64,000 bases of DNA, taken from assembly GCA_963692775.1 (NCBI GenBank), contig OY839116.1:1542544-1606543 (forward strand), read 5' to 3'. Below, in pieces: positions 1 to 64,000 of this stretch (the stretch's first letter is position 1; every line of letters starts with the position of its first letter). The position numbers and the translations under genes are program-made. The notes under the pieces are model-generated. The model was not told the origin of the DNA. It was given only the letters and a program-made list of their open reading frames with translations, and made no database searches. This DNA is from Dehalococcoidia bacterium. Lineage in GTDB: Bacteria; Chloroflexota; Dehalococcoidia; UBA2979.

Positions 1-179
1 CATGATCCGGTATACTATTTCATGTGCCGGTGAGAGTAGTTCCGCCGTCGTCGCTCCGCCGCGCCACCACCCCGCACAGGGCCTCGTCTTCTGGCGCGGA
101 CCTCACCTCCCCGACAGGCGTCGGCGACGCGCGCCGCGGCCTCGGGCGCGCCCCTGTCCGCGCGCTCCGTACGGATTGA

Positions 180-2240
<2,061 letters not shown>

Positions 2241-2258
2241 CGGCTCCGCACACCGGCA

Positions 2259-2744
2259 ATGACCAGCCCCGCCGAGGACGCCCCGCAGCCGCTCCACGTC
2301 GAGTTCGACGCGGAGGAGGCCTGCCCGATCGCGTTCGAGGGCGACCCCTCGGTGGTGCTGTACTTCGCGTCCTGGGCGTTCTCGCTGCGCTTCGGGGCGC
2401 AGCACGAGCTGGCGCGCGCCGCGAGCCGCATCGAGACGCTGCACAAGGTCGCGCTGCGCCCGCTGCTGCGCTACGCCGACCGCCGCGTCGAGGACGAGGC
2501 GGACCGCCGCGAGCTGCAGCGGATGTGGCAGGACCCCGCGGCCCTCGCCAGCTGCTGCCGCGCCGTGGCCGCGGCGACCACGGCCGGCGACCGCCAGCTC
2601 GACGAGCTGCTCGAGGGCTACGAGAACCTCGCGCCGCGCCTCGAAGAGCTGGCGGCGATGTGCGACTGGGCTGCCGCGCGGGGCGCGCGCGTGCGGCTCT
2701 CCTTCGACCTCGGCGAGCCGGGCCCGCCCGCAACCGGCGATTGA
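2259..2744 (+). CDS. hypothetical protein
   Basis: 161 aa ORF directly after gyrB with high GC3 codon bias; no recognised motif. Confidence 0.5.
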   Translation: MTSPAEDAPQPLHVEFDAEEACPIAFEGDPSVVLYFASWAFSLRFGAQHELARAASRIETLHKVALRPLLRYADRRVEDEADRRELQRMWQDPAALASCCRAVAAATTAGDRQLDELLEGYENLAPRLEELAAMCDWAAARGARVRLSFDLGEPGPPATGD

Positions 2745-2775
2745 GCGCCGATCGGCGGCGTGCCACGATGCGCGC

Positions 2776-3468
2776 ATGAGCTTCGAGCGTGCCCGCTTCG
2801 ACGAGTACGAGCGCCTCTTGGGCCGACCGGGGCTGGCGGCGGCTGGCCTGCGCTGGGCGCTTGGCCCGCAAGGCGCGTTCGTCATGAACGGGCCACTGCT
2901 GCGGCTGCCCGACGAGCTGAACATGGAGCCGGTCCTGCGCGTGCTCGACATCGGCTGCGGACGCGCCTCGGTGCTCCGTTTCATGGACGGCCGCGTGCGC
3001 TTCGACCACCAACCCGTCGGCCTCGACTTCTCGCGAGCGATCCTGCGGCACGCGCAGCGCGACGCGGCCGGAACGGCGCGGCCGCCCGCGCTCGTGCAGG
3101 GCTCGGCGACGAGCCTGCCGATCGCCTCGGGCGCGTTCGACCTCGTGCTCTGCGGCTACCTGGTGAAGCACCTCGATGACGACGGCCTGCGCGACCTGCT
3201 CGACGAGGTCTGGCGCGTGCTCGCGCCCGGCGGGCTGGCGCTGATCTGGGAGTTCGCGTCGACCGGGCGGCGCTTCCTCGACGCCTGGAACCGGCGCTGG
3301 CTGGGCCGCCACGTGCGCGCGCCGCAGCTGCGCTCGGGGCGCACGCTGCTGCGCTTCGCACAGGAGGCAGGCTTCCCGTTCGCGATCGAGGCGGGACTGC
3401 GCCCGTTCCTGTTCCCGCCGGTGCCGCGCGCCTCGATCCTCTTCGGCCGCCCGCCCGACGAGGCGTAG
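2776..3468 (+). CDS. class I SAM-dependent methyltransferase
   Basis: VLDIGCGRAS (motif I), acidic loop, LAPGGLALIWEF (motif II/III) pattern. Confidence 0.7.
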   Translation: MSFERARFDEYERLLGRPGLAAAGLRWALGPQGAFVMNGPLLRLPDELNMEPVLRVLDIGCGRASVLRFMDGRVRFDHQPVGLDFSRAILRHAQRDAAGTARPPALVQGSATSLPIASGAFDLVLCGYLVKHLDDDGLRDLLDEVWRVLAPGGLALIWEFASTGRRFLDAWNRRWLGRHVRAPQLRSGRTLLRFAQEAGFPFAIEAGLRPFLFPPVPRASILFGRPPDEA

Positions 3469-3477
3469 CGGGCGCGC

Positions 3478-4086
3478 TCAGGCGCGGTAGAGCCCACGCT
3501 CGGCAATGAGCCTCCGCACGCCCGGCGGCAGCAGCGGCGCCGTCGGCTCGCCCTCGCGCAGGCGGCGCCGCAGCTCCGAGGCCGAGACATCGAGCTGCGG
3601 AATCAGCACCCGATCGACGCGAGCAGCCAGGTCGGGGAACGCCTCGGCTGCCGCGCGGGGCAGCGATACATCCTCGGCCGCGTCGCCCCGCGCGGCGAGG
3701 GCGAGACGCGCCAGTTCGAGGATGCGGCCCGGCTCGCGCCAGTTCGGGAGGTCGGCGAGCGCGTCCCAGCCGAGGATGAACCACCACTCGTTGCGGGGAG
3801 ACTCCGCGTGCAGCTCCTCGAGCGTCTCGGCGGTGTAGCTGGGGCCGGCCCGCCGCACCTCGACATCGCTCACCTCGGCCCACGGCAGCGCGTCCTCGAC
3901 GGCGGCGCGCGTGAGCGCCAGGCGGTCGGCGGCGGGCGACACCCCGCTCCCCGCCTTGCGCCACGGGTCGCCCGCCGGGACGAGCAGCACGCGGTCGAGG
4001 GCCAGCGCCCGCCTCGCGGCCGCGGCCAGCACGAGGTGCGCGAGGTGCGGCGGGTCGAACGTGCCACCGAGGACGCCGCTGCGCAT
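3478..4086 (-). CDS. nadD: nicotinate-nucleotide adenylyltransferase
   Basis: GGTFDPPHLAHL (HxGH nucleotidyltransferase motif); start taken as internal ATG at 4086 (MRSGVLGGTFDPPH), the track ORF extends artefactually to 4248. Confidence 0.85.
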   Translation of the reverse strand: MRSGVLGGTFDPPHLAHLVLAAAARRALALDRVLLVPAGDPWRKAGSGVSPAADRLALTRAAVEDALPWAEVSDVEVRRAGPSYTAETLEELHAESPRNEWWFILGWDALADLPNWREPGRILELARLALAARGDAAEDVSLPRAAAEAFPDLAARVDRVLIPQLDVSASELRRRLREGEPTAPLLPPGVRRLIAERGLYRA

Positions 4087-4091
4087 CGCCG

Positions 4092-5390
4092 CTACTCCCA
4101 GACCAGCGCGACGTCGCCGACGCGGATCGTCGTGCCCGGCGCGACGCCCTCGCGCGAGAGCGCGCGCGCCAGGCCGAGCCGCCGCAGCCGGTCGAGCAGT
4201 TCCTCGCGCGCCTCGTGGTCCTCGAGGTCGAACGTGGCCGCCAGCCACTCCGGCGTGCGGCCGCGAACCACCACCCCGCCCTCCGCGTCGCGCTCGATCC
4301 GGAAGCGCTCGCGGCGGACCGCGCGCGGCTCAACGAGCGGTGCGGGCGCTTCCTCGGCCTGCTCGCTCCGCAGTTGCTCCTGCAGCAGCTGGAAGGCGCG
4401 CTCCGCGAGCTGCCGCGTGCCCTCCAGCGAGGCCGCCGAGATCGCGAGCCACGGCGTCTCCTGCGCTTCCAGTTGCTCCTCGAGCAGTTCGATGTGCGCA
4501 CGCGCATCCGGGTCGTCGATCTTGTTGAGGGCCAGCAGTTGCGGCTTCCCGGCGAGGCCATGCCCGAACTCCGCCAGCTCGCGGTCGATCAGCGCGCGGT
4601 CGGCGAGCGGGTCGTCGCGCGTCATGTCGAGCACGTGCACGAGCACCCGCGTGCGCTCGATGTGGCGCAGGAACTCGTGCCCGAGGCCCACGCCCTGGCT
4701 CGCGCCCTCGATCAGCCCCGGCATGTCCGCCGCGACAAACGAGTCGTAGCCGAGCTCGACCACACCAAGCTCTGGCTCGAGCGTCGTGAACGGATAGGCG
4801 GCCACCTTCGGATGCGCCGCCGACCACGCGCCCAGCAGCGTCGACTTGCCCGCGTTCGGCAACCCGACGAGGCCCACGTCCGCCAGCAGCTTCAGCTCGA
4901 GCCGCAGCCGGCGGCGCTCACCGGCCATTCCCCGCTGGGCGAAGCGCGGCGTGCGCCGGGTCGCCGTCGCGAAGCGCTTATTGCCCCAGCCGCCGCGGCC
5001 ACCCCTCGCCACGATCGCCTGGGCGCCGTTCGCCGCGAGGTCCGCGAACGGCTCTCGCTCCTCGGCGCTGGGCCGCTCCTCGTGCTCTCCCCCGAAGTCC
5101 AGATCCCACACCACGCAACCGACGGGCACCGGCAACCACAGGTCCTCGCCGGAGGCGCCGCGACGTTGCGAGGAACTCCCCGGCTGCCCGAGCGGCGCCG
5201 CGCGGACGCGACCGTCGCGATACGCCCCCAGCCCCGTCACCGTCCGGTCCGCGACGAACCCGACCGCGCCCCCCCGGCCGCCGTCGCCGCCATCGGGACC
5301 GCCGTGCGGCACGAACTTCTCCCGGCGGAACGAGACGATCCCGTCGCCGCCTTTCCCGGCAGCCACCTCGATCTCAACTTGATCGATCAC
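4092..5390 (-). CDS. obg: GTPase Obg
   Basis: Gly-rich N-terminal Obg fold (GGDGGDGGRGG), G1 GLPNAGKST, G3 DMPGLIEGA, G4 NKID, C-terminal Obg-CT/TGS-like domain; probable GTG start at 5390 (VIDQVEIEV). Confidence 0.9.
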   Translation of the reverse strand: MIDQVEIEVAAGKGGDGIVSFRREKFVPHGGPDGGDGGRGGAVGFVADRTVTGLGAYRDGRVRAAPLGQPGSSSQRRGASGEDLWLPVPVGCVVWDLDFGGEHEERPSAEEREPFADLAANGAQAIVARGGRGGWGNKRFATATRRTPRFAQRGMAGERRRLRLELKLLADVGLVGLPNAGKSTLLGAWSAAHPKVAAYPFTTLEPELGVVELGYDSFVAADMPGLIEGASQGVGLGHEFLRHIERTRVLVHVLDMTRDDPLADRALIDRELAEFGHGLAGKPQLLALNKIDDPDARAHIELLEEQLEAQETPWLAISAASLEGTRQLAERAFQLLQEQLRSEQAEEAPAPLVEPRAVRRERFRIERDAEGGVVVRGRTPEWLAATFDLEDHEAREELLDRLRRLGLARALSREGVAPGTTIRVGDVALVWE

Positions 5391-5729
5391 GGGATCCACT
5401 CCACAACGAAACGAGGATACTTGTCCACGAAGAACCTCTCGGATGAGGGATGGAGGTGGGTTCAGAGTAGTGATAGTAGCGCCGTGGGTTCCGTGGGTGA
5501 GCCCTGCTCGGCGCAATAGGGACAGGCTGAAGCAGTGCGAGTCGGCGTGGAGAGGGGTTCGAGGAAACTGCGAACACTCGTGGGCAGCCGGTGGGCAGTT
5601 GCGCGGGAGGCCTCGCGAAGGGCCGAGGCGGGCGCAAGGTAAGCACAGCCTGCGGGCGGGTTGTGGGGGTTCTGCGCACAGCGGGCGCGCGGCTTACCCA
5701 CAATGCATCGCAAGGGGATGCTGGGCTGG

Positions 5730-6965
5730 TCAGGGCTGGTCGGCGGATGAGAGGAGCGCCGCCACGCGGTCGAGGATGCGGTGCGCGCAGTCGTACTTGG
5801 AGAGGAGCGGCAGCTCGGCGCAGCCGCCCTCGCGGTCGAGGATCACGATGCGGTTCGTGTCGACGGCGAAGCCGGCGTCCTGCGCGCTGACATCGTTCGC
5901 GACGATCAGGTGCGCGCCCTTCGCCGCCAGCTTGTGGGCGGCGTTCTCGATCAGGTCGTCGGTCTCGGCGGCGAACGCGACCTTGATCAGGCCCTCGCGC
6001 TGGATCGAGGCGATCAGGTCCGGGTTGCGCTCCAGCTCCAGCGACCAGTGTTCAAGGCCGCCGCGCTTCTGCTTCCGGTCCAGGGCCGCGCTCGGGCGGT
6101 AGTCGGCGACGGCGGCGGCCATGATCAGCGCGGCGCAGTCCGGGACGTGCGCCTCGAGGGCGGCGAGCATCTCGTGCGCGGTCTCGACGCGCACGACCTC
6201 CGTCGCCTCGGGCGGGGCGAGTTCGGCGCTGGTGATCAGCACCACCTCGGCGCCGCGGTCGCGCGCCGCTTCGGCGACGGCGTGGCCCATCTTGCCGGTG
6301 GAGCGGTTGCCGAGGAAGCGGACGGGGTCGGCGGGCTCGCGCGTGCCGCCCGCGGTCACGGCGACGCGCACGCCGGCGAGATCTCCGTACTCGCGCCCGA
6401 TGCGCGACTTCACGTGGCCTGCGATCGCGGCGGGCTCCATCAGCCGCCCCGCGCCCACCTCGCCGGAGGCGAGCCGCCCCTCGACCGGCCCGATGAACTC
6501 GACGCCGCGCTCGCGGAGCAGGGCGGCGTTGGCCTGCGTGGCGGCGTTGGCCCACATCTGCGCGTCCATCGCGGGCGCGATCAGCAGCGGCCCGCGCATC
6601 GCCAGCGCGGTCAGGGAGACGAAGTCGTCCGCGACGCCGTGCGCGATCCGCGCGATCGTCGAGGCGCTGGCCGGGACGATCAGGTAGAGGTCTGCGCCGC
6701 GGCCGAGTGCGACATGCGGCTCGGCGTGCGGGCCGGCGGTGGCCCAGAGGTCGACGAACGGCTCGCGGCCGGTGATCCCGCGGAAGGTGAGCGGGCCGAC
6801 GAACTTCGTGGCGGCCGCGGTCATCACGACCTCGACCTCGGCGCCCGCCTGCACGAGGCGGCTCGTCACCTCGACGGCCTTGTAGGCGGCGATCGAGCCG
6901 GTGACGCCGAGCACGATCGTGCGTCCGCTCAGCGGCGCCGGCAGCGCGGCGGGCTGCTCGCTCAT
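5730..6965 (-). CDS. coaBC: bifunctional phosphopantothenoylcysteine decarboxylase / phosphopantothenate-cysteine ligase
   Basis: Flavoprotein N-terminus IVLGVTGSIAAYKA plus DFP ligase C-terminal domain; ATG at 6965 overlaps coaX stop (ATGA). Confidence 0.9.
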   Translation of the reverse strand: MSEQPAALPAPLSGRTIVLGVTGSIAAYKAVEVTSRLVQAGAEVEVVMTAAATKFVGPLTFRGITGREPFVDLWATAGPHAEPHVALGRGADLYLIVPASASTIARIAHGVADDFVSLTALAMRGPLLIAPAMDAQMWANAATQANAALLRERGVEFIGPVEGRLASGEVGAGRLMEPAAIAGHVKSRIGREYGDLAGVRVAVTAGGTREPADPVRFLGNRSTGKMGHAVAEAARDRGAEVVLITSAELAPPEATEVVRVETAHEMLAALEAHVPDCAALIMAAAVADYRPSAALDRKQKRGGLEHWSLELERNPDLIASIQREGLIKVAFAAETDDLIENAAHKLAAKGAHLIVANDVSAQDAGFAVDTNRIVILDREGGCAELPLLSKYDCAHRILDRVAALLSSADQP

Positions 6966-7732
6966 CGGTTGGCCTCGTAGACCAGGCGCAGGCCCTCGAG
7001 GTTGAGGTCCTCCTCGACGGCGTCGATGCAGCACGCGACCTCGGCGATGAGCGGGGCGTACCCGCCGGTGGCGATCACCGTGGTGCCGCCGCCGAGCTCG
7101 GCCTGGAAGCGCCGCACCATGCCGCAGATCAGCTCGGCATAGCCGTAGACGATGCCGGACTGCATCGCGTGCCGCGTGTTGCGGCCGATGACGCCGGGCA
7201 TCGCGGGCGGCTCAAGCGCGACGCAGGGCAGCCGCGCCGCGCGCTCGAAGAGCGCGCCGGAAGCGATGCCGATCCCGGGCGCGATCGCGCCGCCCAGGTA
7301 GTCGCCCTCGGCAGAGACCGCGTCGAGGACGAGCGCGGTGCCGAGGTCCACCACGATCAACGGCGGCGGGCGCCGGTCGAGCGCCGCGACCGCGTGGAGG
7401 ATGCGGTCCGGGCCGACCTCGGCCGGGTTGTCGCAGCGAATCGCGATCCCGGTGTCGACGCCGGCGCCGACCACCAGGGGGTCGAACCCGAAGCGTTCGC
7501 GGCAGACGGCGGCGAAGGTGGCCTCGAGGGCCGGCACCGTGGAGGAGAGCGCCGCGCCCTCGATGCGGTCGAGGGGAAGGCCGTTGGAGCACAGCGCCGC
7601 GGTGAGTTCGCGCGCGTAGTCCTCGGCGGAGCGCTCGGCGTCGGCGGGCATGCGAACGCGCGAGGCAAGCCGCGAGCCCTCGTAGACGCCGATCGCGACG
7701 CTGGTATTGCCGATGTCGATGGCGAGAAGCAG
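6962..7732 (-). CDS. coaX: type III pantothenate kinase
   Basis: N-terminus LLAIDIGNTSVAIGVY and C-terminus TVIATGGYAPLI typical of CoaX; no in-frame ATG/GTG/TTG at the conserved N-terminus, start set at CTG 7732 and uncertain. Confidence 0.75.
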   Translation of the reverse strand: MLLAIDIGNTSVAIGVYEGSRLASRVRMPADAERSAEDYARELTAALCSNGLPLDRIEGAALSSTVPALEATFAAVCRERFGFDPLVVGAGVDTGIAIRCDNPAEVGPDRILHAVAALDRRPPPLIVVDLGTALVLDAVSAEGDYLGGAIAPGIGIASGALFERAARLPCVALEPPAMPGVIGRNTRHAMQSGIVYGYAELICGMVRRFQAELGGGTTVIATGGYAPLIAEVACCIDAVEEDLNLEGLRLVYEANR

Positions 7733-7822
7733 GGTGTAGCTCCGGATGCGGGTGCTGGGTTCGAGGGTGGCCGCGAGCGCGCCAAGGTCGTTGGTCGGCT
7801 CGCAGCGAAGCGAGAGCGCGGA

Positions 7823-7831
7823 TTATACACA
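7823..7831 (+). promoter_or_regulatory. DnaA-box-like 9-mer TTATACACA (1 mismatch to TTATCCACA) in the coaX-dnaA intergenic region
   Basis: Direct sequence match; the only good DnaA box seen in the roughly 390 bp spacer upstream of dnaA. Confidence 0.35.
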
Positions 7832-8135
7832 GTTCATCCCAAGGCCGCCCCGAAGTTTGGCGATCGGCGGGGAAAGCCCATGCATGCGCACATAACAGGC
7901 TTGTCGGGCGGTGCGCGGGTCGCTAGCCTCGCGCCTGCCAAGGGCATCGATATCACTTACGGGTCACCCTCGGAGCGGCGGGGGCGAGGGAGTGGCGGGC
8001 CCCTGAGCAGACAGATTCAGGCGTGCGCGTGTTACCAACACGTGTGCATGGGTCGTTGACATCCGTGTCGGCTGTGGTTCCGGGCGCGCGTTATGCGCTC
8101 CGGGAAACGCCCGGCGGCGCCGGAAGGGTACGAGG

Positions 8136-9485
8136 GTGGAGCAGGATCCGGCCCAGCTCTGGCAGTCGGCGCTCCGTTACCTCCGGCAGCACGTTTCCGA
8201 GGCGAACTACCAGACCTGGCTCGCGGACACCGAGGGCGTGCGCCTCGACGGCGCCACGCTGGTTATCGGCACGCGCTCCGAGTTCGTCACGGAGTGGCTG
8301 CAGCAGCGCCTGCGCCCCCTGATCCTGCGGACGCTGACCGATCTCGCGGACCGCCCGATCGAGGTCTCCTTCGAGCCGTTGCGGCCTCCGGCCGACGACT
8401 CGCCGCTGTTGCAGCGAGCGGGGGCCGCCGAGGGGCGCAAGCCGGCGTACCCGCGCCCGCGGCTGCATCCCCGCTACGTCTTCGACACCTTCATCGTCGG
8501 TCCGGGCAACCGCCTGGCGTTCGCCGCGGCCGAGGGCGTCGCCGATTCTCCCGGCATGCTGCACAACCCGCTGTTCCTCTACGGCGCCGTCGGTCTCGGC
8601 AAGACGCACCTGCTGCAGGGCGTCGGCCACAAGCTGGTCAAGGCCGGGCGGCAGATCACCTACATCTCCGCCGAGCAGTTCACGAACGACCTCGTAACGG
8701 CGATTCAGCAGCGCACCCAGGAGGAGTTCCGCGCCCGCTACCGCGCCACCGACGCGCTGCTGATCGACGACATCCAGTTCGTCGGGGGCAAGGAGGCGAC
8801 GCAGGAAGAGCTGTTCCACACCTTCAACGTGCTCTACGAGGCCGGCCACCAGATCGTCATCACCTCGGACAAGAGCCCGGTGCTGATCCCGGACCTCGAG
8901 GAGCGGCTGCGCTCCCGCTTCGAGTGGGGGATGATCGCCGACATCCAGGCGCCCGACCTGGAGACCCGCGTGGCGATCCTGCGCTCCAAGGCGGAGGAGC
9001 AGCGCGTCCGCGTCAACGATGACGCGCTGCACGTCATCGCGCGCCGCTTCATCAGCAACATCCGGGAGCTCGAGGGCTCGTTGACGCGCGTCGTCGCCTA
9101 CTCGCGGCTCACCGGCGAGCCGATCGAGCCGGCGCTGGTGCAGTCCGCGCTCGCCTCGCTCGACCCGACCGAGCCGCGGCTGCCGCCCTCGCCGGAGGCG
9201 ATCCTCGAGGTGGTCTGCCGCTACTTCGAGATCGACCGCGAGGCGCTGCTCTCCAAGAGCCGCGAGAAGCGGGTCGCCTACCCCCGGCAGCTGGCGATGT
9301 ACCTGATGCGCGAGCTCGCGCACCGCTCGCTCGCCGAGATCGGCCAGACCCTGGGCGGACGCGACCACTCCACGGTCCACCACGGCTGGAGCAAGATGGA
9401 GCGCTCCGTCCAGGTCGACCCCGAGACGAAGCGCGACATCGCCACGCTGCGCGAGCTGGTCGAGCGCGCCCGCGAGGTCGCGTAG
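8136..9485 (+). CDS. dnaA: chromosomal replication initiator DnaA
   Basis: AAA+ Walker A GAVGLGKTHL, Walker B LLIDDIQF, C-terminal domain IV HTH (YLMRELAHRSLAEIGQTLGGRDHSTVHH); GTG start at 8136. Confidence 0.95.
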   Translation: MEQDPAQLWQSALRYLRQHVSEANYQTWLADTEGVRLDGATLVIGTRSEFVTEWLQQRLRPLILRTLTDLADRPIEVSFEPLRPPADDSPLLQRAGAAEGRKPAYPRPRLHPRYVFDTFIVGPGNRLAFAAAEGVADSPGMLHNPLFLYGAVGLGKTHLLQGVGHKLVKAGRQITYISAEQFTNDLVTAIQQRTQEEFRARYRATDALLIDDIQFVGGKEATQEELFHTFNVLYEAGHQIVITSDKSPVLIPDLEERLRSRFEWGMIADIQAPDLETRVAILRSKAEEQRVRVNDDALHVIARRFISNIRELEGSLTRVVAYSRLTGEPIEPALVQSALASLDPTEPRLPPSPEAILEVVCRYFEIDREALLSKSREKRVAYPRQLAMYLMRELAHRSLAEIGQTLGGRDHSTVHHGWSKMERSVQVDPETKRDIATLRELVERAREVA

Positions 9486-9530
9486 CCGCTCCTCGGACCC
9501 CGTCCCGGCCGCGCGCCCCCGCGCCGCGCC

Positions 9531-11033
9531 TCAGCGCGCGCGGTTGAGGGCGTAGTGGACGAGCGTGCGCGCCGCGGCGCCGGCGTTGCCCTTGACCAGC
9601 ACCCCGCGGTCGCGGTCCGCGTCCATCACGCCGGCGATGTCGAAGTGCGCCCAGGGCGTGTCGCCGGCGAAGCGATGCAGGAACTTCGCGGCGGTGATCG
9701 AGCCGGCGCCGCGTCCGCCGGTGTTCTTGATGTCCGCCACGTCCGAGCGGATCTGCTCGTCGTACTCGTCGTCGAGCGGGAAGCGCCAGAGCTTCTCGCC
9801 CGAGGCGGACGCGGCGCGCTCGAGGTCGGCGTAGAGCCGGTCGTTGTTCGCGAAGACGCCGATCCGCACGTTGCCGAGCGCGATCGCCATCGCCCCGGTC
9901 AGCGTCGCCACGTCGACGAGCGGCGTGCAGCCCTGCGACTTCGCGTAGGCGAGGGCGTCGGCGAGCACGAGGCGGCCTTCGGCGTCCGTGTTGATCACCT
10001 CGATCGACTGTCCGTCCAGAGCGTAGAAGACGTCGCCGGGCTTGGTCGCCGTCCCGCTCGGCATGTTCTCGGTGCAGGGCGCGATCGCGGTCACGTTGAC
10101 GGCGGGCTCCAGGCGGGCGATCGCGCCGATCGCGCCGATCACCGCGGCGGCCCCGCTCATGTCGCCCTTCATCCGCTCCATGTTCGCCGGCGGCTTCAGC
10201 GAGATGCCGCCCGTGTCGAAGGTGATGCCCTTGCCGACGAGGCCGACGCTGCGCCGCCCGCGGCCGCCGCGGTAGCGCAGCACGATGAACTTGGGAGGCT
10301 GCTGCGAGCCCTGCGCGACGGAGAGGTAGGAGTTCATCCCCATCCGCTCGGCCGCGGCGCGCTCGATCACCTCGCACTCGAGGCCCAGCTCGTCGGCGCG
10401 CGCCTGGGCGCGCGCGGCGACGTCGCTCGGGGTCATCAGGTTGGCGGGCGAGTTGGCGAGGTCGCGCGTGAAGTTCTGCGCCTCGGCGAGGATCGCGCCG
10501 CGGCGCACGCCCGGCTCGGCGGCCCGCGCGCGCCGCGCCGACGTCTCGACGATGGTCAGCGCCGTGACGGAGCCGCGCGGCTTGTCCCGCGCGCGGGTGC
10601 GGTGCTGGTCGAAGCGGTAGAGGCCGAGCTCGAAGGCCTCGGCGAGGATGCGCCCCGTCTCCCCGGCGTCGCCCGTGGCGCGGGCGCCGCCCTGCGTGGA
10701 GATGGCGACGCTGCCGGCGTCGAGGCCGCGCAGCGCGCGCGCCAGTCCGGCGGTCTGGTTGCGCAGCCGGTCGGGCGTCAGCTGCTCGCGCTTGCCGAGC
10801 CCCTGCACCACGACGCGGGCGGCGGGGATGCGGCCGCCCGTGGCGATCGGCGTGGTCTCGTTCGCGCGCCCGGGCGCCAGGCCGGAGCGTAGCAGCGCGC
10901 TGATCGCGCCGTCGAGCGCCTCGTCGAGGGCGGCTGCGGCGCCGCCCAGGCGGCGCGTCTCCTCGGGCAACGCGACGACGATCGTGTCGACCTGCTGGTC
11001 CGCCAAGTCGCCGCTCGTGACGTTGATCTCCAC
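9531..11033 (-). CDS. pepA: leucyl aminopeptidase (M17)
   Basis: M17 signatures VGKGITFDTGGISLKP and NTDAEGRLVLADALAYA. Confidence 0.85.
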   Translation of the reverse strand: MEINVTSGDLADQQVDTIVVALPEETRRLGGAAAALDEALDGAISALLRSGLAPGRANETTPIATGGRIPAARVVVQGLGKREQLTPDRLRNQTAGLARALRGLDAGSVAISTQGGARATGDAGETGRILAEAFELGLYRFDQHRTRARDKPRGSVTALTIVETSARRARAAEPGVRRGAILAEAQNFTRDLANSPANLMTPSDVAARAQARADELGLECEVIERAAAERMGMNSYLSVAQGSQQPPKFIVLRYRGGRGRRSVGLVGKGITFDTGGISLKPPANMERMKGDMSGAAAVIGAIGAIARLEPAVNVTAIAPCTENMPSGTATKPGDVFYALDGQSIEVINTDAEGRLVLADALAYAKSQGCTPLVDVATLTGAMAIALGNVRIGVFANNDRLYADLERAASASGEKLWRFPLDDEYDEQIRSDVADIKNTGGRGAGSITAAKFLHRFAGDTPWAHFDIAGVMDADRDRGVLVKGNAGAAARTLVHYALNRAR

Positions 11034-11147
11034 CGCTGGCTCCTTTCGCAGCCTCGGGACACGCGGGTCACGCTTGCCCGCGAGCGTACGCTATCATTAG
11101 CGGGCGGCGCGGCACGCGGGCAGGCAGCCGGGCCAGCGGGGACACGG

Positions 11148-12029
11148 GTGCAGGGCATCGCGATGAACGCATTGCGAGCGCGTCTTGCGCGCTACCTCTT
11201 CAAATCGACCGACCCGAGGCGCACGGGCCTGAGCTGGTGGGACGCCTCGGAGCTGGGGCTCGTCGCGCTCGGGTTCCTGCTCTACTTCCTCGTGCGCGGC
11301 GCGGTGGTGGACCGCACCGCCGACGCCTTCGCGAACGCGCACTGGATCGTGAACCTCCAGTACTCGTGGGGGCTCTTCGTCGAGCCGGCGTTCCAAGCCT
11401 GGGTGCTGGAGTACGAGCTGCTGCGGCGCGCGCTCAACTTCGTCTACTTCTGGATGGACTTCCCGCTGATCGTGGGAGTGGCGCTGGTGATGTTCTGGAA
11501 GCGCCGCAGCGCCTACACGCTGACGCGCGACTCGATCCTGATCTCGGGCGGGATCGCGCTCGTGATCTACTGGCTCTATCCGGTCGCGCCGCCGCGCTTC
11601 CTGAGCGAGTGGGGCTTCATCGACACGCTCGCCGTCTACGACAACCTCTCCTACCAGGCGCAGTCGCTGCAGCCGTTCGTCAATCCCTTCGCGGCGGTGC
11701 CGTCGCTGCACGTCGGGTGGGCGCTGCTGCTTGCCGTCGGCGTGTTCGCGGCGACGCGCAACCCGTGGCTGCGCGGGGCGTCGATCGTCACCTTCGTGCT
11801 GCAATCGGTCGCCGTCGTGGGGACGGGCAACCACTACATCTTCGACGGCCTCGCGGGGCTGGTGGTCTGCGGCGTGGCGCTGGGCCTGACGCTGGCGCTG
11901 CACCGAGGCGGCTACCCGCGGATCCGCTACTGGCTTGGCAAGTGGGCCGGGCTGGTCCCTTCCCGGCCCTCGTTGCCCCGGGCTGCTCGCCCGCGGGCGC
12001 GCGGTCTGCGTCCCGGCGCGCCTTCGTAG
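11148..12029 (+). CDS. PAP2-family integral membrane protein (phosphatase / inositol-phosphoceramide synthase-like)
   Basis: Multi-TM protein with PAP2_3-like conserved SLHVGWALL and HYIFDGLAG motifs. Confidence 0.6.
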   Translation: MQGIAMNALRARLARYLFKSTDPRRTGLSWWDASELGLVALGFLLYFLVRGAVVDRTADAFANAHWIVNLQYSWGLFVEPAFQAWVLEYELLRRALNFVYFWMDFPLIVGVALVMFWKRRSAYTLTRDSILISGGIALVIYWLYPVAPPRFLSEWGFIDTLAVYDNLSYQAQSLQPFVNPFAAVPSLHVGWALLLAVGVFAATRNPWLRGASIVTFVLQSVAVVGTGNHYIFDGLAGLVVCGVALGLTLALHRGGYPRIRYWLGKWAGLVPSRPSLPRAARPRARGLRPGAPS

Positions 12030-12245
12030 GGCTCCGGCCCGAGGGTGCGAGGCCGGAGCGCGCGCATTGCCCCTCGCCGAAACCGCGTGGTAGCGTGTTT
12101 CCGTAGCCGCGGGCGCGAGGATGCGCCAGGCCCGAGGGCAGGCGCCGGAGGGAGCGAGCGGCTATCGCCCGGTCGGGGAAGACCGGAGCGTGTGTGCAGG
12201 CGTGGTGGACATAGCAGCAGAACAGGGACAGACCAGAACCAACGC

Positions 12246-12512
12246 ATGACCTCCGTGGAGCGCAAGCGCGACCTCATTGCCGAGTACCAGACACACGAGG
12301 GAGACACCGGCTCCCCCGAGGTGCAGGTCGCGCTACTCACCGAGCGCATCAACCACCTGACGGATCATCTCCGCACGCATACGCACGACTACGACACGCG
12401 GCGCGGCCTGCTCAAGCTTGTCGGCCAGCGCCGCCGTCAGCTCCGCTACCTCAGCAAGAAGGACGTGGGGCGCTACCGCACGCTGATCGGCAGGCTGGGG
12501 CTGCGCCGCTAG
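12246..12512 (+). CDS. rpsO: 30S ribosomal protein S15
   Basis: 89 aa; [49 protein letters not shown] is canonical S15; ATG at 12246. Confidence 0.9.
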
Positions 12513-12686
12513 CGCACCTCGCCACCCTTCCCCGTCCCGGCGCAACCGACTTGCACGCGAGATGCGCGGCGCTCAGGCACGCGCGTCGGAAGAGGACGAG
12601 GGAGCACTACCGATCCAGACAGCAATCCAGCAGCAGCTACGAACGAGCGGGGCGGCCAGATGCGCGCGCACCCGAGGAAGGCGAGC

Positions 12687-15128
12687 ATGACCAGCGCCCA
12701 GCGACTTGAGACCGAAGAACGAACCTTCAGCACGGAGATCGAGGGCAAGCCCTTCACCGTCGGCGTGGGGCTGCTGGCCCTCAATGCCGCCGCCTCCTGC
12801 ACCGTCCGCTACGGCGACACGATGATCCTCGCGACCGTCGCCGAGGACGACGCGCGCGAGGGCATCGACTTCTTCCCCCTGACCATCGACTTCGAGGAGC
12901 GGATGTACGCGATCGGGAAGATTCCCGGCTCGTTCTTCCGCCGCGAGGGGCGGCCCGGCAACGAGGCGATCCTCGCGGCGCGGATGACCGACCGCCCGAT
13001 CCGGCCGCTCTTCCCCAAGGGCTTCCGCCGCGAGATCCAGGTGGTGCTGACCACGCTCTCGGCCGACCGCGAGAACCCCGCCGACGTCTTCGGCACGACG
13101 GCCGCCTCGACGGTGCTGGGCATCTCCAGCATCCCCTTCGAGGGCCCGGTCTCCTCGGTGCGCGTCGCGCGCGTCGAGGGCGAGTTCAAGGCGCTCCCCA
13201 CCTACGAGGAGATCGAGGAGTCCGACCTCGACCTGATCGTCGCCGGCACCGAGGACTCGATCGTGATGATCGAGGCGGGCGCCAGCGAGGTGCCGGAGGC
13301 CGAGGTGATCGAGGCGATCGAGTACGCCCAGGGCGTGATCGCGAAGCTGAACGCGCTGCAGCGCGAGATCCACGAGGCGCTCGGCCAGGAGAAGGCCTCG
13401 TTCGAGCCGCCCGCCCCGGACACGGAGCTGGAGGAGCGCGTCGCCGAGGCGCTCGTCGGCCGCGACGCCGAGATGCTGGCCGCCGTGCAGGGCGAGGGCT
13501 GGCGCGGCGTCGACGCCCTCGGCAAGGAGGTCCATGCGGCGATCGGCGACGACGAGCTCGACGCCCGCACAGTGCGCAACGCCGTCGAGGGCGAGATCAA
13601 GAAGCTCGTGCGGCGGCGCATCCTCGATGACGGCCTGCGCCCCGACGATCGCGAGATCGAGCAGGTGCGAGGGCTGCACTCCTCGGTCGGCCTGCTGCCG
13701 CGCGCGCACGGCAGCGGCCTGTTCCGCCGCGGCGGGACGCAGATCCTGTCGGTGGCCACGCTCGGCCCGCTCGGCGACCGCCAGCGCCTCGACACGCTCG
13801 CGCCGACGCAGTTCAAGCGCTACATGCACCACTACAACTTCCCGCCCTACTCGGTCGGCGAGGCGCGCTTCCTGCGCGGCCCCGGTCGTCGCGAGATCGG
13901 CCACGGCTTGCTCGCCGAGCGAGCGCTGGAGCCGGTGCTCCCGGACAGCGAGGAGTTCCCCTACGCGCTGCGCATCGTCTCCGACGCGCTGATGTCCAAC
14001 GGCTCGACCTCGATGGGTTCGGTCTGCGGCTCGACGCTGGCGTTGATGGACGCCGGCGTGCCGATCACCGCGCCCGTCGCCGGCATCGCGATGGGCCTGA
14101 TCACCGGCGACGGTGACGACTACCGCGTGCTCACGGACATCGCGGGCATCGAAGACGGCCTCGGCGACATGGACTTCAAGGTCGCCGGCACGGAGCGCGG
14201 CGTGACCGCCATCCAGATGGACGTCAAGCTGCAGTCGCTGCCGGACGGGCTGCTCGAGACGGTCTTCGAGCGTGCGCGCGAGGCGCGCATGACGATCCTC
14301 GAGGTGATGCTCGAGGCGATCGCGGAGCCGCGCGACGAGATGTCGCCGTACGCGCCGCGCGTCGAGCGGATCGAGATCGACCGCGAGAAGATCGGGACGG
14401 TGATCGGCCCCGGCGGCCGCGTTATCAACGCCATCCAGGAGGAGACGGGCTCGAACATCACCGTCGAGGACGACGGCACCGTGCTCGTCGCCGGGACGGA
14501 CGCCGAGGGCGTCCGCAAGGCGATCGACACGATCCGCGGGCTGACCAAGGAGATCGAGGTCGGCGAGGTCTACGAGGGCCCCGTCAGCCGGATCATGGCC
14601 TTCGGCGCGTTCGTCGAGATCCTCCCGGGCAAGGACGGCCTGGTGCACATCTCCGATCTCGCCGACTACCACGTCAACCGTGTCGAGGACGAGGTCTCCG
14701 AGGGCGACGTGCTGCGCGTCCAGGTGATCGAGATCGACAACCTCGGGCGCATCAACCTCACGCGTCTGCAGGAGGGCGACGACGGCAGCGAGCGCGTCGG
14801 CCTTGCCGACGGCGCCGACGAGCCGGAGCGCGAGCCCGCCTTCGCCGGCGGCCGCGGCCGCGGCGGCGGAGGTGGCGGAGGTGGCCGAGGCGGCCCGGGC
14901 GGCGGCCGCGGTCGTGACGGCGGAGGCCGTGGCGGCAACCGCGGCGGCGAGGGTCGCGGCGGTCGTGGTGGCCGCGGCGGCGGCGGACGCGGCCGTGACG
15001 GCGGAGGTCGCGGCGGTTCCGGCGGCGGACGCGGTCGTGATGGCGGCGGCGGAGGCCGTGGTCGTGACGGCGGAGGCCGCGACGGCGGTAGCCGCGGTGG
15101 AGGCGGAGGCGGCGGTCGCCGCTGGTAG
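12687..15128 (+). CDS. pnp: polynucleotide phosphorylase with about 95 aa C-terminal RGG/GGR-rich tail
   Basis: Two RNase PH domains, KH (IGPGGRVINAIQEETG) and S1 domain, followed by a long Arg/Gly low-complexity extension; ATG 12687 with GGAAGG RBS. Confidence 0.9.
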   Translation: MTSAQRLETEERTFSTEIEGKPFTVGVGLLALNAAASCTVRYGDTMILATVAEDDAREGIDFFPLTIDFEERMYAIGKIPGSFFRREGRPGNEAILAARMTDRPIRPLFPKGFRREIQVVLTTLSADRENPADVFGTTAASTVLGISSIPFEGPVSSVRVARVEGEFKALPTYEEIEESDLDLIVAGTEDSIVMIEAGASEVPEAEVIEAIEYAQGVIAKLNALQREIHEALGQEKASFEPPAPDTELEERVAEALVGRDAEMLAAVQGEGWRGVDALGKEVHAAIGDDELDARTVRNAVEGEIKKLVRRRILDDGLRPDDREIEQVRGLHSSVGLLPRAHGSGLFRRGGTQILSVATLGPLGDRQRLDTLAPTQFKRYMHHYNFPPYSVGEARFLRGPGRREIGHGLLAERALEPVLPDSEEFPYALRIVSDALMSNGSTSMGSVCGSTLALMDAGVPITAPVAGIAMGLITGDGDDYRVLTDIAGIEDGLGDMDFKVAGTERGVTAIQMDVKLQSLPDGLLETVFERAREARMTILEVMLEAIAEPRDEMSPYAPRVERIEIDREKIGTVIGPGGRVINAIQEETGSNITVEDDGTVLVAGTDAEGVRKAIDTIRGLTKEIEVGEVYEGPVSRIMAFGAFVEILPGKDGLVHISDLADYHVNRVEDEVSEGDVLRVQVIEIDNLGRINLTRLQEGDDGSERVGLADGADEPEREPAFAGGRGRGGGGGGGGRGGPGGGRGRDGGGRGGNRGGEGRGGRGGRGGGGRGRDGGGRGGSGGGRGRDGGGGGRGRDGGGRDGGSRGGGGGGGRRW
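14815..15125 (+). repeat. coding tandem low-complexity repeat (GGC/CGC-rich) encoding the PNPase RGG tail
   Basis: Reiterated ggcggaggccgtggc / cgcggcggc units seen directly. Confidence 0.7.
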
Positions 15129-15156
15129 ACCGAGGCCCTGAACTGAGTCGCTACAC

Positions 15157-15182
15157 TTGCGCCCCGCCCCGGCAGGCGGGGC
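15157..15182 (+). terminator. hairpin GCGCCCCGCC-ccggca-GGCGGGGCGC downstream of pnp
   Basis: Perfect 10-bp GC stem just after the pnp stop, followed by agtcgtt; probable intrinsic terminator or attenuator before dapB. Confidence 0.5.
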
Positions 15183-15222
15183 GCAGTCGTTGCGGGCGCG
15201 CGGCGCGGACAGGGGGCAGGCG

Positions 15223-16014
15223 ATGATCCGGGCAGTGGTCAGCGGAAGCGGCAACATGGGCGCGCAGGTCCTCGCCACGCTCGAGGCAGCCGGGGACCTC
15301 GAGCCTGTCGGCGTCATCGAACCGCTCGCGACGGAGGCGGGGGAGCTCGAGGCGGCGAGCGGGGCGACGTACCCGCTGGCGGCCGATCCGGGCGCGCTGC
15401 TCGGCGAGCTGAGTCCGGACGTGGTGGTCGACTTCACGAACGCGGCGTTCACGCCGACGCTCGCCGAGGCCTGCCTCGCGCACGGCGTGCGCCCGGTGAT
15501 CGGCACCTCGGGCCAGCCGGACGACTTCGTCGCGACGCTGCGCGAGCGGCTCGCGGAGCGCGGCCTCGGCGGCGTGGTCGCGCCCAACTTCGCGCTCGGC
15601 GCGGTGGTGCTGATGCACCTCGCGACGCTCGCCGCGCCGCACTTCGACGCCGTCGAGGTGATTGAGCTGCACCACGACGGCAAGGTCGACTCGCCATCCG
15701 GCACGGCCGTCGCGACCGCGCAGTTGATGCGCGAGGCGCGAGGCAGCGACTTCACGCACCGCACGTCGGACCTCGAGGCGGTCGAGGGCGCGCGCGGCGC
15801 CGAGCTGGGCGGCGTCGCGCTGCACTCGGTGCGGCTGCCGGGACTGGTGGCGCACCAGGAGGTGATCTTCGGCGGGACGGGCCAGACGCTGACGCTGCGC
15901 CACGACTCGACGGGCCGCGACTCGTTCATGCCGGGCGTGCTGCTCGCCGTCCGCGAGGTGATGCAGCGCGAAAGCCTCGTCTACGGCCTCGACGTGCTGA
16001 TCGGGCTGGGTTAG
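15223..16014 (+). CDS. dapB: 4-hydroxy-tetrahydrodipicolinate reductase
   Basis: N-terminal Rossmann VVSGSGNMG, DapB core EVIELHHDGKVDSPSGTA. Confidence 0.9.
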   Translation: MIRAVVSGSGNMGAQVLATLEAAGDLEPVGVIEPLATEAGELEAASGATYPLAADPGALLGELSPDVVVDFTNAAFTPTLAEACLAHGVRPVIGTSGQPDDFVATLRERLAERGLGGVVAPNFALGAVVLMHLATLAAPHFDAVEVIELHHDGKVDSPSGTAVATAQLMREARGSDFTHRTSDLEAVEGARGAELGGVALHSVRLPGLVAHQEVIFGGTGQTLTLRHDSTGRDSFMPGVLLAVREVMQRESLVYGLDVLIGLG

Positions 16015-16017
16015 GGC

Positions 16018-16194
16018 TCAGTCTTGTGGCAGCGTTGTCGCCGCCGGAGGCGCTGGCACGGGAGACTCGCTTGTCGTGCGGGCTGCCTCGAACCGCTCAA
16101 GGACGCGATCCGCGGCTTGCACGACTTCCTCAAAGGGGATGCGTCCTTCTGAGTACGCGCGGTAGAGGTCGCGAATGCGTGGCTCATCAGGCAT
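16018..16194 (-). CDS. small hypothetical protein (58 aa), translationally coupled to the upstream gene
   Basis: Not in the ORF track (<60 aa). ATGCCTGA overlap with the stop of the 113-aa gene; reads MPDEPRIRDLYRAYSEGRIPFEEVVQAADRVLERFEAARTTSESPVPAPPAATTLPQD; ends 3 bp from the dapB stop. Confidence 0.4.
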   Translation of the reverse strand: MPDEPRIRDLYRAYSEGRIPFEEVVQAADRVLERFEAARTTSESPVPAPPAATTLPQD

Positions 16195-16528
16195 GTGCGG
16201 GTTCCCTCAACGAGATGCGGATGTTCGGTTCGTACCACATTGCCCAGAACCAGTGACGGGGCTCGAGTTCGTGCACCGGACCGGGCTCGACGCCTGCCGC
16301 CGAAACAGCGAGCGAGCGCAATGGCAGGGAGTCGGCCTCCGAGAGATCCTCGATGAGCCAGGCTGTTGCAACATTCGTCCGCGCATGCTCGTACCCGCAG
16401 TCCAGTTCGTGCGCGGAGGCGTACTTGCAGACATCGCAGATTTCGACGATCGGCTCGGAGTGGAACTCAATCACGCCCGGACGTGTCCTTCTGCCCAGAA
16501 TGGCACCATTGTGCGCACACCTTAGCAC
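16187..16528 (-). CDS. hypothetical protein (113 aa, CxxC...C and Trp-rich C-terminus)
   Basis: Minus-strand frame has much stronger GC3 bias than the overlapping plus-strand ORF 16175..16525; lower-GC segment inserted between dapB and asd; GTG start. Confidence 0.5.
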   Translation of the reverse strand: MLRCAHNGAILGRRTRPGVIEFHSEPIVEICDVCKYASAHELDCGYEHARTNVATAWLIEDLSEADSLPLRSLAVSAAGVEPGPVHELEPRHWFWAMWYEPNIRISLREPAHA

Positions 16529-16623
16529 ATCGCACGGTGCATCGGTGGTTCACGTGTCGAGTCCCGCAGCCGGGCACGCCGCCGCCGTCGCACAGCGCGC
16601 CCGCCACGCGATATGATCGGGGC

Positions 16624-17664
<1,041 letters not shown>

Positions 17665-17722
17665 CGGACCGGCAGGGGGCGAGTTGCGCCCACCATCAGG
17701 CAGAGCTCGGCGGAGGTGTGCC

Positions 17723-18619
17723 ATGACGAACGAGATCGGACGCGTGCTCACGGCCATGGTGACGCCCTTCAACGCGGACGGCGTCGACGAGGAGGCGCTG
17801 GGCCGCCTCGCGCGGGCGCTGCTCGCCTCCGGCTCGGACGGCCTCGTGATCACCGGCACCACGGGCGAGGCGCCCTCGCTGAGCATGGAGGAGCAGGTCG
17901 CCGTCTGGCGCGCGGTGCGCGCCGCGGTCGGGCCGGACGCCGGCCTCGTCGCCGGCGCCTCGACGAACTCGACGGGCGAGTCGCTGGAGCTGGTGACGCA
18001 GGGCGCGGACGCCGGCATGGACGCGCTGATGCTGACCGTGCCGTACTACAACAAGCCGCCGCAGGAGGGCCTGGTGCGTCACTTCACGACGCTCGCCGAG
18101 GCGACGCCGCTGCCCTGCATCCTCTACAACGTGCCCTCGCGCACCTCGCTCAACATGGCCGCCGAGACGACGCTGCGGCTGGCCGCCGTGCCGAACATCG
18201 TGGGCGTGAAGGAGGCGTCGGGCGACTTCGCCCAGATCGCCGCCATCCTCGACGGCGCGCCCGAGGGCTTCCGCATGTGGTCGGGCAACGACGGCGACAC
18301 GGCGCAGCTGGTCGCGATGGGCGGCTACGGCGTGATCTCGGTCGCCTCGCACCTGATCGGCGACCAGATCAAGCAGATGGTCACGGCCGCGGCGGACGGC
18401 CGCCAGGACGGCGCGCAGGCGCTGCACGAGCGGCTGCTGCCGCTGATGGACATCCTCTTCATCGAGTCGAACCCGATCCCGGTAAAGTTCGCGCTCAACG
18501 AGGTGGGCGTGACCGCCGGCGAGCTGCGGCTGCCGCTGATCCCGCCCTCGGAGGCCTCGCAGGCCGCGATCCGCGCCGAGCTGGCGAAGCACCGCATCGA
18601 CGTGACGGCGGCGGTGTAG
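17723..18619 (+). CDS. dapA: 4-hydroxy-tetrahydrodipicolinate synthase
   Basis: DapA signatures VTPFNADGVDEEAL, GLVITGTTGE, YYNKPPQEG, VGVKEASGD (Schiff-base Lys). Confidence 0.9.
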   Translation: MTNEIGRVLTAMVTPFNADGVDEEALGRLARALLASGSDGLVITGTTGEAPSLSMEEQVAVWRAVRAAVGPDAGLVAGASTNSTGESLELVTQGADAGMDALMLTVPYYNKPPQEGLVRHFTTLAEATPLPCILYNVPSRTSLNMAAETTLRLAAVPNIVGVKEASGDFAQIAAILDGAPEGFRMWSGNDGDTAQLVAMGGYGVISVASHLIGDQIKQMVTAAADGRQDGAQALHERLLPLMDILFIESNPIPVKFALNEVGVTAGELRLPLIPPSEASQAAIRAELAKHRIDVTAAV

Positions 18620-18638
18620 GCCGCGCTACGGGCGCGGC
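18620..18638 (+). terminator. hairpin GCCGCGC-tacgg-GCGCGGC immediately after the dapA stop
   Basis: 7-bp GC stem with 5-nt loop followed by gtgtt. Confidence 0.4.
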
Positions 18639-18670
18639 GTGTTAACCTCGGGGCGGGGACGGGAATAGGC

Positions 18671-19300
18671 ATGCTCGATCGAGAGAAGTTCGACCGGGTC
18701 TTGGCGGCGGTGGAGGGTCTCGTAGTTGCGAATGAGTGCTTTGTGCTGCTCCGGCCACCGTTTGGCGCGGCGCTCGAGGTTCGCAACCGCGCCCCAATCG
18801 AGGCACTGACTGAGCATGGGATCACCCTGGCGGAGCGCGAGGAAGGGGTCGATGACATCACGATGCTGATGTGGGCGGCCTTGCTCGATCGTGTCGATGA
18901 GTTCATCGGGCACAGGGTGTCCGAGGACGAGGCGGGGGATTCGGAAGAATGGCAGAGTCGGGCTGAGGCCGTCACGCAAGGGCTGGTCGACGACGGACTG
19001 CGGAGCCGGTATCGCTTGAAGCGACTGTCGAAGGCTCCCGCCTTCACGGATATCGACTGGGACGTCAAGGTGAAGGTTGACGACGCTGGCGAGTCGGATC
19101 TCCAGCCGTTTCCCTATGTGACGGTCAAGCTGAAGTTCCAGCGTGACTTCGGCGACGAGCCGTTCTGGCTGGGAGGCACAACCGTGGACTCTGTGCAGGT
19201 CAACTTCAGCACCGAGGAGTTGGAGTACGTGATCCACTCGCTCCAGCGGTCAAGGGAAGCGATCGTTCGAGTTGGAGAGAAGCTCTCCACATGGCGTTAG
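18671..19300 (+). CDS. hypothetical acidic cytoplasmic protein (209 aa), first gene of a low-GC three-gene cassette
   Basis: ATG preceded by GGGA; about 60% GC versus more than 70% in flanks; no recognisable family motif. Confidence 0.55.
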   Translation: MLDREKFDRVLAAVEGLVVANECFVLLRPPFGAALEVRNRAPIEALTEHGITLAEREEGVDDITMLMWAALLDRVDEFIGHRVSEDEAGDSEEWQSRAEAVTQGLVDDGLRSRYRLKRLSKAPAFTDIDWDVKVKVDDAGESDLQPFPYVTVKLKFQRDFGDEPFWLGGTTVDSVQVNFSTEELEYVIHSLQRSREAIVRVGEKLSTWR

Positions 19301-19716
19301 ACCCGCTCCGATCGCCCCCGGTGCCGATGCCGCCTGCTGTTGGCTGGCGGAAGCTGGAGCCGGACCACCTAGGGCTGTCGGGGGCCTTGCTCGGCAGTAG
19401 CTCGCGACTGCGGTTCCGCTATGAGGCGAACCGCGCGACGGCAGCGCGTCCCGATCCGCAGAGGATACTCAAGCACGGCGCATCGGTGTTCTTTGTCGGA
19501 CTCGTTCTCGCCCTCGGCGCTGCCTTGGTGAGCGTCGCGCTTGGGTTCGTGATTGCGTACTGCGCGACCGGCTTACTCCTGTTGTCCTTCCTTGGTTACT
19601 GGCGCGAAACGGGGCGACCCATCATCGACCCGGGTCGGCTGCTTGTGATGCTGTCGTTCACAGCCGTACTTGCGATCACTTCGGGTGTCGCGGCAGTGGT
19701 ACATCTTCTCGGCTGA
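19291..19716 (+). CDS. hypothetical membrane protein (141 aa, about 3 TM)
   Basis: 10-bp ATGGCGTTAG overlap with the previous gene; hydrophobic helices VFFVGLVLALGAALVSVALGFVIAY and LLVMLSFTAVLAITSGVAAVV. Confidence 0.5.
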   Translation: MALDPLRSPPVPMPPAVGWRKLEPDHLGLSGALLGSSSRLRFRYEANRATAARPDPQRILKHGASVFFVGLVLALGAALVSVALGFVIAYCATGLLLLSFLGYWRETGRPIIDPGRLLVMLSFTAVLAITSGVAAVVHLLG

Positions 19717-19725
19717 CGCGCGTAG

Positions 19726-20052
19726 ATGGATCGTTTCAACACCGCGATCGATGGCTTGACCGCACTCATCCACGCCGCTGTGGATGCTGAGTTCGGGACG
19801 GTGATGGGATTGGTGAACTTTGGGCTGATCCTTGTCGTTTTCCTCGCATACATGAGCGGACGCGCAACTGGCCGTCTCTGGTACTTGGTGATGTGGGTGC
19901 TGGATCGCTGGTGGGGCCCTGCGCCCGATCCACCGCGCACGCCTGCACCGATGCCGTCGTTGACGAAGCTGTTGCAGGATACAGTCGGCTTCTTTCTTTT
20001 CTGTGTCGTGACCGTTAGCATCAGCGCCACGGTCCTGAACCTGTCCGTCTAG
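19726..20052 (+). CDS. hypothetical small membrane protein (108 aa, about 3 TM)
   Basis: Starts 10 bp after the previous stop; TM segments GLVNFGLILVVFLAYM and FFLFCVVTVSISATVL. Confidence 0.5.
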   Translation: MDRFNTAIDGLTALIHAAVDAEFGTVMGLVNFGLILVVFLAYMSGRATGRLWYLVMWVLDRWWGPAPDPPRTPAPMPSLTKLLQDTVGFFLFCVVTVSISATVLNLSV

Positions 20053-20080
20053 GAAATTTGAGGTTTCGGCAGCCCCGTCG

Positions 20081-20593
20081 CTACCTCGCATCGCGCTCCA
20101 CCACCCACGCCGCCCAGCGCTCGCGCAGCGCGCGGCGGGCGCGGTCGTAGCCGATGCGGTCGCCGTAGTAGCCGCCGAGGAAGCCCGCCAGCCCGCGCCC
20201 GCCGACGAGCAGCACGACGGCGTAGACGACCGTCGCCCAGATCAGGTTGGCGCGCAGGAACGGGACGCCGAGGACCAGCGCCAGCCCGGCGAGGACGGCG
20301 ATGATCAGCCCCGCGTAGGCGAAGGCGTTCACGATCCGGCTCTCGGTCTGCCGCTGGGCGCGCAGCATCTCGATGATCTCCGCGGGCACGGAGTCCACGG
20401 GCGCGCGCTCTCCGGTGTCCGTGGCGCAGTGCGGGCAGACTCGGGTCTCGCCGCCGAGCGGGTGGTAGCAGTGGCCGCAGAAGCGCCCGGCGTTCGGTGA
20501 CTCGCCGCGCGTGACGGCGACGAGCAACTCCTCGAGGCGCTCGCTGAACAGCGGGCAGTCGTCGTCCGGCCGGTAGCGCTGCTCCTCGCTCAC
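20081..20593 (-). CDS. zinc-ribbon domain membrane protein
   Basis: CxxC...CxxC ribbon (CPLF...CGHCYHPLGGETRVCPHC) followed by two TM helices; GTG start overlaps the mug stop (GTGA). Confidence 0.55.
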   Translation of the reverse strand: MSEEQRYRPDDDCPLFSERLEELLVAVTRGESPNAGRFCGHCYHPLGGETRVCPHCATDTGERAPVDSVPAEIIEMLRAQRQTESRIVNAFAYAGLIIAVLAGLALVLGVPFLRANLIWATVVYAVVLLVGGRGLAGFLGGYYGDRIGYDRARRALRERWAAWVVERDAR

Positions 20594-21141
20594 GGCGCGA
20601 CTCGCCCGAGTGCGACCGCCAGCTCGCGCAGCACGCGGTGTGTCTCGCCGCGGTAGCCGGCGGCCCGGCCGGACGTCGAGGGCATCACCCACGCCTCGGC
20701 GCCCGCGACCTGCACGGGCTGGCGGCCCCACGTGCCCGAGGGCCGCACGCGCGGGTGCAGCACGTCGAAGGCGCGCGTCGTCGTGAAGCAGACCGCCCGC
20801 GGCGAGGCGTAGGCGATGCGGCGGCGGAAGGCCGGGGCCGAGGCGCGCAGCTCCGCGTCGCCGACGCCGGTGCTGTCGGTCTGCACGCGCTTCACGACAT
20901 CGGTGAAACCGATGCCGTGGTCGGCGGGCAGGCGGCGGTCGTCCTCGGGGCCGACGGGTTCGGGCACGAGGCCGCTCGCCGAGAGGGCGGACCAGAAGGC
21001 GTTGCCGGGGTGGCCGTAGTAGTGGCCGAGCCGCGCCGAGCGCTCGCCGGGGTTGATGCCGACGAAGACGAGGTCGAGGCCGGGGCGCAGCAGGTCGGGC
21101 AGCGTGCGCAGGCGTCCGGGAGCCTCGGCGGACGCGCTCAC
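20590..21141 (-). CDS. mug: G/U mismatch-specific uracil-DNA glycosylase (Mug/TDG family)
   Basis: DLVFVGINPGERSARLGHYYGHPGNAFW matches the Mug active-site GINPG and HP.N.FW region; GTG start at 21141. Confidence 0.75.
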   Translation of the reverse strand: MSASAEAPGRLRTLPDLLRPGLDLVFVGINPGERSARLGHYYGHPGNAFWSALSASGLVPEPVGPEDDRRLPADHGIGFTDVVKRVQTDSTGVGDAELRASAPAFRRRIAYASPRAVCFTTTRAFDVLHPRVRPSGTWGRQPVQVAGAEAWVMPSTSGRAAGYRGETHRVLRELAVALGRVAP

Positions 21142-21145
21142 GCTG

Positions 21146-21667
21146 CTAGAGCGGGTCGTGCGAGTAGGCGTGATTGCCGAGGGTGGCCCCGAGGAAGATC
21201 AGCACGATCGAGACCAGCACCATGATCGAGGAAAAGACCAGCGAGGTGCGTCGCGCCTGCTCGAGCTCGCCGGGGTCCAGCTCGCCCGCCTGCACGGCGT
21301 CCGAGATGCGGGCGATGCGCTGGCCGAAGACGGCGCCGTGCACGGCGATCATGATGATCAGGATCGTGACGAACAGCATCTTCACCATGAAGACGCGCCC
21401 GAAGTGGAACTCCATCATGTCCTCGCGGATGCCGGGCGGGACGAAGATGTCCGTGTAGAACTGCGCCAGCCCGGTCACGATCAGGCCGACGAGCGAGATC
21501 CCGACGATCCACGTGAAGCGATGCGCCACGACCAGCGTGACGCGTCGGCGCAGGCTCTCGTCCTCGATCAGCCAGGTGGAGGGAATGACCGCGAAGGCGA
21601 GCAGCACCTGCCCTCCGACGAGCAGGGCTGCGAACAGCACGTGGAACCCGGGCAGCAGATGCTCCAT
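21146..21667 (-). CDS. hypothetical integral membrane protein (CopD-like fold?)
   Basis: 173 aa with 4-5 hydrophobic helices; TAG stop 4 bp upstream of the mug start, suggesting an operon. Confidence 0.5.
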   Translation of the reverse strand: MEHLLPGFHVLFAALLVGGQVLLAFAVIPSTWLIEDESLRRRVTLVVAHRFTWIVGISLVGLIVTGLAQFYTDIFVPPGIREDMMEFHFGRVFMVKMLFVTILIIMIAVHGAVFGQRIARISDAVQAGELDPGELEQARRTSLVFSSIMVLVSIVLIFLGATLGNHAYSHDPL

Positions 21668-21703
21668 CGTCCGCTCCTTCCTCGAGTGGCCCCGCCGCGC
21701 CGC

Positions 21704-23020
21704 CTAGAGCGGCACGCCGAAGATGTCGCGCGTCACGATCGCCTGCTCGCGCTCCGGTCCGACCGAGATCATGTCGACGGGCGCGTCGACGAGCTCCTCG
21801 ATGCGGCGCACGAAGCGGCGCGCCTCGAGGGGCAGGTCCGGGAAGTGGCGCACGTCCGACACCTCCTGCCGCCAGCCCGGCAGCACCTCGTAGACCGGCC
21901 GCACGGTGTACGCGTCGTGCAGCGAGGCCGGGAGCGAGTCGATCCGTTCGCCGTCCAGCTCGTAGCCGACGCAGACCCGCACCGACTCGAACTGGGCGAG
22001 CACGTCGAGCCGCGTGAGGGCGATCGAGTTGACGCCGTTGAGCTTCGCCGTCTGACGTGCGAGCACGCCGTCGAACCAGCCGCAGCGGCGCGGCCGGCCG
22101 GTGGTGGTGCCGTACTCGCCCGTTCCCTGGTCGATCCCGTGATCGCGCAGCGCGGCGGCCTCCTCGCCGAACAGCTCGGTGGGGAACGGGCCGTCGCCGA
22201 CGCGCGTCTGGTACGCCTTGTAGACCCCCACCACGCGGTCGACCGCCGTGGGGCCGAGCCCGACGCCGAGGCAGGCCCCGGCCGACATCGACGACGGGAC
22301 CGAGGACGTGACGTAGGGGTACGTGCCGTTGTCGAGGTCGAGCAGCGTCCCCTGCGCGCCCTCGAGCAGGATCTGCTCGCCGCGGTCGTGCGCGTCCTGC
22401 AGCAGCCGCGCGGTGTCCGTGACGAACGGGCGGAGCTGGCGGCCGTACTCGCGGTACTCGTCGCGGATCTGCTCGTAGTCCAGCGGCTCGCCGCCGTACA
22501 GCTCGGTGATGATGCGGTTCTTGTAGGGCAGCACGAAGCTCAGCAGCGTCTCCAGCGACTCCGGCTGCGCGAGGTCGATCATGCGCACGCCGAGGCGGCC
22601 CGTCTTGTCGGTGAAGGCCGGCCCCGTGCCGGTGCCGGTCGTGCCGATCGCGTGCTCGCCGCGCAGCTTCTCGTCGAGCTCGTCGATGGCGAGGTGCCAG
22701 GGCATCACGACGTGCGCGCGGTCGCTGACGCGCACACGCGAGGTGTCGACGCCGCGGCTGGAGAGCATCTCCAGCTCCTCGATCAGCGCTTGCGGGTTCA
22801 CGACGACGCCGTTGCCGATGATGCAGGTGGTGCGGGGGTGGAAGATCCCCGCCGGCACGAGGTGCAGGCCGAACTTGCCGAGCTCGTTGACGATCGTGTG
22901 GCCGGCGTTGCTGCCCGCCGAGTAGCGGGCGATCACGGAGCAGTTGCGCGCGAAGAAGTCGACGACGCGGCCCTTGCCCTCGTCGCCCCACTGTCCGCCG
23001 ATGATCACGGTCGCCGGCAT
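21704..23020 (-). CDS. purA: adenylosuccinate synthetase
   Basis: QWGDEGKGRVVD P-loop, GNGVVVNP, GTTGTGTGPAF; ATG at 23020 (MPATVIIGGQWGDEGKG). Confidence 0.9.
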   Translation of the reverse strand: MPATVIIGGQWGDEGKGRVVDFFARNCSVIARYSAGSNAGHTIVNELGKFGLHLVPAGIFHPRTTCIIGNGVVVNPQALIEELEMLSSRGVDTSRVRVSDRAHVVMPWHLAIDELDEKLRGEHAIGTTGTGTGPAFTDKTGRLGVRMIDLAQPESLETLLSFVLPYKNRIITELYGGEPLDYEQIRDEYREYGRQLRPFVTDTARLLQDAHDRGEQILLEGAQGTLLDLDNGTYPYVTSSVPSSMSAGACLGVGLGPTAVDRVVGVYKAYQTRVGDGPFPTELFGEEAAALRDHGIDQGTGEYGTTTGRPRRCGWFDGVLARQTAKLNGVNSIALTRLDVLAQFESVRVCVGYELDGERIDSLPASLHDAYTVRPVYEVLPGWRQEVSDVRHFPDLPLEARRFVRRIEELVDAPVDMISVGPEREQAIVTRDIFGVPL

Positions 23021-23177
23021 CGCCGTCCTCGCGTCCCCGTGCGGTTGGCCCGTGCCCCTCGCTGCGAGAGGCACGAACACACCGCGCGCGGCGCCTGCGC
23101 CGATGCGCGGTGTCCGGGACATGATACCGCAGCACGCGCGGGACTATCCTCGAAGGTGGGGACGGAGGGGATCGCCG

Positions 23178-23972
23178 ATGCTGGTCCGGCTTGCCTGCGT
23201 GATCGCGGCGGCGCTGATCGTTGCCGCCTGTACGTCCGAGGACGCTCCCCCGCCTCGCAGTCCCTTGGCGTCGCCGACGCCCGCCGGACCGGCTGCGACC
23301 GCGGCGCCGACGGATACGCCGGCCGCGACGCCGACGCCGACGCCCACGCTCACCGCGACCGCGACGCCTGCCGCGCCGGCGGGAACCGCCACGCCGGACG
23401 CATCCGCCCCGGCGGCGGAGACGCCGGGAGCGCCCCCCGAGAGCGAGGGCGCGACCAGCGAGCAGCAGCTCGAGCTGGTCACGGGCAATGCGATCGAGTT
23501 GATGGCGGAGTGGCTGGGGATTCCCGCCCCCGACCTGAGCGTGGACCTCGCCGAGGCGGTCGTCTGGCCTGACGCGTGCCTGGGCGTGGCGCAGCCGGGC
23601 GTCGTCTGCGCGGCGGTGCAGACGCCGGGGTTCCGCGTCCTGCTGCGGGATGCGCTCGGCGGCCGGCACCGCGTGCACGCCGGCGGCGACGGCGTGATGC
23701 GCTGGGCCGGCGAGGCGGTGCTGAGCGCCACGATCGTCGCGGTCGAGGGCGCGGCCATCCGGCTCGGCGATCTCGAGGGCGACCACGCAATCCCGGGCAG
23801 CGATCTCGTCTTCGGCGAGGAGGTCACCGCCACGGACGCGCCGGGAACCAGCTACGTCGCGATCGCCGGACCGCATCGGCTCGCCGAGGGCGTCAGCGTC
23901 GCGGTCGCGCTCGATCCGGACCCGAATGGCGGACCACACCCGCTCATCGCCTGGCTCGTGGTCCTCGAGTGA
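23178..23972 (+). CDS. lipoprotein with Pro/Thr/Ala-rich linker
   Basis: Signal peptide with lipobox LIVAAC, PT-rich low-complexity region, then a globular C-terminal domain. Confidence 0.6.
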   Translation: MLVRLACVIAAALIVAACTSEDAPPPRSPLASPTPAGPAATAAPTDTPAATPTPTPTLTATATPAAPAGTATPDASAPAAETPGAPPESEGATSEQQLELVTGNAIELMAEWLGIPAPDLSVDLAEAVVWPDACLGVAQPGVVCAAVQTPGFRVLLRDALGGRHRVHAGGDGVMRWAGEAVLSATIVAVEGAAIRLGDLEGDHAIPGSDLVFGEEVTATDAPGTSYVAIAGPHRLAEGVSVAVALDPDPNGGPHPLIAWLVVLE

Positions 23973-24496
23973 GCGCGACGCAGCGAGGGCTCGTGGGCGA
24001 GGGCGAGATCATCGAGGTCAAGCGCAAGCTCGACGGAAGCGAGGAGCGCTTCGCGACCGAGCTGGTGCAGCGCAGCCCGAGCCTGCTGCTGGTGCTCTAC
24101 CGCATCGAGCGCGGCCCCGACTCGCTGGACTCGTACGGCTGCTTCTGGCCGCGCCGTCCCTACGGCTGCTACCACATCGTGCGCCCGCCCGGCGCGCCCG
24201 ACGCGGGCCGCGAGGTGCTGAGCCGTTTCGACGTGCTGCGGGACGTCGAGATCGACGGCGACGACGTGCGCTACCTCGATCTGCTGCTCGACCTGGTGGT
24301 GCGCGTCGATGCGGCGGGCCGCATCACGACGCGCTGGGAGGACGAGGACGAGCTGGAGGCGGCGCTTGCGAGCGGCCTCCTCGATGCGGCGGGAGGCGCG
24401 TACGTCGCGCGCGCCCGGCGCACGCTCGAGCGGCGGCACCGCCGCGTGGTGGGCGAGATCCGCGCGCTGCTGAGGCGGCTGGGGCGGATCCCGTAG
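23968..24496 (+). CDS. DUF402-like protein
   Basis: YLDLLLDLVVRVDAAGRITTRWEDEDELEAALASGLL matches the DUF402 hallmark (DL.LD.vv...g....DEDEL..A...G); GTGA overlap with the lipoprotein stop. Confidence 0.55.
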
Positions 24497-24505
24497 CGGA
24501 GGCCG

Positions 24506-25147
24506 TCAGGCGTCGCCGGAGAAGAGCGCGTTGAAGCCCGCGACCTCGGCCTCGGCCAGCACTTGGACGCCGGCCGCGCCGAGGGCGCGAGCGCGCGCCG
24601 CGAGGGCGGCCCGCTCGCCCGGCGAGAAGCCCAGCGCCCCGACGGTCCAGGGCAGCCCGGCGGCGCTCGCCGCGAGCGCGACCCGCGCCAGAACCGGCGC
24701 TTGCAACGCCTCGGCGCGCGCATCGGGGGCGCCGAGGTCGGCGGCGATCGCCTCGATGTCGAGGCCGACGCTCGCGATGCGGTCGACGGAGGCGAGCAGC
24801 TGCGGCAGGCGCTCGATGGCGGCCGCGCTCGCGATCTCGGGGATGAGGCCGATGCTGCCGGGCGTGAGCCCGCTGTGCAGCTCGTGGCGGCGCAGTTCGA
24901 CATCGGCGGTTCGCAGATCCTGCGGCTGCGTCGTCCCGGCGAGCAGTACGCAGGCGACCGGGCCGGCGAGCGCCTCGAGCTGTGAGCGCAGCAGGCCCTC
25001 GCGGGGGTGGGCGAGCCGGGCGTGGATCGGGACGCCGGCCGCGCGGGCGGCCTCGGCGCCGCCGGGGGAGGTGGTGACGGCGTCGGCGCGCGTGGGGGCG
25101 GCGGGCGCGCCGGGCGGCAGGACGAGGTTCGTGCGCGGGGCGGTCAT
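24506..25147 (-). CDS. HpcH/HpaI aldolase / citrate lyase beta (CitE)-like protein, degenerate
   Basis: TIM-barrel CitE-like layout (LIPEIASAAAIERL, GLDIEAIAADLGA) but the usual PK and HP.Q residues are not conserved. Confidence 0.45.
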   Translation of the reverse strand: MTAPRTNLVLPPGAPAAPTRADAVTTSPGGAEAARAAGVPIHARLAHPREGLLRSQLEALAGPVACVLLAGTTQPQDLRTADVELRRHELHSGLTPGSIGLIPEIASAAAIERLPQLLASVDRIASVGLDIEAIAADLGAPDARAEALQAPVLARVALAASAAGLPWTVGALGFSPGERAALAARARALGAAGVQVLAEAEVAGFNALFSGDA

Positions 25148-25163
25148 CGCGGGCGCGGCGTGC

Positions 25164-25895
25164 TCACGCCTGACGCTCCGCCCGCCGGGCGTCGCTTGCG
25201 GCGAGGGCGGTGGCGGCGGCGGACAGGGCGATCGTGAGCGCGAGGAAGCTGTAGAGGACGGTCCGCAACACGTCACGCCGGTCGTTCCGGTCGGCCAGCT
25301 CCGCCGCCGTGCGCGCGTCGAAGGCGCCGAGCAGACTGTCGAGCGGAGTCATGATCCTGGCCTTGAGCCGGTGGTACTCGCCGCCGTGAAGCAGCTCGCG
25401 CGCGTGCGCCAGACCCGCCTCGGTGACGGTGCCCATCGCATCCCTCTCGAATTCGACGAGGCTGTCCGAATTCGCCTTCGATTCCTCGAAGAGCACGCGT
25501 TCGGACTCCGTGAGGCCGCCGCCCGCGGCCAGCGTGCTGAGCGCCGCCGCCTCCCCCACCAGGTGCGGCTCCCTGCCGGTCGCGATCACCAGATCCCAGT
25601 AACTCCACCCGTAGTCGATGGGGCGCCGGGCGCCGCCGTCGCGGATGTCCAGGATGCGCTGGAAGTATTCGTTGTAGCGCTCGTCCCCGGTCACGGCGTA
25701 GAGCCGCGCCATCCGCGTCAGGTCGTCGGTCGACTGCCGCAACGCGTCGAGCAGCGCGAGCCCTTCTTCGCGTTCCTGGCGGATGCTCTCCGCCTCGGCC
25801 TGGACCCGGTCGAGCGCGATGAACGCGACGAGCGAAGCGATGCCGAACATCGCCGCCAACGCGGCGGCCGCGAGCGCGAACGCACGGGTGCGCAT
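25164..25895 (-). CDS. membrane-anchored CHASE3-like sensor domain protein without output domain
   Basis: TM1, then an extracytoplasmic helical domain with RMARLYAVTGDERYNEYFQ (CHASE3 RGYLLTGDE.FLEPY-like), then TM2, then stop. Confidence 0.5.
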   Translation of the reverse strand: MRTRAFALAAAALAAMFGIASLVAFIALDRVQAEAESIRQEREEGLALLDALRQSTDDLTRMARLYAVTGDERYNEYFQRILDIRDGGARRPIDYGWSYWDLVIATGREPHLVGEAAALSTLAAGGGLTESERVLFEESKANSDSLVEFERDAMGTVTEAGLAHARELLHGGEYHRLKARIMTPLDSLLGAFDARTAAELADRNDRRDVLRTVLYSFLALTIALSAAATALAASDARRAERQA

Positions 25896-25982
25896 GAGAC
25901 CTCCTCTCAGGGAACATAGCGGCGTTGCCCGCGGGCGGCGAATCGAGCGGCTGGCCGCCGCCGGCGCTGCGGCGGGCGATCC

Positions 25983-27266
25983 TCACGCCGCGAGGATCGC
26001 GCCGAGCCGGTCCGCCGAGGCGGAGGGGCCGACGACGGCGAGCGCGTATTCGCCGCCGAACAGCCGCTGCGCGACGGCCTGCATGTCGGCGGCCTCGACG
26101 GCGCGGATGCGCTCGACGGTGTCGCCGGGCAGCTCGATCTCGCCGTCCTGCAGCAGCTGCGTGCCGAAGTGCTGGCCGAGCGCCATCGGCGTCTCCATCG
26201 AGAGGCGGAAGGTTCCGGCGGCGAAGTCCTTGGCGCGCTGCAACTCCTCGACGCTCACGGGCTCGGCGGCGGCGCGCCGCAGCTCGGCGACGATCACCTG
26301 CAGCGCCTCCTCCTGCTGATCGCGCGAGACGCCCGCGCTGACCACGAAGGAGCCGATGTCCTGGTGCTGCGCGACGCCCGAGGCGACCGAGTAGGCGAGC
26401 CCTCGGCGCTCGCGCACCTCCTGGAAGAGCCGCGAGGACATGCCGCGCCCCAGCACGGTGTGCAGCAGCGCCAGCGCGTAGCGGTCCGGGTCGCGGCGCG
26501 CCGGACCCTGCACCGCGAGGCGGATGTTGGTCTGCTCGATCTCGCGCTCCTCGATGATGATCGATTCCTCCGGCAGGCCGTGCTCGGCGGCCGAAGGCTC
26601 CCGGGCCGCGCCGTCGCGCAGGCCGTCGAAGCACTCCGCGGCTGCCTCGGTCACCCAGTCGTGCGTGACGTTGCCGGCGACGGACAGCACCGAGTTCTCC
26701 GCGCCGTAGAAGCGCTCGACGTGGGAGACGAAGTCGTCGCGGGTGAGCGCCTCGACGGTCTCGATCGAGCCGGTGACGGGCCAGCCGATCGGCTGGTCGC
26801 CGTAGACGGCGCGCACCATCAGCTCGGAGGCGCGGGAGGCCGGGGCGTCGTGGCCGCGGCGGATCTCCTGCTGGACCACCGTGCGCTCGCGGTCGATCTC
26901 CTCGCTGTCGAGCAGGGAGCGCTGGATCATGTCGGCCAGCACCTCGACGCCGGTGGCGGCCCGCTCGAAGGGCATGTTGTTCCAGTAGCAGGTCAGCTCG
27001 CGCGAGGTGTAAGCGTTGAGGGCGCCGCCGGCGCCCTCGATCGCCTCGCTGATCTCCGGTGCGGTGGGGCGCGTCGAGGTGCCCTTGAAGAGCATGTGCT
27101 CCAGGTAGTGGGAGACGCCGTTGGTGCGCGGATCCTCGTCGCGCGAGCCGACGCCGACGAAGAAGGAGACGCTGGCGCTCTGGGCGGTGGGGACGGGCGT
27201 GGTGATGACGCGCAGGCCGTTGGGCAGCGTGCTGATCTGCGGTTGGATCGCCTCGGCGGGTGGCAT
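25983..27266 (-). CDS. M16 family zinc peptidase (insulinase/PqqL-like)
   Basis: Inverted zinc motif GVSHYLEHMLFKGT (HxxEH) and downstream E. Confidence 0.8.
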   Translation of the reverse strand: MPPAEAIQPQISTLPNGLRVITTPVPTAQSASVSFFVGVGSRDEDPRTNGVSHYLEHMLFKGTSTRPTAPEISEAIEGAGGALNAYTSRELTCYWNNMPFERAATGVEVLADMIQRSLLDSEEIDRERTVVQQEIRRGHDAPASRASELMVRAVYGDQPIGWPVTGSIETVEALTRDDFVSHVERFYGAENSVLSVAGNVTHDWVTEAAAECFDGLRDGAAREPSAAEHGLPEESIIIEEREIEQTNIRLAVQGPARRDPDRYALALLHTVLGRGMSSRLFQEVRERRGLAYSVASGVAQHQDIGSFVVSAGVSRDQQEEALQVIVAELRRAAAEPVSVEELQRAKDFAAGTFRLSMETPMALGQHFGTQLLQDGEIELPGDTVERIRAVEAADMQAVAQRLFGGEYALAVVGPSASADRLGAILAA

Positions 27267-27392
27267 CTGTGCGCCTCTCTAGTCGCGGGGCCTCGGGGGC
27301 CCTCGAACGCACGCGGCTCAGCGTACGGCGGGCGTGCTGCGTCGGCAAGGAATGCGGATGGCTGCCTGAGATCTCTCTTGGCAGTTGAGGTG

Positions 27393-27427
27393 ACACACGG
27401 CTAGAGTGTGTTTACGGGTTAGCCGTG
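27393..27427 (+). promoter_or_regulatory. nested inverted repeats (ACACAC-n7-GTGTGT and CACGGCTA-n16-TAGCCGTG), putative operator of the Panacea operon
   Basis: Seen directly in sequence just upstream of and overlapping the annotated GTG of the DUF4065 gene. Confidence 0.45.
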
Positions 27428-28032
27428 CAAGAGGCTGGTCGTGTTGGCTGTGCACAGTCACGATAACGGAGGAGGCACTGGCCAGGACCTTCGACAGCAG
27501 TAAGTTTCGGGAGCTCGTTCTCTATGTGGCCGAGGAGTCGGAGGAGGATCCGCGCTTCGGAGCCACGAAGCTCAACAAGATCCTGTACTTCAGCGACTTC
27601 AAGGCGTTCGGAATGCTCGGCGAGTCGATCACTGGTGCTACGTACCAGCGCCTGGACAGAGGACCTGCCCCCCGGGAGCTGCTTCCAGCCCTGCGCTCAA
27701 TGGAGGCGGAGGGGGAACTCGAACGCTTCGAACGGCGCTACTTCAATCGCCCGCAGAAGGTGATCCGCCCACTGCGAGGGTCGGAAGCGAGCGAGGTCCT
27801 CGATCCCGCCGAACTTGCCATCGTAGATGCGGTGCTCGCCGACCTCCGGGAGCTCAACGCGTCGCAAGTTAGCGCGCTGTCGCACCTCGAGGCGGGGTGG
27901 AGGCTCGCGCGTGACCGCGAGGAGATCCCCTACGAGACCGTGTACATCTCGGACCGCCAGCCCACGCCGACCGAGGTCGCGGCGTGGGAGCGGGCGCTGG
28001 CGGAACGACGTGCCAAGAGATCTTCCTCGTGA
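27406..28032 (+). CDS. Panacea (DUF4065) domain protein, putative PanA-type antitoxin
   Basis: GATKLNKILYFSDFKAFGMLGESITGATYQRLDRGPAPRELLPAL matches the DUF4065 core; start uncertain (GTG 27406 lies inside the inverted repeat; a GGAGGAGG RBS sits at 27467-27474). Confidence 0.6.
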   Translation: MCLRVSRARGWSCWLCTVTITEEALARTFDSSKFRELVLYVAEESEEDPRFGATKLNKILYFSDFKAFGMLGESITGATYQRLDRGPAPRELLPALRSMEAEGELERFERRYFNRPQKVIRPLRGSEASEVLDPAELAIVDAVLADLRELNASQVSALSHLEAGWRLARDREEIPYETVYISDRQPTPTEVAAWERALAERRAKRSSS

Positions 28033-28099
28033 GCAGCCGCCAAGCCGCTGGACACACCACTTCGAGGTAACGCCCGAGTTCTCGGAGCAACTTGGCTCG

Positions 28100-28399
28100 G
28101 TGGCCCCGGCAGCCGTGGCGCGGGGGCATCTGCTCGATCGCGGCATCAAGCACGTCCTCGATCGCGAGATCGAGGCGTACCGGGAAGGCCTGGAACCCCC
28201 ACGGATCAAGGTCGTTGAAGGCGACGAACCGATCCGCGAGGGGCTGCTCCTCACAGAGCCGGGATTCCCGGACGTGCCGGAGTGCATGGTCTGGTTCGAG
28301 TTCCATGCTGATTTCGAGCGAAGTCGCGATGTGATCCTCTGGGGCATCGGGCGTGTCCCGGTTCTGGATGAGATTGAGGACTACACAGGCGATCCGTAG
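28100..28399 (+). CDS. small hypothetical protein (99 aa), putative toxin partner of the Panacea protein
   Basis: First in-frame start (GTG 28100) lies 68 nt after the Panacea stop; no ATG/GTG/TTG earlier; sequence ...CMVWFEFHADFERSRDVILWGIGRVPVLDEIEDYTGDP. Confidence 0.4.
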   Translation: MAPAAVARGHLLDRGIKHVLDREIEAYREGLEPPRIKVVEGDEPIREGLLLTEPGFPDVPECMVWFEFHADFERSRDVILWGIGRVPVLDEIEDYTGDP

Positions 28400-28433
28400 T
28401 GGGCTACCTCAGCTTGGTTGCACACCCCGATCG

Positions 28434-28462
28434 TTGACACCTTCGCGCCGCGCGCGGAATAT
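28434..28462 (+). promoter_or_regulatory. sigma-70-like promoter TTGACA-n17-GAATAT upstream of pyrG
   Basis: Direct sequence match about 33 nt upstream of the pyrG ATG. Confidence 0.5.
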
Positions 28463-28494
28463 GGTCCGTGTCCTCCCCAACCATCCGAGGGCTG

Positions 28495-30135
28495 ATGCCG
28501 AAGTACATCTTCGTCACGGGCGGCGTCGTGAGCTCCGTCGGCAAGGGGATCGTCACCGCCTCGCTCGGCCGCATCCTGCGCGCACGCGGCCTCCGCGTCT
28601 CCGTCCTCAAACTCGACCCCTACATCAACGTCGACCCCGGCACGATGTCCCCGTACCAGCACGGCGAGGTGTTCGTCACCGACGACGGCGCCGAGACAGA
28701 CCTGGACCTCGGGCACTACGAGCGCTTCCTCGACGAGAACTTCTCGCAGGCCAACTCCACCTCCTCCGGCCAGATCTACGAGGAGGTGATCCGCAAGGAG
28801 CGGCACGGCGACTTCCTCGGCGGCACCATCCAGCAGATCCCGCACGTCACCAACGAGATCCGGCGGCGCATCCGCGAGGCGGGCAGCGCGCTGGACGCCG
28901 AGGTCGTGATCGTCGAGGTCGGCGGCACGATCGGCGACATCGAGAGCCAGCCGTTCATCGAGGCGATCGGGCAGATGCGGCACACGCTCGGCGTGGACGC
29001 GACGGCCTCGATCCACGTCACGCTGCTGCCCTACATCGGCTCGACGCGCGAGCTGAAGACCAAGCCGACGCAGCACTCGGTGCGCGAGCTGCGCTCCTTC
29101 GGCATCCAGCCCGACGTGATCATCGCGCGCGCCGACCAGCCGGCGCCGGAGGCGCTGCGCGAGAAGATCGGCCTCTTCTGCAACGTCGAGCGCGAGGCGG
29201 TGATCCCCCTCCAGACGGCCGAATCGATCTACGAGATACCGCTGGTCCTCGAGGCGTGCGGGCTCGCCGACCTCGTGCTGAAGCGCATCGGCATCGAGAC
29301 GCCCGCGTCCGATCTCGACGACTGGCGGGAGTTCGTCCAGCGGCTGCGCAACCCCGACTCCGAGGTGCGCATCGCCGTGGTCGGCAAGTACGTGGAGTTG
29401 CACGACGCGTACCTGTCGATCCGCGAGGCGCTGATCCACGCCGCCGTCTTCCACCGCGCGCACGTCAACTTCCACTGGGTGCATTCCGAGGAGCTGGACA
29501 CGCGGCCGCCCGAGGAGGCGATCGGCGACGTGGACGGCATCCTCGTGTGCCCCGGGTTTGGCGACCGCGGACTGGAAGGGAAGATCTCCGCCGCCACGTA
29601 CGCGCGGGAGCAGCGCATCCCCTACTTCGGCGTCTGCCTCGGCCTGCAGATGATGGTCTGCGAGTTCGCCCGCAACGTGGCCGGGATGCCGGAGGCGAAC
29701 ACCACCGAGGCCGACCCGCGCACCCCGTTCCCGGTGATCTCGTTGCTCTCCGAGCAGCGCGGCATCGAGGACTACGGCGGCACGATGCGCCTCGGAGGCT
29801 TCGATTGCCGGCTGGTCGAGGGGACGCACGCCGCCGCCGCCTACGGGCGGGAGCAGGTGCGGGAGCGGCACCGCCACCGCTACGAGGTCAACAACGCGCT
29901 GTTGCCGGTGCTGGAGCAGCACGGCCTGATCGCGTCCGGTTGCTCGCCGAACGGCGAGCTGGTCGAGATCATGGAGCTGCGCGACCACCCGTGGATGCTG
30001 GGGACGCAGTTCCACCCGGAGTTCACCTCGCGGCCGCTGCGGCCGCAGCCGCTGTTCCGTGACTTCGTGGGCGCGGCGTTGCGGCGCCGGTCGAGCGTCG
30101 GGCAGGCGGCCGCCTCGCAGGCGTCGGCGCCGTGA
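28495..30135 (+). CDS. pyrG: CTP synthase
   Basis: N-terminus MPKYIFVTGGVVSSVGKG, glutamine amidotransferase domain GVCLGLQ; ATG at 28495. Confidence 0.95.
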   Translation: MPKYIFVTGGVVSSVGKGIVTASLGRILRARGLRVSVLKLDPYINVDPGTMSPYQHGEVFVTDDGAETDLDLGHYERFLDENFSQANSTSSGQIYEEVIRKERHGDFLGGTIQQIPHVTNEIRRRIREAGSALDAEVVIVEVGGTIGDIESQPFIEAIGQMRHTLGVDATASIHVTLLPYIGSTRELKTKPTQHSVRELRSFGIQPDVIIARADQPAPEALREKIGLFCNVEREAVIPLQTAESIYEIPLVLEACGLADLVLKRIGIETPASDLDDWREFVQRLRNPDSEVRIAVVGKYVELHDAYLSIREALIHAAVFHRAHVNFHWVHSEELDTRPPEEAIGDVDGILVCPGFGDRGLEGKISAATYAREQRIPYFGVCLGLQMMVCEFARNVAGMPEANTTEADPRTPFPVISLLSEQRGIEDYGGTMRLGGFDCRLVEGTHAAAAYGREQVRERHRHRYEVNNALLPVLEQHGLIASGCSPNGELVEIMELRDHPWMLGTQFHPEFTSRPLRPQPLFRDFVGAALRRRSSVGQAAASQASAP

Positions 30136-30182
30136 GCGCCGCCTGAGGCGGGGCAGGCGCCAGCGGTAGCCGAGGACCGGCG

Positions 30183-30650
30183 ATGACCTTGTTCCGCTTG
30201 CTGCACGTGCTGGCGCTGTTCTGGATGATGGCCGGCCTCGGCACGGTGATGGTGGCCGTCTGGCGCGCCTGGGCGACCAAAGACCTCGAGTTGCGGGCGA
30301 CGCTGCTGACCGAGGCGCAGCAGAACGAGACGCGCTGGCTGCTCTCCGGCCTGCTGGCCACGGGCCTGACGGGGTTCGCCTGGGCGGCCGCGGAGAACAC
30401 GAACCTCGTGACCACCGGCTGGCTGCTGGCGCTCGAGCTGATCTACGCGGTCGACGTCTTCATCTTCCTCCCGCTGCTCGGCGTGGGGCTGCGGCGCGTG
30501 CGGCTGCTCGCGCTACAGGCGAGGAAGCGAGGCGAGACCACCCCCGAGCTCGAGGAGGCGATCAACGATCGCGTGCCGGTGGTGTTCGGCACGCTGATGG
30601 TGCTGACCGTGCCGGTGATGACCTGGCTGGCGATCTACAAGCCGTTCTGA
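30183..30650 (+). CDS. hypothetical integral membrane protein (DUF2269-like)
   Basis: 155 aa, 4 predicted TM helices, high GC3 bias. Confidence 0.5.
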   Translation: MTLFRLLHVLALFWMMAGLGTVMVAVWRAWATKDLELRATLLTEAQQNETRWLLSGLLATGLTGFAWAAAENTNLVTTGWLLALELIYAVDVFIFLPLLGVGLRRVRLLALQARKRGETTPELEEAINDRVPVVFGTLMVLTVPVMTWLAIYKPF

Positions 30651-30673
30651 GCAGGCGCGCGGGTTGGCGGCGC

Positions 30674-32431
30674 TCAGCGCGAGCGGTCGCCGAGGGCCTC
30701 GATCCACTCGCCGCTGCCGCCCGTGACGTCGCCCGTCTCGGCGTCGTCCAGCAGGTCGCCGACCTGGCGGCGGATGGCGGGGGCGTCGAGGCCGAGCACG
30801 CGCAGGACGTGGGCGGACATCTCCGCGCCGCTCTCGAGCTCCTCGCAGACCACCTGATCGGCGCCGAGGGCGAGCAGGCTGGCGCGTTCGGCGACGTAGC
30901 GCGTGCGCACGAGGATCGGGAGGTCCGGGGCCTCCGCGCGGGCGGCGGTGATGGCGATGCGCGCCGCGGGCGGGTCGTTCATCAGCAGCACGAACGCGCG
31001 CGCGTGGGCGATGCGCGCGTGCCGCAGCGCCTCGGGGCTGGTCGCGTCGCCGTAGTAGACGTGCTCGTGCTCGGCGCGCGCGGTGCGGACGGTCTCCGCG
31101 TTCAGTTCCAGCACGAGGTAGGGGATGCCCGCCTGCCCGAGCGCGCGGGCGAGCATCCGCCCGGCGACGCCGAAGCCGGCGACCACGACGTGCCCGGACA
31201 GCGCGGCGTCCTGGGGGGTGGGTTCGTCGATGCCGCGCGCGCGGAGCAGGCGTTCGAGCGGCCGCAGCAGCGCCTCGCCCGCGTGCATCTCGCGGGTCCA
31301 GCGCATCAGCAGCCGCGAGACGATGATGCTGACCACGCCGGTGGTGACGATCAGCCGCACCTCGGAGGACGCGATCAACCCCTCGTTCGCGCCGAGGATC
31401 AGCACCACGTAGCCGAACTCGCCGAACTGCGAGAGGTAGATCCCGGCGCGCCAGGCGGCCCGCGCCGGGTAGCGCATCGCCACCGCCGCGAGCGAGGCGA
31501 TCAGCGCCTTGCCGGGCACGAGGCCGAGCACGATCAGCGCGGCCAGCAGCGGCTCCTGCGCGAACACCCGCCAGTCGACGAGCATCCCCAGCGAGATGAA
31601 GAAGAAGCTCGTGAAGGCGTCGCGCAGCGGGATGATGTCGCTCGTCGCGCGGTGCGAGTAGTCGGTGTCGGCCAGCAGCAGGCCGGCGAGGAACGCGCCC
31701 AGCGCGACCGAGAGCCCGAGCAGGTTCATCAGCCAGGCGGAGCCGAGGGCGACCGAGATCACCATCAGCAGGAACACCTCGCGCGTGCGCGTGGCGTCGA
31801 CGGCCCCGAAGACGCGCGGCACCACGAAGCGGGCGACGAGCATCATCGCGGCGATCGCGAGCGCGGCCCGCGCCAGCGCCCAGCCGGCGTCGAACACGAA
31901 GGATCCGCCACTGCCCCCGGCCAGCACCGGGACGAGCAGCGTGAGCGGGACGATCAGCAGGTCCTGGAAGATCAGCGCTCCCACGGTGAAGCGCCCGTGC
32001 GGCGCCGCCAGCTCGCCCCGCACCGCGAGCACCCGCAGCACGACGACGGTGCTGGAGAGGGCGACGACGAAGCCGAAGACCAGCCCGCGCTCCACGCTGT
32101 CGCCGGCAAGGAGGAGGATCGCGAGCGCCGCCGCCGTCGTGACCCCCACCTGCAGCGAGCCGCCGATCGCCACCGTGCGCCAGATGTAGCGCAGCCGCGA
32201 GAGCGAGAACTCGAGGCCGATCGCGAAGAGCAGCAGGATCACGCCGACCTCGGCGATCTGCGCGATGCTGTCCGGGTTGGTCACGAACTGGAGGCCGTGC
32301 GGGCCGGCGATGCTGCCGGTGATCAGGAAGCCGATCGTGGCGGGCAGGCCGAGGCGGTGCAGGCCGAGCGCGGTCGCCACGGCGAGCAGCCCGATGACCG
32401 CCAGTTCGCCGACCAGTGCGTGATCGTCCAT
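30674..32431 (-). CDS. monovalent cation:proton antiporter-2 (Kef-type) with C-terminal RCK/TrkA-N domain
   Basis: Multi-TM Na/H-exchanger fold plus Rossmann VVVAGFGVAGRMLARAL TrkA-N domain. Confidence 0.85.
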   Translation of the reverse strand: MDDHALVGELAVIGLLAVATALGLHRLGLPATIGFLITGSIAGPHGLQFVTNPDSIAQIAEVGVILLLFAIGLEFSLSRLRYIWRTVAIGGSLQVGVTTAAALAILLLAGDSVERGLVFGFVVALSSTVVVLRVLAVRGELAAPHGRFTVGALIFQDLLIVPLTLLVPVLAGGSGGSFVFDAGWALARAALAIAAMMLVARFVVPRVFGAVDATRTREVFLLMVISVALGSAWLMNLLGLSVALGAFLAGLLLADTDYSHRATSDIIPLRDAFTSFFFISLGMLVDWRVFAQEPLLAALIVLGLVPGKALIASLAAVAMRYPARAAWRAGIYLSQFGEFGYVVLILGANEGLIASSEVRLIVTTGVVSIIVSRLLMRWTREMHAGEALLRPLERLLRARGIDEPTPQDAALSGHVVVAGFGVAGRMLARALGQAGIPYLVLELNAETVRTARAEHEHVYYGDATSPEALRHARIAHARAFVLLMNDPPAARIAITAARAEAPDLPILVRTRYVAERASLLALGADQVVCEELESGAEMSAHVLRVLGLDAPAIRRQVGDLLDDAETGDVTGGSGEWIEALGDRSR

Positions 32432-32659
32432 CCGAGGTTCCCGCTGCCCGCGCCTCTCAGGCTACGCCCAACGCGCCGCCACGCGACAGCGCCGCGCGCC
32501 GAGCGGGACTGCGATCGCCCGCCGGAAGCGCCCGCGGGGCGGCCCGCGGGAAGGGTGCGGCTTGCCCTCTGTTCAATCGGGTGCGCGGTGCGGTAGAATA
32601 TTGGGCGTCCACCTGTCCCCTGGTTCGGAAGCCGTCACGCAGGACGGCGTATAACGCGC

Positions 32660-34120
32660 ATGACACCTTCATCTTCACGGGGGCGCCGAGACGCCTCCAC
32701 CCGGACTGCCGACGAGCCGAGCGCCGCCCGCGCCGCGGACGGCCGCGACGCGCGCGAGGGTCGTGATGGCCGTGACGGACGCGACGGACGCGAGGGCCGC
32801 AACGGCGGACGCTGGCGGCGCCGCGAGCGCGCTCCGCGCCCCGACGGCCCGCCTCCGCCCAGCCTCGACATCGCGGAGCTCGAGGCGCGCACGCAGGACC
32901 AGCTGATCGAGCTCGCCACCGAGCAGGGCGTCGAGAACCCGCACACCTACAACAAGCAGGATCTGCTGTTCCGCATCCTGCGTCACCAGGCCGAGCGCCA
33001 GGGCACGATCTACGCCGGCGGCGTGCTCGCGATCGTCGATGACGGCTTCGGCTTCCTGCGCGGCGAGCGGCTGGTGCCGGGCCCCAACGACGTCTACGTC
33101 TCGCAGTCCCAGATCCGCCGCTTCGGCCTGCGCGGCGGCGACTACGTGACCGGCCAGGTGCGCCAGCCCAAGGACTCGGAGAAGTACTACGGCCTGCTCC
33201 GCGTCGAGGCGGTGAACGGCGTCGATCCCGAGGTTGCGCGGCGACGCCCCAACTTCGAGGAGCTGACCCCGATCTTCCCGGACGAGATGCTGGAGCTGGA
33301 GACCACGAGCAGCGAACTGAGCCAGCGCATCGTCGATCTGTTCTCGCCGGTCGGGCGGGGGCAGCGCGGCCTGATCGTCTCGCCGCCGAAGGCGGGCAAG
33401 ACGATGCTGCTCAAGTCGATCGCGCACGGCATCGCGATCAACAACCCCGAGGTCCACCTCATGGTGCTGCTCGTCGGCGAGCGGCCGGAGGAGGTCACGG
33501 ACATGCGCCGCTCCGTGCGCGGCGAGGTGATCGCCTCGACCTTCGACGAGCCCGTCGAGGACCACACGCGCGTCGCCGAGGTGGCGATCGAGCGGGCGCG
33601 GCGGCTGGTCGAGGGCGGCACGGACGTGGTGATCCTGATGGATTCGATCACGCGGCTGGCGCGCGCCTACAACCTGGCGATTCCGGCCAGCGGGCGCACC
33701 CTCTCGGGCGGCATCGATCCGATCGCGCTGTACCCGCCCAAGCGATTCTTCGGCTCGGCGCGCAACATCGAGGGCGGCGGCTCCCTGACGATCATCGCCA
33801 CCTGCCTCGTCGAGACGGGCTCGCGCATGGACGACGTGATCTTCGAGGAGTTCAAGGGCACGGGAAACATGGAGATCCGGCTCGAGCGGCGGCTCGCGGA
33901 GAAGCGCGTCTACCCGGCGATCGACATCTTCGCCTCCTCGACGCGCCGCGAGGATCTGCTGTTCTCCGAGGAGCAGCTGCGGCAGGTCTGGCTGCTGCGC
34001 CGCATGGCCGCGATGATCAGCGACAACGGCGCCGATGCGACCGAGGACGTGCTGGAGCGCGTCGCCAAGACCGAGACGAACGAGGAGTTCCTCGGCAACC
34101 TCAAGTCCGGGGTCCTCTAG
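32660..34120 (+). CDS. rho: transcription termination factor Rho with RD-rich N-terminal insertion
   Basis: Walker A PPKAGKT, RNA-binding Q/R loops, C-terminus [17 protein letters not shown]; N-terminal [20 protein letters not shown] low-complexity insert. Confidence 0.9.
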
Positions 34121-34418
34121 CCTCGCACCGGCGCGGAAGTCCGCCCGCGACCGGCGCCCCCGGCCCGCAGTAACGCTCCGTGCTAAGATTTGCTTTCCCG
34201 TGGGCGGATTCCTGCCCGGCGGTTGTTGACGCCAGCCCGGGGGTGACGGCGTCCGGCCGGAGGAGGGGCGCATCACTGGCATCGGTCCCGTTCTCCCCCG
34301 ATCGCGCTCCACGCTCGGGCGCGAAGCGTGGCTCCCGCAGCGTCGGCAGGTTGCCGCTGTCGAAGCCCCGTGGCTCCCGCTGTCCCGTCCCGCCCTGTAC
34401 GCGGCGTTCGTCGCCCTC

Positions 34419-35549
34419 GTGCTGGCGGTCGTCGTGTTCGCCGGGCTGTTCCCGGCTACCGAGCGCTCCACGCCGCCGGCCCCGCTGCTGAGGGCTTCGC
34501 AGATCTCGCTGCCGGGCCTCGCCGGGGCTTCCACCTGGACGCGGCCCGCGGCCACCCCGGTGGCGGCTCCCGAGCCGATCGAGCTGCCGACGGTCAATCC
34601 CCTCGATCAGGGCCAGCGGGCGATCAGTCCGCAGCAACAGCGGGAGCAGGCCGCGGCAGCGACGACCGAGGGCCAGGCGCCCCTTTCCGAGACCGACATC
34701 GCAGCGGCCGCCCGGCAGGCGGCCGTGGCGCCGCCCGCTTCGGCCGTGACCCGTGAGCGCGAGCCGCAGTCGCGCCCGCTGTTCTACCGCTACGAGGTAC
34801 GGGCGGGCGACACCGTCAGCGGCATCGCCGAACGCTTCGGCATCGCCGCCAACTACATCCTGTGGAACAACATCGACATCATCGACGACGCCGACGTCCT
34901 GAGCGTGGGCGAGGAGCTGCAGGTGCCGAGCGTGGCGGGGATCCTCCACGGCGTTCGCTACGGCGAGACGCTGCTGGAGATCGCCGAGCGCTACGACGCC
35001 AGGCTCGTCGAGATCATCGAGGTGAACGGGCTGGAGAGCGACGGCAGCATCTACGCCGGCGATACCATCCTCGTGCCCGGAGGGCGCATCGTCGCGCCGC
35101 CGCGGCCGACCATCCGCCCGACCGCCACGGCGGCGCCCGCGAGCGTCGCGACGCCGCAGTCGGCGGCGGCGGCGGCGTCCGCCTTCAACTTCATCTGGCC
35201 CACCAGGGACATCATCACCTCGTACTTCGGACCCAGCCATCCGCTCGGGATCGATATCAGGGCGCCGGTGGGCACGCCGATCAAGGCGGCGGCGGACGGC
35301 ACGGTGATCTTCGTGGGAGGCCCCAGGTGCTGCTCCTACGGGCTCCACGTGGAGGTCAAGCACGACGGCGGGTTCACGACCCTCTACGCGCACCTGCGCG
35401 ACTTCGCCGTCGAGACCGGCGACGAGGTCAAGGCAGGCACGGTCCTCGGCTTCGCCGGCCTGACCGGGCGCACCACGGGCCCGCACCTGCACTTCGAGAT
35501 CGAACTCAACGGGGTGCGCCGCAACCCGATGATCTACCTGTCCGACTGA
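34419..35549 (+). CDS. LysM-domain M23 family peptidase
   Basis: Two LysM repeats (YEVRAGDTVSGIAERFG, HGVRYGETLLEIAERYD) and M23 catalytic core (HLRDFAVETGDEVKAGTVLGFAGLTGRTTGPHLHFEI); start ambiguous: GTG 34419 lies inside the TM helix, a strong GGAGGAGG RBS sits at 34254 followed only by an in-frame ATC. Confidence 0.75.
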   Translation: MLAVVVFAGLFPATERSTPPAPLLRASQISLPGLAGASTWTRPAATPVAAPEPIELPTVNPLDQGQRAISPQQQREQAAAATTEGQAPLSETDIAAAARQAAVAPPASAVTREREPQSRPLFYRYEVRAGDTVSGIAERFGIAANYILWNNIDIIDDADVLSVGEELQVPSVAGILHGVRYGETLLEIAERYDARLVEIIEVNGLESDGSIYAGDTILVPGGRIVAPPRPTIRPTATAAPASVATPQSAAAAASAFNFIWPTRDIITSYFGPSHPLGIDIRAPVGTPIKAAADGTVIFVGGPRCCSYGLHVEVKHDGGFTTLYAHLRDFAVETGDEVKAGTVLGFAGLTGRTTGPHLHFEIELNGVRRNPMIYLSD

Positions 35550-35562
35550 GGGCGCGAACGCG

Positions 35563-36270
35563 CTAGCGGCGCGAAGCCTCCAGCAACACGACGCGCTGCT
35601 CCTCGCCGAGCTGGCGGGGGCGGATGCTCAGCCTCGGCAGCGGCTCGCCGCCGCTGAGGCCGGTGGCGTCGAGGAAGGCGCGCAGCACGGCGGGCTGCTC
35701 GCCCGCGTCCGCCGGACCGTCGTAGCTGACGGGGATCACGATCGTCGGCTCCAGGTCGCGCACTGTGCGCGCCGCGCGCTCGGGCGCGACCGCCTCGTCG
35801 CCGCCGATCGGCACGATCAGGATGTCGATGTTGCTGAACAGGCCGTGCTCGTCCTCGCGCGGCGGCGTGCAGCCGCTGCCGAGGTGCGCGAGGTGCATCC
35901 CCTCCGCCTCGACGACGTAGGCGATGTTGCGCTCGAACGCGGCGCCCTCCCCGTCGCGGGCGAGCGGGCTGGGCAGGCCGAAGAGCTGGACGCCCTCGAT
36001 CTCGTATTCGCCGGGGCCGTCGATGATGATCGGCTGGCCCCGCACCCCGCCGGCGTGGCCGTGGTGGGGGTGGTGGCGGCTGAGCGTCACGATGTCGGCG
36101 GTGGGGCGGCCCATGTCGAAGCCGGCCTCGCGACCCGCCGGGTCCATGACGACGGCCGCCTGCCGCGTGCGCAGCCGCACGCAGGCGTGTCCGAGCCAGT
36201 TGATGTCCATGTGGCGGCGCAGCCCTTCCGTGCCGCCGCGATCGTAGCGAGCGAGCGCCACAGTCGCCAT
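35563..36270 (-). CDS. MBL-fold metallo-hydrolase
   Basis: HxHxDH motif SRHHPHHGHAGG, beta-lactamase-like fold; alternative start at 36210 (MDINWLGHA). Confidence 0.7.
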   Translation of the reverse strand: MATVALARYDRGGTEGLRRHMDINWLGHACVRLRTRQAAVVMDPAGREAGFDMGRPTADIVTLSRHHPHHGHAGGVRGQPIIIDGPGEYEIEGVQLFGLPSPLARDGEGAAFERNIAYVVEAEGMHLAHLGSGCTPPREDEHGLFSNIDILIVPIGGDEAVAPERAARTVRDLEPTIVIPVSYDGPADAGEQPAVLRAFLDATGLSGGEPLPRLSIRPRQLGEEQRVVLLEASRR

Positions 36271-36314
36271 ACCCGGCCACGGCCGTCGCCCGGGATCCCG
36301 CGCGGTAGTGCGGC

Positions 36315-36887
36315 CTACTCCGCTTCGGCGGCGAGGGCCGCGGCGAGCTGGCGCAGCGTGCGGTGGTGCAGCGCCTTCACGGCGCCCTCGCTGCGGCCGA
36401 GGATGCGGCCGATCTCGGCGTTGGTCAGGCCGTCGACGTACTTGAGCGTGATCAGGCGCTGGCGGTCGGGCGCGAGCGCCGCCGCAGCGTCGCGCACGCG
36501 CTGCGTCTCCTCCCGCGCCTCGAGCGTGGACTCCGGTCCCGGCGCGTCGGAGGGCACGGCGAGCGCCTCGTCGAGCGGCGCGGATTGCGGCCTGCGTCCG
36601 CGATCGCGGTACCAGTTGGCCAGCAGGTTGTGGGCGATGGACATCAGCCAGGACTCGAACTTGCCGCGCCCGCGGTAGCTGCCGAGGCTGGCGAAGGCGT
36701 TGGTGAAGGTGCGCGAGGTCAGTTCCTCGGCGTCGCTCACGCTGCTGGTGCGGGACAGCAGGTAGCGGTAGACGCGGCCGGCGTGCGCCTCGTACAGCTC
36801 GGAGAAGGCGTCGCGCGCTTCGTCCGCGCGGGCGGGATCGCCGGCCTGCGCCGGGGCGGCGGTGTGGCGGTCCGAATCGCGGTCCAT
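36315..36887 (-). CDS. ECF-type RNA polymerase sigma factor
   Basis: Region 2 (FSELYEAHAGRVYRYLLSR) and region 4 HTH (YVDGLTNAEIGRILGRSEGAVKALHHRTLRQL). Confidence 0.75.
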   Translation of the reverse strand: MDRDSDRHTAAPAQAGDPARADEARDAFSELYEAHAGRVYRYLLSRTSSVSDAEELTSRTFTNAFASLGSYRGRGKFESWLMSIAHNLLANWYRDRGRRPQSAPLDEALAVPSDAPGPESTLEAREETQRVRDAAAALAPDRQRLITLKYVDGLTNAEIGRILGRSEGAVKALHHRTLRQLAAALAAEAE

Positions 36888-36946
36888 GCGCTCCCGCCTC
36901 GTGCTCTCGATCCCGCGCGGATGCGCCTTCCGGGCCCGTCCGAGCG

Positions 36947-36976
36947 TTGACCGGGTGGGTGTCCGGCGGCTAGAAT
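36947..36976 (+). promoter_or_regulatory. sigma-70-like promoter TTGACC-n18-TAGAAT of the hrcA operon
   Basis: Direct sequence match immediately upstream of CIRCE. Confidence 0.55.
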
Positions 36977-36984
36977 CCAGTTTG

Positions 36985-37011
36985 TTAGCACTCTCCCCAT
37001 GAGAGTGCTAA
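36985..37011 (+). promoter_or_regulatory. CIRCE operator TTAGCACTC-n9-GAGTGCTAA (HrcA binding site)
   Basis: Perfect match to the CIRCE consensus; sits between the promoter and hrcA. Confidence 0.9.
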
Positions 37012-37040
37012 TCCGCGGGGTAGACCGGGATGGAGGGCCC

Positions 37041-38054
37041 GTGCTCACTCAGCGCCGGGCGGACATCCTCAATCTCGTCGTAGACGAGTATATCGGCACG
37101 GCTGCGCCGGTGAGTTCGCGCGCGCTGGTCGACCGCCACAACCTCGACGTCTCCACCGCCACCGTGCGCAACGAGCTGGCCGCGCTCGAGCAGGAGGGGT
37201 ACATCACGCACCCCTACACCTCGGCCGGCCGCGTCCCCTCCAACACGGGCTACCGCTTCTACGTCGAGCAGCTGATGGCCGAGGATCCGGTCGGCGCGGA
37301 CGAGCGGCGGACGATCGAGCACCAGTTCTACCAGGCGCCGCCGGGGCTGGATGAGTGGCTCGAGCTCGCCGCCTCGGTCCTCGCGGCGGCGGTCGGCAAC
37401 GTCGCCGTCGTCTCGCGTCCGCAGCGGCCGGTGCCGCACCTGCGGCAGGCGCAGCTGGTGCACCTGCGGCCCGGCGCCGCGCTGCTGGTGGCGGTGCTGG
37501 ACGACGGCAGCGTGCAGGAGCGGATCGTCGCGGCGCCGGAGAGCGAGGACCAGGCGGAGCTGCTCACCCGCGCCGCGCGCCTCAACGATCGGCTCTCGCT
37601 CTCCGACGCGGAGCGGATCCGCACCGTGGCGCCGCAGTTCGAGGACGACGACGACCGCCGGCTCGCGCTCGAGATCGCCGACCTGGTGGCGGAGGGGGCG
37701 AATGCGGCGCAACTCTTCATCGAAGGCATCCGCAAGGCGCTGGAGCAGCCGGAGTTCTCCACCACCGATCGCATGCTGGACGCAGTCGAACACCTCGAGG
37801 CCTACGAGCTCCGCGGCGCGCTGCGGCCGCCGCGGAGCCCGGACCCCGGCGCGCGCGTGCTGATCGGCGACGAGAACGAGCGGGGCTGGCTGCACGACTG
37901 GACGATGGTCATCTCGGCGTTCGGAGAGCCCGGCGGGGCCGTCGGCTCGGTCGCGGTGCTGGGCCCGACGCGGATGCATTACGGGCACACGATCCCGCGC
38001 GTCCGCTACTTCGCCCGGCTGATGACCGAGCTGCTGCACGAGCTCGATGGCTGA
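37041..38054 (+). CDS. hrcA: heat-inducible transcription repressor HrcA
   Basis: N-terminus LTQRRADILNLVVDEYIGTAAPVSSRAL winged helix plus HrcA C-terminal domain; the track ATG at 36999 is inside CIRCE, so start moved to in-frame GTG 37041 after GGAGG. Confidence 0.85.
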   Translation: MLTQRRADILNLVVDEYIGTAAPVSSRALVDRHNLDVSTATVRNELAALEQEGYITHPYTSAGRVPSNTGYRFYVEQLMAEDPVGADERRTIEHQFYQAPPGLDEWLELAASVLAAAVGNVAVVSRPQRPVPHLRQAQLVHLRPGAALLVAVLDDGSVQERIVAAPESEDQAELLTRAARLNDRLSLSDAERIRTVAPQFEDDDDRRLALEIADLVAEGANAAQLFIEGIRKALEQPEFSTTDRMLDAVEHLEAYELRGALRPPRSPDPGARVLIGDENERGWLHDWTMVISAFGEPGGAVGSVAVLGPTRMHYGHTIPRVRYFARLMTELLHELDG

Positions 38055-38655
38055 GGCGTCGCCCGCCGGCCGCACACACAACCCGATGACGAACCACCAG
38101 GAGCAAGACGACGTGCCTCTTGAAGGAGACAGCGCCGGGGAACCAACCGCCCCCGCCGGAGAGCCCGGCGGCGCGGACGAGGCCCCCGGCGACGCCGAGC
38201 GCATCGCCGCCCTCGAGGCGGAGGTGGCGGAGTTGACGGAGCGGCACGCCCGCGCGGTCGCCGATCTGCAGAACTACCGCCGCCGCGCCGAGGAGCGCTG
38301 GACGGAGCGGGCGCGGGCGCAGCTGGCGACGACGATGGCGCGCTGCCTGCCGCCGCTCGACGATCTGAACCGCGCCCTCGACTCGGTCGACGGAAACCTC
38401 GCGGGCGACCAGTGGGTCGAGGGGATCCGGCTGGTGCAGCGCAAGTTCCAGGAGATGCTGGCGGGCGCCGGCGTCGAGGAGATCGGCGGCGAGGGCGAGG
38501 CCTTCGATCCGCTGGTGCACGAGGCCGTCTCGTCCGCGCCGGGTCCGGACGGGCAGATCCTCGCGCTGGTGCGCGAGGGCTACCGCATCGAGAACTACGT
38601 GCTGCGACCGGCCCAGGTGGTGGTCGGGGGCGGCGAGGAGACGGAAGAACAGTAG
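38047..38655 (+). CDS. grpE: nucleotide exchange factor GrpE
   Basis: Coiled-coil DLQNYRRRAEE and GrpE C-terminal beta domain; 8-bp overlap with hrcA. Confidence 0.9.
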   Translation: MAEASPAGRTHNPMTNHQEQDDVPLEGDSAGEPTAPAGEPGGADEAPGDAERIAALEAEVAELTERHARAVADLQNYRRRAEERWTERARAQLATTMARCLPPLDDLNRALDSVDGNLAGDQWVEGIRLVQRKFQEMLAGAGVEEIGGEGEAFDPLVHEAVSSAPGPDGQILALVREGYRIENYVLRPAQVVVGGGEETEEQ

Positions 38656-38728
38656 GCATTGCCCGTGAGCGGGGCGGGCCCGCTCCCGAAAGCGAGACGA
38701 ACAGCAGGACGCACGCAGGGGGTACGAG

Positions 38729-40633
38729 ATGGCAAGAGTAGTCGGCATCGACCTCGGCACGACGAACAGCGCGATGGCGGTGATGGAGGGCGGCGAGCCC
38801 GTGATCATCGCCAACGCCGAGGGCGGCCGCACGACGCCCTCGATGGTCGCGGTCAGCGGCTCGGGCGAACGGCTCGTCGGGACCGTGGCGAAGCGCCAGG
38901 CGGTGACGAACCCGGACGGCACGATCTTCTCGGTCAAGCGGCTGATGGGCCGCCGCTTCGAGGACGCCGAGGTCACGCAGCTGCGGGAAGTCGCGCCCTT
39001 CGGCCTCAACGCGGCGAGCAATGGCGACGCACACGTGACGATGGGCGATCGCGACTACTCGCCGCCCGAGATCTCGGCGATGATCCTGCAGAAGCTGAAG
39101 GCGGACGCCGAGGCCTACCTCGGCGAGGAGGTCACCGAGGCGGTGATCACCGTGCCCGCCTACTTCAACGACTCGCAGCGCCAGGCCACGCGCGACGCCG
39201 GCCGCATCGCCGGCCTCGAGGTGTTGCGCATCATCAACGAGCCCACCGCCGCCTCGCTCGCCTACGGCCTCGACAAGAAGGGCGACGAGGTGATCGCGGT
39301 CTACGACCTCGGCGGCGGCACGTTCGACATCTCGATCCTCGAGATCGGCGACGGCACCTTCCAGGTGCAGGCCACGAACGGCGACACCTTCCTCGGCGGC
39401 GACGACTTCGACAACGCGGTGATCGACTTCCTGGTGGCGGAGTTCAAGCGCGACCAGGGCATCGACCTGGCCAGCGACCGGATGGCGCTGCAGCGCCTCA
39501 AGGAGGCCGCCGAGCGGGCCAAGATCGAGCTTTCGACCGCGCAGCAGAGCGAGGTCAACCTGCCGTTCATCACCGCGGACCAGAGCGGCCCGCGGCACAT
39601 GCAGATCACGATCACGCGCGCTCGCCTCGAGCAGCTCGTCGACGGCCTCGTCGAGCGCACGATCGGGCCGGTGCGGGACGCGCTCAAGGACGCGGGGATG
39701 CAGCCCTCGGACGTCGACGAGGTGGTGCTGGTCGGCGGGATGACGCGCATGCCGCTGGTGCAGGAGAAGGTGCGCGAGTTCTTCGGCAAGGATCCGCACC
39801 AGGGCGTCAACCCGGACGAGGTCGTCGCGATCGGCGCGGCGATCCAGGCGGGCGTGCTGCGCGGCGACGTCAAGGACGTGCTGCTGCTCGACGTGACGCC
39901 GCTGACGCTTGGCATCGAGACGCTGGGCGGGGTGCTGACCTCGCTGATCGAGCGCAACACGACGATCCCGACGAGCGCGCAGCAGACCTTCTCGACCGCG
40001 GCCGACAACCAGCCGTCCGTGGAGATCCACGTGCTGCAGGGCGAGCGGCCGATGGCGGCCGACAACAAGTCGCTGGCGCGCTTCATCCTCGACGGCATCC
40101 TGCCCGCCCCGCGCGGCGTCCCGCAGATCGAGGTCGAGTTCAACATCGACGCGAACGGGATCGTGACGGTCTCGGCGCGCGACAAGGCGACGGGCAAGGA
40201 GCAGCACGTCACGATCCAGGCGAGCTCCGGCCTCACCGACGACGAGGTCGAGCGCCTCACGCGCGAGGCCGAGGAGCACGCGGCCGAGGACGCGGCGCGG
40301 CGCGAGGCGGTGGAGCTGCGCAACGCGGCCGACAACCTCGCCTACTCGGCGGAGCGCACGCTCAGCGAGCACGCGGACAAGATCGACGACGAGATGAAGG
40401 GCCGCGTCGAGGCGGCCATCGCCGAGGTGCGCTCCGCCCTCGCCGACACGGACGCCGACGCCGCGGCGTTGCAGCCGAAGGTGGAGGCGCTCTCGCAGGC
40501 GATGCAGGAGATCGGCGAGGCGGTCTACACCGCCACGGCTGCCGAGGCCGAGGCTGGCGGCGACGGAGCGGCCGGCGAGGCGGACGACGAGGAGGCGGCG
40601 AGCACCGTCGAGGGCGAGTTCCGCGAGGTCTAG
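38729..40633 (+). CDS. dnaK: molecular chaperone DnaK (Hsp70)
   Basis: [31 protein letters not shown] Hsp70 signatures. Confidence 0.95.
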
Positions 40634-40641
40634 CCTCGCGG
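40621..40641 (+). terminator. hairpin CCGCGAGG-tctag-CCTCGCGG spanning the dnaK stop codon
   Basis: Perfect 8-bp inverted repeat with the TAG stop in the loop; no U-tract. Confidence 0.4.
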
Positions 40642-40650
40642 GTCCGGCTC

Positions 40651-40775
40651 GCGCGAAAGTGTGCGGCACATTTCTGGATGGGTGCAGCGCGCACTTTCAC
40701 CGTGGCGGGTGGAAGTGCGCGGTTTATTTTTTGGGGGCTGTAGCGTACACTTTCTGGGTGAAAGTGTACGGTTCG
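40651..40775 (+). repeat. three dyad-symmetric elements sharing the core GAAAGTGT / ACACTTTC in the AT-rich dnaK-fic spacer
   Basis: R1 40655-40674 GAAAGTGTGC-GGCACATTTC; R2 40688-40721 CGCGCACTTTC-n12-GGAAGTGCGCG; R3 40744-40770 CGTACACTTTC-tgggt-GAAAGTGTACG (perfect 11-bp arms); a T-run tttatttttt between R2 and R3. Confidence 0.7.
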
Positions 40776-40779
40776 ATTT

Positions 40780-41817
40780 ATGAGGCGTGAACCTGATCAA
40801 CTTGGGGAGGGCCGGGCGGTGCGGCGCGGCCGGCCGCCTCGCGCTGCCGTCTACGCCCGGCTCGATACGCAGATCAACGAACTGTGGACGCGCATGGGGG
40901 GACTCCCCAACCGCCTGGAGGCGTCCGACATCTGGCGCGGCATCTGGTTCGAGGAGGCGCACCACTCCACCGCGATCGAGGGCAATACGCTCGTCCTGAA
41001 GCAGGTCGAGGCCTTGCTCGCGGAAGGGCGCGCCGTCGGCGACAAGCAGCTTGCGGAGTACATGGAGGTCCGCGGCTACGCGAACGCCGCCGACTGGGTC
41101 TACGGCCAGGCGATCGAGCCTGGCGATTGGTCCGGGGGCGAGTGGCTATCGCTGACCGAGGTCAGGCGCATCCATGAGGTTGCGATGGAGCCGGTCTGGG
41201 ATGTCGCGCCCCATCCGGTCGCCGAGTCGGCAGAGAGTCCGGGGGCGTACCGGCGACACGACATCCAGCCGTTCCCGGAGGGCATGACGCCTCCCGCGTG
41301 GACCGATGTGTCGGCGTTGATGGCTGACTGGATCGCCGACGTGAACCGCCTCGAGCCCGACGCCGAGCAGTTTCCGGAGGCCGTCGCCGCGCTGCACTGC
41401 CGGTTCGAGCAGATTCATCCCTTCCTCGATGGCAACGGCAGGACGGGTCGCCTGGTCCTCAACCTGCTGCTCGTCCGGCTCGGCTATCCGCCGGCGATTA
41501 TCTACAAGAACCAGCGCGGCACGTATCTGGCCGCGCTGCGGAAGGCCGACCGGGGAGACATCGGTCCGCTCGGCGAACTGCTCGCGCGGGCGATTCTCGA
41601 CAACCTCTACAAGTTCGTCATCCCGGCGGTGGCGGGCCCCGGCCGGCTTGTGCCGCTCGCTGCGCTGGCAAGTGAGCGGATCTCGCACTCGGCGCTGCGG
41701 ACGGCCGCGATCCGCGGGCGACTGCAGGCGACGCGCGGCGCCGACGGGCAGTGGCGCAGCACCATCAACTGGGTCGAGGACTACCTCGCGACTCGCTATG
41801 TGCGGGGCGCGCTGTAA
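40780..41817 (+). CDS. fic: Fic family protein, class II (FICD/HYPE-like) AMP-transferase
   Basis: Fic motif HPFLDGNGRTGR and upstream inhibitory-helix motif STAIEGN ((S/T)xxxE(G/N)); alternative start GTG 40819 after a GGGGAGGG RBS. Confidence 0.85.
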   Translation: MRREPDQLGEGRAVRRGRPPRAAVYARLDTQINELWTRMGGLPNRLEASDIWRGIWFEEAHHSTAIEGNTLVLKQVEALLAEGRAVGDKQLAEYMEVRGYANAADWVYGQAIEPGDWSGGEWLSLTEVRRIHEVAMEPVWDVAPHPVAESAESPGAYRRHDIQPFPEGMTPPAWTDVSALMADWIADVNRLEPDAEQFPEAVAALHCRFEQIHPFLDGNGRTGRLVLNLLLVRLGYPPAIIYKNQRGTYLAALRKADRGDIGPLGELLARAILDNLYKFVIPAVAGPGRLVPLAALASERISHSALRTAAIRGRLQATRGADGQWRSTINWVEDYLATRYVRGAL

Positions 41818-41870
41818 TCATGGCCGCCGGGCACGCGCATGCGGCGACTCTTCGGTAGACTGAGAGGTTG

Positions 41871-42989
41871 ATGGCTGCGGAAATCGACCTCTACGCGACC
41901 CTCGGGGTCCAGCGCGACGCCTCGCAGGAGGAGATCAAGCGCGCCTTCCGCAAGGCTGCGATGGAGTCCCACCCCGATCGCAACAAGAGCGAGGGCGCCG
42001 AGGATCGCTTCAAGCAGGTCAACGCCGCCTACGAGGTGCTCTCCGATCCGGAGAAGCGGCAGACCTACGACCGCTTCGGCATGGCCGGGCTCAACGGCGG
42101 CGGGCAGCACGGCTTCGCCGGCTTCGAGGGCTTCGGCGGCTTCGGCGATATCTTCGACGCCTTCTTCCGCGGCACCGGCGCGCGCCGGCCGGGTCCGCAG
42201 CGGGGGGCCGACCGCCGCGCCTCGATCTCCGTCTCGTTCGCGGATGCGGTCTTCGGGGTGGAGCGCGAGATCCAGTTCGATCGCGTGGGACGCTGCGAGG
42301 ACTGCCGCGGCAGCGGCTCGGCCAACGGCAGCCGTCCCTCCAGCTGTCCGGAGTGCGGCGGCCAGGGCGAGATCCGCCGCGTCCAGGAGTCGCTGTTCGG
42401 GCGCTTCGTGAACTCGGCGCTGTGCAACCGCTGCGGCGGTGACGGCGAGGTGGTGACCGACCCCTGCAAGGGCTGCGGCGGGCGCGGCCTGCGCATGGAC
42501 ACCGTCACGCGCTCCGTCAACATCCCCGCCGGCGTCGACGCGGAGCACCAGATCCGCCTCAGCGGGGAGGGCGACGCCGGGGTGCGCGGCGGCCCCTCCG
42601 GCCACCTCTACCTGGACCTCGACATCGCGGGTCACGAGCGCTTCGAGCGGCGCGGCGATCACCTGGTCTACGAGCTGCCGCTGAACCCGGCGCAGGCCGC
42701 ACTCGGCGCGGAGATCGAAGCGCCGACCCTCGAGGGCGATCCGGTCACCATCGACGTGCCCGCCGGCACGCAGCCCGGGCAGATCTTCAGCGTGCGGGGG
42801 CGCGGCGTGCCGCACCTGCGGGGTAGCGGGCGCGGCGATCTGCTGGTGCGCACGCACGTGGTCACGCCCACGAAGCTCACGGCCGAGCAGCGCGAGCTCA
42901 TGGAGCAGCTCGCCGACTCGCTCGGCACGCCGGCGCTGCCCGAGGACGATCGAGGACTGTTCGGCCGCATCCGGGAGGCCTTCTCCTAG
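41871..42989 (+). CDS. dnaJ: molecular chaperone DnaJ
   Basis: J-domain HPD (ESHPDRN), G/F region, four CxxCxGxG zinc-finger repeats. Confidence 0.9.
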
Positions 42990-42993
42990 CCCC

Positions 42994-43938
42994 ATGGCGG
43001 CGGGCGCGAACGCACGCGCCGCGCCGGGCGGCCCCGGCGCCTGGGTCGAGCTGACGGTCCGGCTGGCGCTCGCGGACGCGGAGCTGGTCGCCGACGCCCT
43101 CGCGACGCTGGCCGAGGGCGCGGTCGCGCTGGAGCCGCGCATCCGGACCTCGGGCGAGGTCGATTTCGCGTACACGGTCGAGGACGGCGGCGCGACGGTG
43201 CGGGCGTTCCTGCCAGCGCCGCTGCCGCCTCGCGAGCGCCGCGCGCTGCGGCGCCGGCTGGCCGCCCTGCCGCTGCGCGGCCCGCTGCCCCGGCTGCGTT
43301 ACCGTGCGGTCGAGAACCTCGACTGGTCCGAACTCTGGCGCGAGCACTTCACGACACTGCGGATCGGGCGGCTCGTGGTTCACCCGTCATGGGAGCCCGC
43401 GGAGGAGGGCGAGGCGCTGGCGATCAGCCTCGATCCGGGGCAGGCGTTCGGGACCGGCCAGCATCCGACAACCCGGCTCTGCCTCGCGGCGATCGAGCGT
43501 GCGTGCGCGCCCGGCGATGCGGTGCTCGACCTCGGTACCGGCTCCGGCATCCTCGCGCTCGCCGCCGCGCGGCTGGGCGTCGCGCGCGTCGACGCGCTCG
43601 ACACCGACCGCGACGCCGTGGAGGCGGCTCGCGAGAACGTGCGGCGCAACGGCCTCGAAGGCGTCGTGCGGGTCAGGAGGGGCTCCCTGCATCCCGACCA
43701 TGGCGCGCTGGAGACCTACGACCTGGTGGCGGCGAACATCTCGGCGGGCGTGGTCCGTGAGCTGCTGCCGGCGATGGCGCGGGCGCTGCATCCGGGCGGC
43801 CGGGTCGTCGTCAGCGGCTTCATGGAGGATCGCGCGCGGGAGGTGGTCGCGGCCGCGCGCGCGGCCGGTCTGATCGACGGCGTCGTCGAGCGGGACGAGG
43901 AGTGGTGCGCGGTCGTCGCGAGGAAGCCGCGTCCGTGA
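42994..43938 (+). CDS. prmA: ribosomal protein L11 methyltransferase
   Basis: FGTGQHPTTRLCL and SAM motif VLDLGTGSGILALAA. Confidence 0.85.
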   Translation: MAAGANARAAPGGPGAWVELTVRLALADAELVADALATLAEGAVALEPRIRTSGEVDFAYTVEDGGATVRAFLPAPLPPRERRALRRRLAALPLRGPLPRLRYRAVENLDWSELWREHFTTLRIGRLVVHPSWEPAEEGEALAISLDPGQAFGTGQHPTTRLCLAAIERACAPGDAVLDLGTGSGILALAAARLGVARVDALDTDRDAVEAARENVRRNGLEGVVRVRRGSLHPDHGALETYDLVAANISAGVVRELLPAMARALHPGGRVVVSGFMEDRAREVVAAARAAGLIDGVVERDEEWCAVVARKPRP

Positions 43939-44660
43939 GGCGCCTCTACGCGCCGGACGCGGGACTCGGACCCGGCGCCGGGTTGCGACTCGACGCGGCG
44001 CGGTCGCACCGGCTGCGCAACGTGCTGCGGCTGCGTCCGGGCGACGGCCTCGCCGTCTTCGACGGCGGCGGCGGCGAGTGGGCCGCGACCGTCGCCGAGG
44101 TCGCGGCCGAGGGCGTCGTGCTGCGAGTCGGCGAGCCGCTCGAGGCGCTTCCGGAGCCGCCGGTCGCGGTGACGTTGGTCTGCGCCTTCCCGCGCGGGCA
44201 GCGCGGCGACTGGATCGTGGAGAAGGCGACGGAGCTGGGCGTGGCAGCGATCACGCCGCTGGCGAGCGATCGCGCGGTGCTGCAGCCCGGCGAGGGTCGC
44301 ATCGAGCGCTGGCGGCGCATCGCGATCGAGGCGGCCGAGCAGTGCGGACGCGCCTCGCTGCCGGCGTTCGGCGAGGAGCCGCCGGACGGCGCGCTGCGGC
44401 TGCTTGCCGATCCGGGTGCGCCGCGGACGGTGGCCGAGGCGCTCGCGGACGCCTCGCCCGCGCCCGCCGCGGTCGCGATCTACGTCGGGCCGGAGGGCGG
44501 CTGGACGCCCGGGGAGCGCGAGCGGCTGATTGGCGAGGGCGCGCGGCCGGTGAGCCTTGGACCTCGCAGGCTGCGCGTGGAGACGGCGGCGCTCGTCACT
44601 CTTGCGCAGACTCTGTCGGCGCTGGAGGCCCGAAGCTCCCGCTCGTCAGAAACGATTTGA
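43935..44660 (+). CDS. rsmE: 16S rRNA (uracil1498-N3)-methyltransferase
   Basis: RsmE/SPOUT family pattern ([36 protein letters not shown]); GTG start overlaps the prmA stop (GTGA). Confidence 0.8.
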
Positions 44661-45906
44661 AAGTCCAGTCGAGCGGTTCGACGTTCACGCCGTGAATGCT
44701 GATCTCCCAGTGCAGGTGCGGGCCGGTGGAGACGCCGGTCGAGCCGAGCGTTCCGATCTGGTCGCCCGCCGCGACGACGTCCTCGTCGGCGACAGCGATG
44801 CCTGAGAGGTGGTGGTAGCCGCTCATGACGCCGGCGCCGTGGTCGATGATCACGGAGTTGCCGCGGAGCGGCATCTCGCCCGTCCAGCTCACGCGGCCGG
44901 GGGCGGCGGCCAGCACCGGGTCGCCCTCGTTCCCTCCGTAGTCCACGCCGCTGTGGAAGCTCTCGACCGTACCGCCGTCATAGGAACGCCGAACGCCGAA
45001 CTGCGACGTGACCGTTGAGCCGGGCGGGCGGAAAGGCCCGGACCAGGCCGGGGCGGGATCCGATTGCGCGAACTGCTCGGCGCGCCGTTCGGCCTCGCGC
45101 AGCTTCGACTCCTCGGTTCGCAGCGCGGCCGTCTCCGGCGTCAGGATGATGTGCTCGATGTCGCGCTCGATCTCAAAGATCTCACACGCGCCGGTGGCGT
45201 CGCCGATCTCCGCGCCGTCGGCATCGTGGAAGGTGACGCGCAGCGGCTCCTCGCCCGGCTCGGCGTCCAGGGGGATGCCGAGCACGCCCCAGAACGAGTC
45301 CCCCCGCGCCACGAGGGGATAGGCGCCCCCCCGGAACTCGATCCGCGCAGAGACGGCTCCAGCGGCGGAGGCCGTGACGACGAACGTCTGCCCGGAGCCG
45401 ATCCGTTCCGGGTCTACCGCGAGTTCGCCCGCGACGGGCGTGGGTTCGGGCGTCGGGGTAGGTGTCGGCGTGGGCGTGGGGGTTGGCGAGGGTGATGGTG
45501 TCGCGGTCGCGGTCGGAGTCGGGGTTGCCGTCGGTGTGGGCGTAGCCGTTGGGGTGGGTGACGGGGTGACGGTCGGCGTCGCGGTCGGCGTCGGCGAAGG
45601 TGTTGCGGTCGGCGTTGGTGTCGGTGACGGCGTGGCTGTCGAGGTGGGCGTGGGCGCCGGACGAGGAGTCGGAGTTGGTGGGGGCGTCGGGGTTGGAGTC
45701 GGCGTCGGCGTTGGGGCCGGGGTGGCGGTGCGCGTGATCGGGACGGCCCACACGGGCGGCGGCTGCGCGGGCGTGTCGCCGGCGCCTCGGAGCAGCGCCG
45801 CGGCGGCGGCGACGACCAGCAGCAGCACGACGATGGCCGCCAGCACGGCGGCGCTGCCGGGGCGCCGCGAGGAGCGCGGCGGCGGCGGGGTCTGATCTGC
45901 GGCCAC
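44596..45906 (-). CDS. membrane-anchored M23 family peptidase with Pro/Thr-rich linker
   Basis: N-terminal TM, about 110 aa (PT)n linker, M23 core (HSGVDYGG...GYHHLSGI...GPHLHWEI); 3-prime end overlaps rsmE convergently by 65 bp. Confidence 0.75.
45420..45720 (-). repeat. coding (PT)n / ACCCC-GGCGT tandem low-complexity repeat
   Basis: Reiterated ggtgtcggcgtggg-like units seen directly; encodes the PT linker of the M23 peptidase. Confidence 0.7.
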
Positions 45907-46093
45907 GGGCCTCCTCGCCGGAAGTCCCTACATCCTATCCGCAGGATCGGGTAGAAGGCTGCCGGCGCGCGCCGGGCGGGCGGCAAGCGTGTTCGAGGTC
46001 GCTGCTATACTGGCGCGCGCCGCGCCTGGGAGCCCGCCTCCGCAGATCCGGCGAGGAATACGAGACGGGACTGCGAACGGTTGGGAGGGCGAC

Positions 46094-47050
<957 letters not shown>

Positions 47051-47053
47051 GCC

Positions 47054-48310
47054 ATGAGCGCGCTGTGGCGGGCGGCAAGCCTCGCCGCGCGCCGGCCCAA
47101 CGTGGCGGCGGCGATCGCCGTCGCGCTCTTCACCCTCGCCGTCGCCAGCGCGACCGGGTTCTGGCTGCTGTTCCGCTTCGCCTACCTGATCGCGATCGCG
47201 ATCCCGCTGCTCTACTTCTGGAACCGTTCGATGATCCGCGGCATCGAGGTGGAGGTGCGGCGCCGCGACCAGCGCGTCTCGCGCGGGCGGGCGCTGCACG
47301 GTCGCGTGATCGTGCGCTCGCGCTCCTGGCTGCCCAAGGTCTGGCTCGAGGTCCACGACCACTCGACGCTGCCGGGCCATGTGACGAACCGCGTGCTCAC
47401 GCTCGGCCGCCGCGGGATCGACGTCTGGCGCTACGAGACGCCGGCGCTGCGGCGCGGGCTCTACGAGCTGGGCCCGGTCACGGTGACGGCGACGGACCCG
47501 TTCGGCTTCTTCCGCATGTCGCGCACCTTCGGCGTGAGCTCGGAGGTGCTCGTCTACCCGAGCGCGCCCGAGCTTCCGAGGCTGCACGTGCCGCCGGCGA
47601 ACCTGCCGGGCGACGGGCGCTTCCGCAGGCGCACGCACAACGTCACGCCCAACGTCGCCGGTCTGCGCGCCTACGAGGCGGGCGATTCGCTCAGCCGCGT
47701 GCACTGGCCGGCCACGGCCCGCACCGGCAACCTGATGGTGAAGCTCTTCGAGCTCGACCCCGCCTCCGACATCTGGGTGCTGCTCGATCTCGAGGAGGGG
47801 GTCCACGTCGGGGAGGGCGACGACGGCACCGAGGAGGCGGCCGTGATGGTCGCCGCCTCGATCGCGCGCTACTTCATCACCCAGAACCGCTCCGTCGGCA
47901 TGATCGCCTACGACGACGACCTGCGCGTCAACGAGCCGAGCCGCGGCGGCAACCACTACACGCGCCTGCTCGAGCTGCTGGCGCTGGCCCGCGCCGTCGG
48001 CGAGGTGTCGCTGGCGCAGCTGCTGCTCGAGGAGTCGCGCAAGTTCGGGCGGCATACCACCGTGGTCGCCGTGACGCCCTCGCCGCGCGACGACTGGGCG
48101 CTGGCGCTGATGTCGCTCTCCGCGCGCGGGGTGAAGGTGGCGGCGGTGCTGCTGGAGGGTGAGACCTTCGGCGCGACGACCAGCTCGCTCGACGTCTACG
48201 GCACGCTCGCCTCGGGCGGCGTCTACACCTACACCGTGAAGCGCCAGGACGACCTCGTGCAGGTGCTGTCGTCCGTGGGCGTGGGCGATCGAGGGAGCGT
48301 GTACGCATGA
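47054..48310 (+). CDS. DUF58 domain protein (MoxR-associated, vWA-like)
   Basis: AGLRAYEAGDSLSRVHWPATARTGNLMVKLFELD DUF58 core; 3 bp after the moxR stop. Confidence 0.75.
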   Translation: MSALWRAASLAARRPNVAAAIAVALFTLAVASATGFWLLFRFAYLIAIAIPLLYFWNRSMIRGIEVEVRRRDQRVSRGRALHGRVIVRSRSWLPKVWLEVHDHSTLPGHVTNRVLTLGRRGIDVWRYETPALRRGLYELGPVTVTATDPFGFFRMSRTFGVSSEVLVYPSAPELPRLHVPPANLPGDGRFRRRTHNVTPNVAGLRAYEAGDSLSRVHWPATARTGNLMVKLFELDPASDIWVLLDLEEGVHVGEGDDGTEEAAVMVAASIARYFITQNRSVGMIAYDDDLRVNEPSRGGNHYTRLLELLALARAVGEVSLAQLLLEESRKFGRHTTVVAVTPSPRDDWALALMSLSARGVKVAAVLLEGETFGATTSSLDVYGTLASGGVYTYTVKRQDDLVQVLSSVGVGDRGSVYA

Positions 48311-50721
48311 CCGCGCTCTCCGACAGCACGGAGAGCCAGGCGGGCTTCGGTTCTCGCAGCGTGCGGGAACTGGTGGCTGCGGCCGATCCGAGGGGCGTGA
48401 GCGCCTGGCGCTTCTGGGAAGACTGGATCAGCTTCACGCTGCTCGCCATCGCCCAGTTCTCCGTGGTCTTCTCGATCGCTCGCGCGAACTGGGTCGACGA
48501 GATGCCGGCCCTCCCGGTGGCGGCCGGGATCGGGCTGGCGATCGGGTCGCTGCTCGCCCGCTTCGGCACGCGCCCGTGGTCGCTGTTCCTCGGAGGCCTC
48601 GCGCTCGGCGTCGCGACCGCCACGGCGATGGTGATGCACACGATGGAGCTGTCCGACCCCTTCGCCACGGGGTTGGGGGTCGCGACGCGCTGGGGCGATC
48701 TGTGGGGCCGGATGGTCGACTGGCTGGCGGCGCTCGTCACCGGCGGCGTCTCGACGGACCCGCTGCCGTTCGTGCTGCTGCTGGTGTGGGCGGTCTGGCT
48801 CGTCCCCTACCTCGCGGCCTGGGCGGTCTTCCGCTGGCGCAACGCCTGGCTGGCGCTGCTGCCGGGCGGGTTCGCGCTGCTGACCAACATCTCCTACCTG
48901 CCGGGGAAGCCGGCGCTGGAGTTCGTGATCTTCCTTTTCGCCGCCATCCTGCTGTTCACGCGCATCCACCTGTTGCGCACGATCCGGGGCTGGCGAGGCC
49001 AGGCGATCGCGATGCCTCGCTGGCTCTCGGTGCAGGTGCTCCACGCCGGCGGGTGGGTGGCGGCGGGGCTGATCCTCTTCGCCTGGATCGTGCCGGTCGG
49101 TGATGGCTGGGAACCCGCCGCCGGGGCGTGGGGCAATGCGATCCGCCCGATCACCGATCGCATCCAGCCGCTCGGCCAGGTCTTCATCGGCATCGACGGC
49201 AAGCACGGGCAGCTGATCCACCAGTTCGAGGGCGCCCTGCCGCTGCAGGGCCGCGTCAGGCTCGACGACGAGACGATGTACGTCGTCTCCGCGGAGACCG
49301 GCGGCCTCGCCTACCTGCGCGCCTACGTGTTCGATCGCTACGAGCGAGGGGGCTGGCGGCTCTCCGAGACCGAGCTGATCGATCCGCCGGCGATCACCGT
49401 CGAGGCGGCGCGCTTCGGGACGCCCGCGACGCGCGCCCAGCAGCGGCGCCTCGTCGCCGTCGAGGTCCACGTCGAGTCGCCGCTGAGTGATCGCCGCCTG
49501 GTGACGGTCGGCGAGCCGCTCGCGACCGACATCGGGGCGAAGTTCCTGACGGGCGCCTCGGCCGACGACGTGATCGGGCTGCGCCCGAGCGGCCGCGTCG
49601 GCAGTGGCGCGAGCTACACGGCGGTGGGCTCCGTCTCCGTCGCCAACGTCGAAGAGTTGCTGGCGGCGGGGACCGGGTATCCCGAGTGGCTCCCCGAGCG
49701 CTATCTGCAGTTGCCGGGAGACCTCCCGCCGCGGGTGGGCGAGCTGGCGGCGCAGATCGTCCGGCAGGATGACGAACCGTACCTCGCGGCCTATCGCGTC
49801 GAGCGCTACCTGCGCGAGAACTACCCGTTCAGCCTGAAGGTTGCGGACCCGCCGCCGCGCCGCGATCCGATCGACTGGTTCCTGTTCGAGAGCCGCGAGG
49901 GCTACTTCGACCACCACGCCTCGGCGATGGTGGTGCTGCTGCGCACGCTCGGCATTCCCGCGCGCATCGCCGTGGGCTTCGCGCTGGACGAGACCTCGTT
50001 CAGTGAGTCCTCGGAGGCGTTCGTGCTGAGCGAGAAGGACTCGTGGGCCTGGCCGGAGGTCTTTTTCCCCGGCTACGGCTGGGTGGAGTTCAACCCGGCG
50101 CCGGTGCGCGAGCTGGTCAGCCGCAGCGGCGCGGGGAACCCGTTCTCCGTCCTCCCCGGGGCCGCCACGGATGACGCGATCGCCGCCCTCGAGCTGGCGG
50201 AGTTGCTGGAGGAGAGCCTGGAGCCGACCGGCGGCGGCGGACCGCGAGAAGACCTCCTCGACGGTGGCGACGGATCGCTCTGGGCGCCGCTTGGACTGAT
50301 CGCCGGCTGGACGATCGCGGCGCTCGCGGCCGTCGCGGCGCTCGTCCTGATCGTGCGGGGAGCCTGGGCCTTCCCCGATCGAGGGTTGAGCCCGGCCACG
50401 GCGCGCTGGGCGAGGGTGCAGCGGATCGCGGGCTGGGCCGGCATCCCGGCCCCCGCCAACCGCACGCCGCTCGAGGCGGCCGCCGGGCTCAGGCGCGACC
50501 TCGAGAGCGAGGAGCCCGTCGAGATCCTCGCCGCCGCCTTCACGCGCGAGCGCTACGGCGCGCCCTCCGTGGGCGCGGCCGAGGCGCAGGCGGCGACCGA
50601 GGAGCCCGACGAGGACGATCCGGCCGTGCGCCGCGCCGACGTCCTTTACCGCCGCCTGCGCAACCGGCTCTTCCGCGAGACGCTGCTGCGCCGCCTCGGT
50701 CTGCGCCGCTTCGCCCGCTGA
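48307..50721 (+). CDS. transglutaminase-like membrane protein (TgpA-like)
   Basis: Multi-TM N-terminus, transglutaminase core (region ...EKDSWAWPEVFFPGYGWVEFNPAP), C-terminal TM; ATGA overlap with DUF58. Confidence 0.75.
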   Translation: MTALSDSTESQAGFGSRSVRELVAAADPRGVSAWRFWEDWISFTLLAIAQFSVVFSIARANWVDEMPALPVAAGIGLAIGSLLARFGTRPWSLFLGGLALGVATATAMVMHTMELSDPFATGLGVATRWGDLWGRMVDWLAALVTGGVSTDPLPFVLLLVWAVWLVPYLAAWAVFRWRNAWLALLPGGFALLTNISYLPGKPALEFVIFLFAAILLFTRIHLLRTIRGWRGQAIAMPRWLSVQVLHAGGWVAAGLILFAWIVPVGDGWEPAAGAWGNAIRPITDRIQPLGQVFIGIDGKHGQLIHQFEGALPLQGRVRLDDETMYVVSAETGGLAYLRAYVFDRYERGGWRLSETELIDPPAITVEAARFGTPATRAQQRRLVAVEVHVESPLSDRRLVTVGEPLATDIGAKFLTGASADDVIGLRPSGRVGSGASYTAVGSVSVANVEELLAAGTGYPEWLPERYLQLPGDLPPRVGELAAQIVRQDDEPYLAAYRVERYLRENYPFSLKVADPPPRRDPIDWFLFESREGYFDHHASAMVVLLRTLGIPARIAVGFALDETSFSESSEAFVLSEKDSWAWPEVFFPGYGWVEFNPAPVRELVSRSGAGNPFSVLPGAATDDAIAALELAELLEESLEPTGGGGPREDLLDGGDGSLWAPLGLIAGWTIAALAAVAALVLIVRGAWAFPDRGLSPATARWARVQRIAGWAGIPAPANRTPLEAAAGLRRDLESEEPVEILAAAFTRERYGAPSVGAAEAQAATEEPDEDDPAVRRADVLYRRLRNRLFRETLLRRLGLRRFAR

Positions 50722-50734
50722 GCAGGCGCGATCG

Positions 50735-52603
50735 CTAGCGGTCGGCGGGCCCGCCGCCTCCGCCGCGCGGCTCGAGCGCCTCGAGTTCGCTGGCGCGGCG
50801 GACCAGGTTGAGCAGGCGGATCGCGTCCTCGATGGTCAGCGGCGCGTCTCCCAGCCGCAGCGCCTCCTCGGAGAGCAGCGCGCGCGCGTCCTCGATCGTC
50901 GAGGGCGGCGGGTCGACCTGCTCCCCGGCCCCGCCCGCTGGCGAGCCGCCGGAGTCCGAGGGATCGTCCGAGGGCGGTCGCGCGCCGGGGGCGCCACCTT
51001 CCGACGTCGCCTCGGGCGTTGGTCCGCTCACCGGCTGTCCGCCGCCCTCACCGGTCTGGTCGCCGCCGTCGTCATCCTCCGGTTCGGGCGGCTGCTCGCC
51101 GGAGCCGCCCTCGCCGTCACCGCTCCCGTCGCCTTCGCCGCCGCCGCCCTCGGGTGGGGGCGGGTCCGCGGGTTCGGGCGTGAGCAGGCGCAGCACCAGT
51201 TCGAGGTTGTGCTTGGCGTCGCGGTCGGAGGGATCGCGGAGCAGCACGCTGATCCAGGCGTCGCGCGCGGCCTCCAGGTCGTTGCGGAGGAAGGCGTGGC
51301 TGCCGAGGGCGTAGGCGGCGCGGGTGAACAGCACGGGGTCGACGGCGGCGCTCATCGCCGTCGTCGAGGCGACCGTCGCCTCCTCGTAGCGGCCCAGGCG
51401 GTGCAGCGTGTTGCCGATGTTGTAGGGCGGCTGCGGGGCCTCGGGCGCCAGCGCCTCCGAGTCGCGATAGGAGGCGAGGGCGTCGTCGTAGCGCCCGGCG
51501 GCGTAGGCCTCGTGGCCGTCCTCGGTGGCGCTGTACTCGGGGCTGGCGCAGGCGGCGATCAGCGCGATCGCGGGCAGCGCCGCGGAGGCGAGGCTGAGCC
51601 GGCCGGCGCGCAGCCGCCGCCACCAGCCGCCGTCGGCGAGGAGCGCCTGCAGGAGCAGCAGCAGCAGCGCGCCGCCGAGGAACCACTGGAAGCGCTCGAT
51701 CGGGGCGCGGTTCGCGCCCTCGTCGAAGGCGGACTGGCGCAGCCGCTGGAACTCGACGGCGAGGCCCGGCAACTCGTCCAGCTCGCGCAGATCGCCGCCC
51801 GTGGCCTCGGCGACGCGCCGCAGCGTGGGCCGATCGGCGTGGCTCAGTTCGCCGCGCTGGATGGCGGCGCTGCCTCCTGCGTCCTCGTCGCCGCTCGGGC
51901 GCACCGCCATCGCGCCGCCGTCGGCGGTGCCGGCCGCGACGGTGAAGACGCGGACATCCCTGTCGGCGGCTGCCTCGAGGGCGTCGGCGAGGTCTTCGCC
52001 CTGATCCTCGCCGTCCGAGATCAGCACGATGACCTGCGTAGCGGCGGCGTCGTCGATGTCGAGCAGGCGCAGCGCGGCGGCGAGGGCCTCGCCGATGTCT
52101 GTGCCCGGCCGCACGAAGGCCGGCTCGTCCTGCGCGCGCGCGACCAGCTGGCGCGCGGCGCTCAGGTCGAGCGTGAGCGGGGAGCGCTCGAAGGCGTCGC
52201 CGGCGAAGCTGACGAGGCCGACGCGGTCGCCCCGCAGGTGATTGAACAGCTCGTCGATCGCGGCGGCGGCGGCCTCGGCGCGGGAGGGCTCGACGTCGTT
52301 CGCCGTCATCGAGCGCGAGATGTCGAGGGCGATCGCGATGTCGATGCCGAGCCGGGTGAGCGGGCGCTCTTCCGCGCCCCACTGCGGTCGCGCGATTGCG
52401 ATCACCGCCAGCACGATCGCGCCGAGCAGCAGGAGCTCCCGCAGCGGACGCCGCCAGTCGGCGCGTCCGCGGCGCAGCAACGGGGCCCCGCCGAAGGCGT
52501 CGTCCGCCTCGCGCCGGCGCCGCGCGGCGTACGAGCCCGCGTACAGCACCGGCAGCGCGATCACGAGCCAGAGCAGTCCCAGCGGGTCGGCGAGCGCGAT
52601 CAC
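50735..52603 (-). CDS. vWA plus TPR domain protein (BatB-like)
   Basis: N-terminal TM pair, vWA MIDAS DISRSM, then TPR-like repeats and an acidic tail. Confidence 0.7.
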   Translation of the reverse strand: MIALADPLGLLWLVIALPVLYAGSYAARRRREADDAFGGAPLLRRGRADWRRPLRELLLLGAIVLAVIAIARPQWGAEERPLTRLGIDIAIALDISRSMTANDVEPSRAEAAAAAIDELFNHLRGDRVGLVSFAGDAFERSPLTLDLSAARQLVARAQDEPAFVRPGTDIGEALAAALRLLDIDDAAATQVIVLISDGEDQGEDLADALEAAADRDVRVFTVAAGTADGGAMAVRPSGDEDAGGSAAIQRGELSHADRPTLRRVAEATGGDLRELDELPGLAVEFQRLRQSAFDEGANRAPIERFQWFLGGALLLLLLQALLADGGWWRRLRAGRLSLASAALPAIALIAACASPEYSATEDGHEAYAAGRYDDALASYRDSEALAPEAPQPPYNIGNTLHRLGRYEEATVASTTAMSAAVDPVLFTRAAYALGSHAFLRNDLEAARDAWISVLLRDPSDRDAKHNLELVLRLLTPEPADPPPPEGGGGEGDGSGDGEGGSGEQPPEPEDDDGGDQTGEGGGQPVSGPTPEATSEGGAPGARPPSDDPSDSGGSPAGGAGEQVDPPPSTIEDARALLSEEALRLGDAPLTIEDAIRLLNLVRRASELEALEPRGGGGGPADR

Positions 52604-53550
52604 GGGTACCTCCGGAATGCGGTGGCCCGCAGTGCGGTCTCGGCCGCCAGCAGCAGCAGCGCCGCGGCCGCGAGCAGCGGCCCGTACTCCTGGAACTCGG
52701 TGAAGCGGCGCTCGCCGACGCGACTGCGTTCGAGCCGGCGAACCTCGCGATACGCCTCGGAGAGCTCGTCCCGCGTGGCGGCGTCGAAGTATCCGGCGCC
52801 GGTGACGGCGGCGATCTGTTGCAGCAGCCGCACGTCCACGTCGCTGCCGCCGCGGGCGGCGCCGTGCAGGCCGATGGTGTAGACGCGGATGTCGAGCGAT
52901 TCCGCGACGCGCGCCGCCTGCATCGGCGGCACCTCGCCCTGGTTGTTCTCGCCGTCGGTCAGCAGCACGACGATGCGGCTGCGCGCGGGCGACTCGCGGA
53001 GCAGGTTGAGCGCCTCGGCGATGCCGAGGCCGATCGCCGTGCCGTCCGCGATCAGCCCGGACTCGGCCGCGTCGACCTGCCGCGTGAGCGCGGCGTGGTC
53101 CAGGGTGAGCGGCGAGAGCAGGATGGCGCGCGACTGGAACGCCACGAGGCCGATCCGATCGCCCTCGAGACTCTCGATGAACTCGCCGATCACCTCCTGC
53201 GCCGCCTCCAGCTTGGAGGGCGCGTTCCGGCCCGGCTCGGCGAGCTGGCCCATCGAGCCGGAGACATCGAGGGCGACGACGATGTCGATGCCGTCCTCGG
53301 GCAACGTGGTGAGGGCGAGGCCGCGCTGGGGGCGGGCGATGGCGAGGATCAGCAGGGCGATGGCGGCGACGCGCAGCAGCCAGGGCAGCCAGCGCAGCCG
53401 CAGCCGCCAGCTTGGCGCCGCCGCCTCACGCAGCGGACCGAGGTCGGCGACGGCGAGCCGCGGGCGGCGCGGCCGCAGCAGCGCTCGCGCCAGCAGCAGC
53501 GCGGCGGCGGCCGGCAGCAGCAGCAACAGCCAGGGGGTCGCGAAACTCAC
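52600..53550 (-). CDS. vWA domain protein (BatA-like)
   Basis: TM, vWA MIDAS DVSGSM, VLLTDGENN; GTG start overlapping the upstream stop. Confidence 0.75.
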   Translation of the reverse strand: MSFATPWLLLLLPAAAALLLARALLRPRRPRLAVADLGPLREAAAPSWRLRLRWLPWLLRVAAIALLILAIARPQRGLALTTLPEDGIDIVVALDVSGSMGQLAEPGRNAPSKLEAAQEVIGEFIESLEGDRIGLVAFQSRAILLSPLTLDHAALTRQVDAAESGLIADGTAIGLGIAEALNLLRESPARSRIVVLLTDGENNQGEVPPMQAARVAESLDIRVYTIGLHGAARGGSDVDVRLLQQIAAVTGAGYFDAATRDELSEAYREVRRLERSRVGERRFTEFQEYGPLLAAAALLLLAAETALRATAFRRYP

Positions 53551-54560
53551 GGCCGCCTCGTTGCCGGGCCGGGCCCGCCGTAGGCTCCGGCGGGGGCCGG
53601 CGGGCGGGTGCGCGAAAGGTCGATGACCTCGAAGGCCACGGTCAGGTCATGGTCGGCCGAGCCGGGATCGGGGTGGCGGCCCGCGTAGACGGCGGCGTCG
53701 CAGCGGTCGAGCAGCCCGCCGGCGAGTCGCGCCTGCCAGCGGTCGACCCCGTGGCCGCCCATCGAGCGGTCCAGCTCCGGCGTCGTGAGCGCCGAGGCGT
53801 TGAACTCGAAGCGAGCCTCCAGGTAGTCGCGGAGCACGACCGAGAGCGTGCCGTAGAAGCGCTCGTAGTCTCCGGCGGCGAGCGCGCCGCTGTGAGCCAG
53901 CTCCTCGAGCCGCCGCCGGGCGGCGGTCTCCGGCACGAGCTCGTAGTGCTCGGCCGGTGGCGCGGGCGCCGGAGTGCGTCGCCGCAGCCAGGCCAGCGCG
54001 AGCGCGGCGATCAGGGCGAGCGCGAGCACGGCGCCGGCGGCGATCGCGGGCCGCAGCCAGCCCGGGGGCGGCTCGCCGAACGCCGCCTGCGGCTTCAGCG
54101 GGCGCAGCGCGCCGGAGTCGTCGAGGAGCGCGCTCGCGACCTCGAAGGTCGGCGGGATCGCCTGCACCTCGCCGGAGCTGCCGTCCTGGCGCAGCCAGAA
54201 GACGCGCAGCAGGCCGGGATCCCGCACGCCCAGCGCGAACGCCGCGACGGTGAACGCGACCTCGGTGCGCAGGGAGCCGTCGGGCAGCGTGATCGTCTGC
54301 GCGGGGCTCGTCTCGATCAGCTGGAGCGCGTCTCCGCGGGAGGGCGGCTCGGCGGTGATCAACAGCGCCTCGGTGTGCGTGGCGATCACGGTGATCCGCA
54401 CCCGGTCGCCGAGGGTGACGACCGGCGGCGTGACGTCGACGCGCAGCCGCAGCGGCGCGGCCTCCTGCGCCGCGGCCGGCGCCGCGCCGCCCGCCCCGAG
54501 GATCGCGAGCGCGGCCAGCGCCAGCGCGCCGAGCGCGGCGGCCAGCGACGCGCGCGTCAC
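53547..54560 (-). CDS. hypothetical membrane protein (BatD/DUF4381-like) of the MoxR-vWA operon
   Basis: Signal peptide, beta-rich ectodomain, single TM, cytoplasmic region YLEARFEFNASALTTPELDRS resembling DUF4381; GTGA overlap at both ends. Confidence 0.45.
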   Translation of the reverse strand: MTRASLAAALGALALAALAILGAGGAAPAAAQEAAPLRLRVDVTPPVVTLGDRVRITVIATHTEALLITAEPPSRGDALQLIETSPAQTITLPDGSLRTEVAFTVAAFALGVRDPGLLRVFWLRQDGSSGEVQAIPPTFEVASALLDDSGALRPLKPQAAFGEPPPGWLRPAIAAGAVLALALIAALALAWLRRRTPAPAPPAEHYELVPETAARRRLEELAHSGALAAGDYERFYGTLSVVLRDYLEARFEFNASALTTPELDRSMGGHGVDRWQARLAGGLLDRCDAAVYAGRHPDPGSADHDLTVAFEVIDLSRTRPPAPAGAYGGPGPATRRP

Positions 54561-55555
54561 GAGCGGCGGCTCCGGCGGCGGAAGAACTCGAGGACCGGTT
54601 CGGCGGCGTCCGAGTCGGTGCGCACGACCAGCTCCTCGACGCCGGCGCGGCGGAGGATGGCGCTCCGCTCCTCGCGGCGCCCGGCGGCGACCTCCGCATA
54701 GCGGCGGCGCAATCCCTCGTCCGAGCTGTCGAGCAGCAGCCTCCCGCCGCGCTCGATGTCCTCGGCCTCGACGATGCCGGCCTCCGGCAGCGCCTCGTCG
54801 AGCGGGTCGACGATCACGACGGCGATCACCTCGTGGCGGCGCGCGAGGTCGCGCAGCGGGCGCTCGTACCCGTCGTCGATGAAGTCCGAGATCAGGAACA
54901 CGGTGGAGCGGCGGCGCAGCACGCGGACCAGGTAGTCGCAACCGGCGGCGATCGAGGTGGTCGCGTTCGGCTGACCGGGGGCCAGCACCTCGCGTACCAG
55001 GCGCATCGCGTGGCGCGCGCCCTTGGCGGGCGGGACGTAGCGCTCGACGCGGTCGCTGAACGTGAGCAGGCCGGTGCGATCGTGGCTGTAGGCCGCGGCG
55101 AGGGTGACGAGCGTGCAGACCTCGGCGGCGGCGGCGCGGCGACCCTGCGCCGGCCGCCCGGCGAGTTGCGAGGCGGAGACGTCGACGGCGCAGACGAGGT
55201 GCAGCTCGCGCTCCTCGACGTACTCCTTGACCCAGGGCGCGCCCATGCGCGCGGTGACGTTCCAGTCGATGCGCCGCACGTCGTCGCCGGGGACGTACTC
55301 GCGCGCCTCGGCGAACTCGATGCCGGCGCCGCGGAAGACGCTGCGGTACTCGCCGCCGAGCTCGCCGCTGACGAGGCGGCGCGCGCGGATTTCGAGGCGC
55401 CGCACGGAGGCGAGCAGCCGCGGCGAGAGGGCCGGCGGGGTGTTCGCCGCGCCGCCATCCGGGCGCTCGCCCGGGCGCTCGTCCGGGCGCTGATCGCCGC
55501 GGTCCCGGGGCCCCCTCGCCCCGCCGCGCAGCAGGCCGAGCAGGCGCGCGCGCAC
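54557..55555 (-). CDS. DUF58 domain protein
   Basis: EYVPGDDVRRIDWNVTARMGAPWVKEYVEE DUF58 core; GTG start. Confidence 0.75.
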   Translation of the reverse strand: MRARLLGLLRGGARGPRDRGDQRPDERPGERPDGGAANTPPALSPRLLASVRRLEIRARRLVSGELGGEYRSVFRGAGIEFAEAREYVPGDDVRRIDWNVTARMGAPWVKEYVEERELHLVCAVDVSASQLAGRPAQGRRAAAAEVCTLVTLAAAYSHDRTGLLTFSDRVERYVPPAKGARHAMRLVREVLAPGQPNATTSIAAGCDYLVRVLRRRSTVFLISDFIDDGYERPLRDLARRHEVIAVVIVDPLDEALPEAGIVEAEDIERGGRLLLDSSDEGLRRRYAEVAAGRREERSAILRRAGVEELVVRTDSDAAEPVLEFFRRRSRRS

Positions 55556-55557
55556 GC

Positions 55558-56571
55558 TCAGGGAATCCCGACGCCGGCCAGCAGCCGTTCGACGATCTGG
55601 TCCGGGCTGACGCCGCGCGCCTCGGCCTCGTAGGTGAGCACCAGGCGATGGCGGAGCACGTCGGGCGCCAGGTCCTTCACGTCCTCGGGCAGGGCGTAGC
55701 CGCGTCCGCGGATGCGGGCGAGGCTGCGCACGGCCTGCGCCAGCATCGCGCCGGCGCGAGGCGAGGCGCCGTACTCGATCAGCGGCTCCAGCTCGTCGAG
55801 CTGGTAGCGCGCGGGCTCCCGCGTCGCCTCCAGCAAGCGCACGATGTACTCGCGGATGCGCTCGTTCACCTCGACACGCCGGGTCTCGAGGACGAGCGCC
55901 TCGATGTCCCGTTGGCCGGCGGCCGGCTCCACGTCGACCTCGTCCTGATCGAGCGCGCGCCTGATGATGCTGCGTTCGGAGTCCCGGTCGGGGTAGTCGA
56001 CGAGGATCTTGAGCATGAAGCGGTCGAGTTGCGCCTCGGGCAGCGGGTAGGTGCCCTCGTGCTCGATCGGGTTCTGGGTGGCGAGGACGAAGAACGGGTC
56101 GGGCAGCGGATGGCTGGCGCCGCCGATCGTGACCTGGCGCTCCTGCATCGCCTCGAGCAGCGCGGACTGCACCTTCGCGGGCGCGCGGTTGATCTCGTCG
56201 GCGAGGATCACGTTCGCGAAGAGCGGGCCGCGGCGCAGCCGGAACTGGCCGTCGGACTGCTGGAAGACGAGCGTGCCGGTGATGTCGGCGGGCAGCAGGT
56301 CCGGCGTGAACTGGATGCGCGAGAAGGAGAGCTTCAGCGTGCGCGCCAGCGTCGAGACCGTGAGTGTCTTGGCGAGGCCCGGCGCGCCCTCGATCAGCGC
56401 GTGCTGACCGGTCAGCAGGGCGACGAGCAGCCGCTCGATCAGCTGGTCCTGGCCGACGATCACGCGCCCGATCTCGCCCCTGACGTTGGCGATCACGGTC
56501 TGCGTGCGGGACGACACCGCCTCGCCGGACGGTTGCGGCGCCTCCGCCTCCGAGGGTTGCTGCTGCGCCAT
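55558..56571 (-). CDS. MoxR-family AAA+ ATPase
   Basis: Walker A IEGAPGLAKT, Walker B ILADEINRA. Confidence 0.85.
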   Translation of the reverse strand: MAQQQPSEAEAPQPSGEAVSSRTQTVIANVRGEIGRVIVGQDQLIERLLVALLTGQHALIEGAPGLAKTLTVSTLARTLKLSFSRIQFTPDLLPADITGTLVFQQSDGQFRLRRGPLFANVILADEINRAPAKVQSALLEAMQERQVTIGGASHPLPDPFFVLATQNPIEHEGTYPLPEAQLDRFMLKILVDYPDRDSERSIIRRALDQDEVDVEPAAGQRDIEALVLETRRVEVNERIREYIVRLLEATREPARYQLDELEPLIEYGASPRAGAMLAQAVRSLARIRGRGYALPEDVKDLAPDVLRHRLVLTYEAEARGVSPDQIVERLLAGVGIP

Positions 56572-56658
56572 CGCGATCCGTCTCGAACGGGCGGGGAGGG
56601 CTGGAACCCAGTCTAACTGCTCAGGCCATCAGGGGCGCGCCGGGAGCGGCGCGGCGGA

Positions 56659-58686
56659 TCAGGAGTGGCCCTCGAAGGTGGCGCGCACCTCGGCGACGGA
56701 GTCGGCGGCGGCGATGATCGTGACGCGGTCACCCTCGGTGAGCTGCGTGTGGCCGCGCGGGATCAGCGTGGCGCCCTCGTGGCGGACGGCGACGATCACG
56801 GCGTCTTCGGTGAGATCGACGTCGGAGAGCATCTTGCCGTCGAGCCCGCTCTCGGGCGAGACGCGCAGCTCGAGGTAGCGCACGTTGTCGCTGCGCCGCA
56901 CGGGCCGCAGGCGCCGGCGGCGGGCGCGCGAGGCGCGGCGGTCCACGGCCTCGGCGTAGGCGCGCGTGACGTCGACGCGCCGCAGCAATCCGGCGGGGCG
57001 CCACGGGTCGTCCGCCTCGACCACGGGCAGCGCGCGCACGTCCCGGGAGGCGAAGAGGTTGAGCGCTTCCTGCAGGGTCTGGTCCGGGTGGATCGTGCGC
57101 AGGTGCGTCGAGCAGATATCGGCGGCCGTGGCGTGCTGCTCGCCGTGGGCGAGCGCGTCGCCGATGTCGGCCCCGGTGAGGATGCCGTAGATCTCGCCGT
57201 TCTCCCGCACCACGAGGGCGATCGGATCGGGGTCGCCCTCGAACGCGAGCGTGATCTGGTCGAGGGTGGCGTCGGGGCCGAAGGCCTCCATCATCGGCGA
57301 CATCGCATCGGAGACGCGCAGCTGCGCCATCACGTCCGAGGGCTCCACGTCCTCCTCGATCGCGACACCGAGGCGCTCCGCCTTGATCGAGTAGATCGTG
57401 CCGCGGCTGAGCAGCTGGGAGACGACGGTGGCGATCGTGATCGAGATCAGCAGCGGCACCATCAGGCCGAAGTCGTCCGTCATCTCCACCAGGATCAGGG
57501 TCGAGGTGATCGGGGCGCGCGAGGCGGCGGCGAACACGGCGGCCATCCCCACGGTGGCGTACGTCCCGGAGTCGTCGACGATGTCGGGAAGCAGGTAGAC
57601 CGCGGCCTCCTCGAAGACGCCGCCGGTCATCGCGCCGATGAAGAGCGCGGGGAAGAAGACGCCGCCGCTGCCTCCGCTGCCGGCGCTGATCGAGGTCGCC
57701 GCCATCTTGAGCAGCAGCAGGGCCAGCATGACGCCGACCACTCCCTGGCCGGTGAGCGCCTCGTCGCGGGCGACCTCGCGGATGCCGAGGATGCTCCCGT
57801 CGTACAGGGCGAGCGCGCCGACGATGGCGCCGCCGGCCGCCGGCAGCAGCCAGCCGGGGATGCCGGAGAGGCGTGCGACGCCGTCCTCGGTCCAGTAGAA
57901 GACGCGGATGAAGGCGACGCCGACGAGCCCGCACAGCACGCCGAGCACGGCGTAGAGCGGGGCCTCCTCGATGCTCGTGAGGTGCTGGTGGGTCGGGACG
58001 GGGATCGCGAGTTCGTCGCCGCGCAACGCGATCGCGGTGACCGTGGCGACGATCGAGGCGAGCACGACGACGCTGAAGTTGCGCGTGCTGAAGCGCCGCA
58101 GCAGCACCTCGAGCGCGAAGAAGACGCCGGCGATCGGCGCATTGAAGACGCCGGCGACCCCGCCGGCCGCGCCCGCCGCCGCGAGCAGCCGCATCGTCTG
58201 CTCGTTGAGCAGCAGGATGCGCCCGGCGAGGGAGCCGAACGCCGCGCCGATGAAGACGACCGGCCCCTGCCGGCCGACCGCGCCGCCGGAGCCGATGGTG
58301 ATGGTCGCCGCGGCGATCTTCGCGACCGCGTCGCTGGCGGGCAGCCGTCCGCCGCGCGAGTCCAGCGCCGCCATCACCTCGGGGATCGAGTGGCCGCGCG
58401 CCCCCGGCGCGAGGAGGTAGGTGATCGGGCCGACGAGCAGCCCGCCGATCGCGGGGATCAGGATCAGGCGCGCGTTGGGCAGCCCGCCCAGCCACTCGTC
58501 CTTGAGGATGTCGAAGAAGAAGCGGTCGCTCAGCTCGACGAGGATCGAGAAGCCGACGGCGGCAAGCCCGGCGCCGAGCCCGACGACGGCCGCGAGTACC
58601 ATCGGCCCCGCGCGAGGCGAGCGCTCGATCCGGCGGGTCAGGATCTCGCGGAACCGGAGCGCCGACCGCTGCGCCGTGGGGGTCAT
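56659..58686 (-). CDS. ClC-family chloride channel with CBS pair and TrkA-C domain
   Basis: ClC selectivity motifs GSGIP-like (GHSIPEV), GREGP-like (GRQGPVV), GxFxP (GVFFPAL); C-terminal CBS pair and TrkA-C; ATG at 58686. Confidence 0.8.
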   Translation of the reverse strand: MTPTAQRSALRFREILTRRIERSPRAGPMVLAAVVGLGAGLAAVGFSILVELSDRFFFDILKDEWLGGLPNARLILIPAIGGLLVGPITYLLAPGARGHSIPEVMAALDSRGGRLPASDAVAKIAAATITIGSGGAVGRQGPVVFIGAAFGSLAGRILLLNEQTMRLLAAAGAAGGVAGVFNAPIAGVFFALEVLLRRFSTRNFSVVVLASIVATVTAIALRGDELAIPVPTHQHLTSIEEAPLYAVLGVLCGLVGVAFIRVFYWTEDGVARLSGIPGWLLPAAGGAIVGALALYDGSILGIREVARDEALTGQGVVGVMLALLLLKMAATSISAGSGGSGGVFFPALFIGAMTGGVFEEAAVYLLPDIVDDSGTYATVGMAAVFAAASRAPITSTLILVEMTDDFGLMVPLLISITIATVVSQLLSRGTIYSIKAERLGVAIEEDVEPSDVMAQLRVSDAMSPMMEAFGPDATLDQITLAFEGDPDPIALVVRENGEIYGILTGADIGDALAHGEQHATAADICSTHLRTIHPDQTLQEALNLFASRDVRALPVVEADDPWRPAGLLRRVDVTRAYAEAVDRRASRARRRRLRPVRRSDNVRYLELRVSPESGLDGKMLSDVDLTEDAVIVAVRHEGATLIPRGHTQLTEGDRVTIIAAADSVAEVRATFEGHS

Positions 58687-58754
58687 GCGTAGCACGAGCC
58701 CGATAGTAGCGCCGGACTCGCGCAAGCGCTGGCGCGGCCGGCGGAAGGGACGAA

Positions 58755-59062
58755 CGATGATGAGTGGGCGCGCCGAACTGGAGGCCGACCTCGCGGCGCT
58801 GCTTGCGATCGTGGCGGAGCCGCCGCAGCGCTGGAGGGTCGCCAACGTCCGGCGATCGGACAGCAGCGCGTCGATCTACGTCACGCTGCGCCTCAGGCGC
58901 GCGCCCCGCGTGAGCGAACGGCGCGTGATCCGCGTCTCCGATCACCCGCGGTCCGAGCGCGACGCGATGGTCGATCTCGACATCGGCGCGCACCGGGACG
59001 GGATCGGCCACCTCGGCGAGGCGGATCTCCGCGCGTTCCTGCGAGACTGGCTTGCGGAGTGA
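58755..59062 (+). CDS. hypothetical protein (102 aa)
   Basis: ATGATG start after GGAAGGGA RBS, high GC3 bias; no known motif. Confidence 0.45.
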
Positions 59063-59084
59063 CGCGCGGGCGGATGGCGGGCTG

Positions 59085-62000
59085 CTAGATCGCCTCTGCC
59101 GTGGCGAGCGCCTCGGACTGCGCGTCGCCCGCCCGCGCCGCGCTGCCGAGCACGCCGAGCAGCGGCTTGAGTTCGGGCAGCAGCGCCTCGATGTCGGCGA
59201 CGGGAGGCAGGCGCAGGCGTTCGCTGCGGCCGTCTTGCGCCTGCAACTCGATCTCCACCGGCTGCGCGCCGGGGTGGGCCTCGAGGAGCTGCACGATCTT
59301 GCCGAGGCGGCGGCGGTCCGCGCCGCTGTCCGTGGTCTCCTCGATCAGGATCCAGAGCCGCTGCGGGCCGTCCGGCGGCGGACCGGGGCGCGGTCGCCGT
59401 CCGCCCGGCGCGCCGTTGCGCCGGGCGCCGTTCGCGGCGGCAGCCGGGCCGTGCGCCCCGTTGCCGCCTGGCTGGGCCGCGGCCGGGGCGCCGTGCCCGT
59501 TCCCGTTCGCGGCTGCCTCCGGGATCGGCGGCACCGCCTCCAGGTGGGGCGCCGCGCCGTTGCCGTTGGCGGCGGCGCGGTCCGCGCCGCGCTGCTGGCG
59601 GCGGCCTCGCGAGGGCGTGAACCGGGCGGGATCGAAGTTCAGCGGCTTGCCCTTCTCCGGGTCGTACGGGGCGAGTTCGGCGACGGCGAGCGTGAGACGG
59701 TCGCCGCGCTCCCGCACCTCCACCTTCGCGAGCAGCACGTTGCCGTGCACCAGCAGCGCCTGGTGCTGCTCGTAGGAGTCGGGCCAGACCGTCAGCTCCG
59801 CCGTGCCGCTGAGATCCTCGACGGTGACGGCGGCGAAGGCCTTGCCCTGGCGCGTCGTCAGCCTGCGGACGCCCGTGACCATCCCGGCCACGACCGCCTC
59901 GAGGCCCGCCAGCTCCGCCGTCAGCTCCGGCGTCTGGTGCGTGACGTGCTCCGCGAGACGCTGCGCCCCCTCCCGGAACGGGTGCGCCGAGACGTAGGCG
60001 CCGAGCAGCTCGCGCTCCCAGCCGAGCAGCTCGCGCTGCGGCGTCGCGACCGCCTCGAGCTCCAGCGCGGGCAGCGGCGTGTCCACCTCGTCGCCGAACA
60101 GGTCGAACATCGAGGTCTGGCCGGTGTCGCGCTGGCGCTGCGCCTCCTGCGCGACCGTGAGGATGCGGTCCACGCCGTAGACGATCGCGGAGCGGTCCAC
60201 GCCGTCTGAGCCGAGGCGGTCGAGCGCGCCCGCCTTGGCGAGCGATTCGAGCACCCGGCGGTTGCAGTCGCGCGCGTTGACGCGCCGCGCGAAGTCCTCG
60301 ATCGAGCCGAACGGGCCGTCCTTCTCGCGCTCGGCGACCAGGCCCTCGACGGCGGCCGCGCCGACGTTCTTGATCTGCGCCATGCCGAAGCGGATCGCCG
60401 GCTCCTCGCCGCTGGCCGGGTCGCCGAGGCGCTCGATCGCGAAGTTGACCCCGGAGCGGTTGACGTCCGGCGGCAGGACGGAGATGCCGAGGCGCAGGCA
60501 CTCCGCGATCGCGGCGGCGATGCGCTCCTGCGCCCCCGTGGGGTGCGCGCCCGCGGCCATCAGCACGGCGGTCATGAACTGCACCGGGTAGTGCGCCTTC
60601 AGCCAGGCCGTGCGGTAGGCGATCACGCCGTAGGAGAAGGCGTGCGCCTTGTTGAAGGCGTAGCCGGCGAACGGCTCGATCAGGTCGAAGAGCTGCTCGG
60701 CGAGGCGGCGGTCGTGGCCGTTGGCCAGCGCGCCCTCGATGAAGCTGTCGCGCTCGGCGAGCATCACCTCGGGGATCTTCTTGCCCATCGCCTTGCGCAT
60801 CACGTCGGCGTGGCCGAGCGAGTAGCCGGCGAAGGTGCGCGCGATCTCCAGCACCTGGTCCTGGTAGGTGATCACCCCGTACGTCTCGTCGAGCACGCCC
60901 GCGAGGTTCTCGTGCGGGTAGTGCGGCGCGGCGCGGCCGTGCTTGACATCGACGTAGCGCTGGATGTGCTCCATCGGGCCGGGGCGGTAGAGCGCGATCA
61001 TCGCCGCCAGCTCGCGGATGTCGCGCGGCTGCAGCTCCGTCACCCAGCGCCGCATCCCGCCGCCCTCGAGCTGGAAGACGCCGAACGTGCGGCCCTCGCG
61101 CAACAGGTCCGCCGTCGCCTCGTCCCCGTCGGGGATCGACTCGAGGTCGAGCGGCTCGCCGAGGTGCTCGCCGATCAGGTCGGCGGCGCGGCCGAGGATC
61201 GTGAGGTTCGCCAGCCCGAGGAAGTCGAGCTTGAGCAGCCCGATCTTCGCGACGTCGTTCATGTCGAACTGCGTCGTCGGCAGCGGCTGCTCGTCGTCCT
61301 CGCGCGCGGAGGTGGCGCGCTGCAACGGCGCGACGTCGACGAGCGGCTCGCGCGAGATCACGATGCCGGCGGCGTGCGTGCTCGCGTGGCGGGCGACGCC
61401 CTCGAGGCTGCGCGCCGTGTCCAGCAGCTCGGCGACGGCCTGGTCCTCCTCGGTCGCGCGGCGCAGGTCCTCGACCTCGTTGAGCGCCTGGTCGAGGGTG
61501 ATGCCGAGCGAGTTCGGCACGAGCCGGGCGACGCGGTCGACCTCGCCGTAGGACATGCCGAGGGCGCGACCGCTGTCGCGGATCGCGGCCTTTGCGCCGA
61601 GCGTCCCGAAGGTGACGATCTGCGCGACGCGGTCGCGGCCGTAGCGCTCGGCGGCGTAGCGGATCACCTCCTCGCGGCGGTCGTCGGCGAAGTCGAAGTC
61701 GACGTCCGGCATCTCGCGCCGCTCGGGGTTGAGGAAGCGCTCGAAGACGAGCCGGTACTGTGTCGGCTCGATGTCGGTGACGTCCAGGCAGTAGAGGACG
61801 ATCGAGGCCGCGGCCGAGCCGCGCACGCCCATCGGGATGCGCTGCTCGCGGGCGAAGCGGGCGATGTCGCGCACGATCAGGATGTACTCGGCGAACCCGG
61901 TCTCCGCGATCACCTCGAGCTCGTAGCGCAGCCGCTCGCGCTGCTCCTCGCCGGGGTCGCGGTAGCGCCGCTCGAGGCCCTCCTCGCAGAGCTGCCGGAG

Positions 62001-62879
62001 GTAGCCGTCGGCGGTCAGGCCCTCGGGGATACCGGGGTCGGGCAGCAGCGTGCGCCCGAAGTCGAGCCGGATGTCGACCTGCTCGGAGATGCGCGAGGTG
62101 GCGTCGCAGGCCTCGGGCAGTTCGGGCAGCAGCGCGCGCATCTCCTCCTCGGAGCGGAGGTAGAAGGTGCCGCCCTCGAGCTTCATGCGGTCGGTCTCGT
62201 GGATCGTCGAGTTGGTGCCGATGCAGAGCAGCACGTCGTGGGGGTGCTCCTGCTCGGGCGCGGTGTAGTGCGAGTCGTTGGTCAGCACCAGCGGCAGCTC
62301 GAACTCGCGGGCGAGCGAGACGAGGCGAGGGTTGAGGCGGCTGAACTGCTCCTGGCCGTGCTCCTGCAGCTCGACGTAGTAGCGGCCGGGGAAGACGTCG
62401 GCGTACCAGCCGAGGGCCTCGCGGGCGTCGGGCTCGCGCTCCTCCTGGAGCGCCGTCATTACCTCGCCGGAGGGGCAGGCGGAGAGCGCGATCAGGCCCT
62501 CGTTGTGCCGTTCGAGCAGCTCGCGGTCGACGCGCGGCCGGTAGTAGAAGCCTTCCAGGTGCGAGGCACTGGAGAGCTTGAGCAGATTGCGGTAGCCGGT
62601 CTCGTTCTGCGCGAGCAGGGTGAGGTGGAAGGGGGTGCGCGAGGCGGCGCTGCGGTCGAAGCGGCTGCCGGGCGCGACGTAGCCCTCGAGGCCGATGATC
62701 GGCTTGATCCCGTTGGCGCGCGCCTCCTCGTAGAACTGGAGGGCGCCGTGCAGGTTGCCGTGGTCGGTGATCGCGAGGGCGTCCTGCCCGAGCGCCTTCG
62801 CGCGCGCGACGAGGTCCGGGATGGTGCTGAGCCCGTCCAGCAGTGAGTACTCGGTGTGTGTATGAAGGTGCGTGAACAT
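59085..62879 (-). CDS. dnaE: DNA polymerase III alpha subunit
   Basis: PHP domain MFTHLHTHTEYSLLDG, Pol-beta-like palm, OB fold, then NG/A-rich linker and a roughly 90-aa C-terminal domain; 1264 aa. Confidence 0.95.
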   Translation of the reverse strand: MFTHLHTHTEYSLLDGLSTIPDLVARAKALGQDALAITDHGNLHGALQFYEEARANGIKPIIGLEGYVAPGSRFDRSAASRTPFHLTLLAQNETGYRNLLKLSSASHLEGFYYRPRVDRELLERHNEGLIALSACPSGEVMTALQEEREPDAREALGWYADVFPGRYYVELQEHGQEQFSRLNPRLVSLAREFELPLVLTNDSHYTAPEQEHPHDVLLCIGTNSTIHETDRMKLEGGTFYLRSEEEMRALLPELPEACDATSRISEQVDIRLDFGRTLLPDPGIPEGLTADGYLRQLCEEGLERRYRDPGEEQRERLRYELEVIAETGFAEYILIVRDIARFAREQRIPMGVRGSAAASIVLYCLDVTDIEPTQYRLVFERFLNPERREMPDVDFDFADDRREEVIRYAAERYGRDRVAQIVTFGTLGAKAAIRDSGRALGMSYGEVDRVARLVPNSLGITLDQALNEVEDLRRATEEDQAVAELLDTARSLEGVARHASTHAAGIVISREPLVDVAPLQRATSAREDDEQPLPTTQFDMNDVAKIGLLKLDFLGLANLTILGRAADLIGEHLGEPLDLESIPDGDEATADLLREGRTFGVFQLEGGGMRRWVTELQPRDIRELAAMIALYRPGPMEHIQRYVDVKHGRAAPHYPHENLAGVLDETYGVITYQDQVLEIARTFAGYSLGHADVMRKAMGKKIPEVMLAERDSFIEGALANGHDRRLAEQLFDLIEPFAGYAFNKAHAFSYGVIAYRTAWLKAHYPVQFMTAVLMAAGAHPTGAQERIAAAIAECLRLGISVLPPDVNRSGVNFAIERLGDPASGEEPAIRFGMAQIKNVGAAAVEGLVAEREKDGPFGSIEDFARRVNARDCNRRVLESLAKAGALDRLGSDGVDRSAIVYGVDRILTVAQEAQRQRDTGQTSMFDLFGDEVDTPLPALELEAVATPQRELLGWERELLGAYVSAHPFREGAQRLAEHVTHQTPELTAELAGLEAVVAGMVTGVRRLTTRQGKAFAAVTVEDLSGTAELTVWPDSYEQHQALLVHGNVLLAKVEVRERGDRLTLAVAELAPYDPEKGKPLNFDPARFTPSRGRRQQRGADRAAANGNGAAPHLEAVPPIPEAAANGNGHGAPAAAQPGGNGAHGPAAAANGARRNGAPGGRRPRPGPPPDGPQRLWILIEETTDSGADRRRLGKIVQLLEAHPGAQPVEIELQAQDGRSERLRLPPVADIEALLPELKPLLGVLGSAARAGDAQSEALATAEAI

Positions 62880-63049
62880 CGGCTCTCGCTACCGAGAATC
62901 GGCTTATGTCGTTACGCGAACGCGCGTGCGGGCTGTGTCCGCAGGGTGCCGGATCGCGGCAGGGCTGTCAACCAATGGTGTACGGGCGGCAGGGTGGAAA
63001 CAGGGGAGCTTTTGTTCTATTGTAGGCTCGCGGGTGAGGAGGTGCGATC

Positions 63050-63499
63050 ATGGCGGCACAGGGGGTCTTCACGAAGACGGCGGAAACCTCAGAGGAGCAC
63101 CGCCACCGGTTCATCTGCGCCGCGTGCCGCGCCCCACTGGATTCGCTGCCGCTGGTGAATAAGGCGGCCGTGAGCATCCCGGACATGGAGGGTGCCGCGT
63201 GCCCGCGATGCAAGGGGTGGCTGTCCAGGAACCTGATGATCATCGTCGCGGATTGCGACGCGGAGGCCTGCGAGATGCGGGCGGCGATCACGCGCATCGA
63301 GCAGGGGCACGAGGCCGAGGGCTGCGAGGATTGCTACGGCATCTGCGCTCGTGGCGGCTGTCACTGCGCCCCGTTCCACCTCGATGGCTGCGAGCCTGAC
63401 TGCGTGAACGAGTGCGTCGACTGCGACATGGTGCTGGATACCCCGGAGTCCGTCGCCCTCTGGGCGGCGCGAAACCGGCAGTGGGAGGCGGCAGCGTGA
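63050..63499 (+). CDS. Cys-rich hypothetical protein (149 aa, 18 Cys in CxxC/CxxxC clusters)
   Basis: GAGGAGG RBS then ATG; lower-GC region; TGA overlaps the GTG of the downstream methyltransferase. Confidence 0.5.
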   Translation: MAAQGVFTKTAETSEEHRHRFICAACRAPLDSLPLVNKAAVSIPDMEGAACPRCKGWLSRNLMIIVADCDAEACEMRAAITRIEQGHEAEGCEDCYGICARGGCHCAPFHLDGCEPDCVNECVDCDMVLDTPESVALWAARNRQWEAAA

Positions 63500-64000
63500 C
63501 GTATCGCTTCTACGCTCACTCGTCGGAGGAGATGCGCGAGGTCGACGACGGTAGCGTTACTTTGACGGTGACCTCGCCACCGTACTGGAATTCGATCGAC
63601 TACGACATCCACACGGGCCAAGGCAACGACGCGTGGCATAGAGAGCGCGAGTATCAAGCGTTCGGCGAGACGTTTGAGGACTACCTCTCCAATATCGAGA
63701 AGGTATTCGGAGAGGTTCTCAGGGTGACGCAGGACGGCGGGTTCTGCGCCATCGTGGTTGGTACGATCCTCTATAAGGGCAAGCACTATCCGACTCCGAT
63801 GATGATTACAGAGCGCATGTTGAAAATAGGTTGGGAGTTCCACCAGGACATCATCTGGAACAAGGTGACTGGCGGAGTGAAGCGAGCGGGGTCGTTTATC
63901 CAGCGACCGCGGTCTGGGTATTACTACCCGAACATCATGACGGAGTACATCCTGGTGTTCCGCAAGTCTGGCGAACCACGGCGAGGGACCAAACAGGCAC
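63496..64000 (+). CDS. DNA methyltransferase, beta-class N4/N6 (SPPY motif IV), 3-prime truncated by window end
   Basis: N-terminus ...EVDDGSVTLTVTSPPYW matches the GD..E.L..LPD.SVDLI.TDPPY motif of N4-C/N6-A methyltransferases; alternative GTG start at 63481. Confidence 0.7.
   Translation, partial: MTYRFYAHSSEEMREVDDGSVTLTVTSPPYWNSIDYDIHTGQGNDAWHREREYQAFGETFEDYLSNIEKVFGEVLRVTQDGGFCAIVVGTILYKGKHYPTPMMITERMLKIGWEFHQDIIWNKVTGGVKRAGSFIQRPRSGYYYPNIMTEYILVFRKSGEPRRGTKQA

Follow-up and report, generated by a model that had tools for sequence, protein, structure and literature searches.

Gene organization at the 3′ end of the window

The window (the whole 64,000-nt stretch of DNA that was analysed) ends in two overlapping forward-strand genes that lie next to the 5′ region of dnaE. 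The dnaE 5′ region (62880–62993, reverse strand) is host core DNA outside the acquired cassette, with ~90% identity to the dnaE upstream region of the relative locus L089, and contains a TTGACA hexamer at 62966–62971 on the reverse strand. The left junction of the cassette was located at 62994–63003, where, in alignments with L089 and L081–L084, the homology of the relatives stops and cassette-specific sequence starts. A conserved non-coding element, GGGGAGCTTTTGTTCTATTGTAGG (63003–63025, forward strand), is kept among the cassette-bearing contigs and includes the core GAGCTT[G/T]TGTTCTA (63006–63019, forward strand) and a −10-like TATTGT (63018–63023, forward strand).

The first gene of the cassette (63050–63499, forward strand) starts with ATG and encodes P0001, an orphan protein of 149 aa with a calculated pI of 4.76. 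Direct reading of the sequence confirmed the strong ribosome-binding site that had been predicted ahead of it, a GGAGG at 63038–63042 located 7 nt 5′ of the ATG. The protein contains 15 cysteines, fewer than the 18 originally claimed. As judged from the cysteine positions, a zinc ribbon-like CxxC-24-CxxC pair (Cys23/Cys26 and Cys51/Cys54; 63116–63211) occupies the N-terminal part, and alignment with 78-aa homologues delimited a conserved, acidic Cys module in the C-terminal part (residues 79–140; 63284–63469). The second gene (63496–64000, forward strand) encodes a beta-class amino-methyltransferase, of which the 5′ 60% (168 of 278 codons) is present; as predicted, it runs past the end of the window. 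Its Shine–Dalgarno sequence, GGGAGG (63483–63488, forward strand), lies within the 3′ end of the Cys ORF, 7 nt 5′ of the GTG start codon. The predicted overlap of the two genes was likewise read at 63496–63499 as GTGA, in which the TGA of the Cys ORF (63497–63499) overlaps the methyltransferase GTG (from 63496).

The GC content over 62880–64000 is 62.1%, compared with 71.9% for the whole window, and differs among the parts: 62.9% in the intergenic segment, 68.2% in the Cys ORF, and 56.2% in the methyltransferase fragment. The range of 55–58% that had been assigned to the last 1.1 kb thus applies to the methyltransferase, and the intergenic segment and the Cys ORF lie above it. A consensus scan for promoters (sigma-70) and terminators called none here, an Rfam search of 62700–64000 returned no match, and no tandem repeats were found in this region of the window.

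The core of the upstream element is invariant in the window, L081, L082, L083, and L084, and is present in L087 as well. Its position and conservation suggest that the element may be the operon promoter. The element, GAGCTTKTGTTCTA, is not palindromic, unlike a C-box operator, and it is retained in L084 despite deletion of the Cys gene from that locus.

The methyltransferase

The full 278-aa methyltransferase, P0003, is encoded with the same start codon on the 3,223,823-bp source contig. Both the 168-aa fragment (E = 1.9e-15, 57.8 bits) and the full protein (E = 7.4e-41, 140.9 bits; cut-off 26.7) match the Pfam family N6_N4_Mtase (PF01555), and PADLOC assigned the methyltransferase to MTase_II (7.4e-65). 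The protein contains DDGSVTLTVTSPPYW, which includes the motif IV sequence SPPY (63574–63585, forward strand; residues 27–30), and this tetrapeptide is kept in 79 of 80 related methyltransferases. The closest solved relative in the PDB is TTHA0409 (M.TthA0409) from Thermus thermophilus HB8 (2zie; E = 1.4e-32 over residues 10–262), for which we know of no small Cys-rich partner. The N4-cytosine methyltransferases 8s9m and 8s9n rank next, and M.PvuII (1boo) is a weak sequence match (1.9e-6). TTHA0409 is a dimeric beta-class enzyme (PMC7544214), described as no more than a putative methylase.

In beta-class methyltransferases, motif IV (S/D-P-P-Y) is located N-terminal to the SAM-binding motif I (FxGxG), and motif IV reads SPPY in an N4-cytosine enzyme but DPPY in the adenine methyltransferase CcrM (PMC10406627). 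The order of motifs in P0003, with SPPY at residues 27–30 and DPFLGSG near the C-terminus, fits the beta-class arrangement. Together with the PF01555 match, this bears out the original prediction of a beta-class SPPY enzyme, and by its sequence the methyltransferase is most likely of the N4-cytosine type. A scan for palindrome avoidance in the window and in 840 kb of partner-bearing loci revealed generic depletion of the CTAG/GGCC type only and no specific candidate for the recognition site. A basic N-terminal arm (..KRRKGIxEGxGYR) is conserved in most of the related methyltransferases, and the branch that bears the Cys gene is without it; the absence of the arm is compatible with an altered regulatory arrangement in this branch.

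Sequence and conservation of the Cys-rich protein

A full HMMER search of 1.84 billion representative proteins retrieved only the Cys-rich protein itself and one homologue, the 78-aa P0002 (E = 5.7e-7, 53% identity); a word-indexed search retrieved the protein itself only. In L081, L082, L083, and L087, an ORF of the P0002 type occupies the interval from this conserved upstream element to the methyltransferase. The shared module follows the pattern CxxCxGxCxxGGCHCAPFHxxxCEPDCx(3-4)CxxCD, in which 9 Cys and 2 His are invariant at 45–53% identity. The CxxC-24-CxxC segment is found in the window copy only and is absent from the 78-aa homologues, and the N-terminal halves of the 149-aa and 78-aa versions are unrelated. 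Conservation does not extend to the overlap of the Cys stop codon with the methyltransferase start, and in L081 and L082 a gap of 39 nt separates the two genes. The Cys gene is cleanly missing from L084, in which the nuclease gene described below is intact, and is without a canonical start in L087. In 80 other cassettes, tblastn and a Cys-density scan did not detect it or anything like it upstream of the methyltransferase; host ferredoxins and IS1595 zinc ribbons were all that turned up. Two JGI metagenome scans and a scan of viral contigs yielded no homologue of the Cys module. The gene is restricted to one young branch of the cassette family, with methyltransferase identity of at least 87%, and its absence from L084 and from the 80 other cassettes and its startless state in L087 indicate that the cassette works without it.

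Searches of Pfam, NCBIfam, PADLOC, PHROGs, and PDB profiles gave no credible match to the protein, and none was obtained in Pfam or NCBIfam, HTH families included, at E-values up to 1. The best match among PDB sequences has an E-value of 0.3, and the AlphaFold model has a pLDDT of 40. A likeness to the GxCxxxxCxC pattern of scorpion toxins (E = 2.7–5.6) was taken as chance. In other cassettes an IS1595 transposase takes the position of the Cys gene; an origin of the protein from this transposase was also considered and was rejected on a BLASTP E-value of 25.

Cysteine density alone is unexceptional in this GC-rich DNA, where as many as 13–15 Cys per 149 residues occur in non-coding shadow frames at other places in the window. 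The omega value of the Cys module is 0.145 for L081 versus L087 and 0.445 for the deeper comparison, the window versus L081, and the Cys frame shows a synonymous excess (10 synonymous versus 7 non-synonymous changes; binomial p = 0.0005). Among the other five frames, four have no synonymous excess and the phase-matched antisense frame has a weaker one (p = 0.0098). The 9 Cys and 2 His of the module have all been kept while the methyltransferase diverged to a dS of ~1.5. Given the cysteines kept in the homologue and the frame-specific synonymous excess, the ORF is likely to be a real gene encoding a protein under selection. Its conservation next to the methyltransferase, on which the original prediction had been made to depend, was observed in the closest related cassettes.

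These signs of selection bear on a possible, though less than even, explanation for the narrow distribution, namely that the ORF is a young and dispensable orphan riding on one branch of the cassette. It would be translated, perhaps only as a leader ORF that feeds ribosomes into the methyltransferase gene, and would have no specific role in restriction-modification. Such an orphan would account for the confinement of the gene to a single branch, its absence from the 80 other cassettes and from the HMMER, metagenome, and viral-contig searches, the occurrence of a deleted (L084) and a startless (L087) version within a single population, and the unrelated N-terminal halves of its two versions; short CPDC-type units that recur inside the module (families D2/D5 in L087) hint at an origin by local duplication. 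It is harder to reconcile with the frame-specific purifying selection and the retention of every one of the 9 Cys and 2 His, with the strong Shine–Dalgarno sequence that the gene has of its own, and with its maintenance in two unrelated genomic contexts.

Possible roles of the Cys-rich protein

The spacing of the Cys and His residues suggests that the protein most likely binds metal, probably zinc. Both the CxxC-24-CxxC pair and the 9-Cys/2-His module are present, and neither a Pfam zinc-ribbon family, searched with the N-terminal pair, nor the IS1595 zinc ribbon is matched. The protein is strongly acidic: its conserved module has a pI of 4.3, and P0002, with 18 D/E against 1 K/R, one of 4.05. 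DNA binding is disfavoured by pI values of 4.0–4.8.

Restriction-modification systems that enter a new cell must make the methyltransferase ahead of the nuclease, and this timing problem is known to be solved by helix-turn-helix controller proteins, by methyltransferases that regulate themselves, and by antisense RNAs. The C proteins (C.PvuII, C.AhdI, C.Esp1396I, C.Csp231I, and C.Kpn2I) bind C-boxes as dimers of the Xre helix-turn-helix type. Like them, the Cys-rich protein is a small product of a Type II operon that is placed to act before the nuclease builds up. Unlike them, it is acidic and has no HTH match, and the upstream motif persists where the Cys gene is deleted. Its acidity and lack of an HTH set it apart from the classical controller proteins. 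The original prediction had called a Cys-rich upstream partner unusual beside the small HTH controllers, and this description is supported.

We lean weakly, and tentatively, towards a regulatory or accessory role of the Cys-rich protein in the restriction-modification system. A bolder and rather doubtful proposal is that it is the first of a new, non-HTH class of accessory factors, acidic and metal-binding, that would control the timing or strength of the nuclease after the cassette enters a cell. As such a factor it could bind the nuclease or the methyltransferase, or sense the metal or redox state, and it might replace the basic N-terminal arm of the methyltransferase in the Cys-bearing branch. 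If the protein regulates at all, a conserved, selected first gene whose product is acidic and looks metal-binding would represent a different solution to the timing problem. If the gene is a passenger, what is left is a Type II system of an ordinary kind that was acquired horizontally.

Its acidity and its place at the head of the operon, from which it would be made first, also recall an inhibitor or DNA mimic, which would restrain the cognate nuclease until the genome is methylated or block the restriction systems of the recipient. Anti-restriction proteins that mimic DNA, such as ArdA and Ocr, are small and acidic, and the Cys-rich protein resembles them in its size and strong negative charge. 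We nevertheless regard this function as unlikely. Pfam, PHROGs, and PADLOC revealed no similarity to an anti-restriction or phage family, the gene is dispensable in L084 with its intact nuclease gene, and, while the Cys-rich protein is rich in cysteine, we know of no DNA mimic that is. The genetic setting differs as well: the gene lies within a restriction-modification operon, and not in the leading region of a plasmid or with the early genes of a phage.

Putative partner nuclease and probable type of the system

In 44 of 80 related loci, a partner gene encoding a near full-length protein of ~205–230 aa lies directly 3′ of the methyltransferase on the same strand, usually overlapping its stop codon. 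Eleven further loci contain fragments of the partner, and 24 of the 80 have none; in all of the closest cassettes, the methyltransferase and the partner overlap. The source genome encodes a 211-aa partner, P0128, on a contig equal in length (3,223,823 bp) to that of P0001 and P0003. It shares 74% identity with the partner in L082 and has all the family-invariant residues, and its gene probably adjoins the methyltransferase just past the end of the window.

The partner sequence has no match in Pfam, NCBIfam, PADLOC, or the PDB sequences. Its AlphaFold model (pLDDT 85) is best matched among PDB folds by NhoI, the N-terminal domain of Eco15I, the Hjc resolvase, PvuII, and NlaIV. The matches are weak (E = 0.01, probability 0.98, TM 0.3–0.5, 11–16% identity), and the top ones are all PD-(D/E)XK enzymes; the similarity to NhoI, the Eco15I domain, and Hjc is at the level of fold only. 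PD-(D/E)XK nucleases are defined by an alpha-beta-beta-beta-alpha-beta core that bears D...(D/E/S)xK catalytic residues; in the partner, Asp79, Ser89, and Lys91 are invariant or nearly so and form a candidate D...SxK motif. In the model, Asp79 and Ser89-x-Lys91 are located on adjacent strands and Glu54 on the preceding helix; the SxK variant may resemble that of Cfr10I-type enzymes. The model weakly suggests that the partner is a nuclease with a PD-(D/E)XK-like fold from an uncharacterised family. As this family is without a match in the sequence databases named above, it may offer a new specificity.

Because the partner is conserved in 44 of 80 loci, is represented in the source genome by P0128, and has PD-(D/E)XK enzymes as its best fold matches, the module is very likely a Type II restriction-modification cassette. 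Among the options of the original prediction (a restriction-modification system, an orphan methyltransferase, or an anti-restriction module), it is the first that this evidence favours. The loci that lack a partner or carry only a fragment (24 and 11 of 80) suggest that decay to orphans is common in the family, and the source-genome enzyme could in principle be effectively solitary, epigenetic in function or a relic, with the nuclease inactive or encoded elsewhere. This is quite improbable in view of the intact P0128 with all of its family-invariant residues and of the overlap between methyltransferase and partner in all of the closest cassettes.

A Type II cassette of this kind can be compared with the PvuII system, which comprises the SPPY N4-cytosine methyltransferase M.PvuII, a PD-(D/E)XK nuclease, and the small controller C.PvuII. 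Common to both are a beta-class SPPY methyltransferase (M.PvuII being the weak match noted above), a small, dimer-sized nuclease, here a putative one with a PD-(D/E)XK-like fold (PvuII is among the fold matches of the partner), and a third small gene beside the enzyme pair. The arrangement differs in that the small gene, the methyltransferase, and the nuclease are predicted to be co-linear here, whereas the PvuII controller lies upstream of its nuclease. The small protein here is acidic, Cys-rich, and without a helix-turn-helix, and the nuclease belongs to no described family. The methyltransferase–nuclease pair itself is an ordinary kind of system.

Insertion site and horizontal acquisition

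The homology of the window to the dnaE region of L089 breaks at ~62994–63003, and the GC content falls from 72% to 56% into the cassette. At the same site upstream of dnaE, two close relatives, L089 and L090, carry other small gene pairs, a 91-aa protein with a PIN-domain protein and an HTH protein with a 68-aa protein, which from their sequences appear toxin–antitoxin-like. An acyl-CoA dehydrogenase gene is also present in L089 and L090, and if it follows the partner gene in the source genome it would mark the right junction. The methyltransferase family occurs at 60–88% identity across many bacterial phyla, mostly in MAGs of taxa that we take to be sponge symbionts. The homology break, the different gene pairs of the relatives at the site, and the identity across phyla argue for horizontal acquisition of the cassette, in line with the original prediction. 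A search for inverted or direct repeats at the ends of the cassette gave no convincing candidate; in some related loci, an IS1595 transposase immediately precedes it. We consider it very improbable that the enzyme is an ordinary prophage methyltransferase preceded by a small phage ORF unrelated to it: its match to phage methyltransferase families (phrog_67, 4.4e-50) is of a kind that most beta-class enzymes show, phage genes are absent from its flanks both in the window and in the relatives, the viral-contig scan gave no match to the Cys module, and the neighbours in related loci are the nuclease partner or the IS1595 transposase.

Our preferred explanation is that a mobile Type II restriction-modification operon of three genes has inserted at a variable site ahead of dnaE in a Chloroflexota genome, and that positions 63003–64000 of the window cover its left end. 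We assign it a probability of roughly 0.55, a figure that covers the explanation as a whole, its parts having been graded separately above. The operon would consist of the promoter-like element, the acidic Cys-rich protein, the SPPY methyltransferase, and, past the window, the nuclease of ~211 aa. The methyltransferase would protect the host sites, and the nuclease would cut unmodified incoming DNA. Upon entry into a new cell, the Cys-rich protein might tune the expression or activity of the pair; being acidic and without a helix-turn-helix, it would do so through protein or RNA contacts and not through DNA-binding control. The spread of the cassette family, at 60–88% identity among many phyla, is a concrete case of cross-phylum exchange of defence genes.

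A further segment shared by the window and L082 upstream of the conserved motif, CTGTCAAC, was considered as a cassette element and set aside; it is the TTGACA region of the host dnaE, conserved with L089.

Gene organization and composition

The dnaE gene (59085–62879, reverse strand) is separated by a 170-nt spacer from a 149-aa cysteine-rich ORF (63050–63499, forward strand). GGAGG lies 7 nt upstream of its ATG, consistent with the strong ribosome-binding site in the original prediction. The TGA stop of this ORF and the GTG start (63496) of a forward-strand methyltransferase ORF overlap as GTGA, and the second frame stays open to the window edge and runs past it; both the coupling and the run-off had been foreseen. 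The small ORF had been credited with 18 cysteines and contains 15. A GC content of 55–58%, claimed for the last 1.1 kb, holds for the methyltransferase (56.2%) and not for the spacer (62.9%) or the cysteine-rich ORF (68.2%), the fall being graded relative to 71.9% for the window. The C-terminal part of dnaE (59200–59700, reverse strand) contains a low-complexity Ala/Gly/Asn/Pro-rich stretch (..AANGNGAAPH..AANGNGHGAPAAAQPGGNGAHGPAAAANGARRNGAPGG..) ahead of the last domain, and this stretch falls on a local GC peak of ~80%.

Methyltransferase

The methyltransferase fragment in the window (168 aa, including ..DDGSVTLTVTSPPYW..) matched Pfam N6_N4_Mtase at 1.9e-15, in agreement with its earlier assignment as a beta-class SPPY enzyme. 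The methyltransferase matched a PADLOC Type II methyltransferase model at 7.4e-65. A public protein of 278 aa (P0003), from a contig of 3,223,823 bp, is 100% identical to the fragment and has the identical start codon. Among solved structures TTHA0409 (2zie, 1.4e-32) is the nearest, with N4-cytosine methyltransferases next. Used as the query in a scan of a genome collection, the fragment gave 80 loci with 60–81% identity, and SPPY is kept in 79 of these relatives. Motif IV is SPPY in the N4-cytosine enzyme N4CMT and DPPY in the adenine enzyme CcrM (PMC10406627). From this difference, the conservation of SPPY, and the PDB relatives, we infer that the window methyltransferase is probably an N4-cytosine enzyme. 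In most of the relatives (L001–L080) a basic N-terminal arm is conserved (..A[IV]V..KRRKGIxEGxGYR), ~100 nt 5′ of the methyltransferase match. The window methyltransferase lacks the arm, and the further cassette contigs L081–L087 have a short acidic stretch in its place; the branch bearing the cysteine-rich gene has lost it.

Putative nuclease partner

A tblastn recount placed a near full-length partner of ~205–230 aa directly 3′ of the methyltransferase and co-oriented with it in 44 of the 80 loci, and partner fragments in 11; 24 loci have none and one contig was too short to score. In many loci the partner start overlaps the methyltransferase stop. The source genome encodes a 211-aa partner (P0128) with 74% identity to that of L082, its contig being equal in length to that of P0003. 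The partner had no match in Pfam, NCBIfam, PADLOC, PHROGs, or PDB sequences. Its confident AlphaFold model, built from 85 homologues (pLDDT 85), gave PD-(D/E)XK nucleases as all of the top PDB fold matches (NhoI, the Eco15I N-terminal domain, Hjc, PvuII, and NlaIV), and these matches are weak (E 0.01, probability 0.98, TM 0.35–0.5). In the model, the invariant or nearly invariant D79 and S89-x-K91 are located on adjacent strands, with E54 on the preceding helix.

The observed gene order, the junction, the conserved synteny, and the family matches make it highly probable (about 0.85) that the operon consists of a promoter-like element, the cysteine-rich protein, the SPPY methyltransferase, and a putative PD-(D/E)XK-like nuclease. 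The original prediction of a restriction-modification, orphan methyltransferase, or anti-restriction module is narrowed to probable Type II restriction-modification by the conserved partner. The putative nuclease belongs to an undescribed family, and the cassette otherwise belongs to the known Type II kind.

The partner is fragmented or absent in L016, L037, L045, L047, L054, L061, L069, L072, and others, and the methyltransferase is intact where the partner is broken or absent. Such loss is the usual decay of these systems to orphan methyltransferases. The closest cassettes encode a 263-aa PLD-like protein (PLDc_2, 1.4e-10) 3′ of the partner (L082:2064–2855, L085:1146–1937, L086:1121–1912, and L084:2183–2365). 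In a Rhodothermales MAG (L057:9962–13141), the methyltransferase frame is open for ~1046 codons with partner homology only after it, which may reflect a fusion or an inserted domain. Upstream of an orphan methyltransferase copy (L088:1029–5831), a gene pair encoding a 76-aa and then a ~575–600-aa protein occurs three times in tandem; none of these proteins has Pfam annotation.

Insertion site and horizontal transfer

The dnaE of the window clusters at ≥90% identity with dnaE of a Chloroflexota MAG, and two such relatives lacking the cassette at this site, L089 and L090, retain the synteny (acyl-CoA dehydrogenase ... dnaE, CLC channel, MoxR). The interval from the dehydrogenase to dnaE, at the site equivalent to the right of window position 62994, contains a 91-aa and PIN-domain pair in L089 (7225–7895) and an HTH and 68-aa pair in L090 (4915–5636). 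This site is a hotspot for such small modules, which may be of the addiction type. The alignment of the window with L089 covers dnaE and its 5′ region and ends at ~62993, and cassette-specific sequence starts at 63003. The cassette was gained horizontally, as had been proposed, and at a variable site.

The methyltransferase relatives belong to Poribacteria, Dehalococcoidia/Tepidiformaceae, Gamma- and Alphaproteobacteria, Acidobacteriota, Spirochaetota, Cytophagales, and Rhodothermales. One methyltransferase/nuclease cassette family (methyltransferase identity 60–81%) is common to MAGs of at least 8 phyla. Many of these belong to taxa known for sponge symbiosis (Poribacteria, Tepidiformaceae, Spongiisociaceae, and Thioalkalivibrio sp. 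HK1), the sample source not being stated in the record titles. It looks as if cassettes pass between phyla, possibly in a single habitat.

An IS1595-family transposase (DDE_Tnp_IS1595 5e-41 and Zn_ribbon_IS1595 in Pfam) lies directly 5′ of the methyltransferase in about ten loci and ends at, or overlaps, its start. It is present on the same strand, ~1 kb upstream, in L002, L006, L007, L010, L011, L029, L043, and L044, and fragments are present in L009 and L033. This suggests that an IS1595 element can move the restriction-modification pair, either as its cargo or as a neighbour. One Dehalococcoidia MAG has the transposase-methyltransferase-nuclease unit twice, on separate contigs (L006 and L007) that agree in coordinates, identity, and E-values.

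Cysteine-rich protein

A word-indexed search of 5.8 billion proteins matched the cysteine-rich protein to itself alone, and HMMER, run against 1.84 billion cluster representatives, brought in one homologue, P0002 (78 aa, E 5.7e-7), which matches residues 79–140 at 53% identity. By these searches the protein is an orphan. No family was found in Pfam, NCBIfam, PADLOC, or PHROGs, nor any PDB sequence match, and its AlphaFold model was unusable (pLDDT 40). Three metagenome contigs (L081, L082, and L083) encode P0002 or near-identical copies of it, directly followed by a methyltransferase 88% identical to that of the window and then by the overlapping 208-aa partner; the ORF is thus conserved beside the methyltransferase in the closest cassettes. 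The shared acidic module, CxxCxGxCxxGGCHCAPFHxxxCEPDCx(3-4)CxxCD, has 9 Cys and 2 His invariant, and this regular spacing makes metal binding a natural expectation. The window protein has ~65 extra N-terminal residues with a CxxC-24-CxxC pair, both missing from the short form. The 80 more distant cassettes contain neither the gene nor any comparable Cys-dense ORF.

Cysteine density alone is within chance, as shadow frames in other parts of the window have up to 13–15 Cys per 149 residues. Between L081 and L087 (61 codons), 10 synonymous and 7 non-synonymous changes gave an omega of 0.145 (binomial p = 0.0005); the synonymous excess is absent in 4 of 5 other frames and weaker in the phase-matched antisense frame (p = 0.0098). 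Between the window and L081, omega is 0.445 at dS 0.9, and the methyltransferase across that divergence has dS ~1.5 and omega 0.05. The ORF very likely encodes a selected protein.

All copies share a non-coding element 25–35 nt 5′ of the start codon, which reads GAGCTT[G/T]TGTTCTA and then a TAnnnT hexamer. This promoter-like element would stand first in the operon, ahead of the genes for the cysteine-rich protein, the SPPY methyltransferase, and the PD-(D/E)XK-like nuclease, in that order. We lean weakly toward an accessory or regulatory protein, possibly acting through protein or RNA contacts, because its gene comes first in the operon and accompanies the cassette's upstream element in two genomic settings that are unrelated, and because the basic arm (..KRRKGIxEGxGYR) has been lost from this branch's methyltransferases. 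That the gene is a young, dispensable orphan or a leader ORF is a comparably tentative reading, given its narrow distribution and the losses in two relatives: L084 has the upstream gene of L081 together with the same motif and methyltransferase, the ORF being cleanly missing, and L087 retains the module with an altered C-terminus and lacks a canonical start codon. That the protein is a nuclease inhibitor or DNA mimic is improbable, its charge being the sole pointer (pI 4.76; conserved module 4.3; P0002 4.05).

A controller (C) protein was rejected, since the protein is acidic and lacks a helix-turn-helix, and the conserved upstream element, which is no palindrome, is still present where the gene has been lost. 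The controller papers retrieved by a literature search all concern helix-turn-helix proteins, and the search found no report of a cysteine-rich protein as controller or partner in a restriction-modification operon. Kinship with the IS1595 transposase, a zinc-ribbon protein found at this position in other cassettes, was rejected by sequence comparison. The narrowly distributed, dispensable cysteine-rich gene sets this cassette apart from known Type II systems.
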